A stretch of 41,515 bases of DNA from an uncultured Eubacteriales bacterium (GTDB taxonomy: Bacteria; Bacillota; Sulfobacillia; Fermentithermobacillales; Fermentithermobacillaceae), in contig CAZRRG010000006.1 in assembly GCA_964602455.1 (NCBI GenBank), positions 1-41,515 on the forward strand. Reading direction: 5' to 3'. Under the pieces are notes generated by a model. The model was not told where the DNA came from and did not search any database. It saw only the letters and a list, made by a program, of their open reading frames with translations. Positions within the stretch are counted from its first letter, which is position 1; every line of letters starts with the position of its first letter. Of this stretch, positions 1-41,515 are shown one piece after another. The position numbers and the translations under genes are program-made.

Positions 1-263
1 CTTTCTGCTCGTGCTCGCACTATAGCATGCCCAAATAGGCGAGTCAACAGACCTTTACCGCCACATGCTGTGGATAATGTGAGTAACTCTGTTGATAAGC
101 AGTTAAGACCGATTTTGCGCCTGGGGATATGGTTGTGGATTGTCAGGAGATGTCGAAACATGATGCGGACTTGTCGGGTATTCTGTCTCACCAGGCCCTG
201 GAAGGATTCACCCCTCAAGGAGGGAATACTATAGCTTCAAAGAGTCCGAACGGAGGTATCTGC

Positions 264-773
264 ATGGAGATAATCGTCAGAGGAAAGAACATCGACGTAA
301 ACCCGGCTCTGAAGCAGTACGCCGAGAAGAGACTGGGCAAGATCGATAGGTATCTCCGGCAATCCCCCCTCGTCTGTCAGGTGACCTTGTCTATTGAGCG
401 AGAGGAGCACGTTGTTGAGGTTACGATTCCGCTCAACGGGGTACTGCTCCGTGCCGAGGAGAGGAATCGCGAAGCGTTCTCCGCTGTAGATAACGTCGTT
501 GAGAAACTTGAAAAGCAGATTGAGAAATACCGCACCAAGCTTCTGAGGCGGGACAAAGGCGAACTGCCGCCTGAGTCGCGGGTAGGCGAAGAGGGCCCCG
601 CTATCGTCAGGGTGAAGCGCTTCGCGATCAAGCCCATGAGCCCTGAGGAAGCTGCCACACAGATGGAACTCCTAGGACATGACTTCTTCGTGTTCGCTAA
701 TGGCGACACCGGGGCCGTGAACGTGGTCTACAGGAGGAAAGACGGAAACTACGGCCTGATTGAGCCGGAGTAA
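264..773 (+). CDS. hpf: Ribosome hibernation promoting factor, long form
   Basis: ATG at 264 is preceded by GGAGG (253-257). The product starts MEIIVRGKNIDVNPALKQYAEKRL (RaiA/sigma-54-modulation-like N domain) and has a C-terminal dimerisation domain (KRFAIKPMSPEEA..GHDFFVF..VVYRRKDGNYGLIEP). The ORF-track start at 129 is an upstream extension without an RBS. Confidence 0.93.
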   Translation: MEIIVRGKNIDVNPALKQYAEKRLGKIDRYLRQSPLVCQVTLSIEREEHVVEVTIPLNGVLLRAEERNREAFSAVDNVVEKLEKQIEKYRTKLLRRDKGELPPESRVGEEGPAIVRVKRFAIKPMSPEEAATQMELLGHDFFVFANGDTGAVNVVYRRKDGNYGLIEPE

Positions 774-774
774 G

Positions 775-863
775 GCCGAAGCAGAGCGATAGCGGCGCTT
801 CGGCCGCGTCGCAAGCAAAGCGTGCACGTTCCAGCGAGCGTAAGCGAGCGTGGCACGCTTTGC
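775..863 (+). repeat. REP-like structured intergenic element, full copy A (two stem-loops)
   Basis: Starts 2 nt after the hpf stop codon. Stem-loop 1 is GCGATAGCGGC-GCTTCG-GCCGCGTCGC. Stem-loop 2 pairs GCAAAGCGTGC (815-825) with GCACGCTTTGC (853-863). It is homologous to 907-953, to 32268-32358 (reverse orientation), and partly to 16353-16376. Confidence 0.8.
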
Positions 864-906
864 GAGAGACAATCGACTACCGATTGTTCAGCGGACAGTG
901 TTTCAT

Positions 907-953
907 GCCGAAGCAGAGCGATAGCGGCGCTTCGGCCGCGTCGCAAGCAAAGC
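907..953 (+). repeat. REP-like element, partial copy B (stem-loop 1 only)
   Basis: Perfect 47-nt direct repeat of 775-821 (GCCGAAGCAGAGCGATAGCGGCGCTTCGGCCGCGTCGCAAGCAAAGC), separated from it by 85 nt. Confidence 0.9.
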
Positions 954-977
954 AGGACCCACATCGGGGGTAAATCC

Positions 978-2144
978 ATGTTCCAGCCCAAAGTCACGGC
1001 TGTCATCTTCGAGGGTGGACAAGCCAAGACCGAGCTTGACCAGGTGATAGCCAGCGTGAGGAAGCAGGTCGTCCTTGATACGGTCGAAAAGCTTGCGGCC
1101 GTGAAGGAGATTGACCAGGTAATCCTGGTCACCAACTATCCCGAACTTGCAAGAGAGGCCGCTCCTCTCGGCGTAACCGTGGACCTTGAGACGGTTCCCG
1201 GCCGCTTTCACTTTGGGCGCAGGCTCCGCGAGGTCATAGTCAGCCACGATATTGAAAACGTGATCTACATGGGAGGGGCCGCGGCGCCGCTGCTCACTTC
1301 GAGGGAGTTCGGCGATATCGCCCAGAGTCTAAAGCGCGAACGCAACCTTGTTATCATGAACAACGTACAGTCGGCGGACCTGGTGGCGTTTTCGCCGGCG
1401 CGTGCGATAGATGAGGTTGAGCCGCCCGACAAGGACAATCCTCTGGGCAACCTCCTCCGTGAGATCGGCCTTCGCCGGGTCCTTATCCCAAACTCGGGTC
1501 GGGTGAACTTCGACCTAGATACCCCCACCGACATCCTGATCCTTGGGATGCACCCCGGGTGCGGCCGCCGGGCTAAGAAGGCTATCGACGACCTGAAGTG
1601 GTCAAGAGACGGTATCGACAGCGCTTTCCAAGTCCTGAGGGACCAGTCGCGGGAAGTCGCGGTAATTGGCCGGGTTGGCCCTGCTGTGATCCAGTACATA
1701 AACGCCAATATGGTGCACAGGATGCGGGTTTTTTCCGAAGAAAGAGGTATGAAGGCATTGGGCCGGGAGGACAGGGGCGAGGTCAAGTCCCTCCTGGGAT
1801 TCATGGTGCAAGAGCTTGGCCCCAAGGCCTTTTTCTCGTACCTGGCTAAAACCGCCGATGTTGCGTTCATAGACACAAGGGTCATCTTCGGGCACCTAAG
1901 GAAGCAGCTATCGGACTGGGATAGGTTCCAGTCCGACCTCGGCCGCTACGAACTGGTACAGGACGATTGGACCAGGGAGTTCACAAGGTGCGCCCAGGAA
2001 GCCGGCATACCGGTGGTGCTGGGCGGGCATAGCCTGGTTGCCGCAGGTCTCTGGCTGCTCGCGGAGATGATCGTTAAAGAGCGCGAAGATGGGGGTTACC
2101 GGCATAACACGTACGTGCTGTCACGGGGCTACCGCCCGATGTAA
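978..2144 (+). CDS. Uncharacterised protein with an N-terminal MobA/CofC-like nucleotidyltransferase-type domain and an unknown C-terminal domain
   Basis: ATG at 978 follows GGGGGT (966-971); the ORF-track start at 822 runs through the repeat element. The N-terminal pattern (KVTAVIFEGG ... VIYMGGAAAPLL ... VNFDLDTPTDILIL) resembles the D-x-D-T-P-x-D-L end of CofC/MobA-like folds. The C-terminal ~170 aa were not recognised. Confidence 0.6.
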   Translation: MFQPKVTAVIFEGGQAKTELDQVIASVRKQVVLDTVEKLAAVKEIDQVILVTNYPELAREAAPLGVTVDLETVPGRFHFGRRLREVIVSHDIENVIYMGGAAAPLLTSREFGDIAQSLKRERNLVIMNNVQSADLVAFSPARAIDEVEPPDKDNPLGNLLREIGLRRVLIPNSGRVNFDLDTPTDILILGMHPGCGRRAKKAIDDLKWSRDGIDSAFQVLRDQSREVAVIGRVGPAVIQYINANMVHRMRVFSEERGMKALGREDRGEVKSLLGFMVQELGPKAFFSYLAKTADVAFIDTRVIFGHLRKQLSDWDRFQSDLGRYELVQDDWTREFTRCAQEAGIPVVLGGHSLVAAGLWLLAEMIVKEREDGGYRHNTYVLSRGYRPM

Positions 2145-2160
2145 GGGAAGGTGACTGAGC

Positions 2161-2811
2161 GTGGCAACAGAGAGAGCCAGTATTCCGACACGAGAGTACG
2201 AAGAGACCCTCAAGCGGATCAAGGACGTCATCTCGGCCCGCATCGTATTGGACGAGGCCGGCGGTATTCTTGAGGTTCACATCCTTGCGGGGCCGGGGAG
2301 AGCCGTCAAGCACATTGCTCGTGACGTAGAATCCACCATAATCGCCGCTTTTGGATTTGCTCTGGACCGCAGGAAGATCTCCATAGCACAGCTCGGAGGC
2401 AGTGACGCGATCCGCCCCGAGAAGCGGCTGCAGCTGGAACGAGTGCAGATAATCTCTGAACCCGACGGGGCCCAGGTTGACGTGTCGCTCAAGATGGGAA
2501 GCACAGCTGTTTCCGGTTCGGCGAGAGGAATGCCGACCGCAAAGAGCTGGCTTTACCTGGCGGCCAGCGCGACTCTAAACGCAGTGTCCCAATTCTTGAA
2601 CCCCGAGATCACGTTTAACGTTGAGGACGCCTGTGTCAGTTCCTCACGCCCGAACAGGGTGGCGCTTGTGTCGCTCATGGTGTTCAACGCGGGCAGGCAG
2701 CAACTGCTGACCGGCTCCTGCCCTGTGTCCCACGATGAACGCGAAGCAATAGTCAAAGCGACGCTTGATGCCCTTAACCGGAAGTTCGCGCAGCTGCTGA
2801 CTGGCGATTAG
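2161..2811 (+). CDS. Hypothetical protein (216 aa), probably co-transcribed with 978-2144
   Basis: GTG at 2161 lies 16 nt after the upstream stop and follows GGAAGGTGA (2146-2154). Long open frame with protein-like composition. No family recognised. Confidence 0.6.
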   Translation: MATERASIPTREYEETLKRIKDVISARIVLDEAGGILEVHILAGPGRAVKHIARDVESTIIAAFGFALDRRKISIAQLGGSDAIRPEKRLQLERVQIISEPDGAQVDVSLKMGSTAVSGSARGMPTAKSWLYLAASATLNAVSQFLNPEITFNVEDACVSSSRPNRVALVSLMVFNAGRQQLLTGSCPVSHDEREAIVKATLDALNRKFAQLLTGD

Positions 2812-3083
2812 ATGCCCGGCCTGCTAACACGCTGAAGGGTTTCCTTTGAAAACGAAGAATAGGGACTTCGGCCGGCAGTGAGGAGAAACAAGCGGAGCCA
2901 GCGTCTCCGAAGTAGCGGTTCGGAAGAGCGCCCCACAAACGTCTGGGGGTTCCATACGTGAACAGGCTTCTCAAAGTGCTCCTTGCCATTTGCACCTTGC
3001 TTCTAGCTGGAGCGGCTCACTGGCAGATCGGCGCGTAGTTGTTGTATCCAACTGCCGGCCATAGTTGAGAGAGGTGCCTGTTC

Positions 3084-4349
3084 TTGGACGGAAGGGCCAA
3101 GAATCTCAGGGAAGAGATCTATACCTGGCTGGTAATCGCAACCGGCATGTTCCTGCTATTCACCAACCGGCCCGTACTGGACGATCCCATGACCGTAGTC
3201 AAGATAGTCTTCATGGGCATCCTCATTGCGATTGGCGAAGCTTCCCCCGTTGTCCTGCCCAATAACCTGGGTACTGTCTCGGTGTCGCTCCCGATCTCGA
3301 TCGCGGTGGCCGTATTGTACGGACCTGAGGCCGGCATGTGGATGGCGTCTTTGGGCACACTTAGAAAGCAGGACCTGACAGGCAAGATCAAGATGAAGTA
3401 CGTGTTGTTCAACCGCGCGATGATCGCGATATCCATGTATTCGTTCTGCTATATCTATGACGCCCTAGGCGGGACCTACGCCACCATTGCGTTTTCCCAA
3501 GGGTTCATCCCGTTTGTGGTAGCAGCCTGCGTCTACACAGTCGTCAACGCCATACTGGCAACGGGATGGTGGTCCTTGCACTTCTCCCAGGGTTTCTGGG
3601 CCGTGTGGCGCAGCAACATCCGGTGGGGCCTTCCGAACATGATGGCTCTGGTGCCGGTCGGCATGGTTATGGTGCTTGCGGCACAGTCGCAAGAAGGGGG
3701 ACCGTGGCTCCTCATCCTGTTTTACCTGCCGATCATGGTCAGCAAGTACTCCCTTGACAAGTACATGGAGCTCCGGACCGCCTACAGGGAAATGGCCGCG
3801 GCCCTCAGTAACGCCATCGACGCCAGAGACTCGTACACCCGCGGTCATTCCGAGCGGGTTTCCGAGTACGCCGCCAGACTCGCAGCGGCGCTGAAACTTC
3901 CTGACGATCAGATCGACACGATCCGGTACGTCGGGCTCCTCCACGACGTGGGCAAAGTGGGAATCAGGGACGCGATCATGAAGAAGCAGGGCACCTTTAC
4001 CCTCGACGAGTACGAAGAGATGAAGAACCACGCAAACATCGGCGCCGATATGCTGGCAGGCCTCAAGTTCCTGGGGAAGGGCCAGGACTGGGTGAGGTAC
4101 CACCACGAGAGGTGGGACGGGCACGGCTTCCCCAAAGGGCTTGCGGGAGAGGAAATCCCCATCGAGGCGCGGATCCTCGCGTGTGCTGACTCCTTCGACG
4201 CAATGACCACCGACAGGCCTTACAAGGCGAAGATGGACCTTGAGGCGGCCAAGAGGGAGCTCTTGAGGTGCAGCGGCACACAGTTTGACCCCAAGGTCGT
4301 CGAGGCTATGGTCAAGGTAATAGACAAGATGAAAGAGGAAGGCTCCTAG
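3084..4349 (+). CDS. Polytopic membrane HD-GYP domain protein (putative c-di-GMP phosphodiesterase)
   Basis: The N-terminal ~230 aa contain multiple hydrophobic helices. The C-terminal part has HD-GYP signatures: RGHSERV, LLHDVGKVGI, HHERWDGHGFPKGL, CADSFDAMTTDRPY. TTG start at 3084 follows GAGAGAGG; the start is uncertain. Confidence 0.88.
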   Translation: MDGRAKNLREEIYTWLVIATGMFLLFTNRPVLDDPMTVVKIVFMGILIAIGEASPVVLPNNLGTVSVSLPISIAVAVLYGPEAGMWMASLGTLRKQDLTGKIKMKYVLFNRAMIAISMYSFCYIYDALGGTYATIAFSQGFIPFVVAACVYTVVNAILATGWWSLHFSQGFWAVWRSNIRWGLPNMMALVPVGMVMVLAAQSQEGGPWLLILFYLPIMVSKYSLDKYMELRTAYREMAAALSNAIDARDSYTRGHSERVSEYAARLAAALKLPDDQIDTIRYVGLLHDVGKVGIRDAIMKKQGTFTLDEYEEMKNHANIGADMLAGLKFLGKGQDWVRYHHERWDGHGFPKGLAGEEIPIEARILACADSFDAMTTDRPYKAKMDLEAAKRELLRCSGTQFDPKVVEAMVKVIDKMKEEGS

Positions 4350-4352
4350 CCC

Positions 4353-4931
4353 GTGCTTCTTACTTTTGCAGCAGGCGCGTTCATCTTGAGCTGGCTCCTC
4401 GGCGGTAAGCCCAAGCGTCTGGCCGACCTGGACTTCCAACGACTCCCCTGGATGCTAGCGTCCTTCCTGCTGAGAGACGGTGCGGAGGAGATCTTCGACA
4501 AAGCAGAGCCTGAGCTCTGGGCATCCATGCTGCTGGCGTTTGTCTGCTACGGACTTCTCTTCTACGGCCTCTACCCCAACCGCCGGATGCCGGGAATGCA
4601 TGCCGTTGCGCTGGGGTCCGCCCTGAACCTGGCTGTCATCCTGGCAAACCAGGCCCGGATGCCGGTCTCGGTTGCCCGGCTGACCGCTGAAGAGGCAGCG
4701 CGCGAGATCGCGCGCCTGTCGACCAGCATCAACCACCAACTGCTTGTCCCTTCGTCCCGATTGCAGTTTCTAGCAGACCTGTACAAGTGGACCTTCCTTC
4801 AGCCTCAGCCCGTCATGTTCAGCATCGGCGACGTGCTCATTACCGTCGGCGTGTCCTACCTCATCTTCACCGTCTGCCTGCGCGGTTTTCGGCCTTCCTC
4901 CATTGATGGTAGAATGGGCAACGTAGGCTAG
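4353..4931 (+). CDS. Small integral membrane protein (DUF5317-like, family assignment from memory)
   Basis: GTG at 4353 lies 3 nt after the HD-GYP stop codon. Several hydrophobic helices. C-terminal FSIGDVLITVGVSYLIF motif. Confidence 0.65.
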   Translation: MLLTFAAGAFILSWLLGGKPKRLADLDFQRLPWMLASFLLRDGAEEIFDKAEPELWASMLLAFVCYGLLFYGLYPNRRMPGMHAVALGSALNLAVILANQARMPVSVARLTAEEAAREIARLSTSINHQLLVPSSRLQFLADLYKWTFLQPQPVMFSIGDVLITVGVSYLIFTVCLRGFRPSSIDGRMGNVG

Positions 4932-4964
4932 AAAAACCCGAGCATAATCGGAGAGGGATGCCGT

Positions 4965-7799
4965 TTGGCCATCTTCAGAAAGCTGTTCAACTCCAACGAC
5001 AGAGAGATCTCCAAGTTGAGGCCACTGCAGGAAGCGGTGCTGTCTCTCAAGGCTGAGATGGAGAAGCTCTCCGATGCCGATCTCGCCGGCAAGACTCCCA
5101 TCCTCAGGGAGCGTATTGCCAACGGCGAGTCGCCGGACAAGGTCTTGCCGGAAGCCTTTGCGGTAATGAGAGAAGCGGCGCGCCGGATCATCGACCATGA
5201 GGCCTTTCCGGTGCAGGTGCTGGGCGGAATAGTCCTTCACCAGGGGCGCATAGCGGAGATGCAGACCGGCGAGGGCAAGACCCTGGTGTCGACCATGCCC
5301 GGGTATCTGAACGCCCTGGCGGGTCGCACGGTTCACATCATCACCGTGAACGATTACCTTGCCCGTCGCGACCGCGACTGGATGGGGCAGGTCTACCGTT
5401 TTCTCGGTATACCGGTGGGACTGGTGGTTCCCGGGATGGATGTGGCGGCCAAGCGGGCTTCTTACTCCTGTCCCGTTATCTACGGCACCAATACCGAGTT
5501 CGGTTTCGACTACCTTAGGGACCACATGGCGTGGAGCAGGCAGGAGCTTGTTCAGAGCGCCCTTGACTACGCGATTATCGATGAAGTGGACTCGATCCTG
5601 ATCGACGAGGCGCGAACGCCGCTCATCATATCCGGGGCCGGCGAGGGCGATACCAGCCCGTATCTTAGGTACCGGGACGTCGCCCGGATGCTCAAGAAGG
5701 ACGTCCACTACACTGTAGATGAGAAGTCCAAGACCGTAGCTCTTACGGAAGAGGGAGACCGCCGGGTAGAGGAGATCCTCGGGATAGACCCCGATGAAGA
5801 AGGCTCCCTGGATAACCTCGACGATCCTTACAAGAGCCCGGTCAACCGTCGTTCCCACATCAACCAAGCCCTGAAAGCCAAAGAGGTCTATACCAAGGAC
5901 GTCGATTATGTCGTCGACGGCGGCCAGGTCCTCATTGTCGACGAGTTCACGGGACGCATACTGCCGGGCCGGCGGTTCTCCGACGGCCTGCACGAGGCGC
6001 TTGAGGCCAAGGAAGGCGTCGAAGTCAAGAAGCCCAGCGACACGCTGGCCACGATTACGGTGCAGAACTTCTTCAGGATGTACAAGAAGCTGGCTGGAAT
6101 GACCGGCACCGCCATGACCGAGGAGCCAGAGTTCCAGGAGATCTACGGTCTAGACGTCGTGGCCATTCCGACCAACAAGCCGCTTATCAGGACCGCGTAT
6201 CCGGATTCCATCTGGAAGACCGAGAAAGCGAAGTACAAAGCCGCTGTGCAGGAGATCGTCGAGACTCACAAGGCAGGCCGTCCCGTGCTAGTGGGTACCC
6301 GGTCGGTCGAGAAGTCGGAAATGCTCTCCGCGATGCTTACGCGCATGGGGGTTCCCCACGAGGTCCTGAACGCCAAGCAACATGCCAGGGAAGCCGAGAT
6401 CGTGGCCCAGGCCGGGCGCAAGGGTGCGGTCACGATAGCCACCAACATGGCGGGACGCGGCACCGACATCCTCTTGGGCGGCAACCCGGCCTTTATGGCA
6501 CGAAAAGCTCTGCGCCAGGAGGGCTTCGACGAGGAGATCGTGGCCATTGCGTCTGAGAAGGTCTTGCCGGAAGACATGCGGGCAAGGATTGAGGCCGGTG
6601 ACCTGGACGAGCGACTCTCCACGATAGTGTCCGCCCGGCGGCGGTACAATGAGCTCTTTGAGAACTTCAAGCGTGAGACCGATCGCGAGCACGAGGAAGT
6701 GGTGAAGCTTGGAGGACTCCACATCGTCGGTACTGAGCGCCATGAAGCCCGCAGGATCGATAACCAGCTAAGAGGGCGATCGGGACGGCAGGGAGATCCC
6801 GGTTCATCCCGCTTCTACCTCTCGCTTGAGGATGAACTGATGAGGCTGTTTGGCGGCGAGACGATTTCGACCATGATGGACCGGCTCGGCCTGTCTGAGG
6901 ATGAGCCCATCGAGCATCCACTGGTGACCAAGTCGGTGGAGTCGGCTCAGAAGCGGGTTGAGTCTCACAACTTCAGCATCCGCAAGCACGTCGTCGAGTA
7001 CGACAACGTCCTCAACAAGCAGCGAGAGACCATTTACCGTGACCGCACGGAGGTCTTGTACGCCGAGGACCTAGAGCCGGTCGTGATGCGCATGAGGGAC
7101 AGCGTGATCGAGCGCCAGCTGGACCTTTCCTGGCCGGCCCACGCCAGGAAGGACGAAGCGGATCTGGAAGGGCTCTCGATCTGGCTAAGGAACCTGATCC
7201 CGGATATCGATCCCGCATCTATCCTGGCGGATGCCTCGAGCAGGGAAGACGTAGCGGCGCGGATATCGAGCAAGCTGGATGAGGTCTACCAGAAGCAGAA
7301 GCAGGTCGCCGGTGCGGATATGAACAACATCCTGAGGCTCATACTGCTTATTTGCATAAACCGGGAATGGGTTAACCACCTGCGGGCGATGGAGGACCTC
7401 CGCGAAGGCGTCGGATTGCAGGCCTACGGACAGCGAGACCCGCTGGTTGAGTACACAAAGCTTGGGTTTGAGATATTCGAGGGGCACATGCAGGCTATAG
7501 CTGAGAATGTAATCGGCCACATCTGTCGGCTTGACCTGCGTCCCCAGGGTTCAGACGCTCCACGGCGCGTACCGCGTCCTGCGTCGGAACGACCGCTGCG
7601 AGTGAGCGGCGGTTCCCAGGACACCCCCGCTTCACCGGGGAGCGCTCCTGCAAAGGGCGGCAAGGCAGTCGGCGCGACCGGCGCCAATGCTCAGGTTCAG
7701 AGAACGCCGGTCAAAGTGGGCAAGAAAGTAGGAAGGAACGATCCGTGCCCTTGCGGCAGCGGCAAGAAGTACAAGGACTGTTGCGGTAAACTGGCCTAG
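4965..7799 (+). CDS. secA: Preprotein translocase ATPase SecA
   Basis: TTG start follows GGAGAGGG. Walker A is MQTGEGKT and the DEAD-like box is IIDEVDSILIDEARTPLIISG. The C-terminal zinc-binding tail is CPCGSGKKYKDCCGK. Confidence 0.97.
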   Translation: MAIFRKLFNSNDREISKLRPLQEAVLSLKAEMEKLSDADLAGKTPILRERIANGESPDKVLPEAFAVMREAARRIIDHEAFPVQVLGGIVLHQGRIAEMQTGEGKTLVSTMPGYLNALAGRTVHIITVNDYLARRDRDWMGQVYRFLGIPVGLVVPGMDVAAKRASYSCPVIYGTNTEFGFDYLRDHMAWSRQELVQSALDYAIIDEVDSILIDEARTPLIISGAGEGDTSPYLRYRDVARMLKKDVHYTVDEKSKTVALTEEGDRRVEEILGIDPDEEGSLDNLDDPYKSPVNRRSHINQALKAKEVYTKDVDYVVDGGQVLIVDEFTGRILPGRRFSDGLHEALEAKEGVEVKKPSDTLATITVQNFFRMYKKLAGMTGTAMTEEPEFQEIYGLDVVAIPTNKPLIRTAYPDSIWKTEKAKYKAAVQEIVETHKAGRPVLVGTRSVEKSEMLSAMLTRMGVPHEVLNAKQHAREAEIVAQAGRKGAVTIATNMAGRGTDILLGGNPAFMARKALRQEGFDEEIVAIASEKVLPEDMRARIEAGDLDERLSTIVSARRRYNELFENFKRETDREHEEVVKLGGLHIVGTERHEARRIDNQLRGRSGRQGDPGSSRFYLSLEDELMRLFGGETISTMMDRLGLSEDEPIEHPLVTKSVESAQKRVESHNFSIRKHVVEYDNVLNKQRETIYRDRTEVLYAEDLEPVVMRMRDSVIERQLDLSWPAHARKDEADLEGLSIWLRNLIPDIDPASILADASSREDVAARISSKLDEVYQKQKQVAGADMNNILRLILLICINREWVNHLRAMEDLREGVGLQAYGQRDPLVEYTKLGFEIFEGHMQAIAENVIGHICRLDLRPQGSDAPRRVPRPASERPLRVSGGSQDTPASPGSAPAKGGKAVGATGANAQVQRTPVKVGKKVGRNDPCPCGSGKKYKDCCGKLA

Positions 7800-7817
7800 A
7801 GCCGGGGAGGAGATTGC

Positions 7818-8967
7818 ATGTACGAGGACCTTACCCAGAAACTTCAGACCATAGCCGAGAGGCTTGGCAGCATCGGGAGGTCTCTTTGACTTAGAGGGGC
7901 TCGAGCGTGAACTCCAGGAAGCCAAGAGGCAGCTGGAGGACCCGTCGGTTTGGCAGGACCCCAAGCGTGCCCAGGAACTGGGCAAGAAGCAGAGCCGCAT
8001 TCAGAACACATTGGAACGCTACAACCGCCTCAAGACGATCTGTGAAGACGATACGGAAATGGCCGCGCTGGCTGAGGCTGAAGGAGACCTCTCGCTCATG
8101 GACGACCTCACCGAGTCGGTGCGGAAACTCGGGGAGGAAGTCAGGGAACTGGAGCTGGAGACCCTCCTTTCCGGACCCTACGATTCCCGGGACGCTATTC
8201 TGACCCTCCACTCGGGCGCGGGCGGCACCGAGGCCATGGATTGGGTTGAGATGCTGTACCGGATGTACACGCGGTGGGCGGAACGTAAAGGGTACAAGAC
8301 CGAGCTTCTTGACTCGCTTCCCGGAGAAGAAGCAGGTCTAAAGAACGTGAGTTTCGCGGTGAAAGGGGACCACGCTTACGGCTTCCTCCGGAGCGAGCGT
8401 GGCGTTCATCGCCTGGTCCGCATATCTCCTTTCGACTCCAACGCCAGAAGGCACACATCCTTTGCCTCTCTGGATGTGCTCCCCGACATAGAGGAGGACT
8501 CGGAAGTGCAGTGGAGCCCCGATGAGGTCAGGATCGACACCTTCAAGTCCTCGGGCGCCGGCGGCCAGAACGTGAACAAGGTTGAGACGGGCGTGCGCAT
8601 CACTCACATCCCGACAGGCATCGTGGTGTCGTGCCAGAACGAGCGCTCTCAGCATTCCAATAGAGTGTTGGCAGAGAGGATGCTGGCCGCGAAGCTCCTT
8701 GCTATAAAGGAAGAGCAGCATCGCAAAGAAGTGGAGACCCTCAGGGGCCCGCAAGGGCTGATCGCGTGGGGTAGCCAGATCCGCTCATACGTCTTCCAGC
8801 CGTACACCATGGTGAAAGACCACAGGACGGGTTGTGAGGTCGGGAGCGTTGAGCGCGTCATGGACGGAGACATCGACGACTTCATATACGCCAAGCTGCA
8901 GCAGGATGCCCTGGGTGCGGCGGGGGCGAGTATAAAGAGGGAGAAGCCTGATCTGGACGAGGTCTAG
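7818..8967 (+). CDS. prfB: Peptide chain release factor 2, requires a +1 programmed frameshift (join 7818..7886, 7888..8967)
   Basis: Frame 0 reads MYEDLTQKLQTIAERLGSIGRSL and hits TGA at 7887. The +1 frame continues DLEGLERELQE... and contains SPF (RISPFDS) and GGQ (SGAGGQNVNKVET). Confidence 0.95.
7875..7890 (+). promoter_or_regulatory. RF2 autoregulatory +1 frameshift site
   Basis: Internal Shine-Dalgarno-like GGGAGG (7875-7880), a 3-nt spacer, then the slippery CTT TGA C (7884-7890). Confidence 0.92.
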
Positions 8968-8998
8968 ACCGGGCAGGGACTCCCAAAGGAGAGCCGAG

Positions 8999-9475
8999 AT
9001 GAGAACACGGAAGAACCTCTTGTTGATGGGGATCTTGGTTATGGGCGGAGTGCTCTTGGGCTGGTTCGGGAAGGGGTTCGCCGCGGGCGACCCGGTGCTT
9101 CCGGGCAGCGAGGGGGACCCGCTGGTGAGCAGGTCCTATGTTCAGTCCTATGTTCAGTCCCATGTCAACTCCTATGTCGACTCGTACGTCGACGCGAGCA
9201 TAGACGCCAAGATGAAAATGGTTGTTGTAGAGGTTACGGCCGGCGCAAAACTCATCGGGGCAGCCGGTACCGAGATTATCGTTCGCTCCGGTACCGCCAC
9301 AGCTATAGACTCCCAGAACGGCGGTCTCTCAGATGTAACAGCCGGGGTTGACCTACGGAAGGGCGACGTTGCTCCAACCAACCATCTCTTGATTGTACCC
9401 AGGGATGATGGGCGTGGGATTGCGGCCGTGACGTCCTTATTCGTCATGGTGAGAGGGGCCTACACGTTGCAGTAG
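8999..9475 (+). CDS. Secreted or membrane-anchored hypothetical protein with an (S-Y/H-V-x)5 repeat
   Basis: ATG follows AAAGGAGAG. The N-terminal signal-like segment is MRTRKNLLLMGILVMGGVLLGWFG. The repeat is SYVQSYVQSHVNSYVDSYVD. The C-terminal domain (GTEIIVRSGTATAI ... HLLIVPRDDGRGI) is not assigned to a family. Confidence 0.7.
   Translation: MRTRKNLLLMGILVMGGVLLGWFGKGFAAGDPVLPGSEGDPLVSRSYVQSYVQSHVNSYVDSYVDASIDAKMKMVVVEVTAGAKLIGAAGTEIIVRSGTATAIDSQNGGLSDVTAGVDLRKGDVAPTNHLLIVPRDDGRGIAAVTSLFVMVRGAYTLQ
9134..9193 (+). repeat. Five tandem 12-nt (4-codon) units inside the CDS
   Basis: tcctatgttcag / tcctatgttcag / tcccatgtcaac / tcctatgtcgac / tcgtacgtcgac. Confidence 0.9.
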
Positions 9476-9500
9476 GGGCTACAGTGGGTGCGGCAACGGG

Positions 9501-10610
9501 CTACTCTTGCTCCGCATCCACGCCCCGCAAAGCCGCCAGCACCATGTCCACGTTGTCGGCGGCGAGCGAAGTGAAGATGGGTAGCTTCTCCACGAGGCCG
9601 CGGCGAAGGTCATCGCGGATGTCCATGAAGCGCTCCAGTTCGAGGGCTAGGTCCGTGCTCTTCACCGATGCCGGATTGGGTATCACCGGGCATCCGGCCG
9701 CTCTACAGAAGGCTCCCAGCTTCGGGTCTATCTCGACCCCTATGAACGGCACTGTTGCTCTCGCGGAGAGTATCAGCGTGTGAAGTCTCATTCCTATGCA
9801 GAACTCCGCTTTCTCCAGAACAGCCAAAGCCTCCCGAGGATTCAGGCCCGAGACTGACCGGCTCTCATCTTGGCCCGCCTCGGACAGCCAGCGGTTCACC
9901 AGGGGCACAAGCTCCGCGTCCTGTTCCTGCATAACCAGGAAGCACGGTTCGTACCCCTTGGATCGCAGGATACCCATCACAGGTACGAACGACCTGTAGA
10001 AGCTTTCCGGCGCTTTTCCGGGACGCAGGGCCAGCCACACGATGGGCTTATCCTCGGGAATGCCCGCAGAGGCCAGGATCTGGTTCCGCCGCTCACTTGT
10101 GCAGGGCGTAAGAAGGAATGCGGGATCGGCTGTAACTCGCACAGGCCTCTTTACTCCGATTCGCCTTAGGAGCTTCTCAGACTCCGGATCGCGAACGGTG
10201 ATCCTCTTGGCCGATGAGAGCGCAAGCTTGGTAAGGAGCCTACCGACCCACGAGCGTATGGGACCGACTCCGTTGGCGTATACGGCAACCGGCTTCCCGA
10301 ACGTCCTCGACGCGAAGATGATGGACAGGTAGTAGAGCAGCGATCTGAAGGAAGTATCGTCCTGGAGCAGGCTGCCGCCGCCGAAGACTACCAGGTCTGA
10401 GGCCAAGAGTCCCTTCACTACTTCCCTGGGCGACATCCTGCCGTATGCCTCAACGCCGTAGGTCTTAGCGGTGTCTTCGGGGTTTGCTGAGAGCACCGAG
10501 ATCTCGATGCCAGGGTCCCTCGCCCGCAGGCTCTCGACTGTGGAGGCGAGTATCGCTTCGTCGCCGACGTTGCCGAACCCGTAGTACCCCGACAGGAGCA
10601 CTCTAGCCAC
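9501..10610 (-). CDS. csaB: Polysaccharide pyruvyl transferase CsaB
   Basis: GTG at 10610 follows GGAGGTG at good spacing. The N terminus VARVLLSGYYGFGNVGDEAIL is typical of CsaB. The ORF-track start at 10670 has no RBS. Confidence 0.85.
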   Translation of the reverse strand: MARVLLSGYYGFGNVGDEAILASTVESLRARDPGIEISVLSANPEDTAKTYGVEAYGRMSPREVVKGLLASDLVVFGGGSLLQDDTSFRSLLYYLSIIFASRTFGKPVAVYANGVGPIRSWVGRLLTKLALSSAKRITVRDPESEKLLRRIGVKRPVRVTADPAFLLTPCTSERRNQILASAGIPEDKPIVWLALRPGKAPESFYRSFVPVMGILRSKGYEPCFLVMQEQDAELVPLVNRWLSEAGQDESRSVSGLNPREALAVLEKAEFCIGMRLHTLILSARATVPFIGVEIDPKLGAFCRAAGCPVIPNPASVKSTDLALELERFMDIRDDLRRGLVEKLPIFTSLAADNVDMVLAALRGVDAEQE

Positions 10611-10782
10611 GAAGCTGCACCTCCGCCTCTCCCCGGTAATAGTAGGGGTGACCCATGTCAAGCATAGCAAAAAGGGAGATCACTGTAAAAACGGGTCGCC
10701 TCCGGGGGGAGGATGGCCGTCTATTGTTGTAGAATTGTGGCGTGTAGAACCAAGTTACAAATTGCCGGGGAATGGTGAAGCA

Positions 10783-11580
10783 GTGGCTCGGGCCGTGGAC
10801 ATTCTGGGGGTCGAGTTTTACCCGATTACGTTCAGCGGCGCCTGCAGGGCGCTGGACTGGATGCTATCCCTAAACGACGGGAAGACCCGGCTCACTGTCA
10901 CCGCAAACCCCATCATGGTCATGATCGCTCAGAAGGATCCGGAGTTCGCCAGGATCTTAGGCTGTGCCGATCTACTCGTGCCTGACGGCATCGGCATCCT
11001 GTGGGCCGCTAAGAGGATGGGGCGCAGCCTTCCCGAGAGGGTCACGGGCGTCGACCTGACCAACTATCTCCTGTCCAAGAATCCGTCTCCTCGCATTTTC
11101 CTCCTGGGCGGGAAACCGGGGGTTGCCGAGAGAGCTAAGAACCGTCTGATCAAGGAAATGCCGTGGGTGCGCGTCGCGGGCCTCCATCACGGCTACTTCA
11201 ATGAAGCCGAGGAAGAGGCGGTTATCCGCAAGATACGGTTCAGCGAGGCCGATGTCGTGCTGGCCGGCATGGGGGCGCCTAAGCAGGAGAAGTTCTTGTG
11301 GCGGAACCGCGGCGTCCTTGGGGCCAAACTAGGGATGGGTGTCGGCGGAGTGCTTGATATACTGGCCGGGGATGTGACGCTAACTCCTCCCGCTTTGCGG
11401 AAGGCAGGTCTCGAGTGGCTTCACAGGCTGGTGAAACAGCCTGGACGCATCAAGGCTGACATAGCCCTCTTTGATTTCGCGCTAAGAATCATGGCCAAAA
11501 CGCTGTTCGGCAAGGGTAGAGCAGCAGAAGGAGACCAAGAAGATGATGACCAGGGATACTATGACGCAAGGCGAGAGTGA
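10783..11580 (+). CDS. tagA: WecB/TagA/CpsF family glycosyltransferase (TagA-like)
   Basis: Family motifs are ADLLVPDGIGILWAAK, GGKPGVAE and GMGAPKQEKFLW. The GTG start at 10783 is inferred and uncertain. Divergent from csaB. Confidence 0.8.
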   Translation: MARAVDILGVEFYPITFSGACRALDWMLSLNDGKTRLTVTANPIMVMIAQKDPEFARILGCADLLVPDGIGILWAAKRMGRSLPERVTGVDLTNYLLSKNPSPRIFLLGGKPGVAERAKNRLIKEMPWVRVAGLHHGYFNEAEEEAVIRKIRFSEADVVLAGMGAPKQEKFLWRNRGVLGAKLGMGVGGVLDILAGDVTLTPPALRKAGLEWLHRLVKQPGRIKADIALFDFALRIMAKTLFGKGRAAEGDQEDDDQGYYDARRE

Positions 11581-12415
11581 AACGGCGTCTCGTGTGCAGC
11601 AAATCGCGCACAGGCTGAGGCGGCACGTGGTAGAGATGGTTGGGAAGGCCGGCTCAGGCCATCCCGGCGGCTCGCTGTCGGCGGCCGACATTATGGCCGC
11701 GCTGTACTTCGGCGATGTTCTCAAGGTGGACCCGGCGAACCCGGCCTGGCCTGACAGGGACAGGTTCGTCCTATCTAAGGGCCACGCCGCGCCTATTCTC
11801 TACGCCGCGCTCGCTGAGAGAGGATTCTTCCCTGTCGAGACTCTCCCCACTCTTAGGCAGCTCGGTTCTATGCTGCAGGGGCATCCCGATGCCCGAAAAG
11901 TGCCGGGCGTAGAAGTCTCTACCGGCTCCCTTGGCCAGGGGCTATCCCTTGCCGTTGGCATGGCGCTGGCGGGAAAGCTAGACAAGAAGCCGTACCACGT
12001 TTGGGCTCTCGTTGGCGACGGCGAGTCCGAGGAAGGCCAGATATGGGAAGCCGCCATGGCCGGGGCCCACTACAAGCTGGATAACCTCACCGCGATTGTG
12101 GATCACAACCATTTGCAGATAGACGGTCCGCTGTGCGAGGTCATGTCGCCCGAGCCGTTGGCCGATAAGTGGAGGGCTTTCGGCTGGGACGTGGTTGAGG
12201 TGAACGGCCACAACGTGCCGGACCTCCTTGCCGCGTTCAAGGCCCCGCCGGTCCAAGGAAAACCGCGGGCAATCATCGCTGAGACAGTGAAGGGCAAGGG
12301 CGTCAGCTACATGGAAGGACTTGCGGCGTGGCACGGGAAAGCGCCCAAGGGCGAAGAGTTGGAGAGGGCGCTCGCCGAGCTCGCGGTGCCCGAAGAGGAT
12401 AGGAGGTGCCGCTGA
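11543..12415 (+). CDS. Transketolase, N-terminal (TPP-binding) subunit
   Basis: GSGHPGGSLS, LSKGHAAP and GDGESEEGQIWEA motifs. AAGGAG lies 9 nt upstream of the ATG. Confidence 0.93.
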   Translation: MMTRDTMTQGESETASRVQQIAHRLRRHVVEMVGKAGSGHPGGSLSAADIMAALYFGDVLKVDPANPAWPDRDRFVLSKGHAAPILYAALAERGFFPVETLPTLRQLGSMLQGHPDARKVPGVEVSTGSLGQGLSLAVGMALAGKLDKKPYHVWALVGDGESEEGQIWEAAMAGAHYKLDNLTAIVDHNHLQIDGPLCEVMSPEPLADKWRAFGWDVVEVNGHNVPDLLAAFKAPPVQGKPRAIIAETVKGKGVSYMEGLAAWHGKAPKGEELERALAELAVPEEDRRCR

Positions 12416-13395
12416 TGGTAGCGCCACGGGAAGCATACGGCGAAACACTGGTAGAACTGGGCAAAGAGGATTCACGCATAGTCGTCCTTGATGCCGACCT
12501 CTCGTCCTCCACCAAGACCGACAAGTTCCGCAAGGCGTTTCCCGACCGGTTCTTCAACATGGGGATCGCTGAGTCCAACATGATGGCGGTGGCCGCTGGG
12601 CTGGCCCAATCCGGAAAGATCGCGTTTGCCTCGACTTTTGCGGTCTTCGCCACAGGAAGGACCTATGACCAGATAAGGCAGTCCATAATGTACCCCAGGT
12701 TCAACGTGAAGGTTGTGGCGACCCACGGTGGCCTCACCGTCGGTCCCGACGGCGCATCCCATCAGGCCCTGGAAGATGTGGCTCTCATGAGGGTCCTTCC
12801 CGGCATGGTGGTCATTGTCCCCGCCGATGTGGCTGAGACCAGGGCCGCAGTGAGGGCGGCAGCCGCATACGACGGCCCGGTCTACATCAGGCTTGGGCGT
12901 GAAGCTGTCCCTGATGTCCTGCCCGAGGGCGTAGGGTTTGAGATAGGAAAGAGCAGTGTCTTGTGGCCGGCCCTCGACCGGGAGGCGGTTGTGGCTGCTC
13001 CCAAGGGCGGGACGCCCCGGTTTGATGTGTCGTTTGTGGCGTGCGGCGTTATGGTCAAGCCGTGTCTGGACGCCGCCAAGGAACTGGAAGCCCAAGGGCT
13101 GAAGTGCGCGGTTGCCAACTTCGCGTCCGTAAAACCCCTGGATACCGAGCTCCTTCTAGCCCTTGCTCGCGCGAGCAAGGCGATCGTCACGGCCGAGGAG
13201 CACAGCGTTGTGGGCGGCCTGGGCGGAGCCGTCGCGGAGACTCTGTCGTCGGAGCATCCGATGCTGGTGCGGCGAGTAGGCGTACTCGACCAGTTTGGTG
13301 AATCAGGTCCGGCCGAGGACCTCCTGAAAGCGTACGGCCTCACCGCGAAAGATGTCGCGGAAGCCGGAAGGGCGGCGCTCGCGGCCGTAAAGTAG
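12415..13395 (+). CDS. Transketolase, C-terminal (pyrimidine-binding) subunit
   Basis: ATG at 12415 overlaps the upstream TGA (TGATG) and lies 8 nt after AGGAGG. Motifs: FNMGIAESNMM, THGGLTVGPDGASHQALED. Confidence 0.93.
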   Translation: MVAPREAYGETLVELGKEDSRIVVLDADLSSSTKTDKFRKAFPDRFFNMGIAESNMMAVAAGLAQSGKIAFASTFAVFATGRTYDQIRQSIMYPRFNVKVVATHGGLTVGPDGASHQALEDVALMRVLPGMVVIVPADVAETRAAVRAAAAYDGPVYIRLGREAVPDVLPEGVGFEIGKSSVLWPALDREAVVAAPKGGTPRFDVSFVACGVMVKPCLDAAKELEAQGLKCAVANFASVKPLDTELLLALARASKAIVTAEEHSVVGGLGGAVAETLSSEHPMLVRRVGVLDQFGESGPAEDLLKAYGLTAKDVAEAGRAALAAVK

Positions 13396-13424
13396 GGAAC
13401 CCGTCCCATGCGCCCAGCATGAGA

Positions 13425-13460
13425 CCTGTTTTCCACAACTTCCTCCCACGTGGAAACAGG
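13425..13460 (+). other. Stable hairpin downstream of the transketolase genes (possible terminator without a U tract)
   Basis: CCTGTTT(T)CCAC pairs with GTGGAAACAGG, giving an 11-bp stem with one bulge. No T run follows. Confidence 0.3.
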
Positions 13461-13513
13461 ATCGGGTCATATACTGTCGAATATGTGAGGGTGGAAAGAC
13501 CTTCTCCCGGACG

Positions 13514-14203
13514 GTGACCTTATTGATTTCTTTACGAGGCGTCTCAAAACAATACCCCACAGGCATGCTGGCCCTCGATCACGTGGACCTTGAGATCAAG
13601 AAGGGCGAGTTTGTGTTCATAGTAGGACAGAGCGGCGCAGGCAAGTCCACGCTGATCAAACTTCTCTATAAGGAAGAGGACCCGACCAGCGGGCGTGTCA
13701 TCGTCGGAGGCAAAGACCTCATTAAGATGCGGCGCAGGGAGATCCCGTACCTTAGGCGCAAGATCGGAGTCGTCTTCCAGGACTTCAAACTGCTCCCCGA
13801 TCGCACCGTGGCCGAGAATGTCGCTTTTGCGCTGCTTGTCACCGGGTATTCGGGAAGGGATCCCGTGAAGAGCGTGATGCAGGTCCTCTCCATGGTGGGG
13901 CTCAAAGAAAGGCAGAACGCATATCCTTCGCAGCTGTCCGGCGGTGAGCAGCAGAGAGTGGCCATCGCGCGGGCACTGGTCCGTAACCCTGACATTCTGA
14001 TCGCGGACGAGCCCACCGGCAACCTCGATCCAGATACTTCGCTTGAGATCTTCAAGTTGATTGAGCGAGCAAACATGTACGGGACGACGGTTGTCGTAGC
14101 CACTCACGCCAGACACATTGTTGATTCCATGCGCAAACGCGTCATTGAACTGCGGAAAGGTACCGTGGTGAGGGACGCTCGAAGAGGGGCGTACGACTAT
14201 TGA
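13514..14203 (+). CDS. ftsE: Cell division ATP-binding protein FtsE
   Basis: Walker A is GQSGAGKST, the ABC signature is LSGGEQQR, and Walker B is ILIADEPTGNLD. Start is GTG at 13514, or TTG at 13523. Confidence 0.93.
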   Translation: MTLLISLRGVSKQYPTGMLALDHVDLEIKKGEFVFIVGQSGAGKSTLIKLLYKEEDPTSGRVIVGGKDLIKMRRREIPYLRRKIGVVFQDFKLLPDRTVAENVAFALLVTGYSGRDPVKSVMQVLSMVGLKERQNAYPSQLSGGEQQRVAIARALVRNPDILIADEPTGNLDPDTSLEIFKLIERANMYGTTVVVATHARHIVDSMRKRVIELRKGTVVRDARRGAYDY

Positions 14204-15090
14204 GGTTCTCTACCGGCGGTTATTTTCTCGGGGAGACGGGGAAGAGCATTTGGAGGAACAAGATGTCCTCCTTCCTATCCTGCGCCACCACGGCTCTGTC
14301 CCTCTTCCTGCTCGGAGTCGCATTCCTTGTCAGCCTAAACATTAAGTTCACTTACACCGTTGTTCAGGATCAAATGGAGATCCAAGCCTATCTGGTTAAA
14401 GAGGCCACTCTAGATGAGTCCCAAGCCGTGTTCGAAGCCATCAAGAACCTCCCCGGAGTTTCCCACGCTGAGTATGTGAGCCGCGAAGAGGCGTTGGAAT
14501 GGCTGAAACAGAGGTTCCAGGACAACGCGTCGGTGCTGGCGGGTCTCGGAAACGACAACCCACTTCCGGCAAGCGTCAGGCTGAAGGTCGCTGACGTCGC
14601 GGACACATCTGCCGTCGTCGAAGAGATCAAGAAGATGCCTCAGGTCGAAGACGTGATCTACCAGGAAGGGACCTCCCGGCAGTTGGCTTCGCTGGGCATC
14701 GCCACCCAATACGTCTCGCTTGGCGGAATGCTGGTCGTCGGACTTGTCGCTATCATGGTCATCGGCAACTCAATACGCCTGACCATCGACGCTCGCAGGC
14801 ATGAGGTCGGGATCATGAAGCTGGTCGGCGCCACCGACGAGTTCATCATGGGGCCCTTCCTCCTGGAGGGCATGATCCTGGGCATGCTGGGCGGCCTCAT
14901 AGGCGAGGGTTTGGTCGTCAGCCTCTATGTATGGATCGTTAGAGGGGTGCAGAACGTTGTGCCGTTCTTGCCGATAATGGAACTCTCAATGCCGGTTGCC
15001 CTGGATATGCTCGGCATAATGCTGGTGACCGGCATGGCCGTCGGCATCATAGGCTCGGTGCTTGCGTTGAGAAAGCACCTTAGAGTATAA
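14200..15090 (+). CDS. ftsX: Cell division permease-like protein FtsX
   Basis: The TTG start overlaps the ftsE stop codon. Typical FtsX layout: one TM helix, an extracellular domain, then three C-terminal TM helices (MKLVGATDEFI). Confidence 0.9.
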   Translation: MRFSTGGYFLGETGKSIWRNKMSSFLSCATTALSLFLLGVAFLVSLNIKFTYTVVQDQMEIQAYLVKEATLDESQAVFEAIKNLPGVSHAEYVSREEALEWLKQRFQDNASVLAGLGNDNPLPASVRLKVADVADTSAVVEEIKKMPQVEDVIYQEGTSRQLASLGIATQYVSLGGMLVVGLVAIMVIGNSIRLTIDARRHEVGIMKLVGATDEFIMGPFLLEGMILGMLGGLIGEGLVVSLYVWIVRGVQNVVPFLPIMELSMPVALDMLGIMLVTGMAVGIIGSVLALRKHLRV

Positions 15091-15162
15091 GGAAAACCAG
15101 ATAAGCGGCGGTTGGCGATACGGCCATACGCCCTAGAATGCAGATGACTCTGGGAGTACTGG

Positions 15163-16344
15163 ATGAGGCGGGGGATTTCAGTGAGACTTATGCGAAAGGC
15201 TGCAAAGGTGGTAGCCGCGATCCTACTCATATCAGCGGCTCTGGTTGTGGCGCCCAACTCTCTGGCTTTGGGGGCGCCTCAGGAGATAGACCTGCGCATA
15301 GATGAACTGAACCAACTCCAAGTAGAGATCGACGAGCTTCAGAAGAAACTGCAATCCACAGCCAGCACAGAGAAGTCGGTGTTGGCCGAACTCTCCAAAC
15401 TCGAGAGCCAGCTCGCGCTCGCCAACAAGGAACTAGACTACATAGAAGTCCAGTTGTCCGTCACCGATAGCCAGATCAACAAGACAAAGGCCGAGGTCCA
15501 GGAAACCGAAGAGAAGCTGGCCAGCCAAAAGGCGGCTTTCGACTCCAGACTGCTGAGTATGTACAAGGCCAGCAGGATCTCCTATCTCGACATGCTGCTT
15601 AGCTCCGGCAGCCTCTCGGAGCTCATGGCTCGTATGCACTACCTAAAGCAGATCGCTGTTCAGGACAGCTCTCTCATAGACGAGTATTGTGCCACAAGGG
15701 AAGCGCTGCTGGCGAAGCAGGCCGACCTCGAGGCGTACCAGACCAAGCTCGTTGGCCTCAAGGCCTCCCAGGAGCGCAAGAGGGCAGAGGTCACTAGCCG
15801 GAGTCTTGAGCGCGAGCAGTACCTGAACCGGGTTCAGGCCGACAAGCAGAAGTATGCTGAAGCCTTGGACCAGATGCAGAAGGAAGCCGACGCTCTCAAC
15901 AAGATTATCGCGGACCTTCAGGCCAAAGGTCAGAAGCCACAGGCGCATCCCCTTCAGATGATCTGGCCGATCAGTGGAGGCGGCTGGATCAGTTCCGAAT
16001 ACGGCAGTAGGTATCACCCGATACTTGGCTATAACAAGTGGCATTCCGGAATTGACTACGCGGCGAACCGCGGTACCCCCATCAAAGCCGCGGAGGACGG
16101 AACCGTAATCCTGGCCGGGGTCAACGGCGGCTACGGCAACTGCGTGATCATCGACCACGGCGGTGGCGTCTCGACGCTCTACGGGCACGCGGACAAGCTA
16201 CTGGTGAAGACGGGGCAGGACGTGATCAAGGGCCAGACTATCGCGCTTGTCGGCAGCACCGGGCTCTCAACCGGTCCACACCTCCACTTTGAAGTCCGCG
16301 TAAACGGTGAGACTCAGGATCCACTGAAGTGGGCTAAGCCGTGA
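15163..16344 (+). CDS. Coiled-coil M23 family peptidase (EnvC/PcsB-like partner of FtsEX)
   Basis: Signal/TM segment, ~230 aa of coiled coil, then a C-terminal LytM domain with HSGIDYAA and GPHLHFEVR. An alternative ATG start exists at 15190. Confidence 0.9.
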   Translation: MRRGISVRLMRKAAKVVAAILLISAALVVAPNSLALGAPQEIDLRIDELNQLQVEIDELQKKLQSTASTEKSVLAELSKLESQLALANKELDYIEVQLSVTDSQINKTKAEVQETEEKLASQKAAFDSRLLSMYKASRISYLDMLLSSGSLSELMARMHYLKQIAVQDSSLIDEYCATREALLAKQADLEAYQTKLVGLKASQERKRAEVTSRSLEREQYLNRVQADKQKYAEALDQMQKEADALNKIIADLQAKGQKPQAHPLQMIWPISGGGWISSEYGSRYHPILGYNKWHSGIDYAANRGTPIKAAEDGTVILAGVNGGYGNCVIIDHGGGVSTLYGHADKLLVKTGQDVIKGQTIALVGSTGLSTGPHLHFEVRVNGETQDPLKWAKP

Positions 16345-16352
16345 TTTGTACG

Positions 16353-16376
16353 GAGCGATAGCGGAGCATTCGCTGT
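16353..16376 (+). repeat. Partial REP-like element (stem-loop 1 relative)
   Basis: Shares the 12-mer GAGCGATAGCGG with the copies at 775 and 907. It forms an AGCGA...TCGCT hairpin and starts 9 nt after the M23 peptidase stop codon. Confidence 0.55.
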
Positions 16377-16450
16377 AGGATGTGCTAAGGGGCAGGTGTG
16401 TGGACATAGGGTGTCTAGGGTGTCCGCGCCACACATATGAACCTCAACCC

Positions 16451-16705
16451 GGTCACGCGGTGATCAGTCGGATTTCCTAGGGTCACGGGATGCATATTAC
16501 CAAGTTAGTCATATTCCTTCCCGTGACCATTAGCGGAAAAAGTCGGGTCACAAGGCGCCTAATCAGAGCTGATTAGTTACGACATGACCACACTTTTCGA
16601 CATATTGGCCTTCTGGTGACTAGTGGAAACCCGAAAACAGGTCATCGCATGACCCGTCGAAAACCAAATGGTCATGTCGTGACCATGGGTAGTCATGCGG
16701 TGACC
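16451..16705. repeat. Array of GGTCAY-N3-RTGACC palindromes and half-sites (putative multi-operator or iteron-like array)
   Basis: Exact hexamers: GGTCAC at 16451, 16481, 16546; GGTCAT at 16640, 16670; GTGACC at 16523, 16679, 16700; ATGACC at 16584, 16649. Full palindromes lie at 16640-16654, 16670-16684, 16691-16705 and 16451-16465. Confidence 0.75.
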
Positions 16706-16845
16706 GTTAGGGGTCGGAGTGGCGGCGCACCGGCACAAGCGCTGCTAGATGTATCCCGCTCCCGCCACCCTTGCTCCATTTTCGCCTAGCGGATATGCTG
16801 AGTTGAAAAGGCTCTTTCGCCGCGCAAAGGGGGACCGGTTCCTCC

Positions 16846-17961
16846 ATGATATCCAAGAGACGGGCTATTACCCTGTGTGTTGCGTTCGCTCTGCTGGCTG
16901 CTTTGGCCGGCGCCGCCGCTACAGCTTATTATGTCTACACGGGTCCTGTGGGTCGAATCTACGGCATAGTGAACCTGCTGGACGAGAACTTCTACAAGCC
17001 TGTTGACCGTGAAAAGGTCCTGGAGGGTGCCGCCGGCGGTGTCGTCCTGATGCTGGGGGATCCCTACTCCATCTTCATGAACCCCAAAGAGTGGGAAGAG
17101 TTTAACATCCGGACCTCCGGGGAGTACTCCGGGATCGGGGTAACTATAGGGGTCAAGGGCAGCAGGGTTCAGATCGCGCCTCCCATGAAGGGCGGGCCCG
17201 CAGACGAGGCCGGTCTCCAAGGCGGCGACATTATCCTGATGGTTGACGGAGACACCATACACACCAGCGATGAGGCAGCGGCGCGGATCCGGGGTGAAGC
17301 CGGCACCGACGTGACTCTTACCATTCAACGGGGCGAAGAGGTCTTCGACGTGACCATCACGCGGAGACAGATCGTGGTGCCTGCCACGAACTACTCGATG
17401 CAGGACGGAGATATCGGCTACATCGAGCTCTTGAGCTTCAACGAGCACTCGGCCGCTGAGACGGCTCACGCACTCTCGGATCTCAAGACTCAGGGAGCTA
17501 AGGCCATCATCCTGGACCTCCGGTACAACGGCGGAGGATACGTGGAGCAGTGCAGGCAGATCGCGGAGCTGTTTGTCCCCGAGGGAGTGCTGGTTACTCT
17601 GCGGTACAAGAACAAGCCTGACGAAGTGTACAGGACAACCGGGGAGGGCCTCGGGATGCCGTTGTTTGTCCTGGTCAATGAGGGATCCGCGAGCGCGTCT
17701 GAGATCCTGGCCGGCGCTATCCAGGACAGGGAGGCAGGAATCCTGATCGGTGAGAAGACGTTCGGAAAGGGTCTTGTGCAGGGCGCCTTTGCCCTCAAGG
17801 ATGGAAGCGTGATCAAACTCACAACAGCTGAATACCTTACTCCCGCCGGCCGGGCCATTGACGGCCAAGGACTCGAGCCCAATATCCCTGTGACCGGCGA
17901 TGAGGAACAGTTGGCTAAAGCTTTGGAAATGGCCCGGGCAGCCATTGACCAGGCTAAGTAG
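16846..17961 (+). CDS. ctpA: Carboxy-terminal processing protease (S41 family, PDZ-containing)
   Basis: N-terminal TM anchor, a PDZ segment (GGPADEAGLQGGDIILMVDG), the catalytic region GSASASEILAGA, and KTFGKG. Confidence 0.92.
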   Translation: MISKRRAITLCVAFALLAALAGAAATAYYVYTGPVGRIYGIVNLLDENFYKPVDREKVLEGAAGGVVLMLGDPYSIFMNPKEWEEFNIRTSGEYSGIGVTIGVKGSRVQIAPPMKGGPADEAGLQGGDIILMVDGDTIHTSDEAAARIRGEAGTDVTLTIQRGEEVFDVTITRRQIVVPATNYSMQDGDIGYIELLSFNEHSAAETAHALSDLKTQGAKAIILDLRYNGGGYVEQCRQIAELFVPEGVLVTLRYKNKPDEVYRTTGEGLGMPLFVLVNEGSASASEILAGAIQDREAGILIGEKTFGKGLVQGAFALKDGSVIKLTTAEYLTPAGRAIDGQGLEPNIPVTGDEEQLAKALEMARAAIDQAK

Positions 17962-17987
17962 AGGAAGGACCGAGGAAAGGGGCCCTC

Positions 17988-19241
17988 TTGTTGAACCCGC
18001 TTCTTGAACTGTTGCGGTTGGTGGTGAAGTCCTACCCGAGCATGTTTGCCAGCCCCATAGTGGCTGTACTCTACCTGGTCGTGCTTGGGCTGGTCGCGTT
18101 CCAATACCAGCGGATCCAGTCGATGGAAGAGCGCATGTTTGGACGACCCCTGAACAGGGCCTTGGGCCACACGCTTGTATCGATGGCTCTTGGTCTGCTC
18201 GGAGGTCTCTTCGCGAGTATCCTGCTGGTAATGGTCGGTGTCACGGTGAGCGACAGCGGCGTTGGGTACCTCCTGCCGATCTCCCTGTTCCTGTTCTTGT
18301 GGAGTCCCAGGTTCCTATGCTTCTCCTACGCCGGCGGGCTCCTGTCTTTGAGTTACCTGATGTTCGGATGGCCCAAAGTGAACGTGGCGGCTATCACGGC
18401 GCTTGTGGCCTGCCTGCATGCGGCTGAATCATTCCTCATCCGGTTGAGCGGCGAGTCCTGCTCCACCCCCGTGTACATCCAGGGCAAAGACGATAGGACG
18501 GTGGGAGGCTTCAGTCTCCAGCGGTTCTGGCCCATTCCCATCCTCGTGCTTGCTCTCGTGAGGGTCCCTGACATCTCGGTTCTTGAAGGCGTTATCAGCC
18601 TGCCCGACTGGTGGCCGCTGATCAAGGCGCCGGAGGTGGCGGGCGTTGGGACGCCGGTTTTCACCATGATGTACGTGGTGGCAGCCCTGGGGTACGGCGA
18701 TCTTGCTCTCTCCAGGACCCCCAGGGAGAAGGCAAGGGTCACCTCGCGCAACCTGTTCCTTTTCAGCGCCATACTGCTGGGGTTCTCCATCGCGGCGTCA
18801 CGTTGGCCGGCGTTTACCTGGGTGGCTGCTCTGTTTGCCCCGCTTGGCCATGAGGCGGTTATTCACGCGGGAAACCACGACGAAAGAGAGCGGGATCCCC
18901 GCTTTGTGTCTTCCGCAGCCGGGTTGGTAGTCATGGACGTCTTTGACAAGAGCCCGGCGGCCGAGGCCGGTCTTGCTCAGGGATGGGTGTTGTCGATGGC
19001 CCAGGGGCTCCCGCTGCGCAGCAGGAACGACTTGGATGAGGCGCTGAAGGAACCCGGAGATGTCTACTTCAGTGTCCGCCCTCCTCGTTCCACAGTTACC
19101 CGCCAGGTACAAGTGCGGCGGCAAGGAGCGGAGCCTCTTGGGCTCGTCGTCGCGCCGGGGCTTGGTGACCGTCCCCTCGTGATCGCACACTCCGACGGGC
19201 CCCTTTTGCGCCTGCTCAAGACCTGGTTCGCGCGTCGATAG
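17988..19241 (+). CDS. Polytopic membrane protein with a C-terminal PDZ domain (MinJ-like by architecture and synteny)
   Basis: Multiple TM helices, then VVMDVFDKSPAAEAGLAQGWVLSMAQG. Its position between ctp and uvrB matches B. subtilis minJ (yvjD). TTG start follows GAGGAAAGGGG. Confidence 0.7.
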   Translation: MLNPLLELLRLVVKSYPSMFASPIVAVLYLVVLGLVAFQYQRIQSMEERMFGRPLNRALGHTLVSMALGLLGGLFASILLVMVGVTVSDSGVGYLLPISLFLFLWSPRFLCFSYAGGLLSLSYLMFGWPKVNVAAITALVACLHAAESFLIRLSGESCSTPVYIQGKDDRTVGGFSLQRFWPIPILVLALVRVPDISVLEGVISLPDWWPLIKAPEVAGVGTPVFTMMYVVAALGYGDLALSRTPREKARVTSRNLFLFSAILLGFSIAASRWPAFTWVAALFAPLGHEAVIHAGNHDERERDPRFVSSAAGLVVMDVFDKSPAAEAGLAQGWVLSMAQGLPLRSRNDLDEALKEPGDVYFSVRPPRSTVTRQVQVRRQGAEPLGLVVAPGLGDRPLVIAHSDGPLLRLLKTWFARR

Positions 19242-19259
19242 GAATAGATCTACGAACAT

Positions 19260-19288
19260 TTGATTGCTATCTGCGTCCCGTGTATAAT
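19260..19288 (+). promoter_or_regulatory. Putative sigma-A type promoter of uvrB
   Basis: TTGATT (19260-19265), a 17-nt spacer, then TATAAT (19283-19288), 23 nt upstream of the uvrB GTG. Confidence 0.45.
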
Positions 19289-19310
19289 GGTCGGGCGGAG
19301 GGGATGCCCC

Positions 19311-21335
19311 GTGCCCGACTTCAAACTTGTGTCCGACTACGTTCCCAAGGGTGACCAGCCCGAAGCCATTGACGCTCTTGTCGATCGCATTCTCAAGGGC
19401 AAGAAGGATCAAGTGCTCCTGGGCGTTACCGGTTCAGGGAAGACCTTTACAATAGCGAACGTGATAGAGAGGTTGAACAGACCGACTCTAGTCCTTTCCC
19501 ATAACAAGACGCTGGCGGCGCAGTTGGCCTCCGAGTTCAAGACCTTTTTCCCTGAGAACGCCGTCGAGTACTTCGTCAGCTACTACGACTACTACCAGCC
19601 GGAGGCCTACGTGCCTTCCAGCGATACCTACATTGAGAAGGACTCCACCATCAACGACGAGATTGACAAGCTCCGGCACTCAGCGACGCTGGCTCTGTTT
19701 GAGCGGCGGGACGTCCTGGTGGTGGCGTCGGTCTCTTGCATCTACGGCCTGGGTTCTCCTGAGGACTACCGTACTCTGGTGCTGTCCCTCCGCAAGGGGA
19801 TGGTCAAGAACCGGCAGGAGATCCTGCGCCGACTGGTCGACATACAGTACAACCGCAACGACTTAGACTTCCAGCGCGGCACCTTCCGGGTCCGCGGTGA
19901 TACCGTCGAGATCTACCCGGCCGGCTCAACAGACAGAGGCGTCAGGGTGGAGTTGTTCGGCGATGAGATCGAGCGCCTGACCGAGTTCGACGTGCTCACC
20001 GGGCAAGCTGTTGCGGAGATGAACCACGTGGCAGTGTATCCTGCCCGCCACTACGTGGTTACCGACGAGAAGATGGCGCGGGCGATCGCGAGCATAGAGG
20101 CTGAACTCGAAGAAAGACTCAAGGTCCTGAGGGACAACGGCAAGATACTGGAAGCATACAGGCTTGAGCAGAGGACCAGGCAAGACCTGGATATGCTTCG
20201 GGAAATGGGATACTGTCCCGGTATCGAGAACTACTCACGGCACCTGACCGGAAGAGCGCCGGGGCAGCCGCCCTACACCTTGCTGGACTTCTTCCCGCGG
20301 GACTTCCTCGTGGTGATAGACGAGTCTCACGCCAGCATACCGCAGGTCAGAGCCATGTACGCCGGCGACCGCTCGAGGAAGCAGACTCTGGTTGACTATG
20401 GTTTCAGGCTGCCCTCGGCGTTCGATAACCGGCCTCTCACCTTCGAGGAGTTCGAGCAGAAGATCGGCCAGACCATTTACGTTTCGGCCACGCCCGGCGC
20501 CTACGAGCTGGAGAAGTCGGGAGGGGCGGTGGTTGAGCAGGTAGTTCGTCCCACCGGACTGCTCGACCCCGAGGTCGAGGTAAGACCGACAAAGGGCCAG
20601 ATCGACGACCTCATCAAAGAGATCCGCGATGTGGTGTCACGGAAAGAGCGAGTGCTCGTCACGACCCTGACCAAGCGCATGGCGGAGGACCTGACAGATT
20701 ACCTGCGGGATATTGGCATGAGAGTACGTTACATGCACTCCGATGTGGACACTTTGGAGCGCATGGAGATTATCCGAGACCTGCGTCTCGGGGCGTTCGA
20801 CGTGCTGGTGGGCATCAACCTCCTGCGCGAGGGGTTGGACCTGCCTGAGGTATCCTTGGTATGCATCCTTGACGCCGATAAAGAGGGCTACCTGCGGTCG
20901 GAGACGTCCCTCATCCAGACCATAGGGCGCGCGGCCAGGAACGTGCGGGGCAAGGTCATCATGTACGCCGATACCATCACAGGTTCCATGTCCCGGGCCA
21001 TCGGGGAGACGGAACGCCGTCGCAGGAAGCAAGAAGCGTACAATAAGGAGCGTGGCATCACGCCCGCCACAGTTGAGAAGGCTATCCGCGACATAATCCA
21101 GTCGCAGAAGCCGGTGACGTCCCAGGCTGAGTACTACTTCAAGGACAAGGATATAGCCGACGTCCCGAAGCGGGCCATCCCGCAGCTCATACAGAAGATG
21201 CGCAAAGAGATGAAGCAGGCGTCTCGCGACCTGGAGTTTGAGCGCGCGGCGCTCCTTAGGGACATGATATTCGAGCTCGAAGCCAAGATCTCGCCCAAGT
21301 CAGGGCCTAGGAGCCAATCAGATGTCAAAAGATAA
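19311..21335 (+). CDS. uvrB: Excinuclease ABC subunit B
   Basis: GTG at 19311 follows GGAGGGG. The product starts [20 protein letters not shown]. Walker A is GVTGSGKT. The C-terminal UVR motif is [14 protein letters not shown]. Confidence 0.96.
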
Positions 21336-24189
21336 GATCATTGTAAGAGGCGCAAGGCAACATAACCTCAAAGGCATAGACCTTGAGATACCAAGGGACA
21401 AGCTGACTGTGATAACGGGGCTCTCGGGTTCCGGCAAGAGCTCCTTGGCCTTTGACACCATCTATGCAGAAGGGCAGAGGAGGTACGTCGAGTCTCTCTC
21501 GGCGTACGCCAGGCAGTTCCTTGGACTTATGGATAAGCCCGACGTGGACTACATTGAGGGTCTTTCTCCTGCCATCTCCATCGACCAGAAGGCCGGAGCG
21601 CGAAACCCAAGGTCCACGGTGGCTACCGTCACCGAGATATACGACTACCTGCGACTGCTCTATGCTCGCGTCGGTCACCCCCACTGTCCGGTATGCGGGA
21701 AGCCTATCTCCAAGCAGACAGTGGACCAGATCGCGGATCAGATTGAGGCCCTGCCGGAAGGAACGCGGTTCTCCATCCTGGCGCCCTTCGTCCGTGGGCG
21801 AAAAGGAGAGCATGAGAAGGTCTTCGACGAGATCCAGCGGGCCGGGTACGTGCGCGTGCGAGTGGACGGCGTGACAGCGGAACTGGACCAGTTCCTGGGC
21901 AAGAGGTTGGAGAAGCAAAAGAAGCACACCATTGAGGCTGTCGTTGACAGGCTGGTCCGGCGCGGAGATATCCGGTCGAGGCTGGTCGACTCCCTTGAGG
22001 CGGCTATCGGCCTAACCGGCAACCTGGTTGTGGTGGAGGTTCAAGGCCAGCCCGACCTGGTTTTCAGCCAGTCCCTGGCGTGTCCCGACTGCGGCATTAA
22101 CCTGCCGGAACTGGAGCCGAGGCTCTTTTCGTTCAACAATCCGTTCGGCGCCTGCCCTGAGTGCCACGGTCTCGGAGTGAACATGGAGATCGACCCCGAT
22201 ATGGTTATCCCGGACCGCAGGCGCACCATAGCCGATGGAGCGGTCACGCCGTGGAACGGGACACCCGACGGGTACTACATGCAGCTTCTGGAGGCTGCAT
22301 GCAAGCACTTCAAGATACCGACCGACGTTCCGGTTGATCAGCTGACCGAACAACAGATCAACACGATTCTGTACGGCGCTGGCGACGAGAGGATTCCTTT
22401 CCACTACGAGAGCCAGTACGGGCGCTACAGCGACCGGATGGTGACATTCGAAGGGGTAGTGCCGAACCTCGAGCGCAGGTACAGGAACGCTCCTAGCGAG
22501 GACGTACGCCAGTATATCGAGGAGTATATGGCGACTCGGCCATGTCCGACATGCAAGGGGACGCGCCTGAAGCCGGAATCCCTTGCCGTGACTGTGGGTG
22601 ACAAGAACATCGCCCAGGTCAGCGAGATGTCGGTGTCGGCCGCACTAAAGTTCCTGGGTTCGCTCTCGCTCTCTCCACGCGAGGAGATCATCGCCAACCA
22701 GATCCTGAAGCAGGTGAAGGCAAGGCTCCAGTTCCTGATAGACGTGGGGCTTGGATACCTTACCCTGACGCGCCAGGCGGGTACGCTTGCGGGCGGAGAG
22801 GCTCAGAGGATCCGACTGGCGACCCAGATCGGCTCAGGGCTGGTCGGCGTGTTGTACGTACTGGACGAGCCCAGCATCGGGCTGCACCCCAGGGATAACC
22901 AAAAGCTGCTGAACACCATCATGCACCTTCGGGACATCGGCAACACCCTCATAGTGGTGGAACACGACGAGGAGACGATCAGGAGCGCCGACCATGTGAT
23001 AGACGTCGGCCCCGGAGCGGGAGAGAACGGCGGTCAGATTGTCGCGGCCGGTTCGGTTCAGGACATCCTGGATAACCCAGACTCGTTGACGGGCCAGTAC
23101 CTGTCGGGGAAGAAGCGCATCGAGGTACCCGCAAGGAGGAAGCCCGATGGGCGGTTCATCACCGTGAGGGGCGCGCGGGAACACAACCTGAAGAACATCG
23201 ACGTGGCCATACCCTTGGGTCTGTTCACCTGTGTCACCGGCGTCTCCGGATCCGGCAAGAGCACCCTGGTCAACGATGTACTCTACAGGAAGCTGGCATT
23301 CGAGCTGAACGGCGCCAGGACCAAACCCGGAGAGCACGACTCGGTGGACGGCCTTGGCCATCTCGACAAGATCATCAACATCGATCAGTCTCCTATCGGG
23401 CGTACACCGAGGTCGAATCCAGCGACCTACACCGGTGTCTTCACCGATATCCGCAACATCTTTGCCATGACGCCCGACGCCAAAGTACGGGGCTACAAAC
23501 CGGGACGCTTCTCCTTCAACGTCAGAGGCGGTCGCTGCGAAGCCTGCAAGGGAGACGGCATCCTCCGCATAGAGATGCAGTTCCTTCCCGATGTCTACGT
23601 GCCTTGCGAAGTCTGCGGCGGAAAGCGGTACAACAGCCAGACTCTCGAGGTGAAGTACCACGGCAAGAACATCGCCGAGGTATTGGAGATGACCGTGAGC
23701 GAGGCGCTCCTCCTCTTCAAGGACGTGCCGTCCATTCACCGCAAGCTGCAGACCATCGCCGATGTGGGGCTCGGATATGTAAAGCTGGGCCAACCGGCCA
23801 CTACCCTGTCCGGCGGCGAGGCCCAGCGGGTTAAGCTGGCCACCGAACTGTCCAGGCGCGGGAATGAGCGAACCATGTACATCCTGGACGAGCCGACCAC
23901 CGGACTCCATTTCGAGGACGTTCGCAAGCTCCTGGACGTCCTTCAGAGATTGGTTGACGCAGGGAGCACCGTGGTTGTCATAGAACACAACCCCGACGTG
24001 GTTAAGTGCGCCGACTACCTCATCGACCTGGGGCCGGAGGGCGGCGAGGAAGGCGGTTACGTGATCGCCACCGGCACACCTGAAGAGGTCGCGGCTGTTG
24101 AGGCGTCGTACACTGGCCAGTTCCTGAAAGGAATACTAAATGCGCGCGGGTCCGGAACACGGAACTCCGGTGTCGCGGGCGATAGGTGA
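21322..24189 (+). CDS. uvrA: Excinuclease ABC subunit A
   Basis: Two ABC modules (GLSGSGKSS and GVSGSGKST), zinc-finger cysteines, and LSGGEAQR twice. Overlaps the uvrB 3' end by 14 nt. Confidence 0.97.
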
Positions 24190-26197
24190 TGCTCCCGACT
24201 TGAGCGAGGACAGCCCCAGGATTGAAGAACTACAGGAGCAGGCATGGAGCGGCTATGTTGGTGATAGAGTAGCGCTTGCCGGCAGGATTAAGGACGCTCC
24301 TGAGTCTCCGGGCGTGTACGTGTACCGGGGCGATGACGGCACGGTCCTCTACGTCGGCAAGGCCAAGAACCTGCGCCAAAGGCTGCGTTCATACTTTGCG
24401 TCGGCCCTTTCTCCCAAGACAGAGGCTCTCATGTCAAAGGTCGGTAGCCTTGAGACGATCAGCGTCGGCTCCGAGAAAGAAGCCTTCATACTAGAGAACC
24501 TTCTAATTAAGCGCCACCGGCCCAGGTACAACATCCTGCTCCGCGACGATAAGCAATACCCCTACATTAGGGTTGGCGTTGCGGACAAGTGGCCTCGAGT
24601 TACTATCGCCAGGAGAACCGCCAAAGACGGTGCCCGATACTTCGGTCCATATACGCGGGCGGGTTCGGTCAGGGAAACCCTGGCTCTCCTCAGGAGGATC
24701 TTCCCCTTTCGCAACTGTAACGACAGGACTCTGGCCCAGGTGAAAAGGCCTTGCCTGGACTACCACATCGGGCGGTGCCTCGGCCCTTGCACCGGGAAGC
24801 TGGATGAGAGCGTGTACGCAGCGACCATTGACGAGGTCGTGAAGTTTCTGGAAGGCCGGCTAAGGGAGGTCCGCGCGTCCCTTCAGAAGAGGATGACCGC
24901 CCATGCCGAGAACATGGAGTTCGAAGCCGCCGCGAGAGTGCGGGACCAGATCCGGGCACTCGATGACGTGACTGAGCGACAGAAGGTTGCCACCAACGAC
25001 CACAAGGACAGGGATGTGCTGGGGTTAGCCAGGTCCGGCGAAACCGCTTGCGTCTCTCTCTTGACGTTCAGGGAGGGAAAGCTCCTGGGCAAGGAGGGCT
25101 TCATACTTTCGGGAGCGGCGGGCCGATCCGATGTCGACGTGCTTGAGGCCTTTATCTCCCAGTACTACTCCTCCGCGCCCTTCTATCCCCCTGAGATCAT
25201 CGTCCCGGCCGAGATACCTACAGCAGCCCACCTGGAGGAGATGCTTACCGACCAGCGGCGGGCCGCAGGTAGGGGAAGGGAGAGCGCGGTGCGGTTGCGT
25301 CATCCCAAACGCGGCAGACTGAGGGACATCATGGACATGGCCAGGGAAAACGCCGAAACCATGCTGGCTGAACGCGTGCCCAAAGAAGAAAGGGAGTCCG
25401 AGGCAAACCAGAAAGCCATGGAGGACCTTGCTCTCGCCCTTGGCACGGGCCGGTTGCCTTCGCGGATTGAGGGTTACGACATCTCCAACATCAGCGGACA
25501 CGAGGCCGTAGCGTCGATGGTTGTGCTCAAGGACGGCAAGCCCGACAAGTCCTCGTACCGGAAGTTCAAGATGAAGGTCGACGGAAAACCCAACGACTTC
25601 GCGATGATGCAGGAAGTGCTTTGGCGGCGGTTCCGCAAGGGACTGGCGGAGAGGCAAAAGGCAGCCGAGGCCACGGGCGGCAGGCATGCCAATCCCAATG
25701 AGGAGGGGACCGTGGTCCCCGTACCGCGGGGAGGCCTTAAGGGTCCCGGCAAGTTTGCGACGTTTCCCGACCTCGTCATAGTCGATGGCGGCAAAGGACA
25801 GGTCAGCGCGGCAAAAGAGGTCCTGGATGAGCTGCATCTGGACATCCCACTCGCGGGCCTGGCTAAGAAGAATGAAGAACTGTATCTCCCCGGCGCATCG
25901 GATCCCATCGTGTTGCCCCGTGACTCCGGCGCGCTCTACCTGGTAACCCGCCTGCGTGACGAGGCCCACCGCTTTGCGGTGACATACCACCGGAAACTCC
26001 GGGGGGAAAAGGCAACTCGATCCCAGCTCCTCGACATTCCCGGCGTGGGCCCCTCAAGAGTCAAGGAGTTGCTAACGGCGTACGGCGACATCGAGGCCAT
26101 AAGGAACGCGACCGTAGAGGACCTGGCTGCCGTCCGGGGCATCGGCCCCGCATTGGCGAAGGTCATACACGATTACCTGAACCCTCCCAAGCAATAG
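24140..26197 (+). CDS. uvrC: Excinuclease ABC subunit C
   Basis: GIY-YIG region ([30 protein letters not shown]), UVR domain ([14 protein letters not shown]), and a C-terminal HhH ([21 protein letters not shown]). The start is uncertain: ATG at 24140 (AAAGGA 7 nt upstream, 50-nt overlap with uvrA) or TTG at 24200. Confidence 0.9.
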
Positions 26198-26284
26198 CTC
26201 CAGGGCTCCATCGCTCTCTGCAGAGCTGCAGCATCCCACTCAAGCCAGTCATCAAGATTCAGCTTAAACTTTTTAATGTCCGTA

Positions 26285-26313
26285 TTGACATCTCTCATTC
26301 ACGGCAATATATT
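26285..26313 (+). promoter_or_regulatory. Putative sigma-A type promoter of the DUF2089 cluster
   Basis: TTGACA (26285-26290), a 17-nt spacer, then TATATT (26308-26313), 22 nt upstream of the ATG at 26336. Confidence 0.5.
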
Positions 26314-26335
26314 GCATGTGGAAGGTGATTGCGCA

Positions 26336-26737
26336 ATGGCCAATGAGGTAGTAGGCAACTGTCCGGTTTGCGGTTCCAACCTTGAGGTCACCGAGATCCA
26401 ATGCCCGTCGTGCCACACGAAGCTGGTGGGGCACTTCGACCTCTGCAAGTTCTGCAAGCTGCCCCCCGAACAGAGGGCTTTTGCGGAAGTGTTCATCAAG
26501 AACAGAGGCAATATCCGTGAGGTCGAGAAGGAACTCGGGATCTCCTATCCCACAGTAAGAGGCCGTCTTGAGGGCCTCATCAAGGCGCTGGGCTACTCCG
26601 TATCCGCCGACGAAGATGAAGACCGGCTCGAAGCCTCAAGGGCGCTTCAGCGGAAGGAAATCATCGACCGGCTGGGAAAGGGCGAGATCAGCGCTCAGGA
26701 AGCCGCAAGGTTACTCAAGAACTTGTCTTCCAAATAG
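26336..26737 (+). CDS. DUF2089-type zinc-ribbon plus HTH protein
   Basis: ATG at 26336 follows GGAAGGTGA. Motifs: CPVCGSNLEVTEIQCPSCHTKL..CKFCKL, then FIKNRGNIREVEKELGISYPTVRGRL. The C-terminal helix is KEIIDRLGKGEISAQEAARLLKNL. Confidence 0.8.
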   Translation: MANEVVGNCPVCGSNLEVTEIQCPSCHTKLVGHFDLCKFCKLPPEQRAFAEVFIKNRGNIREVEKELGISYPTVRGRLEGLIKALGYSVSADEDEDRLEASRALQRKEIIDRLGKGEISAQEAARLLKNLSSK

Positions 26738-26845
26738 GTTAGGGAAACCCTTCGCCGCGACTTCCGGCGGCGAGGTTATCCATACGGCTGCCCAGGCTGG
26801 GGACATAAGCCAATAGAAGGGTAGGCTGCTAAGGAGGAACGTACA

Positions 26846-28120
26846 GTGTCCAAGGAAGAGAAGATGATGATCCTGCAAATGGTGGCCGACGGCAAGATCA
26901 CACCGGAGCAGGGAGCCGAGCTTCTGCGAGCGGTAGGCGAGTCGAAGCCCGAGGGCCCCTCCACACCGCCTGCAGCGCCGGCCTATACGCCTGCGCCGGG
27001 CCCGTCGACTCCGAAGGTGACGGTAACCTCAACGGAAGGCCCGAAGACCGCCGAAGAGGTGAGGCAGAGTATCCAGAAGTCCGTTGAGGCTGCCACCCGT
27101 CGCGCGGAAGAGTTTGCCCAGAAGGCCGCCTCTTCCGCTGAGGAATGGGCTGCCAGGTTCTCCAAGCAGGCCGAGGAGATCGCCCAGCGCGCTTCGAGCG
27201 AGGGAGAGAATATCGGCAAGGTGCTTGGGGAGAGCGGAGCAAACCTAGGGAAGCTGCTGGGAGAGAGCGGCGAGAACCTTGGCAAGATCATCGCTCGCAT
27301 CTTCACCGGAGGCTTCTCGGGAGGCTCCGAGTTTGAGTTCCATGAGGAGATGAGAGGAGACCTGCCCGCCGAAGGCGAGATACAGGTGAATCTCTCCACG
27401 ACCAACGGACGTATAGTGGTCGACACTTGGGATGAGAAGGGCTATCGTCTTGACGTTCGCAAGAGAGTGAACGCCGCGACCGAAGAAGAGGCAAAGGAAG
27501 CCACCAAGGGTGGATATGAGTTCACAGCTGACGGCCTGAACCTTGCCGGCCGCACCATGGAGACAACGATGAACCTGTTCCGGAACTACTCCATTGGTTT
27601 CACCCTGACCCTTCCTCGCGACAGGAAGGCAACTCTCAACCTGGCTTCCTCGAACGGGCGGATCTCAGTGGGCGGAATCTCCGGCGCCAGTCTGCGTGCG
27701 TCGACCTCCAACGGACGAGTTGAGGTCGAGGACTGCAATTTCAGTAGCACGGAACTTGGTAGCGCGAACGGCCGCATCGAGTTTGACGGGCGCCCTGGGG
27801 ATCTGAACGCCAGCACCGCAAACGGCCGCATCATCGCGCGGCTTGGGGGCCTTGGCGATTGGAAACTCAATAGCGCCAATGGACGGATAGAAGTTGAAAT
27901 CGAAAAGGAGCCCGGCGCCGCTTACTCCGTGGAAGCATCCACAGTCCACGGCAGGATCGAGGTCTCGGGGTGGGAGAACGCCGAGGTGCTGGTCGACGAG
28001 ACCAAACAAAAGATGGGATCGCGCCGGTACCACGCCCAGACTGCCGGCTACGGGCAGGCCGAGAAGAAGGCGTCACTGCGGGCCTCCACCACACAGGGCA
28101 AGGTGCTGGTGTCTTTCTAG
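26846..28120 (+). CDS. DUF4097-type beta-helical repeat protein (YvlB-like) with an N-terminal short helical motif and an Ala/Glu-rich linker
   Basis: GTG follows AAGGAGG (8-nt spacing). The N terminus is EEKMMILQMVADGKITPEQGAELLRAV. The C-terminal part repeats SxNGRI/V (SSNGRISV, TSNGRVEV, SANGRIEF, TANGRIIA, SANGRIEV). Confidence 0.8.
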   Translation: MSKEEKMMILQMVADGKITPEQGAELLRAVGESKPEGPSTPPAAPAYTPAPGPSTPKVTVTSTEGPKTAEEVRQSIQKSVEAATRRAEEFAQKAASSAEEWAARFSKQAEEIAQRASSEGENIGKVLGESGANLGKLLGESGENLGKIIARIFTGGFSGGSEFEFHEEMRGDLPAEGEIQVNLSTTNGRIVVDTWDEKGYRLDVRKRVNAATEEEAKEATKGGYEFTADGLNLAGRTMETTMNLFRNYSIGFTLTLPRDRKATLNLASSNGRISVGGISGASLRASTSNGRVEVEDCNFSSTELGSANGRIEFDGRPGDLNASTANGRIIARLGGLGDWKLNSANGRIEVEIEKEPGAAYSVEASTVHGRIEVSGWENAEVLVDETKQKMGSRRYHAQTAGYGQAEKKASLRASTTQGKVLVSF

Positions 28121-28165
28121 GCGCTAAGCGCTGGCCGGGCGACTGTACTGAAGGAGTGAACTAGA

Positions 28166-28549
28166 GTGGAAGAGGAGAGAGTAAGGATCCTGGCGATGGT
28201 CAAGGAGGGCAAGATCTCTCCGGAAGAGGGCATCAAGTTGCTGGAGGCCCTCGAGACCAGCAAGGAAGATGAGGTTGAATCTCCCCAGACTAAGGCGAAG
28301 TGGTTCCGGGTCCGGGTCACCGACCTGAAGACCAACAAGCCGAAGGTCACGGTTAACCTGCCCTTTGGGCTCGTTGACTGGGCGCTCCGCACCGGAAGCA
28401 AGGTTGCCGCCTTCGGCGGAGTCGATCTGAACGGTATGGGGGTAAACCTCGAGGAACTCCGCGCCGCCATTAACTTCGGCCTTCGGGGCAAGATAATCGA
28501 TGTGACCGATGAAGAGAGCGGGGATCACGTCGAGATCGTGGTCGAATAG
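28166..28549 (+). CDS. Small protein (127 aa) sharing the N-terminal helical motif of the upstream gene
   Basis: GTG follows GAAGGAG. The N terminus is EEERVRILAMVKEGKISPEEGIKLLEAL. Confidence 0.7.
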   Translation: MEEERVRILAMVKEGKISPEEGIKLLEALETSKEDEVESPQTKAKWFRVRVTDLKTNKPKVTVNLPFGLVDWALRTGSKVAAFGGVDLNGMGVNLEELRAAINFGLRGKIIDVTDEESGDHVEIVVE

Positions 28550-28587
28550 TTAGGCGGCCAGCGGGTCGCTCGGTCCGGTATCGAATA

Positions 28588-28611
28588 CGGGAGGCTCAGG
28601 AGAGCCTCCCG
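28588..28611. terminator. GC-rich hairpin between convergent genes, overlapping the whiA stop codon
   Basis: CGGGAGGCTC-AGGA-GAGCCTCCCG, a 10-bp perfect stem. Only weak T-rich tracts follow on either strand. Confidence 0.4.
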
Positions 28612-29483
28612 TTGCGTATCTCTTCCGCAATCTGGGCCAACCGGCGAAATCTGTGGTTCACGGCCGATTTCGAGGCAGGGACGCTGAGGGCCTGGCCCAG
28701 TTCCTCCATGGACATGTCGGGGTTCTCCATCCTTAGTCTCGCCAGCTCCCTGAGAGCCGCAGGTAGTGTGGAGAGACCTCTCTCCTCGTCTATAAGCCGG
28801 ATATCCTGTAGCTGCTTCAGTGAGGCTTCGACAGACCTGCTCACGTTGGCCCGGTCCATGTTAACAAGACGCTGCACCGAGCTCTTTAGCGACTTCTGCG
28901 CCCGGACGTTTTCGTAGTCAAGCACCGACTTATTGGCGCCCACTGCAGTGAGAAAGCCGGTGATGTCGTCCCCGTCTTTGAGGTAGACAACCCAATTGGA
29001 GCGCCTCACAACTAGCCCGGCCCTTAGTCCCTCCTTTGATAGGAGGGAGCGCACGAAGAGCGCGTCCTTTCTTGCTGGCAAGGCCATCTCAAGATGGTGA
29101 GTGCGAGTTGGCGATGATACTGAGCCGCGCGCGAGGAACACTCCGCGAAGGTATGCGCGCCTGCAGTCCGGATTGCCCCTGATCCCGTCCACGGATGGCT
29201 CGGCCCCGTCTTCCTGTGCCGGGGGGATCTTGCCCCTTGCCTGACGTCTTCCACGCAACGAAGAGCCGACTACTGTCGGCCTGACCCCCGACCCCTGTTT
29301 CATGAGGTAGAACAGGCGCCGCAGGACAAACGGTTCAGCTGTGAACGTGCCGTCGGACTCCTTGGAGCGGGACGGCAAGAAGCGTCGAAGGGCTGCAGCC
29401 TCCCAATACGCCGCCAAATGGCCGTCTACCAGAACCCGTGCAAGTTCCTCTTTGACTGTGCGTGAGAACGTGTCAAGTTCCAT
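28596..29483 (-). CDS. whiA: Sporulation/cell-division regulator WhiA
   Basis: N terminus is MELDTFSRTVKEELAR. Degenerate LAGLIDADG-like middle region. The C-terminal HTH is MEELGQALSVPASKSAVNHRFRRL. Confidence 0.92.
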   Translation of the reverse strand: MELDTFSRTVKEELARVLVDGHLAAYWEAAALRRFLPSRSKESDGTFTAEPFVLRRLFYLMKQGSGVRPTVVGSSLRGRRQARGKIPPAQEDGAEPSVDGIRGNPDCRRAYLRGVFLARGSVSSPTRTHHLEMALPARKDALFVRSLLSKEGLRAGLVVRRSNWVVYLKDGDDITGFLTAVGANKSVLDYENVRAQKSLKSSVQRLVNMDRANVSRSVEASLKQLQDIRLIDEERGLSTLPAALRELARLRMENPDMSMEELGQALSVPASKSAVNHRFRRLAQIAEEIRNGRLS

Positions 29484-29489
29484 GGGATC

Positions 29490-30482
29490 CTAGGTCCCGT
29501 CTACCACGCTATCCCGGCGAATGTGCCGGGAGCCAGAGGAGGTCACGAACTCCCGTATTGATCGGCCGAGGTTGACCGGGTCATGGCGGGCCAGGTCTCC
29601 TCGAGTGAGGTAGTCGCCGGCCACGGGGATGTATCCTCTAGCGTATAGTGCTCCCTTGTCGACGAGGACCTGGTATCTTCCCTCCAGTGCGTACTTCTCC
29701 GCGATTTCCGACGGGGCGGTCGCGGTGTTAACCAGGACATAATCGAACAGCCTGCCGGCGTGGGCCTCGATCGCTTGGACGTGGTCCAGCGCGCTGAACC
29801 CGTCTGTCTCGCCTGGCTGGGTCATCACGTTACAGACGTACATCTTTGGCGCAGTTGACCTTAGTATGGCTGCCCTTATGCCCGGGACAAGGAGGTTGGG
29901 GATGACCGAGGTGTACAGGCTGCCGGGACCTATGATGATGCCGTCCGCCGCATCGATCTGCTTTACAGCTTCATCCAGAGCCGGAGGGTCGACCGGGTCG
30001 AGGCGAAGGCGCTTTATCCTTTTCTTCGCCAGTGGAATAGCGTACTCTCCCACCACGGTGGTGCCGTCCTCCATGTCGGCGCACAGCCTTACATCGGAGA
30101 GGGTAGCCGGCAGAACCGTTCCGGTTACGGCCAGGATGCGGGACATTGTCCGCACCGCCAGCTGGAAGTCGCCGGTCATCTCGGTCATGGCCGCCAGGAA
30201 CAGGTTCCCGAAGTTGTGGCCCGAAAGCACGCCCTTCTTGAAGCGGTGGTTGAACAAGGCTGCCATATCCGGTTCGGCTTCGGCCAGGGCAAGTATGCAG
30301 TTGCGGATATCGCCCGGGGGGAGCATCCCCATCTCCTTGCGGAGGCGACCAGAACTGCCGCCGTCGTCAGCCACTGTGACGATGGCCGTGAGCTCGCAGC
30401 TCTCCGTCTTCAGCCCGCGGAGGACGCTGGCAAGTCCGGTGCCTCCTCCTACGGCTACGATCCTTGGTCTTTGCTTCCTCAC
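29490..30482 (-). CDS. yvcK: YvcK/GNG family protein (UPF0052, CofD-like)
   Basis: Motifs IVAVGGGTGLASVLRGLK, VTVADDGGSSGRLR and IIIGPGSLYTSVIPNLLV. The GTG start overlaps the rapZ stop codon (GTGA). Confidence 0.92.
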   Translation of the reverse strand: MRKQRPRIVAVGGGTGLASVLRGLKTESCELTAIVTVADDGGSSGRLRKEMGMLPPGDIRNCILALAEAEPDMAALFNHRFKKGVLSGHNFGNLFLAAMTEMTGDFQLAVRTMSRILAVTGTVLPATLSDVRLCADMEDGTTVVGEYAIPLAKKRIKRLRLDPVDPPALDEAVKQIDAADGIIIGPGSLYTSVIPNLLVPGIRAAILRSTAPKMYVCNVMTQPGETDGFSALDHVQAIEAHAGRLFDYVLVNTATAPSEIAEKYALEGRYQVLVDKGALYARGYIPVAGDYLTRGDLARHDPVNLGRSIREFVTSSGSRHIRRDSVVDGT

Positions 30483-31372
30483 TTTTCGAGACCTCCGGAC
30501 TCGCCACGCTCAATATCTCTGTGTTCCACCACAACCGTATGCTCCTTTGACTCCAAGTGAGCCCTAAGCGCTTCGCCTATAGTGACTGAGCGGTGGCGCC
30601 CGCCAGTGCAACCGACGGCAATAGTGAGATGGCTCTTTCCTTCCTCGACGTAATGCGGCAGCAAAAAGTCCACGAACTTAGACATTCTTGAGAAGAAACT
30701 CTTGGTAATGGGTGACTTGCACAGGAACGAGGTCACCCGGGAGTCCAATCCGGACAGGGGCTTCAGCTCGGGTACATAGAACGGGTTGGGCAGGAACCGC
30801 ACATCGAAGACCAGATCGGCGTCAATCGGCAGCCCGTGCTTGAACCCGAAGGTCACGATCGTAATCAGCAGCTTCTGGGACTTCACCGTGCTGGTGAACA
30901 CGCCGACGAGCTGTTTTCGCAGCTCTGCAGGCGTAAGGTTAGAGGTATCGATGATGATGCTCGCCTGTCCTCTAAGATCGGCCAGGATCGCTCGCTCTTC
31001 GTGGATCCCCTCGAGAATGCTTCCCTGAGGAGAGAGAGGATGCCGGCGCCGCGTTTCCTTGTAGCGCCTGACCAGCGTATCATCATCGGCCTCAAGGAAC
31101 AGCACCACAGGCTTCGTACCGTTCTCCATAATCGACGCCAGGGCCGAGGAAAGATCCTCGAAGAACTCCCTGCCGCGGACGTCTACCCCCAAGGCGATCC
31201 TGGAGATCGGCTCCCGCAGGCCCATGCAGAGGTCGATGAAGGTGGCAATGAGCGCGGGAGGGAGGTTGTCCACGCAGAAGTAACCAAGATCCTCAAGCGT
31301 CTTTAGCGCCTGTGATTTGCCGGCGCCGGAGACTCCTGTAACGATAACAATGTCCTGGCCGGTGCTCTCCAC
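30479..31372 (-). CDS. rapZ: RNase adapter / nucleotide-binding protein RapZ (YvcJ)
   Basis: P-loop VIVTGVSGAGKS, FCVDNLP, and the C-terminal CTGGRHRSV motif. Confidence 0.93.
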   Translation of the reverse strand: MESTGQDIVIVTGVSGAGKSQALKTLEDLGYFCVDNLPPALIATFIDLCMGLREPISRIALGVDVRGREFFEDLSSALASIMENGTKPVVLFLEADDDTLVRRYKETRRRHPLSPQGSILEGIHEERAILADLRGQASIIIDTSNLTPAELRKQLVGVFTSTVKSQKLLITIVTFGFKHGLPIDADLVFDVRFLPNPFYVPELKPLSGLDSRVTSFLCKSPITKSFFSRMSKFVDFLLPHYVEEGKSHLTIAVGCTGGRHRSVTIGEALRAHLESKEHTVVVEHRDIERGESGGLEK

Positions 31373-31390
31373 TGCCCGCGCCCCCCATCG

Positions 31391-32209
31391 TCAGTCTTCC
31401 GGGCGCACCCCCAGTGACTCCCACAAGCCTTTCTGAAGGTCGGGCTTACGGAGGAACGACAGGTCCGCGCCGGCTTTCCACGCCGAGTACATGCTCTCCC
31501 CGCGCCTCAGGCCCAGTTCGGGATAGTCCGACTTGGTCCAAAGCCTTGGTTTGGGATGTGACCCGTAGCTGTCGTTCGGCATGAAAATGCTCTCGCCTTT
31601 GTATTCAACGTCATAGAAAGCCAGACCTTTTCGCAGCCTGACAGGGTCATAGACCGACTGGAACTCTGACGCGATGAAGTTCGCCATGACAAGGGGCTCA
31701 TCGCCCGGATTGGTCGTGACATGACCGTAAAACGGAGGGATCAAGAGAATGTCCCCCGCCGAGAAATCCGCCACCACGAAGTCGGAGACTTCGCCCGAAA
31801 TCTCGCCGCCCTTCTGCAGCAGGAAGTGGGCTCTGCCCTTCAGCACCTGGTAGATCTCGGGATAGGTCCAAGGTTGTCCCGGCACACGCGGATGATAGTG
31901 GCCGACCGTCTTTACGTACTCGGAGCCAATGGTGCCTGGGAAAATGACCGTCATGTCGTAACGGATGCCCTGGCTCTCCATCGTCCACCGGTCCTTCTCA
32001 AAGCCAGTCCCCCGGTACATCGCGTAAAGCACCGAAGGGCCTTCCTCTCCAGGGTAAAGGAGCACCGGAGACGCGTCCTCCAACCTGCGGAGAGAGGCCT
32101 CCGGCGCCATAACGCCCGGGCCAAACCGCAGCGATCCGTCTTCATCAAGCGAGACAGGGAAACCGGCCAGGTCCGCAATGGATGCCGGCGCAACAGAGTT
32201 GTCTGCCAA
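31391..32209 (-). CDS. Cupin-type (archaeal-type) glucose-6-phosphate isomerase family protein
   Basis: Cupin metal motif TVGHYHPRVPGQPWTYPEIYQVLKG, followed by PPFYGHVTTN. This resembles the TxGHxH..E.Y / GH signature of cPGI (family named from memory). TTG start. The gene ends 18 nt upstream of rapZ. Confidence 0.7.
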   Translation of the reverse strand: MADNSVAPASIADLAGFPVSLDEDGSLRFGPGVMAPEASLRRLEDASPVLLYPGEEGPSVLYAMYRGTGFEKDRWTMESQGIRYDMTVIFPGTIGSEYVKTVGHYHPRVPGQPWTYPEIYQVLKGRAHFLLQKGGEISGEVSDFVVADFSAGDILLIPPFYGHVTTNPGDEPLVMANFIASEFQSVYDPVRLRKGLAFYDVEYKGESIFMPNDSYGSHPKPRLWTKSDYPELGLRRGESMYSAWKAGADLSFLRKPDLQKGLWESLGVRPED

Positions 32210-32267
32210 TGAGAGTCACCCGCTTTCCAAACGCTTGTCATCACAGCAATCAGTAGCAGAATATCAC

Positions 32268-32358
32268 CTGGCAAAGCGCGTGATGCTCGAACTCGCTCGC
32301 AAATGGGCACGCGCTTTGCTCGCGATGCGGCAAGGGCGCCGCGCTATCGCTCTGGCAA
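32268..32358 (-). repeat. REP-like structured element, full copy C (reverse orientation)
   Basis: The reverse complement aligns with 775-863: CAGAGCGATAGCGCGGCGC..., then the stem GCAAAGCGCGTG / CACGCGCTTTGC (32271-32282 / 32308-32319). It begins 4 nt downstream of the minus-strand stop codon at 32362-32364. Confidence 0.8.
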
Positions 32359-32361
32359 TGC

Positions 32362-32919
32362 CTAAGCTTTCGTGTGCAGGGGCTTGCAGATCAGCTCCAG
32401 GACCTCTGTGTCGAACACGGTCTTGGAGTGCGAGGGCACAATGACCAGCGCCGTGTCGGCGCCTCCACCCGAGCCCCCAACCGAGATGACCGGTTTTCCG
32501 TAGGGGATCAGGCCGGCGTCAAGCGCCATGACTGCTATCTCGACAGCCACTTTGGTTCCTTGCGAGAACATGCGCAGCGCCGCAGACATAACCCCACCAG
32601 TATACAGGCCGCCTTGCTGTTGGGTGACTGCCCTTTCCACGTTCCCGAAGAGGTGCGTAGTTGTCAGGACTTCTGCGCCGGCCTGCTTGAGCTCGCTGCG
32701 GGCCGCGGGACCCATCTCGTCCATGCCGGGCTCTTTGAAGCCGACCTGGTGGGTAACGCAGACGACCTTCAGTCCTTTGCCCAGGAAATGCCGGGCGGTG
32801 AATCCGGTGTTGGAAGCGACCACGACATGGTCGATCCCGAGTTCCTTTGCTCTCTCGATCGCCAGGCGCGCCGTTTCCGCAGTATTCTCCCTGCCACGCT
32901 TGTCAAAGTACACTGTCAC
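32362..32919 (-). CDS. Pyruvate kinase C-terminal (alpha/beta) domain-like protein
   Basis: GTG follows AGGAGGG (8-nt spacing). Sequence: MTVYFDKRGRENTAETARLAIERAKELGIDHVVVASNTGFTA ... ISVGGSGGGADTALV. Family assignment is from memory. Confidence 0.65.
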   Translation of the reverse strand: MTVYFDKRGRENTAETARLAIERAKELGIDHVVVASNTGFTARHFLGKGLKVVCVTHQVGFKEPGMDEMGPAARSELKQAGAEVLTTTHLFGNVERAVTQQQGGLYTGGVMSAALRMFSQGTKVAVEIAVMALDAGLIPYGKPVISVGGSGGGADTALVIVPSHSKTVFDTEVLELICKPLHTKA

Positions 32920-32965
32920 GAGAGATCCCTCCTGGGTCTTAAGTGGTTGTCTCTACCAGCATATC

Positions 32966-34912
32966 CTATCCGGGCTTCGACTCAAGCCCGGTTCTGGGCT
33001 GAAGAAGCGCTCGCTCGCGGTGAAGCTCGCGGACGTCCCAATGGCGTTTCTCGTAGATCTGGAAGGCCCTGCGTTCCATGAATGCCGCCTGCTGCGGGTC
33101 GCCTATCTCGTTGTACATGTCCGATAACCACAGCGCTGCAAGCGCTAACTCCCGTTCCGCCTCTTCCCGCTGGAAGATGTCAACGGCCCTGCGGCCGTGC
33201 TCTATGGCCTGGCCCTGCCTGCTGTGGGCGCGGCTCAAGCACCCGCGGATAAGGCTTACCCATCCCTTCTCAAGGGCGGACTTCTCCTCCAAGAGCGGCT
33301 CGGCCGCGCTGATCATACGTGTGGTCTCTTCGTATTCACCTTCTCGGAGCGCGGCTTTGGCCAACTCGATGCTTGCATAGGCTGAGTAGAGCTTCATATC
33401 GAGCTCCCAGTATCCATCGCGGGCCATAGCCAGGTACTCTTTTGCCGCCTTCTGGTTGTCCTCGCGGTACATGAGTTTGCCTATGTTCACCCACACCAAC
33501 ACCAGGTGGCGCTTGGAGCCTTCTGATTTGGCAAGCGCGTCTTCAAAGTGGGTTCTGGCGGCTTTCCAGTTCCTGCGGCGGAGCTCGATGAGACCCATCC
33601 CAATAGGTATCATCATGTTCAGGGTGCCCAGGTCCTGCCCGCTTCTTCCGGCAGCCCAGCGGCGTGCTTGGCGAATCGTGTTTTCGGCTTCGTCCAGTCT
33701 CTCCGCCTCAAGAAGCGTGGAGATCAGGTTTCCCAGAAGGTTTCCGTGGTTGACGTCGTCAAGCTCAGTCACTTTGAGTCCCCTGCGGTACCAGTCGATC
33801 GCCGCATCCGGATCGTGTTGGCCCAACATGTATCCCATCATGATGCAGACGTAACCCACTGAACGCGGTTTCCCCATCTCCTGGATGATCCTGCAGGCGT
33901 AACTGCCAAACTCATTGGCCGCATCGAAGTCTCCCGCAGCTCCCAGGCACTTCGCCGCTTCCGCCAGACAGTTGCTCCGGCGCGTTGGCTCATCGAGGAT
34001 AGCTGACATAATGGACGCCCTGTGCCAGGTCTCGGCAGCATCTTTCCACAACCCTAGGGACTCCAGTAGCCTAGCGGCCTTTTCTAGATGCTCAAGGGCC
34101 TCCCTATTCTTGCCCGCGTGTATCAGGTGCTCAGCAACACGCTTCTCGAAGAAAGGTCCTTCATCGGGTAGCGCGACCATTGCAGAAGCGAGTGTCGCAT
34201 GGAGGTCCCGAAGCTTAGCCAGAGTGAATACGGATGAGACTTGCATGGAGACTCCGTGTACACTCGTCCGCTGGACTCCGGCGTCGTCCCTGACGATTAC
34301 AAGAGACCTGGCTACCAGTTTATCCGTCATTAGGTCAAACTCGGTCCTCTCAAGGGTAGACGCTGCCCTGACCCAGTCCAACCGGGCATCATCACCAGCC
34401 AGAACATACAGGGCCAGAAGGGCCATCTCATGCTCCGAGAGGGGCTCCTCCGCGTGTGTTCGCCGGACGTCCGGCCTGCCGGACCTAGCCATGTCAGACA
34501 GCACTGTTTGCAGGAATGCCCTAACGACACGGGACTCCCTGTCACTGAGGCTGGATAGGGCAACATAGAAGGACGGGCGCGCATGGTGCAAGTTGGTTGC
34601 GGATAGGAATGTTTCAACGAGCCGCGCAGTTTCTTTCCGGTCAGGATCCTCGATGAAAACCGGCGCTTGCTCGCTTGCCACTGAAGCTCCCAGATCCTCT
34701 GAGTACAAATGGGAGAGGCTGAGGTTCAAGTATGATGCTATGCGGTCCTTGTACTCGTCATTGAGGTTCTTCCGAGTGCCGTTCAGCACAAGTGATAGAT
34801 AGGACTCCGATAGCCCGATCCTCTCGGCTAGGTCTTTGATGCGGATGTTCCGCTGTGCAAGTATGGTCTTTACGTTCCGGCAGAAGACCTCGACTGAAGC
34901 CACGGAACCCAC
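32966..34912 (-). CDS. XRE-family HTH transcriptional regulator with a central winged-helix-like segment and a long C-terminal TPR region (648 aa)
   Basis: The N-terminal HTH is KTILAQRNIRIKDLAERIGLSESYLSLVLNGTRKN. The C-terminal ~350 aa consist of TPR-like helix pairs (ALEHLEKAARLLESLGLWKDAAETWHRAS, AIDWYRRGLKV, ARTHFEDALAKSE and others). No P-loop was seen. Confidence 0.85.
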   Translation of the reverse strand: MGSVASVEVFCRNVKTILAQRNIRIKDLAERIGLSESYLSLVLNGTRKNLNDEYKDRIASYLNLSLSHLYSEDLGASVASEQAPVFIEDPDRKETARLVETFLSATNLHHARPSFYVALSSLSDRESRVVRAFLQTVLSDMARSGRPDVRRTHAEEPLSEHEMALLALYVLAGDDARLDWVRAASTLERTEFDLMTDKLVARSLVIVRDDAGVQRTSVHGVSMQVSSVFTLAKLRDLHATLASAMVALPDEGPFFEKRVAEHLIHAGKNREALEHLEKAARLLESLGLWKDAAETWHRASIMSAILDEPTRRSNCLAEAAKCLGAAGDFDAANEFGSYACRIIQEMGKPRSVGYVCIMMGYMLGQHDPDAAIDWYRRGLKVTELDDVNHGNLLGNLISTLLEAERLDEAENTIRQARRWAAGRSGQDLGTLNMMIPIGMGLIELRRRNWKAARTHFEDALAKSEGSKRHLVLVWVNIGKLMYREDNQKAAKEYLAMARDGYWELDMKLYSAYASIELAKAALREGEYEETTRMISAAEPLLEEKSALEKGWVSLIRGCLSRAHSRQGQAIEHGRRAVDIFQREEAERELALAALWLSDMYNEIGDPQQAAFMERRAFQIYEKRHWDVRELHRERALLQPRTGLESKPG

Positions 34913-34926
34913 CTTGGCCTTTCCGG

Positions 34927-34965
34927 CAAAAGAAAAACGCCGGGAGCTTTACTTCGCTCCCGGCC
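34927..34965 (-). terminator. Intrinsic terminator between the small peptide gene and the regulator
   Basis: Minus-strand RNA: GCCGGGAGC-GAAGUAAA-GCUCCCGGC, followed by G-UUUUUCUUUU. Confidence 0.75.
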
Positions 34966-34977
34966 TCGGAATACCTG

Positions 34978-35196
34978 TTAGCCTCTGCCGATGCTGTTGT
35001 TGACCGGCGGCCAAATGGTAGGTGGAACGTCACCAGGTCCTGCGATGACCGGAGAAGTGCTGTTGTTGACTGGCGGCCACACCGTGGGCGGAACATCGCC
35101 CGGGCCGGCGAGCGCCGGACCAATGACGTCAACAACAATGGCTCCGAACCCAAACAGGAACGCTACGACGAGAAGCAACGCGACCAACTTCTTCAC
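34978..35196 (-). CDS. Small exported pre-peptide (72 aa) with two tandem copies of GPGDVPPT[VI]WPPVNNS
   Basis: GTG at 35196 lies 6 nt after GGGAGGTG; the ORF-track start at 35205 overlaps that RBS. The peptide has a KK n-region, an LVALLLVVAFLFGFGAIVV h-region and a GPALA (AxA-like) c-region. The two 20-codon repeats (35059-35118 and 34993-35052) differ by 9 synonymous and 3 conservative changes. Confidence 0.75.
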   Translation of the reverse strand: MKKLVALLLVVAFLFGFGAIVVDVIGPALAGPGDVPPTVWPPVNNSTSPVIAGPGDVPPTIWPPVNNSIGRG

Positions 35197-35269
35197 TCTC
35201 GGCACCTCCCACTATTCTGGTAGAAATGAGGGTTTGGACAACGCAGTCTGTATATGTCGAGGGCTCCCT

Positions 35270-35299
35270 AAAAAAGGGGGGCAGCATCCCTGCTGCCCC
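35270..35299 (-). terminator. Intrinsic terminator on the minus strand, upstream of the peptide gene
   Basis: Minus-strand RNA: GGGGCAGCA-GGGA-UGCUGCCCC, then CC-UUUUUU (9-bp stem at 35278-35286 / 35291-35299, A run at 35270-35275 on the plus strand). Confidence 0.75.
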
Positions 35300-35424
35300 T
35301 GAAGGTGATACCGGCTGAGCACTCGCGCGTTGTTTGGGCACGACAGGATTCTGGCGACTAATGGCCGATTCCTGTGGGAAGGCCTAGCGGATAGACCCAA
35401 TAATTGGGTGCAGCGAGTGGCGGT

Positions 35425-35490
35425 TTATCTCACAGCAAACTGAAACAGGCCTAATCGGAGAAATCCGCATATCGGTTTGCTGAGAGATAA
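35425..35490. other. Long imperfect hairpin in an ORF-free region (strand unresolved)
   Basis: TTATCTCACAGCAAAC (35425-35440) pairs with GTTTGCTGAGAGATAA (35475-35490), 15 of 16 positions, and extends about 2 bp further inward. The ~28-nt loop contains a small CGGAGAAATCCG hairpin. Confidence 0.6.
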
Positions 35491-35652
35491 TGCCGACGGC
35501 GTTTGGAGCCACCATCGGAGCGGAAGATCCTCGAAAATATGCTGTCAGTTAAACTCGACCTGATCGCGATCCCAGCATAAGTGGTAATTGCGGTACTCAA
35601 TCCCTGTATAAGGGCCCCGTATGCTTGAGAGGGTTCCGGCCCAACAGCACGA

Positions 35653-36522
35653 ATGGTATTCTATAGAGGTAAGAAAGGGCGTGAAGGGCCTTTGCTCGAG
35701 GGTCTCCTCGGCTTTCTCAAGGACTTTAGGTTGCCGGACATAATCCGGATTCCCTTAGACGTCGCTATTGTGGCGTACCTCTTCTACAGAGTGTTCGTCC
35801 TTATTAGAGGCACAAGGGCAGTGCAGCTATTGGAGGGCATCGCCCTCCTGTTCCTCTTCATTGCCGTGACCGACTGGCTGGGTCTTGACACGATGAACTA
35901 CCTCCTGGTGCGACTCGGTGACGCGCTTGCGCTCGCTCTGCCGGTCGTGTTCCACCAGGAGATCCGCAGGGTGCTTGAGCAGATAGGGCGTGGCGGCAGC
36001 ATTATGACCCGGACTCTGTTCAGCGGTTCCGTCTTCACCTCTGAGAAGGTGATCGGCGAGATCGTGGAGGCGGTTGGCCACATGTCGTCAGTCAAGACGG
36101 GAGCTCTGATCGTGATCGAGAGGGCATCGGGACTAGAAGAGTACATGGATGATGCGGTCTCCCTCGATGCGGCTGTGAGTTCGGAGCTGCTCGAGAACAT
36201 CTTCTTCAAGAACTCTCCGCTTCACGACGGGGCGGTCATCATAAGAGGCGATAGGGTAGCCGCGGCGGCCTGCTTCTTGCCCTCAACGCAAGAGGCCGTC
36301 ACCGTGGAACTTGGCTCACGGCACAGGGCCGCTCTCGGGGTGACCCAGGTGTCAGACGCCATCGCCATAGCTGCGTCGGAGGAAACCGGGACCATCTCGC
36401 TTGCCGTAGGAGGAAGACTGTTGCGGGGCCTCGATCTTGCAACCCTCAAAGAGAAGCTGGTTGATCTCTTGCAGGTCCGGCAGTCGGTCCCCCAGTTCTT
36501 TAACCGGGGGGCGGGGAAATGA
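35653..36522 (+). CDS. cdaA: Diadenylate cyclase CdaA (DacA)
   Basis: N-terminal TM helices and a DAC domain (LHDGAVIIRGDRVAAAACFLP, GSRHRAALG, ISLAVGG). The start is uncertain: ATG at 35653 lacks a clear RBS, and TTG at 35692 is an alternative. Confidence 0.9.
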   Translation: MVFYRGKKGREGPLLEGLLGFLKDFRLPDIIRIPLDVAIVAYLFYRVFVLIRGTRAVQLLEGIALLFLFIAVTDWLGLDTMNYLLVRLGDALALALPVVFHQEIRRVLEQIGRGGSIMTRTLFSGSVFTSEKVIGEIVEAVGHMSSVKTGALIVIERASGLEEYMDDAVSLDAAVSSELLENIFFKNSPLHDGAVIIRGDRVAAAACFLPSTQEAVTVELGSRHRAALGVTQVSDAIAIAASEETGTISLAVGGRLLRGLDLATLKEKLVDLLQVRQSVPQFFNRGAGK

Positions 36523-37736
36523 TCGAGAGGATGCTGCAGAAAGACCTCGTCGTCAAAATAGCGGCGCTGGCCATAGCGCTTATCGCGTGGTATGTGGTAA
36601 TGGAACTGGTCAATCCGGAGCAGACTGCCCAGGTTACCGTGGAGATCCCGGTCCAAGCTCCAAAAGGCAAGATCCTCACGAGCCTGCCGTCGGTCCGGGT
36701 TACCATCACCTTTGAGGGAAGGGTCAGGGACCTCGAGAGGATCGATCAGAAGAAGGTCGTCATACCCTTCGACATATCTGACGCCCCGGCCGGGCAGACC
36801 TTGGTTACTTTGGAGTACGAGTCTCCGTTCCGAGGGGTCAGGGTGAAAGATATCAACCCCAATGTAATTGCCGTCACTTTGGCTAAAGAAGAGACCAAGG
36901 AAGTCGGCGTCGACGTTACGGTACGTGGGACCCCGAACAAGGAGTACGATGCCCAAAGGCCGACGTACTCGCGGTCCACTGTCAATGTGACCGGTCCGAA
37001 GGGCAATGTCGACCGGGTGCAGTTTGTGACGGGAGAGATCGACGTGACCGGAGCGGTAGGCGATGTCACCTCTACGGTGAAGCTTGTACCCTACGATGCT
37101 TACGGGAATGAGGTTGCTCAGATCACGGTTGATCCCGCCACGGTTGAGGTTACGGTTCCCATGATCAAGAAGCCGCCTGCCAAGACAGTGGAAGTAAAGG
37201 TGAACACCACCGGAACCCCCAAGAAGGGCTTCAGGTTGGCCGGCGCCTCGGCTGCACCGGCGTATATAGAGATTCGTGGTGAAGAAGCGGATACGAGGAA
37301 CATTACCTCTATCTACACCAAGCCTGTGGATGTTAGCGGGCGCGACTCCGGCTTCAGCGCTGAGTACACTCTCGATCTTCCTCCAGGGGTGAAGGCGGAG
37401 ACCAGCACCAAAGTGATGGTTTCAGTGGATATCCAGCCTGACATCGTGACGAGGACGTTCTCCGGAGTGATCGTTCAGGTCGAGAACCTGCCCATTGGTT
37501 TCACTCTGAACATCGATCCCCCGATGGTGGACGTGAAACTGACCGGAAGAAGCGACATTCTTGAGAAGATCGAAGTAAGCGATATCCAGGCGTTCATTGA
37601 CGCCGGCGACATCAACCCCCTCGAGATAGGGTCTCGCCAGGATTACCTGAAGATTGTTGTGCCCAGCGGATATCCGGAGGGCGTGAAGCTTGACGTCACT
37701 CCTCCTAGGGTGACATTGACCCTCACTAAGAGGTAG
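36519..37736 (+). CDS. cdaR: CdaA regulatory protein CdaR (YbbR-domain repeats)
   Basis: ATG overlaps the cdaA stop codon (ATGA). One N-terminal TM helix is followed by four repeated YbbR-like beta domains. Position is conserved between cdaA and glmM. Confidence 0.85.
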   Translation: MIERMLQKDLVVKIAALAIALIAWYVVMELVNPEQTAQVTVEIPVQAPKGKILTSLPSVRVTITFEGRVRDLERIDQKKVVIPFDISDAPAGQTLVTLEYESPFRGVRVKDINPNVIAVTLAKEETKEVGVDVTVRGTPNKEYDAQRPTYSRSTVNVTGPKGNVDRVQFVTGEIDVTGAVGDVTSTVKLVPYDAYGNEVAQITVDPATVEVTVPMIKKPPAKTVEVKVNTTGTPKKGFRLAGASAAPAYIEIRGEEADTRNITSIYTKPVDVSGRDSGFSAEYTLDLPPGVKAETSTKVMVSVDIQPDIVTRTFSGVIVQVENLPIGFTLNIDPPMVDVKLTGRSDILEKIEVSDIQAFIDAGDINPLEIGSRQDYLKIVVPSGYPEGVKLDVTPPRVTLTLTKR

Positions 37737-37754
37737 AACAGGGGCGTTCTTCGG

Positions 37755-39143
37755 ATGAATCTATTTGGCACCGACGGGATCCGCGGAATCGCAAACGCGG
37801 GCCTTTCATGGCACACCGCATTCAAACTGGGCCGAGCTATGGGCCTCTACCTCTCTCAGGGACTCCCTCTCTGCGTCGGCAAGGACACCCGGGCTTCGGG
37901 CGACATGCTTGAGGCCTGCATCATTGCCGGCGCAACGTCGGCGGGGAGAGATGTTGTGCGGCTGGGCGTGATCACCACGCCGGGTCTTTCCTACCTGGTG
38001 AAGCACCTCGGATTGGGCGGGGGCGTGATGATCTCCGCATCCCATAACCCGGCCGAGTACAACGGCCTCAAAGTGTTCGGTGGAGATGGCAAGAAGATCC
38101 CCGACTCCATGGAGGTCTTGTTCTCAGAGTTCATCCAGAACGAGTCTGAAAGCGGGATCGCAACGGGCGGGGAGGGAACGGCTCCCGGCGTAGTCGCGAG
38201 TTGCGCGTATCCAACAGGGAGCGGCATTGGCCGCGTCATCCCCGGCGAGGGGTACGTGGACAAGTACGTTGACTTTCTCTGCAGCGTCCCTGCTAACCGG
38301 TTGTCGGACCTCAGAGTGGTGCTGGACACCGCAAATGGATCCACCTCGGAGATTGCTTCACGGGTGTGGAGCCGGCTCGGAGCCCGGGTTGAGGTCATCA
38401 ACAACTCACCTGATGGCATCAACATCAACGCGGACTGCGGCTCAACCTGTCCGGGCAACCTTGCGGCCAAAGTGGTGAATAGCGGCGCGGACGCGGGGTT
38501 CGCCTATGACGGCGACGGCGACCGGTGCATCATGGTGGACGAAACCGGGACGGTGCAGGACGGCGACCACACTATGGCCATCCTCGCCTTGGACCTCGTG
38601 AAGAAAGGGCGGCTGCCGGGTAGGACCGTGGTAGGCACCGTCATGTCCAACTACGGCCTGGAGGTGTGCCTGGCCGACCATGATCTCAGGCTGGAACGGA
38701 CCCCGGTGGGCGACCGCTACGTCTTAGAAAAGATGGAGGAGCAAGGGTACAACCTTGGCGGCGAGCAGTCGGGGCACATAATTGTGAAGGATGTGCTCGG
38801 CGCCGGAGATGGGATCCTGACCTCGCTCATGGTGGCGGACGTCCTGGCTGGAAGCGGCAAGAAGCTATCGGAGCTGTCATCGGTAATGACTGCCATCCCC
38901 CAGCACCTGGTCAACGTGCGTGCCGACAATCCGAAGGGGCTTGCGGCGCGAGAGGCGGTGATAGACGCGGTGAAGAAGGCTCAGGCCGAACTTGGCGACC
39001 GAGGGAGGGTTCTGGTCCGGCCGTCTGGAACAGAACCACTGGTAAGGATCATGGTTGAATCCCTTGACTCCCATATGGTAGAGTCGTGCATACATTATCT
39101 TGAGGAGGTGATTGCGAAGGAAAACCAGGTCGGAAAGGAATAG
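37755..39143 (+). CDS. glmM: Phosphoglucosamine mutase
   Basis: N terminus is MNLFGTDGIRG. The active-site serine loop is SASHNPAEYNGLK. Also FAYDGDGDRC, GGEQSGH and RPSGTEPLVRIMVE. Confidence 0.96.
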   Translation: MNLFGTDGIRGIANAGLSWHTAFKLGRAMGLYLSQGLPLCVGKDTRASGDMLEACIIAGATSAGRDVVRLGVITTPGLSYLVKHLGLGGGVMISASHNPAEYNGLKVFGGDGKKIPDSMEVLFSEFIQNESESGIATGGEGTAPGVVASCAYPTGSGIGRVIPGEGYVDKYVDFLCSVPANRLSDLRVVLDTANGSTSEIASRVWSRLGARVEVINNSPDGININADCGSTCPGNLAAKVVNSGADAGFAYDGDGDRCIMVDETGTVQDGDHTMAILALDLVKKGRLPGRTVVGTVMSNYGLEVCLADHDLRLERTPVGDRYVLEKMEEQGYNLGGEQSGHIIVKDVLGAGDGILTSLMVADVLAGSGKKLSELSSVMTAIPQHLVNVRADNPKGLAAREAVIDAVKKAQAELGDRGRVLVRPSGTEPLVRIMVESLDSHMVESCIHYLEEVIAKENQVGKE

Positions 39144-39177
39144 CGCGTGGGGCGGCAGCACGGCAAGAGTACCAAAA

Positions 39178-39322
39178 ACAGCGCCTGGACTTTCCGGCTA
39201 CAGGCCGGGAAGTTGACGAGGATGGGGGAATTCGAAAGATTCGGCGGGTCCCCCACGGTTTGCCACAACCGACAGAGGTCCTTCAAAACCTTCGGGTGAC
39301 CGAAGAACAATAAGGGCCGGGT
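39178..39322 (+). ncRNA. glmS ribozyme (GlcN6P-activated self-cleaving leader)
   Basis: Cleavage-site context A/GCGCC lies at 39179-39184. The conserved core is GAAGUUGACGAGGAUGGGGGAAUUCGAAAGAUUCGGCGGGUCCCCCACGG. The peripheral helix is GGUCCUUCAAAACCUUCGGGUGACCGAAGAACAAUAAGGGCC. It lies immediately upstream of glmS. The 3' boundary is approximate. Confidence 0.9.
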
Positions 39323-39490
39323 GGTTGCCACGCACACTAGCCTTACTTCTCACAGATTATCTACACCATTGGCACCTTGCGCGCATTGGGTCTCTTCATC
39401 CTTTTGGCCCTGTACCAGCCCGACCGGCTCTATCTGCTCAGCAGCATCTGTTTACCGTGGAGAGACTAGATCGCGAAGGGAGCAAACATC

Positions 39491-41326
39491 GTGTGCGGGA
39501 TCGTCGGCTACGTAGGTGATAGAGAAGCCGCAAAGGTAGTATGGGATTCCCTATGCAGGCTGGAGTACAGAGGATACGACTCAGCGGGGATAGCCGTCCT
39601 TAACGGGGACGGTATCAAGACAGCCAAGTGCAAAGGCCGCTTGGCCGATCTGGCCGCCAAACTGAGTGAGCTGCCCTACGCCACTCAAGCCATAGGACAC
39701 ACAAGGTGGGCTACTCACGGCGCTCCGAACGACAACAACGCCCATCCCCATAGGGACTGCACAGGTAACGTAGTGCTGGTCCACAACGGGATCATTGAAA
39801 ACCATCGCGAACTGCGGGAACGGCTCTTGGCAAACGGCCACAGGATCAAGACCGAGACCGACACCGAGCTTGCGGCTCACCTCATAGAGGAGAACTACGC
39901 GGGAGACCTCGCTGATGCGGTGATGAGATCGGTGGCCGAGCTCGAAGGCACACTGGCGCTTGTAGTGGTTCACGCACATGAGCCGGGTCGTATTGTGGCC
40001 TATCGCGAGAAGAGCCCGCTTATCGTGGGCCTTGGCGAAGGAGAGAACTTCCTGGCCTCCGACATCCCTGCCATACTGCCGTACACCCAGAAGGTGCTGG
40101 TTGTGAACGACGGCGAGATCGTGATTGTCCAGAAGGACGAAGTCCTCATCCGCGGTAAGGACAACGGTTGCGTCGATAGGAAGCCGGTCGTCGTGGACCT
40201 CAAGCCCGAAGCCGCCGAGAAGGCCGGTTTCGCCCACTTCATGCTGAAGGAGATATACGAGCAGCCTGAAGCGCTGGATAGGGTAGCGTCCGGGCGGATC
40301 CGTGATGGCATGGTAGCGTTCGAGAAGTCCGAGTTCGGACTCACCGATCAGGAGGTTCGCGGCCTATCGAAGGTATGGCTTATGGCATGCGGCACCGCTT
40401 ATCACGCGTGTCTGGTAGGTAAGACGCTGATAGAGCGGCTGGCGGGGATCCCCGCCGAGGTCATGCTTGCGTCCGAGTTCCGGTACAGCGAGCCCATTGT
40501 GCCTCCCGGTAGCCTATGCGTGGTGGTCAGCCAGTCGGGCGAGACTATCGATACCTTGACGGCGATGCGTGAGGCGCGTGAACTGGGTGCGTCCAGGGTG
40601 CTGGCGGTGGTCAACCAGCCAATGAGCTCTCTGGCTCGGGAAGCAGACGATGTCATGTACCAGCGTGCGGGCCCCGAGATCTCGGTCTGCTCAACGAAGG
40701 CCTACACCACCCAGGTAGCCTGCCTTGGACTTCTTGCGATCCATCTGGGTGCCGTTAGAGGACGACTCACCAAAGACCAGGTCAGGAAGCTTACTTCAGA
40801 CATAAGATCTCTACCTGAGAAGGCGCAGGGCGCTCTTAGGTCGTCCGCCGTCATGCAGCGGCTGGCGAAGGAGATGGCTCAGAAGGAGGACATCTTCTTC
40901 ATCGGCCGTGGGATGGACTACATGGCCGTGATGGAGGGCCAGCTCAAACTCAAGGAGATCTCCTACATCCACGCCGAGGCGTACGCTGCGGGAGAGCTCA
41001 AGCACGGGACGCTTGCCCTCATCGGACCCGGAGTCCCCGTCATAGCCGTCCTGACAGACCCCGAGATTGCGCCGAAAACAGCCTCCAACATCATGGAGGT
41101 CAAGGCCCGAGGCGGAAGGGTAGTCGCCATCGGTTCGGAGGAATGTCTGGCCAAAGTCCATCTCGCAGACGGCGACGTTGCCGTGACGATTCCCACCGTG
41201 AACCCGCTGTTCTCGCCGGCTATCTCGGTCATAGCGATGCAGCTCCTCGCCTATTACGTGGCTCTCGAGCGAGGTACCGACATCGACAAGCCGAGGAACC
41301 TGGCCAAGAGCGTGACGGTGGAGTAG
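39491..41326 (+). CDS. glmS: Glutamine--fructose-6-phosphate aminotransferase
   Basis: GTG follows GAAGGGAG. The Ntn start is MCGIVGY. Two SIS domains are present (VVVSQSGETIDT). The C terminus is AKSVTVE. Confidence 0.97.
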   Translation: MCGIVGYVGDREAAKVVWDSLCRLEYRGYDSAGIAVLNGDGIKTAKCKGRLADLAAKLSELPYATQAIGHTRWATHGAPNDNNAHPHRDCTGNVVLVHNGIIENHRELRERLLANGHRIKTETDTELAAHLIEENYAGDLADAVMRSVAELEGTLALVVVHAHEPGRIVAYREKSPLIVGLGEGENFLASDIPAILPYTQKVLVVNDGEIVIVQKDEVLIRGKDNGCVDRKPVVVDLKPEAAEKAGFAHFMLKEIYEQPEALDRVASGRIRDGMVAFEKSEFGLTDQEVRGLSKVWLMACGTAYHACLVGKTLIERLAGIPAEVMLASEFRYSEPIVPPGSLCVVVSQSGETIDTLTAMREARELGASRVLAVVNQPMSSLAREADDVMYQRAGPEISVCSTKAYTTQVACLGLLAIHLGAVRGRLTKDQVRKLTSDIRSLPEKAQGALRSSAVMQRLAKEMAQKEDIFFIGRGMDYMAVMEGQLKLKEISYIHAEAYAAGELKHGTLALIGPGVPVIAVLTDPEIAPKTASNIMEVKARGGRVVAIGSEECLAKVHLADGDVAVTIPTVNPLFSPAISVIAMQLLAYYVALERGTDIDKPRNLAKSVTVE

Positions 41327-41373
41327 GGAAGAGCAGGGGGAGGGCCCTGCTGCCAAGTGAAAGACAGACGTAA

Positions 41374-41407
41374 CCGGCCCCCCTGGAAGCAGGGGGGCTG
41401 GCTTTTC
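41374..41407 (+). terminator. Intrinsic terminator downstream of glmS
   Basis: CCGGCCCCCCTG-GAAG-CAGGGGGGCTGG, a 12-bp stem with one G-U pair, followed by CTTTTC. Confidence 0.7.
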
Positions 41408-41515
41408 AGTGATCTGTGCTAGAGGGTTACATCTCACGTGTCAGGAATCACTCACGCGAGGGTCAAGTCCCTTCTTTTCTGTAAAAAGCCCTCCGGTGAC
41501 TGGTATGTACCCACT

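Follow-up and report, generated by a model that had tools for sequence, protein, structure and literature searches.

A self-contained, mirror-symmetric non-coding repeat with helically phased dyads in the M23 peptidase-ctpA spacer of an uncultured member of the Bacillota

The window, by which the whole stretch of DNA analysed (41,515 nucleotides) is meant, carries ftsE, ftsX, an M23 peptidase gene, ctpA, a PDZ-protein gene and uvrB/uvrA in the same neighbourhood. The spacer between the M23 peptidase gene and ctpA measures 501 bp and is the largest gene-free gap of the window. The initial annotation had described it as free of credible ORFs, and this was confirmed: the longest ORFs encode 57 and 53 aa and lack homologues, the 53-aa ORF on the minus strand retrieving only low-complexity repeat proteins among 1.84 billion representative proteins. 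No protein-level similarity was found between the spacer and the ORFs flanking other arrays of the palindrome described below. Much of the spacer is taken up by a 272 bp element with a GC content of 51%, compared with 59% for the window. Its limits are those of the homology with a second copy and of a mirror-symmetric unit (Table 1). To its left is a 9-bp sequence, TAGGGTGTC, duplicated in tandem at 16407-16424. On its right, 58 bp downstream and outside the insert, TTGCTC and TATGCT separated by 17 bp form a putative ctpA promoter, as judged from the match to consensus and from conservation, and GGGGGA at 16829-16834 is likely to be the ctpA ribosome-binding site.

Table 1 Features of the M23 peptidase-ctpA spacer and its flanking genes. 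Positions are those of the window; a dot marks features without strand; L223 is the contig carrying the second copy.
Feature	Position	Strand	Remarks
Upstream gene, M23 peptidase with PcsB-like coiled coil	15163-16344	+	stop codon 97 bp before the element
Left spacer DNA	16345-16441	.	shares partial homology with the short spacer of L087, a relative
Whole element	16442-16713 (approx.)	.	272 bp, non-coding, foldback; limits from ends of L223 homology and mirror-symmetric unit
Site 1, GGTCAC-GCG-GTGATC	16451-16465	.	differs from GGTCAY-N3-RTGACC at 1 position; left arm's outermost strong site
Split inverted repeat, GGTCACGGGA (16481-16490) / TCCCGTGACC (16519-16528)	16481-16528	.	10/10 complementary, 28-nt loop
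Half-site, GGTCAC-AAG-GCGCCT	16546-16560 (centre 16553)	.	non-consensus half identical in both copies
Central perfect palindrome, CTAATCAG-AG-CTGATTAG	16559-16576	.	on the symmetry axis; L223 differs only in the 2-nt centre
Site, AGTTAC-GAC-ATGACC	16575-16589	.	2 mismatches; mirror partner of the 16553 site
Half-site, GGCCTT-CTG-GTGACT	16607-16621 (centre 16614)	.	mirror partner of the 16521 site
Perfect site, GGTCAT-CGC-ATGACC	16640-16654	.	
Site, GGTCAT-GTC-GTGACC	16670-16684	.	matches the pattern exactly; identical in L223
Site, AGTCAT-GCG-GTGACC	16691-16705	.	1 mismatch; 21 bp from the preceding site
ctpA promoter-like element, TTGCTC (16771-16776), 17-bp spacer, TATGCT (16794-16799)	16771-16799	+	kept in relatives
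Downstream gene, ctpA/ctpB-type S41 C-terminal processing protease	16846-17961	+	

The element is dense in the hexamers GGTCAC, GGTCAT, GTGACC and ATGACC, as had been noted initially. Ten exact copies, starting at 16451, 16481, 16523, 16546, 16584, 16640, 16649, 16670, 16679 and 16700, lie within 16451-16705, against ~0.4 expected per 270 bp, while the rest of the window holds 66 in ~41.2 kb, or 1.6 per kb. They make up five 15-bp palindromes and a number of half-sites. The four palindromes of the initial annotation, beginning at 16451, 16640, 16670 and 16691, were all recovered. It had taken every remaining copy for a half-site; half-sites are indeed present, but the copy at 16575-16589 belongs to a fifth palindrome. 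Nor do all the half-sites stand in isolation, as some pair with distant partners to form split inverted repeats. Most clearly, 16481-16490 pairs with 16519-16528, a repeat that contains the half-sites with centres 16488 and 16521. The exact pattern GGTCAY-N3-RTGACC is absent elsewhere in the window and from ~120 kb of DNA of relatives, and occurs once in ~1.3 Mb of unrelated genomes, a background consisting of loci of CtpA homologues that are only ~40% identical. The bases flanking the sites are not conserved.

Nine site centres, at 16458, 16488, 16521, 16553, 16582, 16614, 16647, 16677 and 16698, had been proposed to share one face of the helix and were all reproduced. Seven of their eight intervals measure 29-33 bp and the last one 21 bp, and the circular concentration at a period of 10.5 bp is R=0.865 (p≈0.001 against random spacings). 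Likenesses to known sites were considered as well. No match to the CtsR operator RGTCAAA-NAN-RGTCAAA was found in 16345-16845 even at 3 mismatches, in agreement with the earlier view that the array is unlike CtsR boxes. By reading, the everted half-sites of matS do not fit, the period is wrong for CRISPR, and Tn3-type ends do not fit either.

The sites are arranged about a mirror axis at 16567/16568, on which the central palindrome is placed. Mirror identity within 125 bp on either side of this axis is 52.8%, the maximum of the window, whose mean is 25.7% (sd 4.2), and a profile of the element matches the element itself in reverse orientation. Each arm holds five motif positions, occupied by complete 15-bp dyads or by half-sites. 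The tenth is a degenerate site near 16437, mirror partner of the one at 16691-16705. The spacings between centres read 21, 30, 33 and 32 bp in the left arm, 29 bp across the axis, and 32, 33, 30 and 21 bp in the right arm. Because these spacings are mirror-identical, all the sites come to lie on one helical face. Some ~47% of positions differ between the two arms, and there is no net insertion or deletion between sites.

Comparison with seven relatives, whose CtpA proteins are 68-90% identical to that of the window, showed that the element is not an ancestral part of the locus. Their M23-ctpA spacers measure 87-186 bp, compared with 501 bp in the window, and the array and its palindrome are absent from all seven, including the one with a 90% identical CtpA, an absence that the initial annotation had itself named as evidence against its interpretation. 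On either side of the spacer the window can be aligned with the relative L087, with 83-84% nucleotide identity, and the alignment breaks exactly at 16345-16771. The promoter-like element is retained in the relatives. Insertion of the element into the M23-ctpA spacer postdates the separation of this species from its nearest sequenced relative, and took place just upstream of a ctpA promoter-like element that was already there. Within the species, 7 of 7 contigs carry it at 99.4-100% identity; since no empty-site allele occurs among these seven contigs, there is no sign of recent movement. The element is a self-contained, mirror-symmetric, non-coding repeat unit acquired by this species and not an old ctpA operator.

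A second copy was found on the metagenome contig L223. It aligns to 16436-16716 of the window with 82% identity over 281 bp and without a single indel, and shares the pattern of full sites and half-sites. Its flanking genes are different: an SDR dehydrogenase gene and a DHDPS-like gene, whose 3' ends converge on the element and between which there is no promoter, take the place of the M23 peptidase gene and ctpA. At both loci the element lies 3' of the stop codon of a co-oriented gene. A relative of this contig, L366, has no element at the corresponding place, where its gene content differs too. The hosts of the two copies could be two different species. No further copy was found in the window or at any other locus compared.

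The best-conserved stretch between the two copies is 16563-16622 (90-93% identity), which opens with the site at 16575-16589. Substitutions appeared less frequent in the hexamers than elsewhere (4/60 against 39/196, p=0.017), a comparison biased by the pattern used to find L223, which forced two of the sites to match. Once both were dropped the counts became 3/36 and 39/205, and the excess conservation of the hexamers was rejected as not significant (p=0.15). The spacing of the sites behaves otherwise. As there is no net indel between arms that differ by 47% or between copies that differ by 18%, selection seems to have acted on site spacing, which would be in keeping with protein binding on duplex DNA.

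The initial annotation had placed among its possibilities a resident operator or cooperative nucleoprotein array serving ctpA. Phased operators of an oligomeric repressor or activator, acting on ctpA and/or on the M23 operon and with the L223 copy as another member of the regulon, would account for 15-bp dyads of the 6-N3-6 format, for centres 29-33 bp apart on one helical face, for eight phased sites 70-320 bp upstream of the promoter-like element, and for spacing kept without indels between arms and between copies. The layout recalls Lrp/AsnC arrays such as those of E. coli ilvIH and pap, in which 15-bp dyads about three turns apart extend over ~250 bp upstream of a promoter; Lrp/AsnC proteins wrap DNA from sites three turns apart. 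Nevertheless, the array is missing from the same promoter region in 7 of 7 relatives even though the promoter-like element, which lies outside the insert, is conserved there, and the L223 copy sits between converging 3' ends with no promoter at all. Moreover, all 272 bp, spacers and non-consensus half-sites included, are conserved as a unit, unlike independent operators, and the half-site is GC-rich, unlike the Lrp consensus. Neither an Lrp/AsnC gene nor that of another suitable regulator was found in the window. An array of regulator sites is accordingly considered unlikely.

A lineage-specific insertion, its presence in all seven contigs of the species and a diverged copy at an unrelated locus together lead to a different explanation: the element is therefore probably, though by no means securely, a dispersed foldback repeat of the MITE or REP kind, the arms of which carry phased putative sites for a dimeric DNA-binding protein. 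This reading is built on two known copies, the bare minimum for dispersal. Foldback repeats of the MITE type, such as Correia/NEMIS, ERIC, RUP, BOX and bcr1 of Bacillus cereus, are likewise small, non-coding, imperfectly palindromic and intergenic. They are present or absent at the same site between close relatives, have copies at non-homologous loci, and lie near promoters or gene ends, where their effects on expression are incidental. The present element shows no evident coding capacity and falls under the MITE size limit of ~600 bp. It departs from these families in its lack of a target-site duplication, its weak terminal repeats and the two copies seen, and no related autonomous insertion sequence was found for it in the window or in the plasmid and phage collections. 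Five phased 15-bp dyads per arm with mirror-identical spacing have, to our knowledge, not been described for MITE or foldback families.

The ends of the element were inspected in this respect. They read CCTCAACCCGGTCAC and CCCCTAAC-GGTCAC, which are weak as terminal inverted repeats; CCTCAACCCGGTCACGCGGTGA and the other end read in reverse complement, CCCCTAAC-GGTCACCGCATGA, are similar but gapped, and their match is largely the internal motif itself. When the flanks of both copies were compared, no direct repeat abutting both ends was found in either one. Comparison with the empty site of L087 placed the junctions near 16438-16441 and 16714-16733, again without a duplicated target.

REP, BIME and REPIN elements, which are mobilised by RAYT/Y1 transposases, resemble the element in several respects: short, imperfect palindromes are grouped outside genes and close to gene 3' ends, they vary between strains or species, and two inverted halves form a larger hairpin. 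REP-like elements frequently occur directly behind a stop codon or where two genes converge, and number tens to hundreds per genome. The palindromes found here are, on the other hand, 15 bp long with a 3-bp centre instead of stems of 20-40 nt, and no GTAG-type tetranucleotide is conserved at the 5' foot of the sites. The window was found to hold neither a transposase nor a RAYT gene, nor any other candidate for mobilising the element. A further likeness, offered as an analogy, is to transposon ends with subterminal repeats (Mu, Tn7, Tn552, and En/Spm and Ac/Ds of plants), in which a short motif is repeated over 100-150 bp per arm and the mutually inverted arms would allow a multimer to assemble symmetrically. 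Those ends carry asymmetric, oriented sites whereas the element carries dyads, and characteristic termini such as TGT...ACA are absent from it.

The pattern GGTCAY-N3-RTGACC also forms arrays of 22-23-bp direct-repeat iterons inside phage genes for O-like initiators. Such tandem arrays were seen at 16 metagenomic or viral loci, in homologous winged-helix (PF13730) genes annotated by PHROGs as replication initiation O-like proteins. Iterons within the O gene are the ori-in-O arrangement of lambda. As a control, other palindromes were sought in viral contigs; one gave 3 double hits and another at least 120, compared with 26 for GGTCAY-N3-RTGACC, of which ~16 are collagen-like coding repeats. Since control palindromes behave alike, sharing the motif says little about relatedness; the array format is generic in phages, whatever the sequence.

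This bears on the suggestion, also made in the initial annotation, of an iteron-like or centromere-like site. The element could be what is left of an origin of replication or a partition site from a phage or plasmid. Its dyads would then be iterons or centromere repeats of a lost or captured element, and a resident prophage or plasmid might still supply an initiator or a ParB/ParR-type protein that binds them. The same palindrome is indeed arrayed in helically phased tandem dyads inside O-like initiator genes at the 16 loci, an analogy of format only, and five sites on each side of a core approach the layout of parC of plasmid R1, in which two sets of five sites flank a core. The differences are several. 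Lambda-type iterons are near-identical direct repeats of 22-23 bp, a period of about two helical turns, and the gene that contains them encodes the protein that binds them, whereas the sites of the element are spaced by 21-33 bp, mostly at a period of 30-33 bp, with unrelated spacers, and neither copy adjoins an initiator, partition or other mobile-element gene. No HTH_36/O-like or partition gene was found in the window, and no DnaA boxes or AT-rich unwinding region near the array. Searches by blastn disclosed nothing similar to the element in 50,697 phage or 72,556 plasmid records, patterns from its core had no matches in viral contigs, and the control palindromes leave the shared motif with little weight. 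An origin or partition relic is thus rather improbable. A search of the literature by motif sequence returned only primer sequences and papers on nuclear receptors.

A structured RNA made of short hairpins had been a third suggestion, and in this form the element would be a non-coding RNA with its own transcript, or a 3'-UTR element transcribed with the upstream gene, acting for instance as an exonuclease stabiliser or as a protein sponge. The predicted folding energy of -105.9 kcal/mol is far below that of shuffled controls (z=-4.1 for the plus strand), and both copies follow the stop codon of a co-oriented gene. Of note, a clean compensatory double change occurs in L223, where 16487 G>C is accompanied by 16522 C>G and the 10-bp stem is kept; a second pair, 16459/16646, belongs to an alternative register. 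Two such changes among ~50 substitutions are, however, near chance, and the minus strand folds equally well (z=-4.3), as any DNA palindrome would. A G.U bias of the plus strand was rejected, G.T and A.C mismatches being balanced in the foldback model (8 against 12) as in the local-hairpin model (4 against 4). No promoter-like site was found inside the element, and the sole hairpin resembling a terminator (minus strand, 16686-16668) has lost its T-run in L223, so that neither signal is conserved. The Rfam 15 covariance models gave no match in the window at gathering thresholds except glmS elsewhere, and none in 16250-16950 at E≤10; the array matches no Rfam family. The suggestion of an RNA did not hold up well and is now quite doubtful.

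Decay from a lost protein-coding gene was also weighed. One plus-strand frame has only four stops over 500 bp and reads the sites as repeated G-H-x-(V/M)-T, but such a frame is a trivial result of the site spacings, most of which are divisible by three. Nor is there a gene at the M23-ctpA position in the relatives, and the changes between the two copies are mostly non-synonymous in that frame, as judged by reading the alignment. Searches by tblastn with the ORFs flanking other arrays and among representative proteins gave low-complexity matches only. This reading is close to refuted. An O-like initiator pseudogene was also rejected, as tblastn with all the ORFs flanking other arrays produced only short, repeat-driven matches.

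On the preferred reading, that of a dispersed MITE- or REP-like repeat, the phased dyads would be bound by a dimeric DNA-binding protein supplied in trans, most plausibly the one responsible for moving or maintaining the element. Its assembly would be symmetric and involve both arms, much as transposases assemble on arrays of subterminal repeats. Any effect on expression of the M23 peptidase gene or of ctpA would be a by-product, arising from hairpins in read-through transcripts or from bound protein acting as a roadblock. A related and less likely idea, to which we give little weight, is that of a portable platform for protein assembly: a mobile cassette whose sole cargo is ten symmetric, phased putative sites for one dimeric protein. 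It is kept open because the spacing is so strictly maintained, without an indel, between arms that are 47% different and copies that are 18% different. Candidate binders would be a nucleoid-organising or Lrp-like protein, an O-like initiator or a partition protein; at its landing site the cassette would seed a large nucleoprotein complex, either wrapped or paired, and could rewire nearby promoters, for instance that of ctpA, or create centromere-like or roadblock sites in the chromosome.

Overall, the initial interpretation is partly supported: the sites and their phasing stand, and their assignment to a resident array upstream of ctpA does not. If the reading as a dispersed repeat is true, regulation of ctpA is not the point of the locus. 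The point would be an undescribed family of foldback intergenic repeats, belonging to an uncultured, thermophile-related clade of the Bacillota near Ca. Fermentithermobacillus and having an unusually orderly interior of phased dyads with mirror-identical spacing. The case also calls for caution, since motifs densely arrayed in phase ahead of a gene can make up the body of a repeat element and not an operator of that gene. Such elements are useful markers of strain history and can change the expression of neighbouring genes, here genes of the cell wall and of division, while the conserved dyad would offer a concrete handle for fishing out its putative binding protein.

A 501-bp spacer separates the M23-peptidase stop codon (16344) from the ctpA start (16846). 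No gene-free gap of the window is larger, and the palindrome array reported there in the initial annotation is clearly non-random. Ten exact hexamers of the set GGTCAC/GGTCAT/GTGACC/ATGACC fall within 16451-16705, against ~0.4 expected in 270 bp from the 66 occurrences per ~41 kb elsewhere in the window. The spacer also holds 5 of the 13 window matches to GGTCAY-N3-RTGACC at ≤2 mismatches and both exact ones; the exact palindrome was not found in ~120 kb of relatives' DNA and occurs once in ~1.3 Mb of unrelated genomes. The site centres listed earlier were recovered on recount, and their proposed placement on one helical face was borne out (R = 0.865 at a period of 10.5 bp, p ≈ 0.001 against random spacings). 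The longest ORFs in the spacer encode 57 and 53 aa. The 53-aa ORF retrieved low-complexity proteins only from 1.84 billion representative proteins, and tblastn of ORFs flanking other arrays of the palindrome against the spacer gave only short, repeat-driven matches, in agreement with the earlier view that no credible ORF is present; that the array is the remnant of a decayed gene is extremely improbable.

The array is a single discrete unit with mirror symmetry about 16567/16568. Its inter-site spacings read 21, 30, 33, 32 / 29 / 32, 33, 30, 21 bp, the central step being 29 bp, and ungapped mirror identity over ±125 bp reaches 52.8%, the highest value of the entire window (mean 25.7%, sd 4.2). 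The two arms differ at ~47% of positions, with every inter-site distance equal. Some of the apparent half-sites are long-distance pairs, the clearest of which forms a split inverted repeat (Table). Inter-site spacers compared with each other showed no similarity apart from the motif, and the array is therefore no simple tandem repeat.

Table. Features of the array, of related loci and of the remaining window (window coordinates unless a locus is named).
Feature	Position	Strand	Remark
Site centres, left arm	16458, 16488, 16521, 16553
Site centres, right arm	16582, 16614, 16647, 16677
Outermost mirror pair of sites	~16437 and 16698		~16437 degenerate
Perfect central palindrome, at the axis	16559-16576		CTAATCAG-AG-CTGATTAG
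Split inverted repeat of half-sites	16481-16490 and 16519-16528		GGTCACGGGA and TCCCGTGACC, 10/10 complementary
Perfect 9-bp tandem duplication	16407-16424		TAGGGTGTC twice, in the ancestral spacer part directly left of the element; single related copy, GGACTTAGGG, in the closest relative L087
Sigma-70-like promoter-like element of ctpA	16771-16776 and 16794-16799		TTGCTC, 17-bp spacer, TATGCT; conserved in relatives
M23/PcsB-like peptidase gene, relative GCA_053528735.1	L240:160-2534		Two tandem copies upstream of ctpA
Short-chain dehydrogenase, contig L223	ends at 888	+	Differs from the flanking genes of the window
DHDPS-like gene, 3' end, contig L223	ends at 1317	-	Differs from the flanking genes of the window
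Arrays inside initiator-like genes	L093, L095, L102, L105, L108, L109, L112, L120, L135, L144, L160, L170, L172, L175, L183, L196		Viral and metagenomic loci
Intergenic 22-bp arrays	L122, L126, L133, L146, L156, L158, L184 and many others among L119-L238		For example L184:275-443
Very long arrays, 22-31 palindrome copies	L155:1357-2021, L191:1478-1942, L204:655-1605		Metagenome contigs; periods 18/36 bp in two contigs, mixed 22/31/40 bp in one
Perfect DnaA box	69-77		TTATCCACA, at the left edge; two one-mismatch boxes nearby (whole group at 69-98 and 485-493, -); 9 boxes at ≤1 mismatch in the whole window, 4.4 expected
Putative unannotated small gene	34960-35200	-	In the second-largest "intergenic" gap; putative secreted/membrane peptide with internal repeat ...GPGDVPPT(V/I)WPPVNNS... 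twice
One-mismatch palindrome	35036		Within the putative small gene
glmS ribozyme/riboswitch	39169-39328	+	Rfam RF00234, 91.8 bits; upstream of glmS (39491-41326)

The window comes from an uncultured Bacillota member; among named organisms, Candidatus Fermentithermobacillus carboniphilus has the closest CtpA (65% identical). The spacer recurs at 99.4-100% identity in six further contigs that belong to this species and stem from different samples. In all seven relatives that share the gene order (L087, L239, L090, L240, L241, L091 and L242, with CtpA 90, 77, 76, 73, 70, 69 and 68% identical, respectively) the M23-ctpA spacer measures only 87-186 bp. The window and L087 align at 83-84% nucleotide identity over ~21 kb with a single break, exactly at 16345-16771. 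The ctpA-proximal part of the spacer is kept in relatives and includes the promoter-like element, so ctpA retained its own, with the array as an addition upstream of that element. The array is a lineage-specific insertion, which would have entered the spacer after the species split from its nearest sequenced relative. An ancestral ctpA operator is not supported, the array not being conserved in close relatives, the very comparison by which the initial annotation had proposed to judge it. More broadly, a cooperative regulator array seated on the phased sites upstream of ctpA is unlikely, given the short spacers of all seven relatives and the conservation of the promoter-like element downstream of the array.

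A second copy was obtained by scanning metagenome contigs for two nearby palindromes. It lies on L223 (Ga0116191_1066613, 1,692 bp, 59% GC), where positions 1013-1293 (minus strand) match window 16436-16716 at 82% identity with zero indels, and the homology begins and ends with the mirror-symmetric unit (~16442-16713). There the element is flanked by the dehydrogenase end (+) and the DHDPS-like end (-), and thus lies where two genes converge, a place that has no promoter. L366, from a relative of the L223 organism (dehydrogenase 88% identical, 84-87% nucleotide identity over shared flanks), has a cation-efflux gene at the position of the element; no element was found at the matching place and no palindrome in its 20.8 kb. 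The two copies differ by 18%, and all inter-site distances are equal; the pattern of complete sites and half-sites is the same, non-consensus halves are conserved too, and the centre (16563-16622) is the best-conserved stretch, at 90-93%. A profile built from both copies matches each of them in reverse orientation, confirming the foldback nature, and detected no third copy in the window or the other loci examined. The hexamers may change more slowly than the rest (4/60 against 39/196 substitutions, p = 0.017), which is suggestive only, the values being 3/36 against 39/205 (p = 0.15) when the two sites whose match was dictated by the search pattern are left out.

Predicted folding is far better than that of shuffled controls on both strands (RNA z = -4.1 and -4.3; DNA z = -4.3), as it would be for palindromic DNA of any kind. 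One clean compensatory change separates the copies (16487 G>C with 16522 C>G) and a second, 16459/16646, exists only in an alternative register; with ~50 substitutions, such a number is about what chance would give. Foldback and local-hairpin models alike show G.T and A.C mismatches in balance, neither strand being favoured. Rfam gave no match to the element even at E ≤ 10, no promoter-like site was found inside it, and its sole terminator-like hairpin is without its T-run in L223. A structured RNA or 3'-UTR element, for which the folding and the compensatory pairs might speak, is accordingly held to be improbable. Because spacing is kept and the sites are helically phased, the dyads are candidate protein-binding sites on duplex DNA, and these two features are the best, though indirect, evidence for such a role.

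Scans for double palindromes returned 26 viral and more than 120 metagenome contigs, ~16 of the 26 viral matches being collagen-like coding repeats. At 16 viral or metagenomic loci, arrays of GGTCAY-N3-RTGACC with a 22-23-bp period lie inside homologous genes of ~190-415 aa. Pfam gave winged-helix matches in 9 of the 10 loci scanned (PF13730 HTH_36 in 8), and PHROGs assigned all 6 scanned to replication initiation O-like proteins. The arrangement, in which the initiator gene itself contains the origin iterons, is that of lambda, and these loci are a phage-origin family. Tandem repeats between ordinary chromosomal genes account for many of the other arrays, which come mostly from rumen samples and look like a separate, widespread intergenic family. 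These rumen and gut arrays comprise 3-8 copies of a 22-bp unit (TGGTCAY-N3-RTGACCA + 5 bp) beside unrelated genes (ilvD, alpha-amylase, tex, peptidase M28, adhesin genes), many sharing a terminal tail with extra GGTC half-sites (...ATGACCAGATTTTGGTnnAAAAACTGGTCAA). One array with a 32-bp period adjoins murB, and the very long arrays of L155 and L191 were not found to lie within any long ORF. Control palindromes of similar composition matched 3 (GCTGAY-N3-RTCAGC) and at least 120 (GTGCAY-N3-RTGCAC; viral-contig scan, L246-L365) viral contigs; the format of tandem 15-bp dyads is therefore generic to phage DNA, and some such dyads are evidently very frequent there. The shared motif does not speak for descent of the element from a phage origin. 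That the element is what remains of a phage or plasmid origin or centromere is improbable: blastn of the element against 72,556 plasmid and 50,697 phage records gave no match, the viral contigs lack its conserved core, and the genes of the window include none for an initiator, a partition protein, an Lrp/AsnC protein or a transposase.

We lean towards reading the array as a dispersed MITE/REP-like foldback element of ~272 bp. The arms would offer phased dyad sites to a dimeric DNA-binding protein supplied in trans, plausibly the mover or maintainer of the element, which may itself be mobile and may influence the M23 or ctpA gene. It departs from the MITE class in its weak terminal repeats, in that no target-site duplication was found and in having no known autonomous partner and only two known copies, and from the REP class in that its palindromes have no conserved preceding tetranucleotide. 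The interpretation shifts from an operator of ctpA to a repeat element whose place upstream of that gene is incidental, a known kind of object whose family is undescribed as far as the collections searched show. Its interior is unusually regular, and the element would be of greater interest if the dyads nucleate a large nucleoprotein complex wherever it lands.

Follow-up and report, generated by a model that had tools for sequence, protein, structure and literature searches.

The pheromones of known RRNPP systems are peptides of 5-10 aa. The RRNPPA signature comprises a receptor of 250-500 aa with TPRs and a propeptide of 10-100 aa encoded as its direct neighbour, the propeptide leaving the cell through Sec (SignalP-positive) or PptAB (Bernard et al. 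2023, PMC10075063). Propeptide genes located upstream, as well as tandemly duplicated propeptides, have been documented in RRNPPA systems (PMC9765709, PMC11343458, PMC10075063), and tandemly duplicated Phr propeptides are known from Rap-Phr systems, e.g. those of phages phi3T and phi105 (Felipe-Ruiz et al. 2024, PMC11343458; Even-Tov et al. 2016).

In the window, i.e. the whole 41,515-nt stretch of DNA that was analysed, an earlier note had proposed an RRNPP-like pair formed by a small exported peptide and an HTH/TPR regulator. Part of this proposal stands: the peptide gene appears to be real and tied to the regulator, and a canonical propeptide is found in two distant relatives. Membership of the family itself is not established, as the regulator has 645 aa, its fold matches are generic and its profile matches are weak. 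The note had also held the upstream position of the peptide gene and its duplicated unit to be unusual; both are less so than was thought, because both had already been described for RRNPPA systems (PMC9765709, PMC11343458). The features of the locus, in the order in which they would be transcribed, are the following.

35658..35685, minus strand: candidate sigma-70-like promoter, TTCACG-16-TAGAAT (promoter scan), overlapping the first codons of the divergent cdaA
35270..35561, minus strand: core of a conserved RNA-like element, ca. 292 nt, ending in terminator T1 (alignment across loci and covariance model)
35270..35299, minus strand: terminator T1, GGGGCAGCAGGGATGCTGCCCC then CCTTTTTT, with which the conserved element ends (terminator scan)
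35203..35210, minus strand: Shine-Dalgarno sequence of the peptide gene, GGGAGGTG (read directly from the sequence)
34978..35196, minus strand: peptide precursor gene, GTG start, 72 aa (ORF listing and direct reading)
35118..35059 and 35052..34993, minus strand: two 20-codon units, P-x-[LI]-A-GPGDVPPT[VI]WPPVNNS (direct reading)
34928..34964, minus strand: terminator T2, GCCGGGAGC..GCTCCCGGC then GTTTTTCTTTT, in the interval between peptide gene and regulator (terminator scan)
32966..34903, minus strand: regulator gene, 645 aa from GTG 34903, or 648 aa if the start is 34912

On re-reading, the 72-aa ORF (35196..34978, minus strand) kept the position, strand and length first given for it, and its strong ribosome-binding site was recovered 6 nt before the GTG (35210..35203). 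GGAGGTG was present 5-8 nt upstream of the assigned peptide-gene start in nearly all loci read, with GGAGGTT in locus L020 and GGAGGTA, 6 nt upstream, in L142. The N-terminus is likewise as described earlier (a KK n-region, a 19-residue hydrophobic core and a PALA site, the cleavage being predicted by eye): MKK is followed by the core (residues 4-22, mean Kyte-Doolittle 3.03) and by GPALA/GPG, the signal-like part taking up aa 1-30 and the predicted cut ALA/GPG having A-L-A/G at -3/-1. Read by eye, this N-terminus is consistent with a Sec signal; because the h-region is long and very hydrophobic, the precursor could also stay in the membrane as an uncleaved signal anchor. Precursors are 51-130 aa long across the family, two multi-copy members exceeding 100 aa, and in the homologues P0001-P0009 the leader is identical or near-identical while the mature part is variable.

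The substitution count given earlier for the two units proved exact, with nine synonymous and three conservative replacement codons (A/V, L/I, V/I; 14 nt in total). Across all loci, the orthologous precursors contain one to four tandem Pro-rich units, 17-22 aa long, whose number varies among close relatives; every unit is preceded by [IVLT]-x-[AGC], which resembles the predicted signal-peptidase site. Between adjacent copies within one gene, summed pN was 0.032 and summed pS 0.46, and several pairs reached a pS of 0.65-0.85 with a pN of 0-0.08. Copies within a gene are thus near synonymous saturation, yet the protein is almost unchanged. These values bear out the view that purifying selection acts on the peptide: judged by the pattern of substitution, the ORF is a real gene and every unit is under strong purifying selection. 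In the sequences compared, peptide type tracks regulator clade (GPGxxPPxVWPP, DGPxYPPPIVPP, GPxLPxPLPPVEDDPP and CDDGPGIPIPI), a co-variation that could reflect merely shared phylogeny.

The module was found at 25 loci, with regulators down to 35% identical to that of the window, in at least five different genomic neighbourhoods (cdaA/PK_C-GPI-rapZ; Sir2/aminotransferase-SpoIVA; NYN/S9 peptidase; FMN_bind/aminotransferase; acetyltransferase/aminotransferase). Their shared order is the ca. 295-nt element with T1, the peptide gene, T2 (16 of the 21 loci scanned) and the regulator, a small ORF with a signal-like N-terminus lying directly upstream of the regulator wherever a locus has enough upstream sequence. 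The peptide ORF thus does occur beside orthologous regulators, and the pair is co-inherited at all 25 loci, which supports a functional tie between the two genes and a non-accidental pairing. No modification, protease, transport or immunity genes travel with the module among these loci; its flanking genes have housekeeping roles and change from clade to clade. A RiPP precursor with local maturation genes was considered and rejected, since the peptide gene is accompanied only by the RNA-like element and the regulator. Within the window, an oligopeptide permease was looked for and not found. Among full-length relatives further removed from the regulator, L145 and L146 have a canonical downstream Sec-type propeptide, ...GNA/SSSYQVAGEQWPTVSYVG in L145 and ...PVYA/ATSVDPIWPTPPQVDPIWP, with two VDPIWP copies, in L146; the distant relatives L147, L148 and L150 have no obvious adjacent Sec peptide.

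The conserved element begins with the 5' motif GTCGAGTTTAAC..ATATTT and contains a long hairpin, P2 (TTATCTCTCAGCAAAC / GTTTGCTGTGAGATAA), and the further conserved motifs CCACAGGAAT and GCCCAAACAACGCGCGAGTGCTCAGCCGGTATCACC, the latter including an anti-Shine-Dalgarno-like CACCU. The spacing from the 5' motif to TCAGCCGG was 239-242 nt in all 16 loci in which both motifs were located, and the extracted element was 292-301 nt long in 23 of 24 loci; the extraction from L127 (341 nt) overran and was trimmed. A covariance model, R1, gave exactly one full-length match per module locus, always on the peptide strand and at 120-272 bits (35574..35268 in the window), and no match in 535 kb of unrelated DNA except L059, a second copy of module locus L004. 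P2 and T1 were 74-77% paired, versus 39-58% in slid controls, and there are many G.U pairs on the peptide strand. The element is RNA-like, the strand of its body being not fully settled. At the gathering threshold, Rfam 15 matched the whole window only at glmS, elsewhere, leaving the element without a match, and scans of the element at permissive E-values (the window and three other loci) returned chance-level matches only. We conclude that the element is apparently structured and absent from Rfam.

Both minus-strand intrinsic terminators reported to flank the peptide gene were recovered by the terminator scan as hairpins with T-runs, at 35299..35278 and 34964..34939. T1 is conserved in all loci with compensatory changes (G-C to A-U, G-C to C-G). 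A CCGGGA/TCCCGG-type T2 stem is shared by the W and F clades, L020, L142 and L143; L014 has a variant of it. T2 follows the peptide stop codon after 12-13 nt in loci of the window clade and after about 41 nt in those of the F clade, the gap exceeding 90 nt elsewhere; between the end of the T2 T-run and the regulator start codon lie 16-25 nt in the W and F clades, the two best sampled. In the window, 65-74 nt separate the peptide gene from the regulator. Since just 16-25 nt lie between the T2 T-run and the regulator start, the regulator, judged by this spacing, has to be transcribed via T2 read-through. The claim that the peptide gene is its own short transcription unit therefore holds only in that both terminators are present: T1 is part of the module's own conserved element and the regulator needs read-through of T2, so the peptide gene is not truly insulated. 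The promoter scan was weak (two sites found versus 1.4 expected); its match at 35658..35685 would be a candidate promoter of the conserved element, implying a 5' extension of ca. 90 nt. The stretch between this site and the element core holds further hairpin-forming sequence, whose stems differ among related loci.

The regulator more likely starts at GTG 34903, which agrees with P0010 and with the family consensus MASxExF. Between them, Pfam and AlphaFold2 recovered the architecture read earlier from the 648-aa ORF, namely an XRE HTH, a winged-helix-like middle and a long TPR region. HMM searches matched HTH_3/HTH_26 at residues 15-68, followed by TPR_12 (E 1e-15, Pfam), SNAP and TPR_2. In the AlphaFold2 model (pLDDT 86.8; 648-aa numbering), an HTH part (1-70, with the XRE/SinR-like HTH at residues ca. 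13-72) is followed by a helical segment (90-145), a winged helix (160-218) and ca. 10 TPRs (231-635); as modelled, it is a soluble, all-helical protein that joins its XRE HTH to a long solenoid of non-degenerate TPRs. Foldseek matched the HTH part to SinR, C.BclI and DdrO (TM 0.84) and the TPR part to LGN, CTPR, OGT and a STAND-TPR protein. With one Pol II elongation-complex chain and the designed consensus-TPR proteins set aside, the leading natural matches were LGN/Pins TPR domains, many of them solved with partner peptides; the best 50 matches consisted of generic TPR solenoids and included no RRNPP receptor. By profile against PDB sequences, the best natural match was Rap 6t3h (E 1e-8), then bacterial kinesin-light-chain-like proteins, NprR (4gpk, E 2.6e-4) and RapJ (E 4e-4), the Rap, NprR and RapJ scores being no better than those of designed consensus TPRs. 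The NCBIfam AimR profile matched only the HTH (E 0.14). Full-length orthologues from the homologue search have 635-659 aa (up to 676 aa among representative-library matches), and this family of ca. 640 aa is known solely from uncultured Bacillota / Ca. Fermentithermobacillia. Set against the RRNPPA signature, the locus agrees in its 72-aa propeptide gene, in the TPRs of the receptor and in the direct adjacency of the two genes at all loci; the length of the regulator, 645-648 aa, falls outside the range of 250-500 aa.

Many AAA_16 + TPR_12/TPR_MalT proteins of 900-1100 aa align by profile from regulator residue ca. 145-150 onwards, so that the matches span the winged helix and the TPR sensor. 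Weak Pfam TPR_MalT matches were obtained in regulator orthologues; the winged-helix alignment alone was not significant (hhalign E 0.6). Neither Pfam nor NCBIfam found a P-loop NTPase (NB-ARC / AAA_16) in the regulator, and the AlphaFold2 model has only helices and the winged helix from the end of the HTH to the first TPR.

The conserved order, the units and the selection on them, the near-invariant leader beside a variable mature part, the clade-tracking peptide types, the downstream propeptides of distant relatives, the HTH/TPR make-up of the receptor and the published upstream and duplicated propeptides make an RRNPP-like working the most likely reading. We hold with moderate confidence that the module is a chromosomal, quorum-sensing-like peptide signalling system. 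Against it weigh the selected units, which exceed the known RRNPP pheromones in length, the size of the receptor and its additional winged helix, the generic fold matches, the likeness to STAND sensors, the three distant relatives with no obvious adjacent Sec peptide, the possible membrane anchoring of the precursor and the failure to find an oligopeptide permease in the window. We infer its export, cleavage sites, import, TPR binding and target promoters as follows. The 72-aa precursor would be exported by Sec and cut after a hydrophobic stretch with a small end residue before each unit (VIGPALA/G, then SPVIA/G), releasing two near-identical Pro/Trp-rich GPGDVPPT(V/I)WPPVNNS peptides, possibly further trimmed. 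The peptide would build up outside the cell, be re-imported and bind, in the cytoplasm, the groove of the regulator's solenoid of ca. 10 TPRs, altering the activity of the SinR-like HTH at promoters that probably include the module's own. The peptide gene would be transcribed above the level of the regulator, because the latter is reached solely via T2 read-through.

Conserved linkage alone cannot tell a ligand from a target, and the peptide may instead be an output of the regulator: an exported or membrane-/wall-associated Pro-rich product under its control (a surface peptide, an antimicrobial or a signal for another receptor), with the TPRs sensing something else. The STAND-like winged-helix and TPR ancestry would permit non-peptide ligands, the long, very hydrophobic N-terminus could be a membrane anchor, and three distant relatives lack an adjacent peptide gene. 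We nevertheless consider this reading rather unlikely: the association survives in deeply diverged relatives, although the order there has flipped to the canonical one, receptor first and propeptide second, clade-specific types and strict within-gene identity would be expected if all copies must fit one receptor, and transporter, immunity and modification genes do not accompany the module. The flipped order in L145 and L146 also speaks against another reading, that of the ORF as a cis-acting leader or arrest peptide, in which a ribosome pause at poly-proline or AGP, maybe relieved by Sec pulling as in SecM, MifM and ApdA, would block T2 and set read-through into the regulator. Known arrest peptides do combine an N-terminal signal or TM segment with C-terminal Pro-containing motifs (PMC7897499, PMC10951233), and here a signal/TM segment and Pro-rich motifs are followed, in the window clade, by T2 within 12-13 nt of the stop and by a regulator with no room for a promoter. 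Such a pause is hard to square, however, with a stop-to-terminator spacing that varies by clade, with strong amino-acid selection on all copies and not just the last, and with one to four copies in variable number; a RAPP-like motif is absent, and what follows the ORF is not a gene for a Sec or YidC component. We therefore regard this mechanism as very unlikely.

Little probability, too, is left for an uncleaved, membrane-anchored precursor that would act as the regulator's partner, holding it at the membrane and releasing it, or reporting export status, in the manner of an anti-regulator or partner switch and with no re-import. An importer was not seen in the window, and the signal-like segment combines strong hydrophobicity with high conservation (codons 7-13 are nucleotide-invariant in five of the nine window-clade loci read). 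An N-in anchor, however, would put the conserved Pro-rich units outside, beyond reach of a cytoplasmic TPR domain, with MKK as the only cytoplasmic portion, and the cleavage-like motif is repeated before each unit. That the adjacency is meaningless, with a lineage-specific small secreted protein chancing beside a housekeeping regulator, is already disfavoured and extremely improbable. Descent could preserve synteny in so narrow a lineage (uncultured Ca. Fermentithermobacillia and relatives); yet element, peptide gene and regulator stay in order across at least five neighbourhoods that differ on both sides, T2 is conserved along with its close spacing to the regulator, and distant relatives pair again with a Sec peptide.

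Taken as peptide signalling, the module looks like Gram-positive peptide quorum sensing in a new form, carried by an uncultured group of Bacillota. A more far-reaching version, in which a tandem-unit pro-pheromone that yields unusually long Pro-rich peptides, a STAND-derived receptor and a structured RNA effector or regulatory arm of ca. 295 nt with an exposed, anti-Shine-Dalgarno-like CCACCU form a previously undescribed three-part circuit inherited as one, and in which the receptor (an XRE HTH joined to an NTPase-less STAND winged-helix/TPR sensor) either arose independently, RRNPP-like signalling then being convergent, or is the family's long-sought outgroup, strikes us as distinctly unlikely. 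The winged-helix and TPR part of the regulator appears to resemble the WHD-sensor part of STAND AAA_16-TPR regulators (MalT/AfsR-like), but the regulator is without their NTPase domain and has an XRE HTH at its N-terminus instead. STAND sensors, in known cases, bind non-peptide ligands or proteins. As in arbitrium aimR-aimP-aimX and agr/RNAIII, a peptide gene, a receptor or regulator and an RNA-like locus are co-inherited, by analogy only: the order here is RNA-peptide-regulator, and the putative RNA has no similarity to aimX or RNAIII. With arrest peptides (SecM, MifM, VemP, ApdA/ApcA/ApdP), the locus shares a small upstream ORF with a signal/TM N-terminus and Pro motifs before a regulated gene; unlike in those systems, the next gene is a transcription factor and not Sec/YidC (secA lies ca. 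27 kb off in the window), RAPP and RGPP motifs are absent, the repeated units are all selected and the RNA structure downstream lies at varying distances.

As in the duplicated Phr propeptides, several putative mature copies are present per precursor, their number varies and their release would need more than one extracellular cut. Here, however, duplication is the rule across the whole lineage (one to four copies), and the copies are kept all but identical in protein despite old synonymous divergence, each with its own signal-peptidase-like junction. To RRNPPA clan B (NprR-NprX, QssR, Rap-Phr; nine non-degenerate TPRs), the module is similar in its receptor, a cytoplasmic protein with an XRE-type HTH at the N-terminus ahead of the TPR solenoid, in the directly adjoining small gene for a propeptide with a conserved, signal-like leader and a variable mature part, in its chromosomal location in spore-forming Bacillota, and in a weak profile similarity to Rap and NprR that is no better than that to designed consensus TPRs. 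It differs from clan B in the 645-aa receptor, whose HTH and ca. 10 TPRs are set apart by an additional helical segment and a winged helix, in a selected unit of 17-22 aa that is Pro/Trp-rich, as opposed to 5-10 aa, and in the inclusion of a ca. 295-nt RNA-like element in a module whose regulator would be reached by terminator read-through from the peptide gene.

Database searches returned 38 homologues of the regulator, nearly all of 635-659 aa and all in uncultured Bacillota. They were placed on 16 genome loci, one of them in the closed genome of Ca. Fermentithermobacillus carboniphilus, and metagenome loci were added. The host lineage of the module is a class-level candidate lineage; Ca. 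Fermentithermobacillia and relatives are uncultured, thermophilic Bacillota of anaerobic digesters and the subsurface. The earlier note had proposed that the small ORF and the regulator form a pair, and an ORF was found directly upstream of the orthologous regulator in every locus with enough upstream sequence (L013, whose contig is cut 404 nt upstream of the regulator, was uninformative). The order of a conserved element, the peptide gene and the regulator was constant, while flanking genes differed by clade. In the window's clade (W) and in clade F, the module lies between cdaA-cdaR-glmM-glmS on one side and PK_C-GPI-rapZ-yvcK-whiA on the other; the flanks are Sir2 and aminotransferase/SpoIVA in L014, an NYN-domain gene and an S9 peptidase in L020, FMN_bind and an aminotransferase in L143, and acetyltransferases in L142. 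Judged from gene order, the pair is a unit of inheritance. Its site in the window's clade, between the core operons cdaA-cdaR-glmM-glmS and rapZ-yvcK-whiA, hints at a tie of population signalling to control of the cell envelope, c-di-AMP or development. The viral collections searched contained neither the element nor the regulator.

Features of the module in the window (minus strand)
35270-35651, minus: conserved element ending in terminator T1; the same in L002-L020, L065, L127 and L141-L144
35299-35270, minus: terminator T1, hairpin and T-run, at the start of the 35300-32966 stretch
35210-35203, minus: Shine-Dalgarno sequence GGGAGGTG, ~60 nt past T1
35196 to 34978, minus: peptide ORF of 72 aa, GTG start, from ORF reading
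34964-34928, minus: terminator T2, hairpin and T-run, between peptide gene and regulator
34903 to 32966, minus: regulator of 645 aa, likely start GTG 34903
Regulator residues 1-70: HTH (AlphaFold2 model)
Regulator residues 90-145: helical segment (AlphaFold2 model)
Regulator residues 160-218: winged helix, three-helix plus beta-hairpin (AlphaFold2 model)
Regulator residues 231-635: ~10 TPR helix pairs (AlphaFold2 model)

On the minus strand of 35300-32966, the sequence reads as first described. The 72-aa product consists of MKKLVALLLVVAFLFGFGAIVVDVIGPALA, then GPGDVPPTVWPPVNNS with TSPVIA, then GPGDVPPTIWPPVNNS with IGRG, and between its two 20-codon units there are 9 synonymous codon differences and 3 conservative replacements, the count reported before. 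A search with this product yielded 8 further small proteins, one with two units and the rest with one. The leader MKKLVALLLVVAFLFGFG is identical or near-identical across all of them; the mature part is variable and built around GPGxxPPxVWPP. At every locus with enough upstream sequence, the ORF begins with a K/R-rich segment, followed by a hydrophobic core and by Pro-rich units, one to four in tandem. Four peptide types track the regulator clades, namely GPGxxPPxVWPP (W), ADGPxYPPPIVPPxPP (F), GPxLPxPLPPVEDDPP (clade D) and CDDGPGIPIPIxPG (L020 and L142), a covariation that shared descent alone could produce. Unit number shifts between close relatives (two in L016 versus one in L143; at least two in L017 versus one in L018). 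When adjacent copies were compared within genes and summed over 13 loci, synonymous differences per site amounted to 0.46 and non-synonymous to 0.032. In several pairs, synonymous sites are almost saturated (pS 0.65-0.85) and the peptides differ by one residue at most; the duplications must therefore be old, and every copy has been held to the same peptide sequence. The 8 homologues and this purifying selection bear out the earlier claim that the peptide gene is real.

Each unit, the first included, follows a short hydrophobic stretch whose last residue is small (..GPALA|G, ..SPVIA|G, ..IIVVA|G, ..IIILA|D, ..IITTC|D). By sequence, these junctions are of one type with the signal-peptidase cut that is predicted, and we infer that all copies would be released with a common N-terminus, (G/D)GP. 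The F-clade leader was considered as a lipoprotein signal (VVAC) and rejected, since the Cys is in the middle of the h-region and is missing in other clades. One MAG carries two module versions with different units (L007 and L019, contigs DUUV01000052.1 and DUUV01000023.1; AGGPLYPPPIVPPLEPP x3 and DGPAYPRPIVPPMEPP x2), both adjoining a cdaA start; either the bin is a strain mixture or two pherotypes co-exist. In L020 (CP062796.1, Ca. Fermentithermobacillus carboniphilus), a prolyl-oligopeptidase-family Peptidase_S9 gene (7257-8498) lies ~330 nt downstream of the regulator, which is suggestive, in this one context only, of processing or degradation of Pro-rich peptides. Codons 7-13 of the peptide gene (35178-35158; TTG CTT CTC GTC GTA GCG TTC) are nucleotide-invariant in five of nine window-clade loci read (the window, L005, L002 and, bar one base each, L003 and L127). 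Among these loci, regulator identity falls as low as 53%, and outside this stretch synonymous sites have reached saturation. The same codons, where the scan marked a weak hairpin, appear to be under a constraint at the RNA or DNA level.

The earlier note had the peptide gene insulated by terminators. T1 and T2 do bracket it, but T1 closes the conserved element and T2 must be read through. In a scan of 21 loci, 16 showed T2 behind the peptide gene; a CCGGGA/UCCCGG-type stem recurs in most of these. In clades W and F its T-run ends 16-25 nt before the regulator start codon, a gap too short to hold a promoter, so transcription has to pass T2 to reach the regulator. Such read-through would give high peptide and low receptor expression. 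A peptide-gene promoter seen by eye, TTGnCC-16-CAGAAT, is not claimed, as its spacing varies between loci and the promoter scan did not call it. No terminator was found between the regulator stop and the PK_C-domain gene (window 32919-32966). The latter starts 47 nt past that stop with its own RBS and is followed on the same strand by GPI-rapZ-yvcK-whiA; in the window's clade, the module may thus be co-transcribed with this cluster.

The element, 292-301 nt (~295) long, occurs once in every module locus, ahead of the peptide gene. Its 5' motif (GTCnnCTTTAAC..ATATTT) lies 239-242 nt from TCAGCCGG in 16/16 loci with both motifs located, a spacing kept though the regulators have diverged to 35% identity. 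A coding role was rejected, as neither strand has a conserved ORF or reading frame. An Rfam scan of the whole window at the gathering threshold returned glmS only (the ribozyme at 39169-39328, plus strand, upstream of glmS; RF00234, 91.8 bits; ordinary and expected for a glmS operon), and with permissive E-value cut-offs the element of four loci had chance matches only. The reverse-strand GGTGATACCGGC resembles a T-box sequence; this reading was discarded because the Rfam T-box model had no match on either strand. No conserved sequence complementary to the T1 5' arm, as in a riboswitch-type antiterminator, was found. A covariance model, R1, was built from 18 element copies and matched at full length exactly once in each module locus, on the peptide strand every time (120-272 bits). 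In 535 kb of unrelated metagenome DNA its sole match was L059, which is module locus L004 in a second copy, and it had no match beside the distant regulator relatives. Among 120 matches listed in a metagenome 17-mer scan for the element, 116 were due to chance and four were real; one of these duplicates L004, one duplicates L014 and two are new.

The long hairpin of the element, P2, and T1 show compensatory changes (74-77% paired versus 39-58% with partners slid; covariation score 0.20-0.24 versus at most 0.14, the observed value being reached in 0/500 shuffles). Both contain many G.U pairs, which would be A.C on the opposite strand. RNAalifold on a MAFFT alignment recovered T1 and one small hairpin only, and column-shuffle z-scores for the body without T1 were -1.2, +0.9 and -1.4 on the peptide strand and -4.1, -2.0 and -1.2 on the opposite strand. 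Within the predicted fold, support is confined to P2 and T1; for the body, the shuffle signal is weak on the peptide strand and better on the opposite one. A near-invariant, anti-Shine-Dalgarno-like AUCCACCU lies just 5' of T1, and in clade D its complement, AGGUGGAU, directly follows T1. In W and F, a promoter-like site on the minus strand (TTCACG-16-TAGAAT; window 35653-35690) overlaps the first codons of divergent cdaA, the c-di-AMP synthase gene. With the candidate element promoter overlapping its start, cdaA must have its own promoter and 5' UTR within the element, on the opposite strand; an antisense or promoter-interference relation is possible. TTATACAG-like motifs flanking the element in the window clade were dropped as candidate operators, since they are not enriched in the window (15 found versus 9.5 expected). 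Always attached to the module and without an Rfam family, the element is a candidate new structured RNA in its own right; it may be a separate small RNA, a peptide-mRNA leader or something else.

The regulator most likely starts at GTG 34903, in agreement with the database homologue P0010 and the family N-terminus MASxExF. Pfam placed HTH_3/HTH_26 at residues 15-68 and TPR_12/SNAP/TPR_2 further on, and an AlphaFold2 model built on 29 homologues (pLDDT 86.8) added the winged helix, so that the XRE HTH, TPR region and winged-helix-like middle segment of the earlier note were all recovered. Invariant positions of the TPR domain include N395, R446-R447-N448-W449, N476 and Y482-R483-D485. The HTH superposes on those of SinR, C.BclI and DdrO (TM 0.84, rmsd 1.3-1.6 Å). 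A fold search with the N-terminal 240 aa found partners for the HTH only, the winged helix having no specific match, and a profile search with the same segment found nothing but fragments of the regulator's own family. When the full model was searched against PDB folds, the best 50 matches were generic TPR solenoids, among them LGN/Pins complexes with partner peptides, designed CTPRs, APC/C subunits, OGT and a STAND-TPR (STAND: NTPase plus sensor regulators of the MalT/AfsR type). By sequence profile, the best natural PDB match is the Rap receptor 6t3h (E 1e-8, covering TPRs 3-7), followed by bacterial kinesin-light-chain-like proteins and then by NprR and RapJ at about 1e-4; designed consensus TPRs outscore every natural match, 6t3h included.

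A regulator profile search, exhaustive over 1.84 billion representatives, showed the family to be small (27 representatives at E <= 1e-30). Beyond close orthologues lie distant full-length relatives of 635-690 aa. In two of them, L146 and L145 (E 1e-48 and 9e-63 against the family profile), the regulator is directly followed by a peptide gene, as in classic RRNPP systems.

Peptide genes of the two distant relatives
L146:2127-2258: encodes MMRKLVLVLCLVFVLAGMAAPVYA|ATSVDPIWPTPPQVDPIWP, predicted Sec signal and two VDPIWP copies
L145:4334-4462: encodes ...ALGHGNA|SSSYQVAGEQWPTVSYVG, QWP, then a terminator

The predicted N-terminus in L146 is a textbook Sec signal. Trp-Pro is common to both peptides and those of the window clade. 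No obvious Sec peptide adjoins the regulator in L147, L148 or L150; in two of these (L148:4426-6908 and L150:4780-7001), FtsX-type permease and ABC ATPase genes (MacB-like) follow it, and may represent another export route or another function. Further out, thousands of TPR proteins of 900-3000 aa match. Many of these matches begin at regulator residue ~145-150 and thus take in the winged helix, and a domain scan of nine such proteins found AAA_16 ATPase plus TPR_12/TPR_MalT, the STAND architecture, in 9/9. The winged-helix segment (residues ~145-230; window ~34480-34220, minus strand; LSEHEMALLALYVLAGDDARLDWV...) aligns after the AAA_16 ATPase in many TPR proteins of 900-1100 aa. In an hhalign comparison of the N-terminal profile with one STAND protein, the winged helices aligned, not significantly. 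As a lead, the regulator looks like an XRE HTH joined to the winged-helix/TPR sensor of a STAND protein without the NTPase, and may descend from a STAND protein that lost it.

We give an even chance to the reading that the module encodes an exported multi-copy pro-pheromone that is imported and sensed by the TPR solenoid of the HTH regulator. The precursor would be exported, its units cut at the junctions, and the imported peptide sensed by the solenoid. Linkage alone cannot separate ligand from target, so the regulator might instead control the peptide as an output and sense something else; we consider this unlikely, though worth keeping in mind. That the ORF is an arrest or leader peptide is improbable. 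T2 lies 12-13 nt past its stop codon in W, ~41 nt past it in F and >90 nt past it in L142, a variation that argues against a ribosome-coupled attenuator. Two further points speak against this role: every copy is under selection, and in distant relatives the peptide gene lies downstream of the regulator. We assign equally little probability to a membrane-anchored precursor acting as the regulator's partner, an idea favoured by the very hydrophobic, highly conserved N-terminus. The narrow lineage would allow adjacency without meaning, which we regard as very improbable.

If the pro-pheromone reading is confirmed, cytoplasmic-receptor peptide quorum sensing extends to Ca. Fermentithermobacillia and relatives. 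The precursors form a natural series, from one copy to four with a cleavage-like junction for each, in which processing and the upkeep of copy identity can be studied. The regulator is a candidate outgroup or independent origin for RRNPPA receptors, whose origin was left explicitly open by a 2025 structural-phylogeny paper (PMC12700828).

The RRNPP signature has five points, including a receptor of 250-500 aa (PMC10075063). The module shares with it the small propeptide, the TPRs and the adjacency, and Sec export of the precursor is plausible from its sequence. To this extent the RRNPP-like pair first proposed stands, but the regulator is longer, and no RRNPP receptor was among the best 50 PDB fold matches of the full model. 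Its architecture (HTH, winged helix, ~10 TPRs, 645 aa) is missed by the 250-500 aa filter of the current detection tool. On present evidence, the module most likely works like an RRNPP system and is not filed as a member. LGN-type solenoids, which are among the leading natural fold matches of the regulator, bind long extended peptides; the selected units of the module are 17-22 aa long, and by this analogy we infer that the long solenoid and the units would fit each other.
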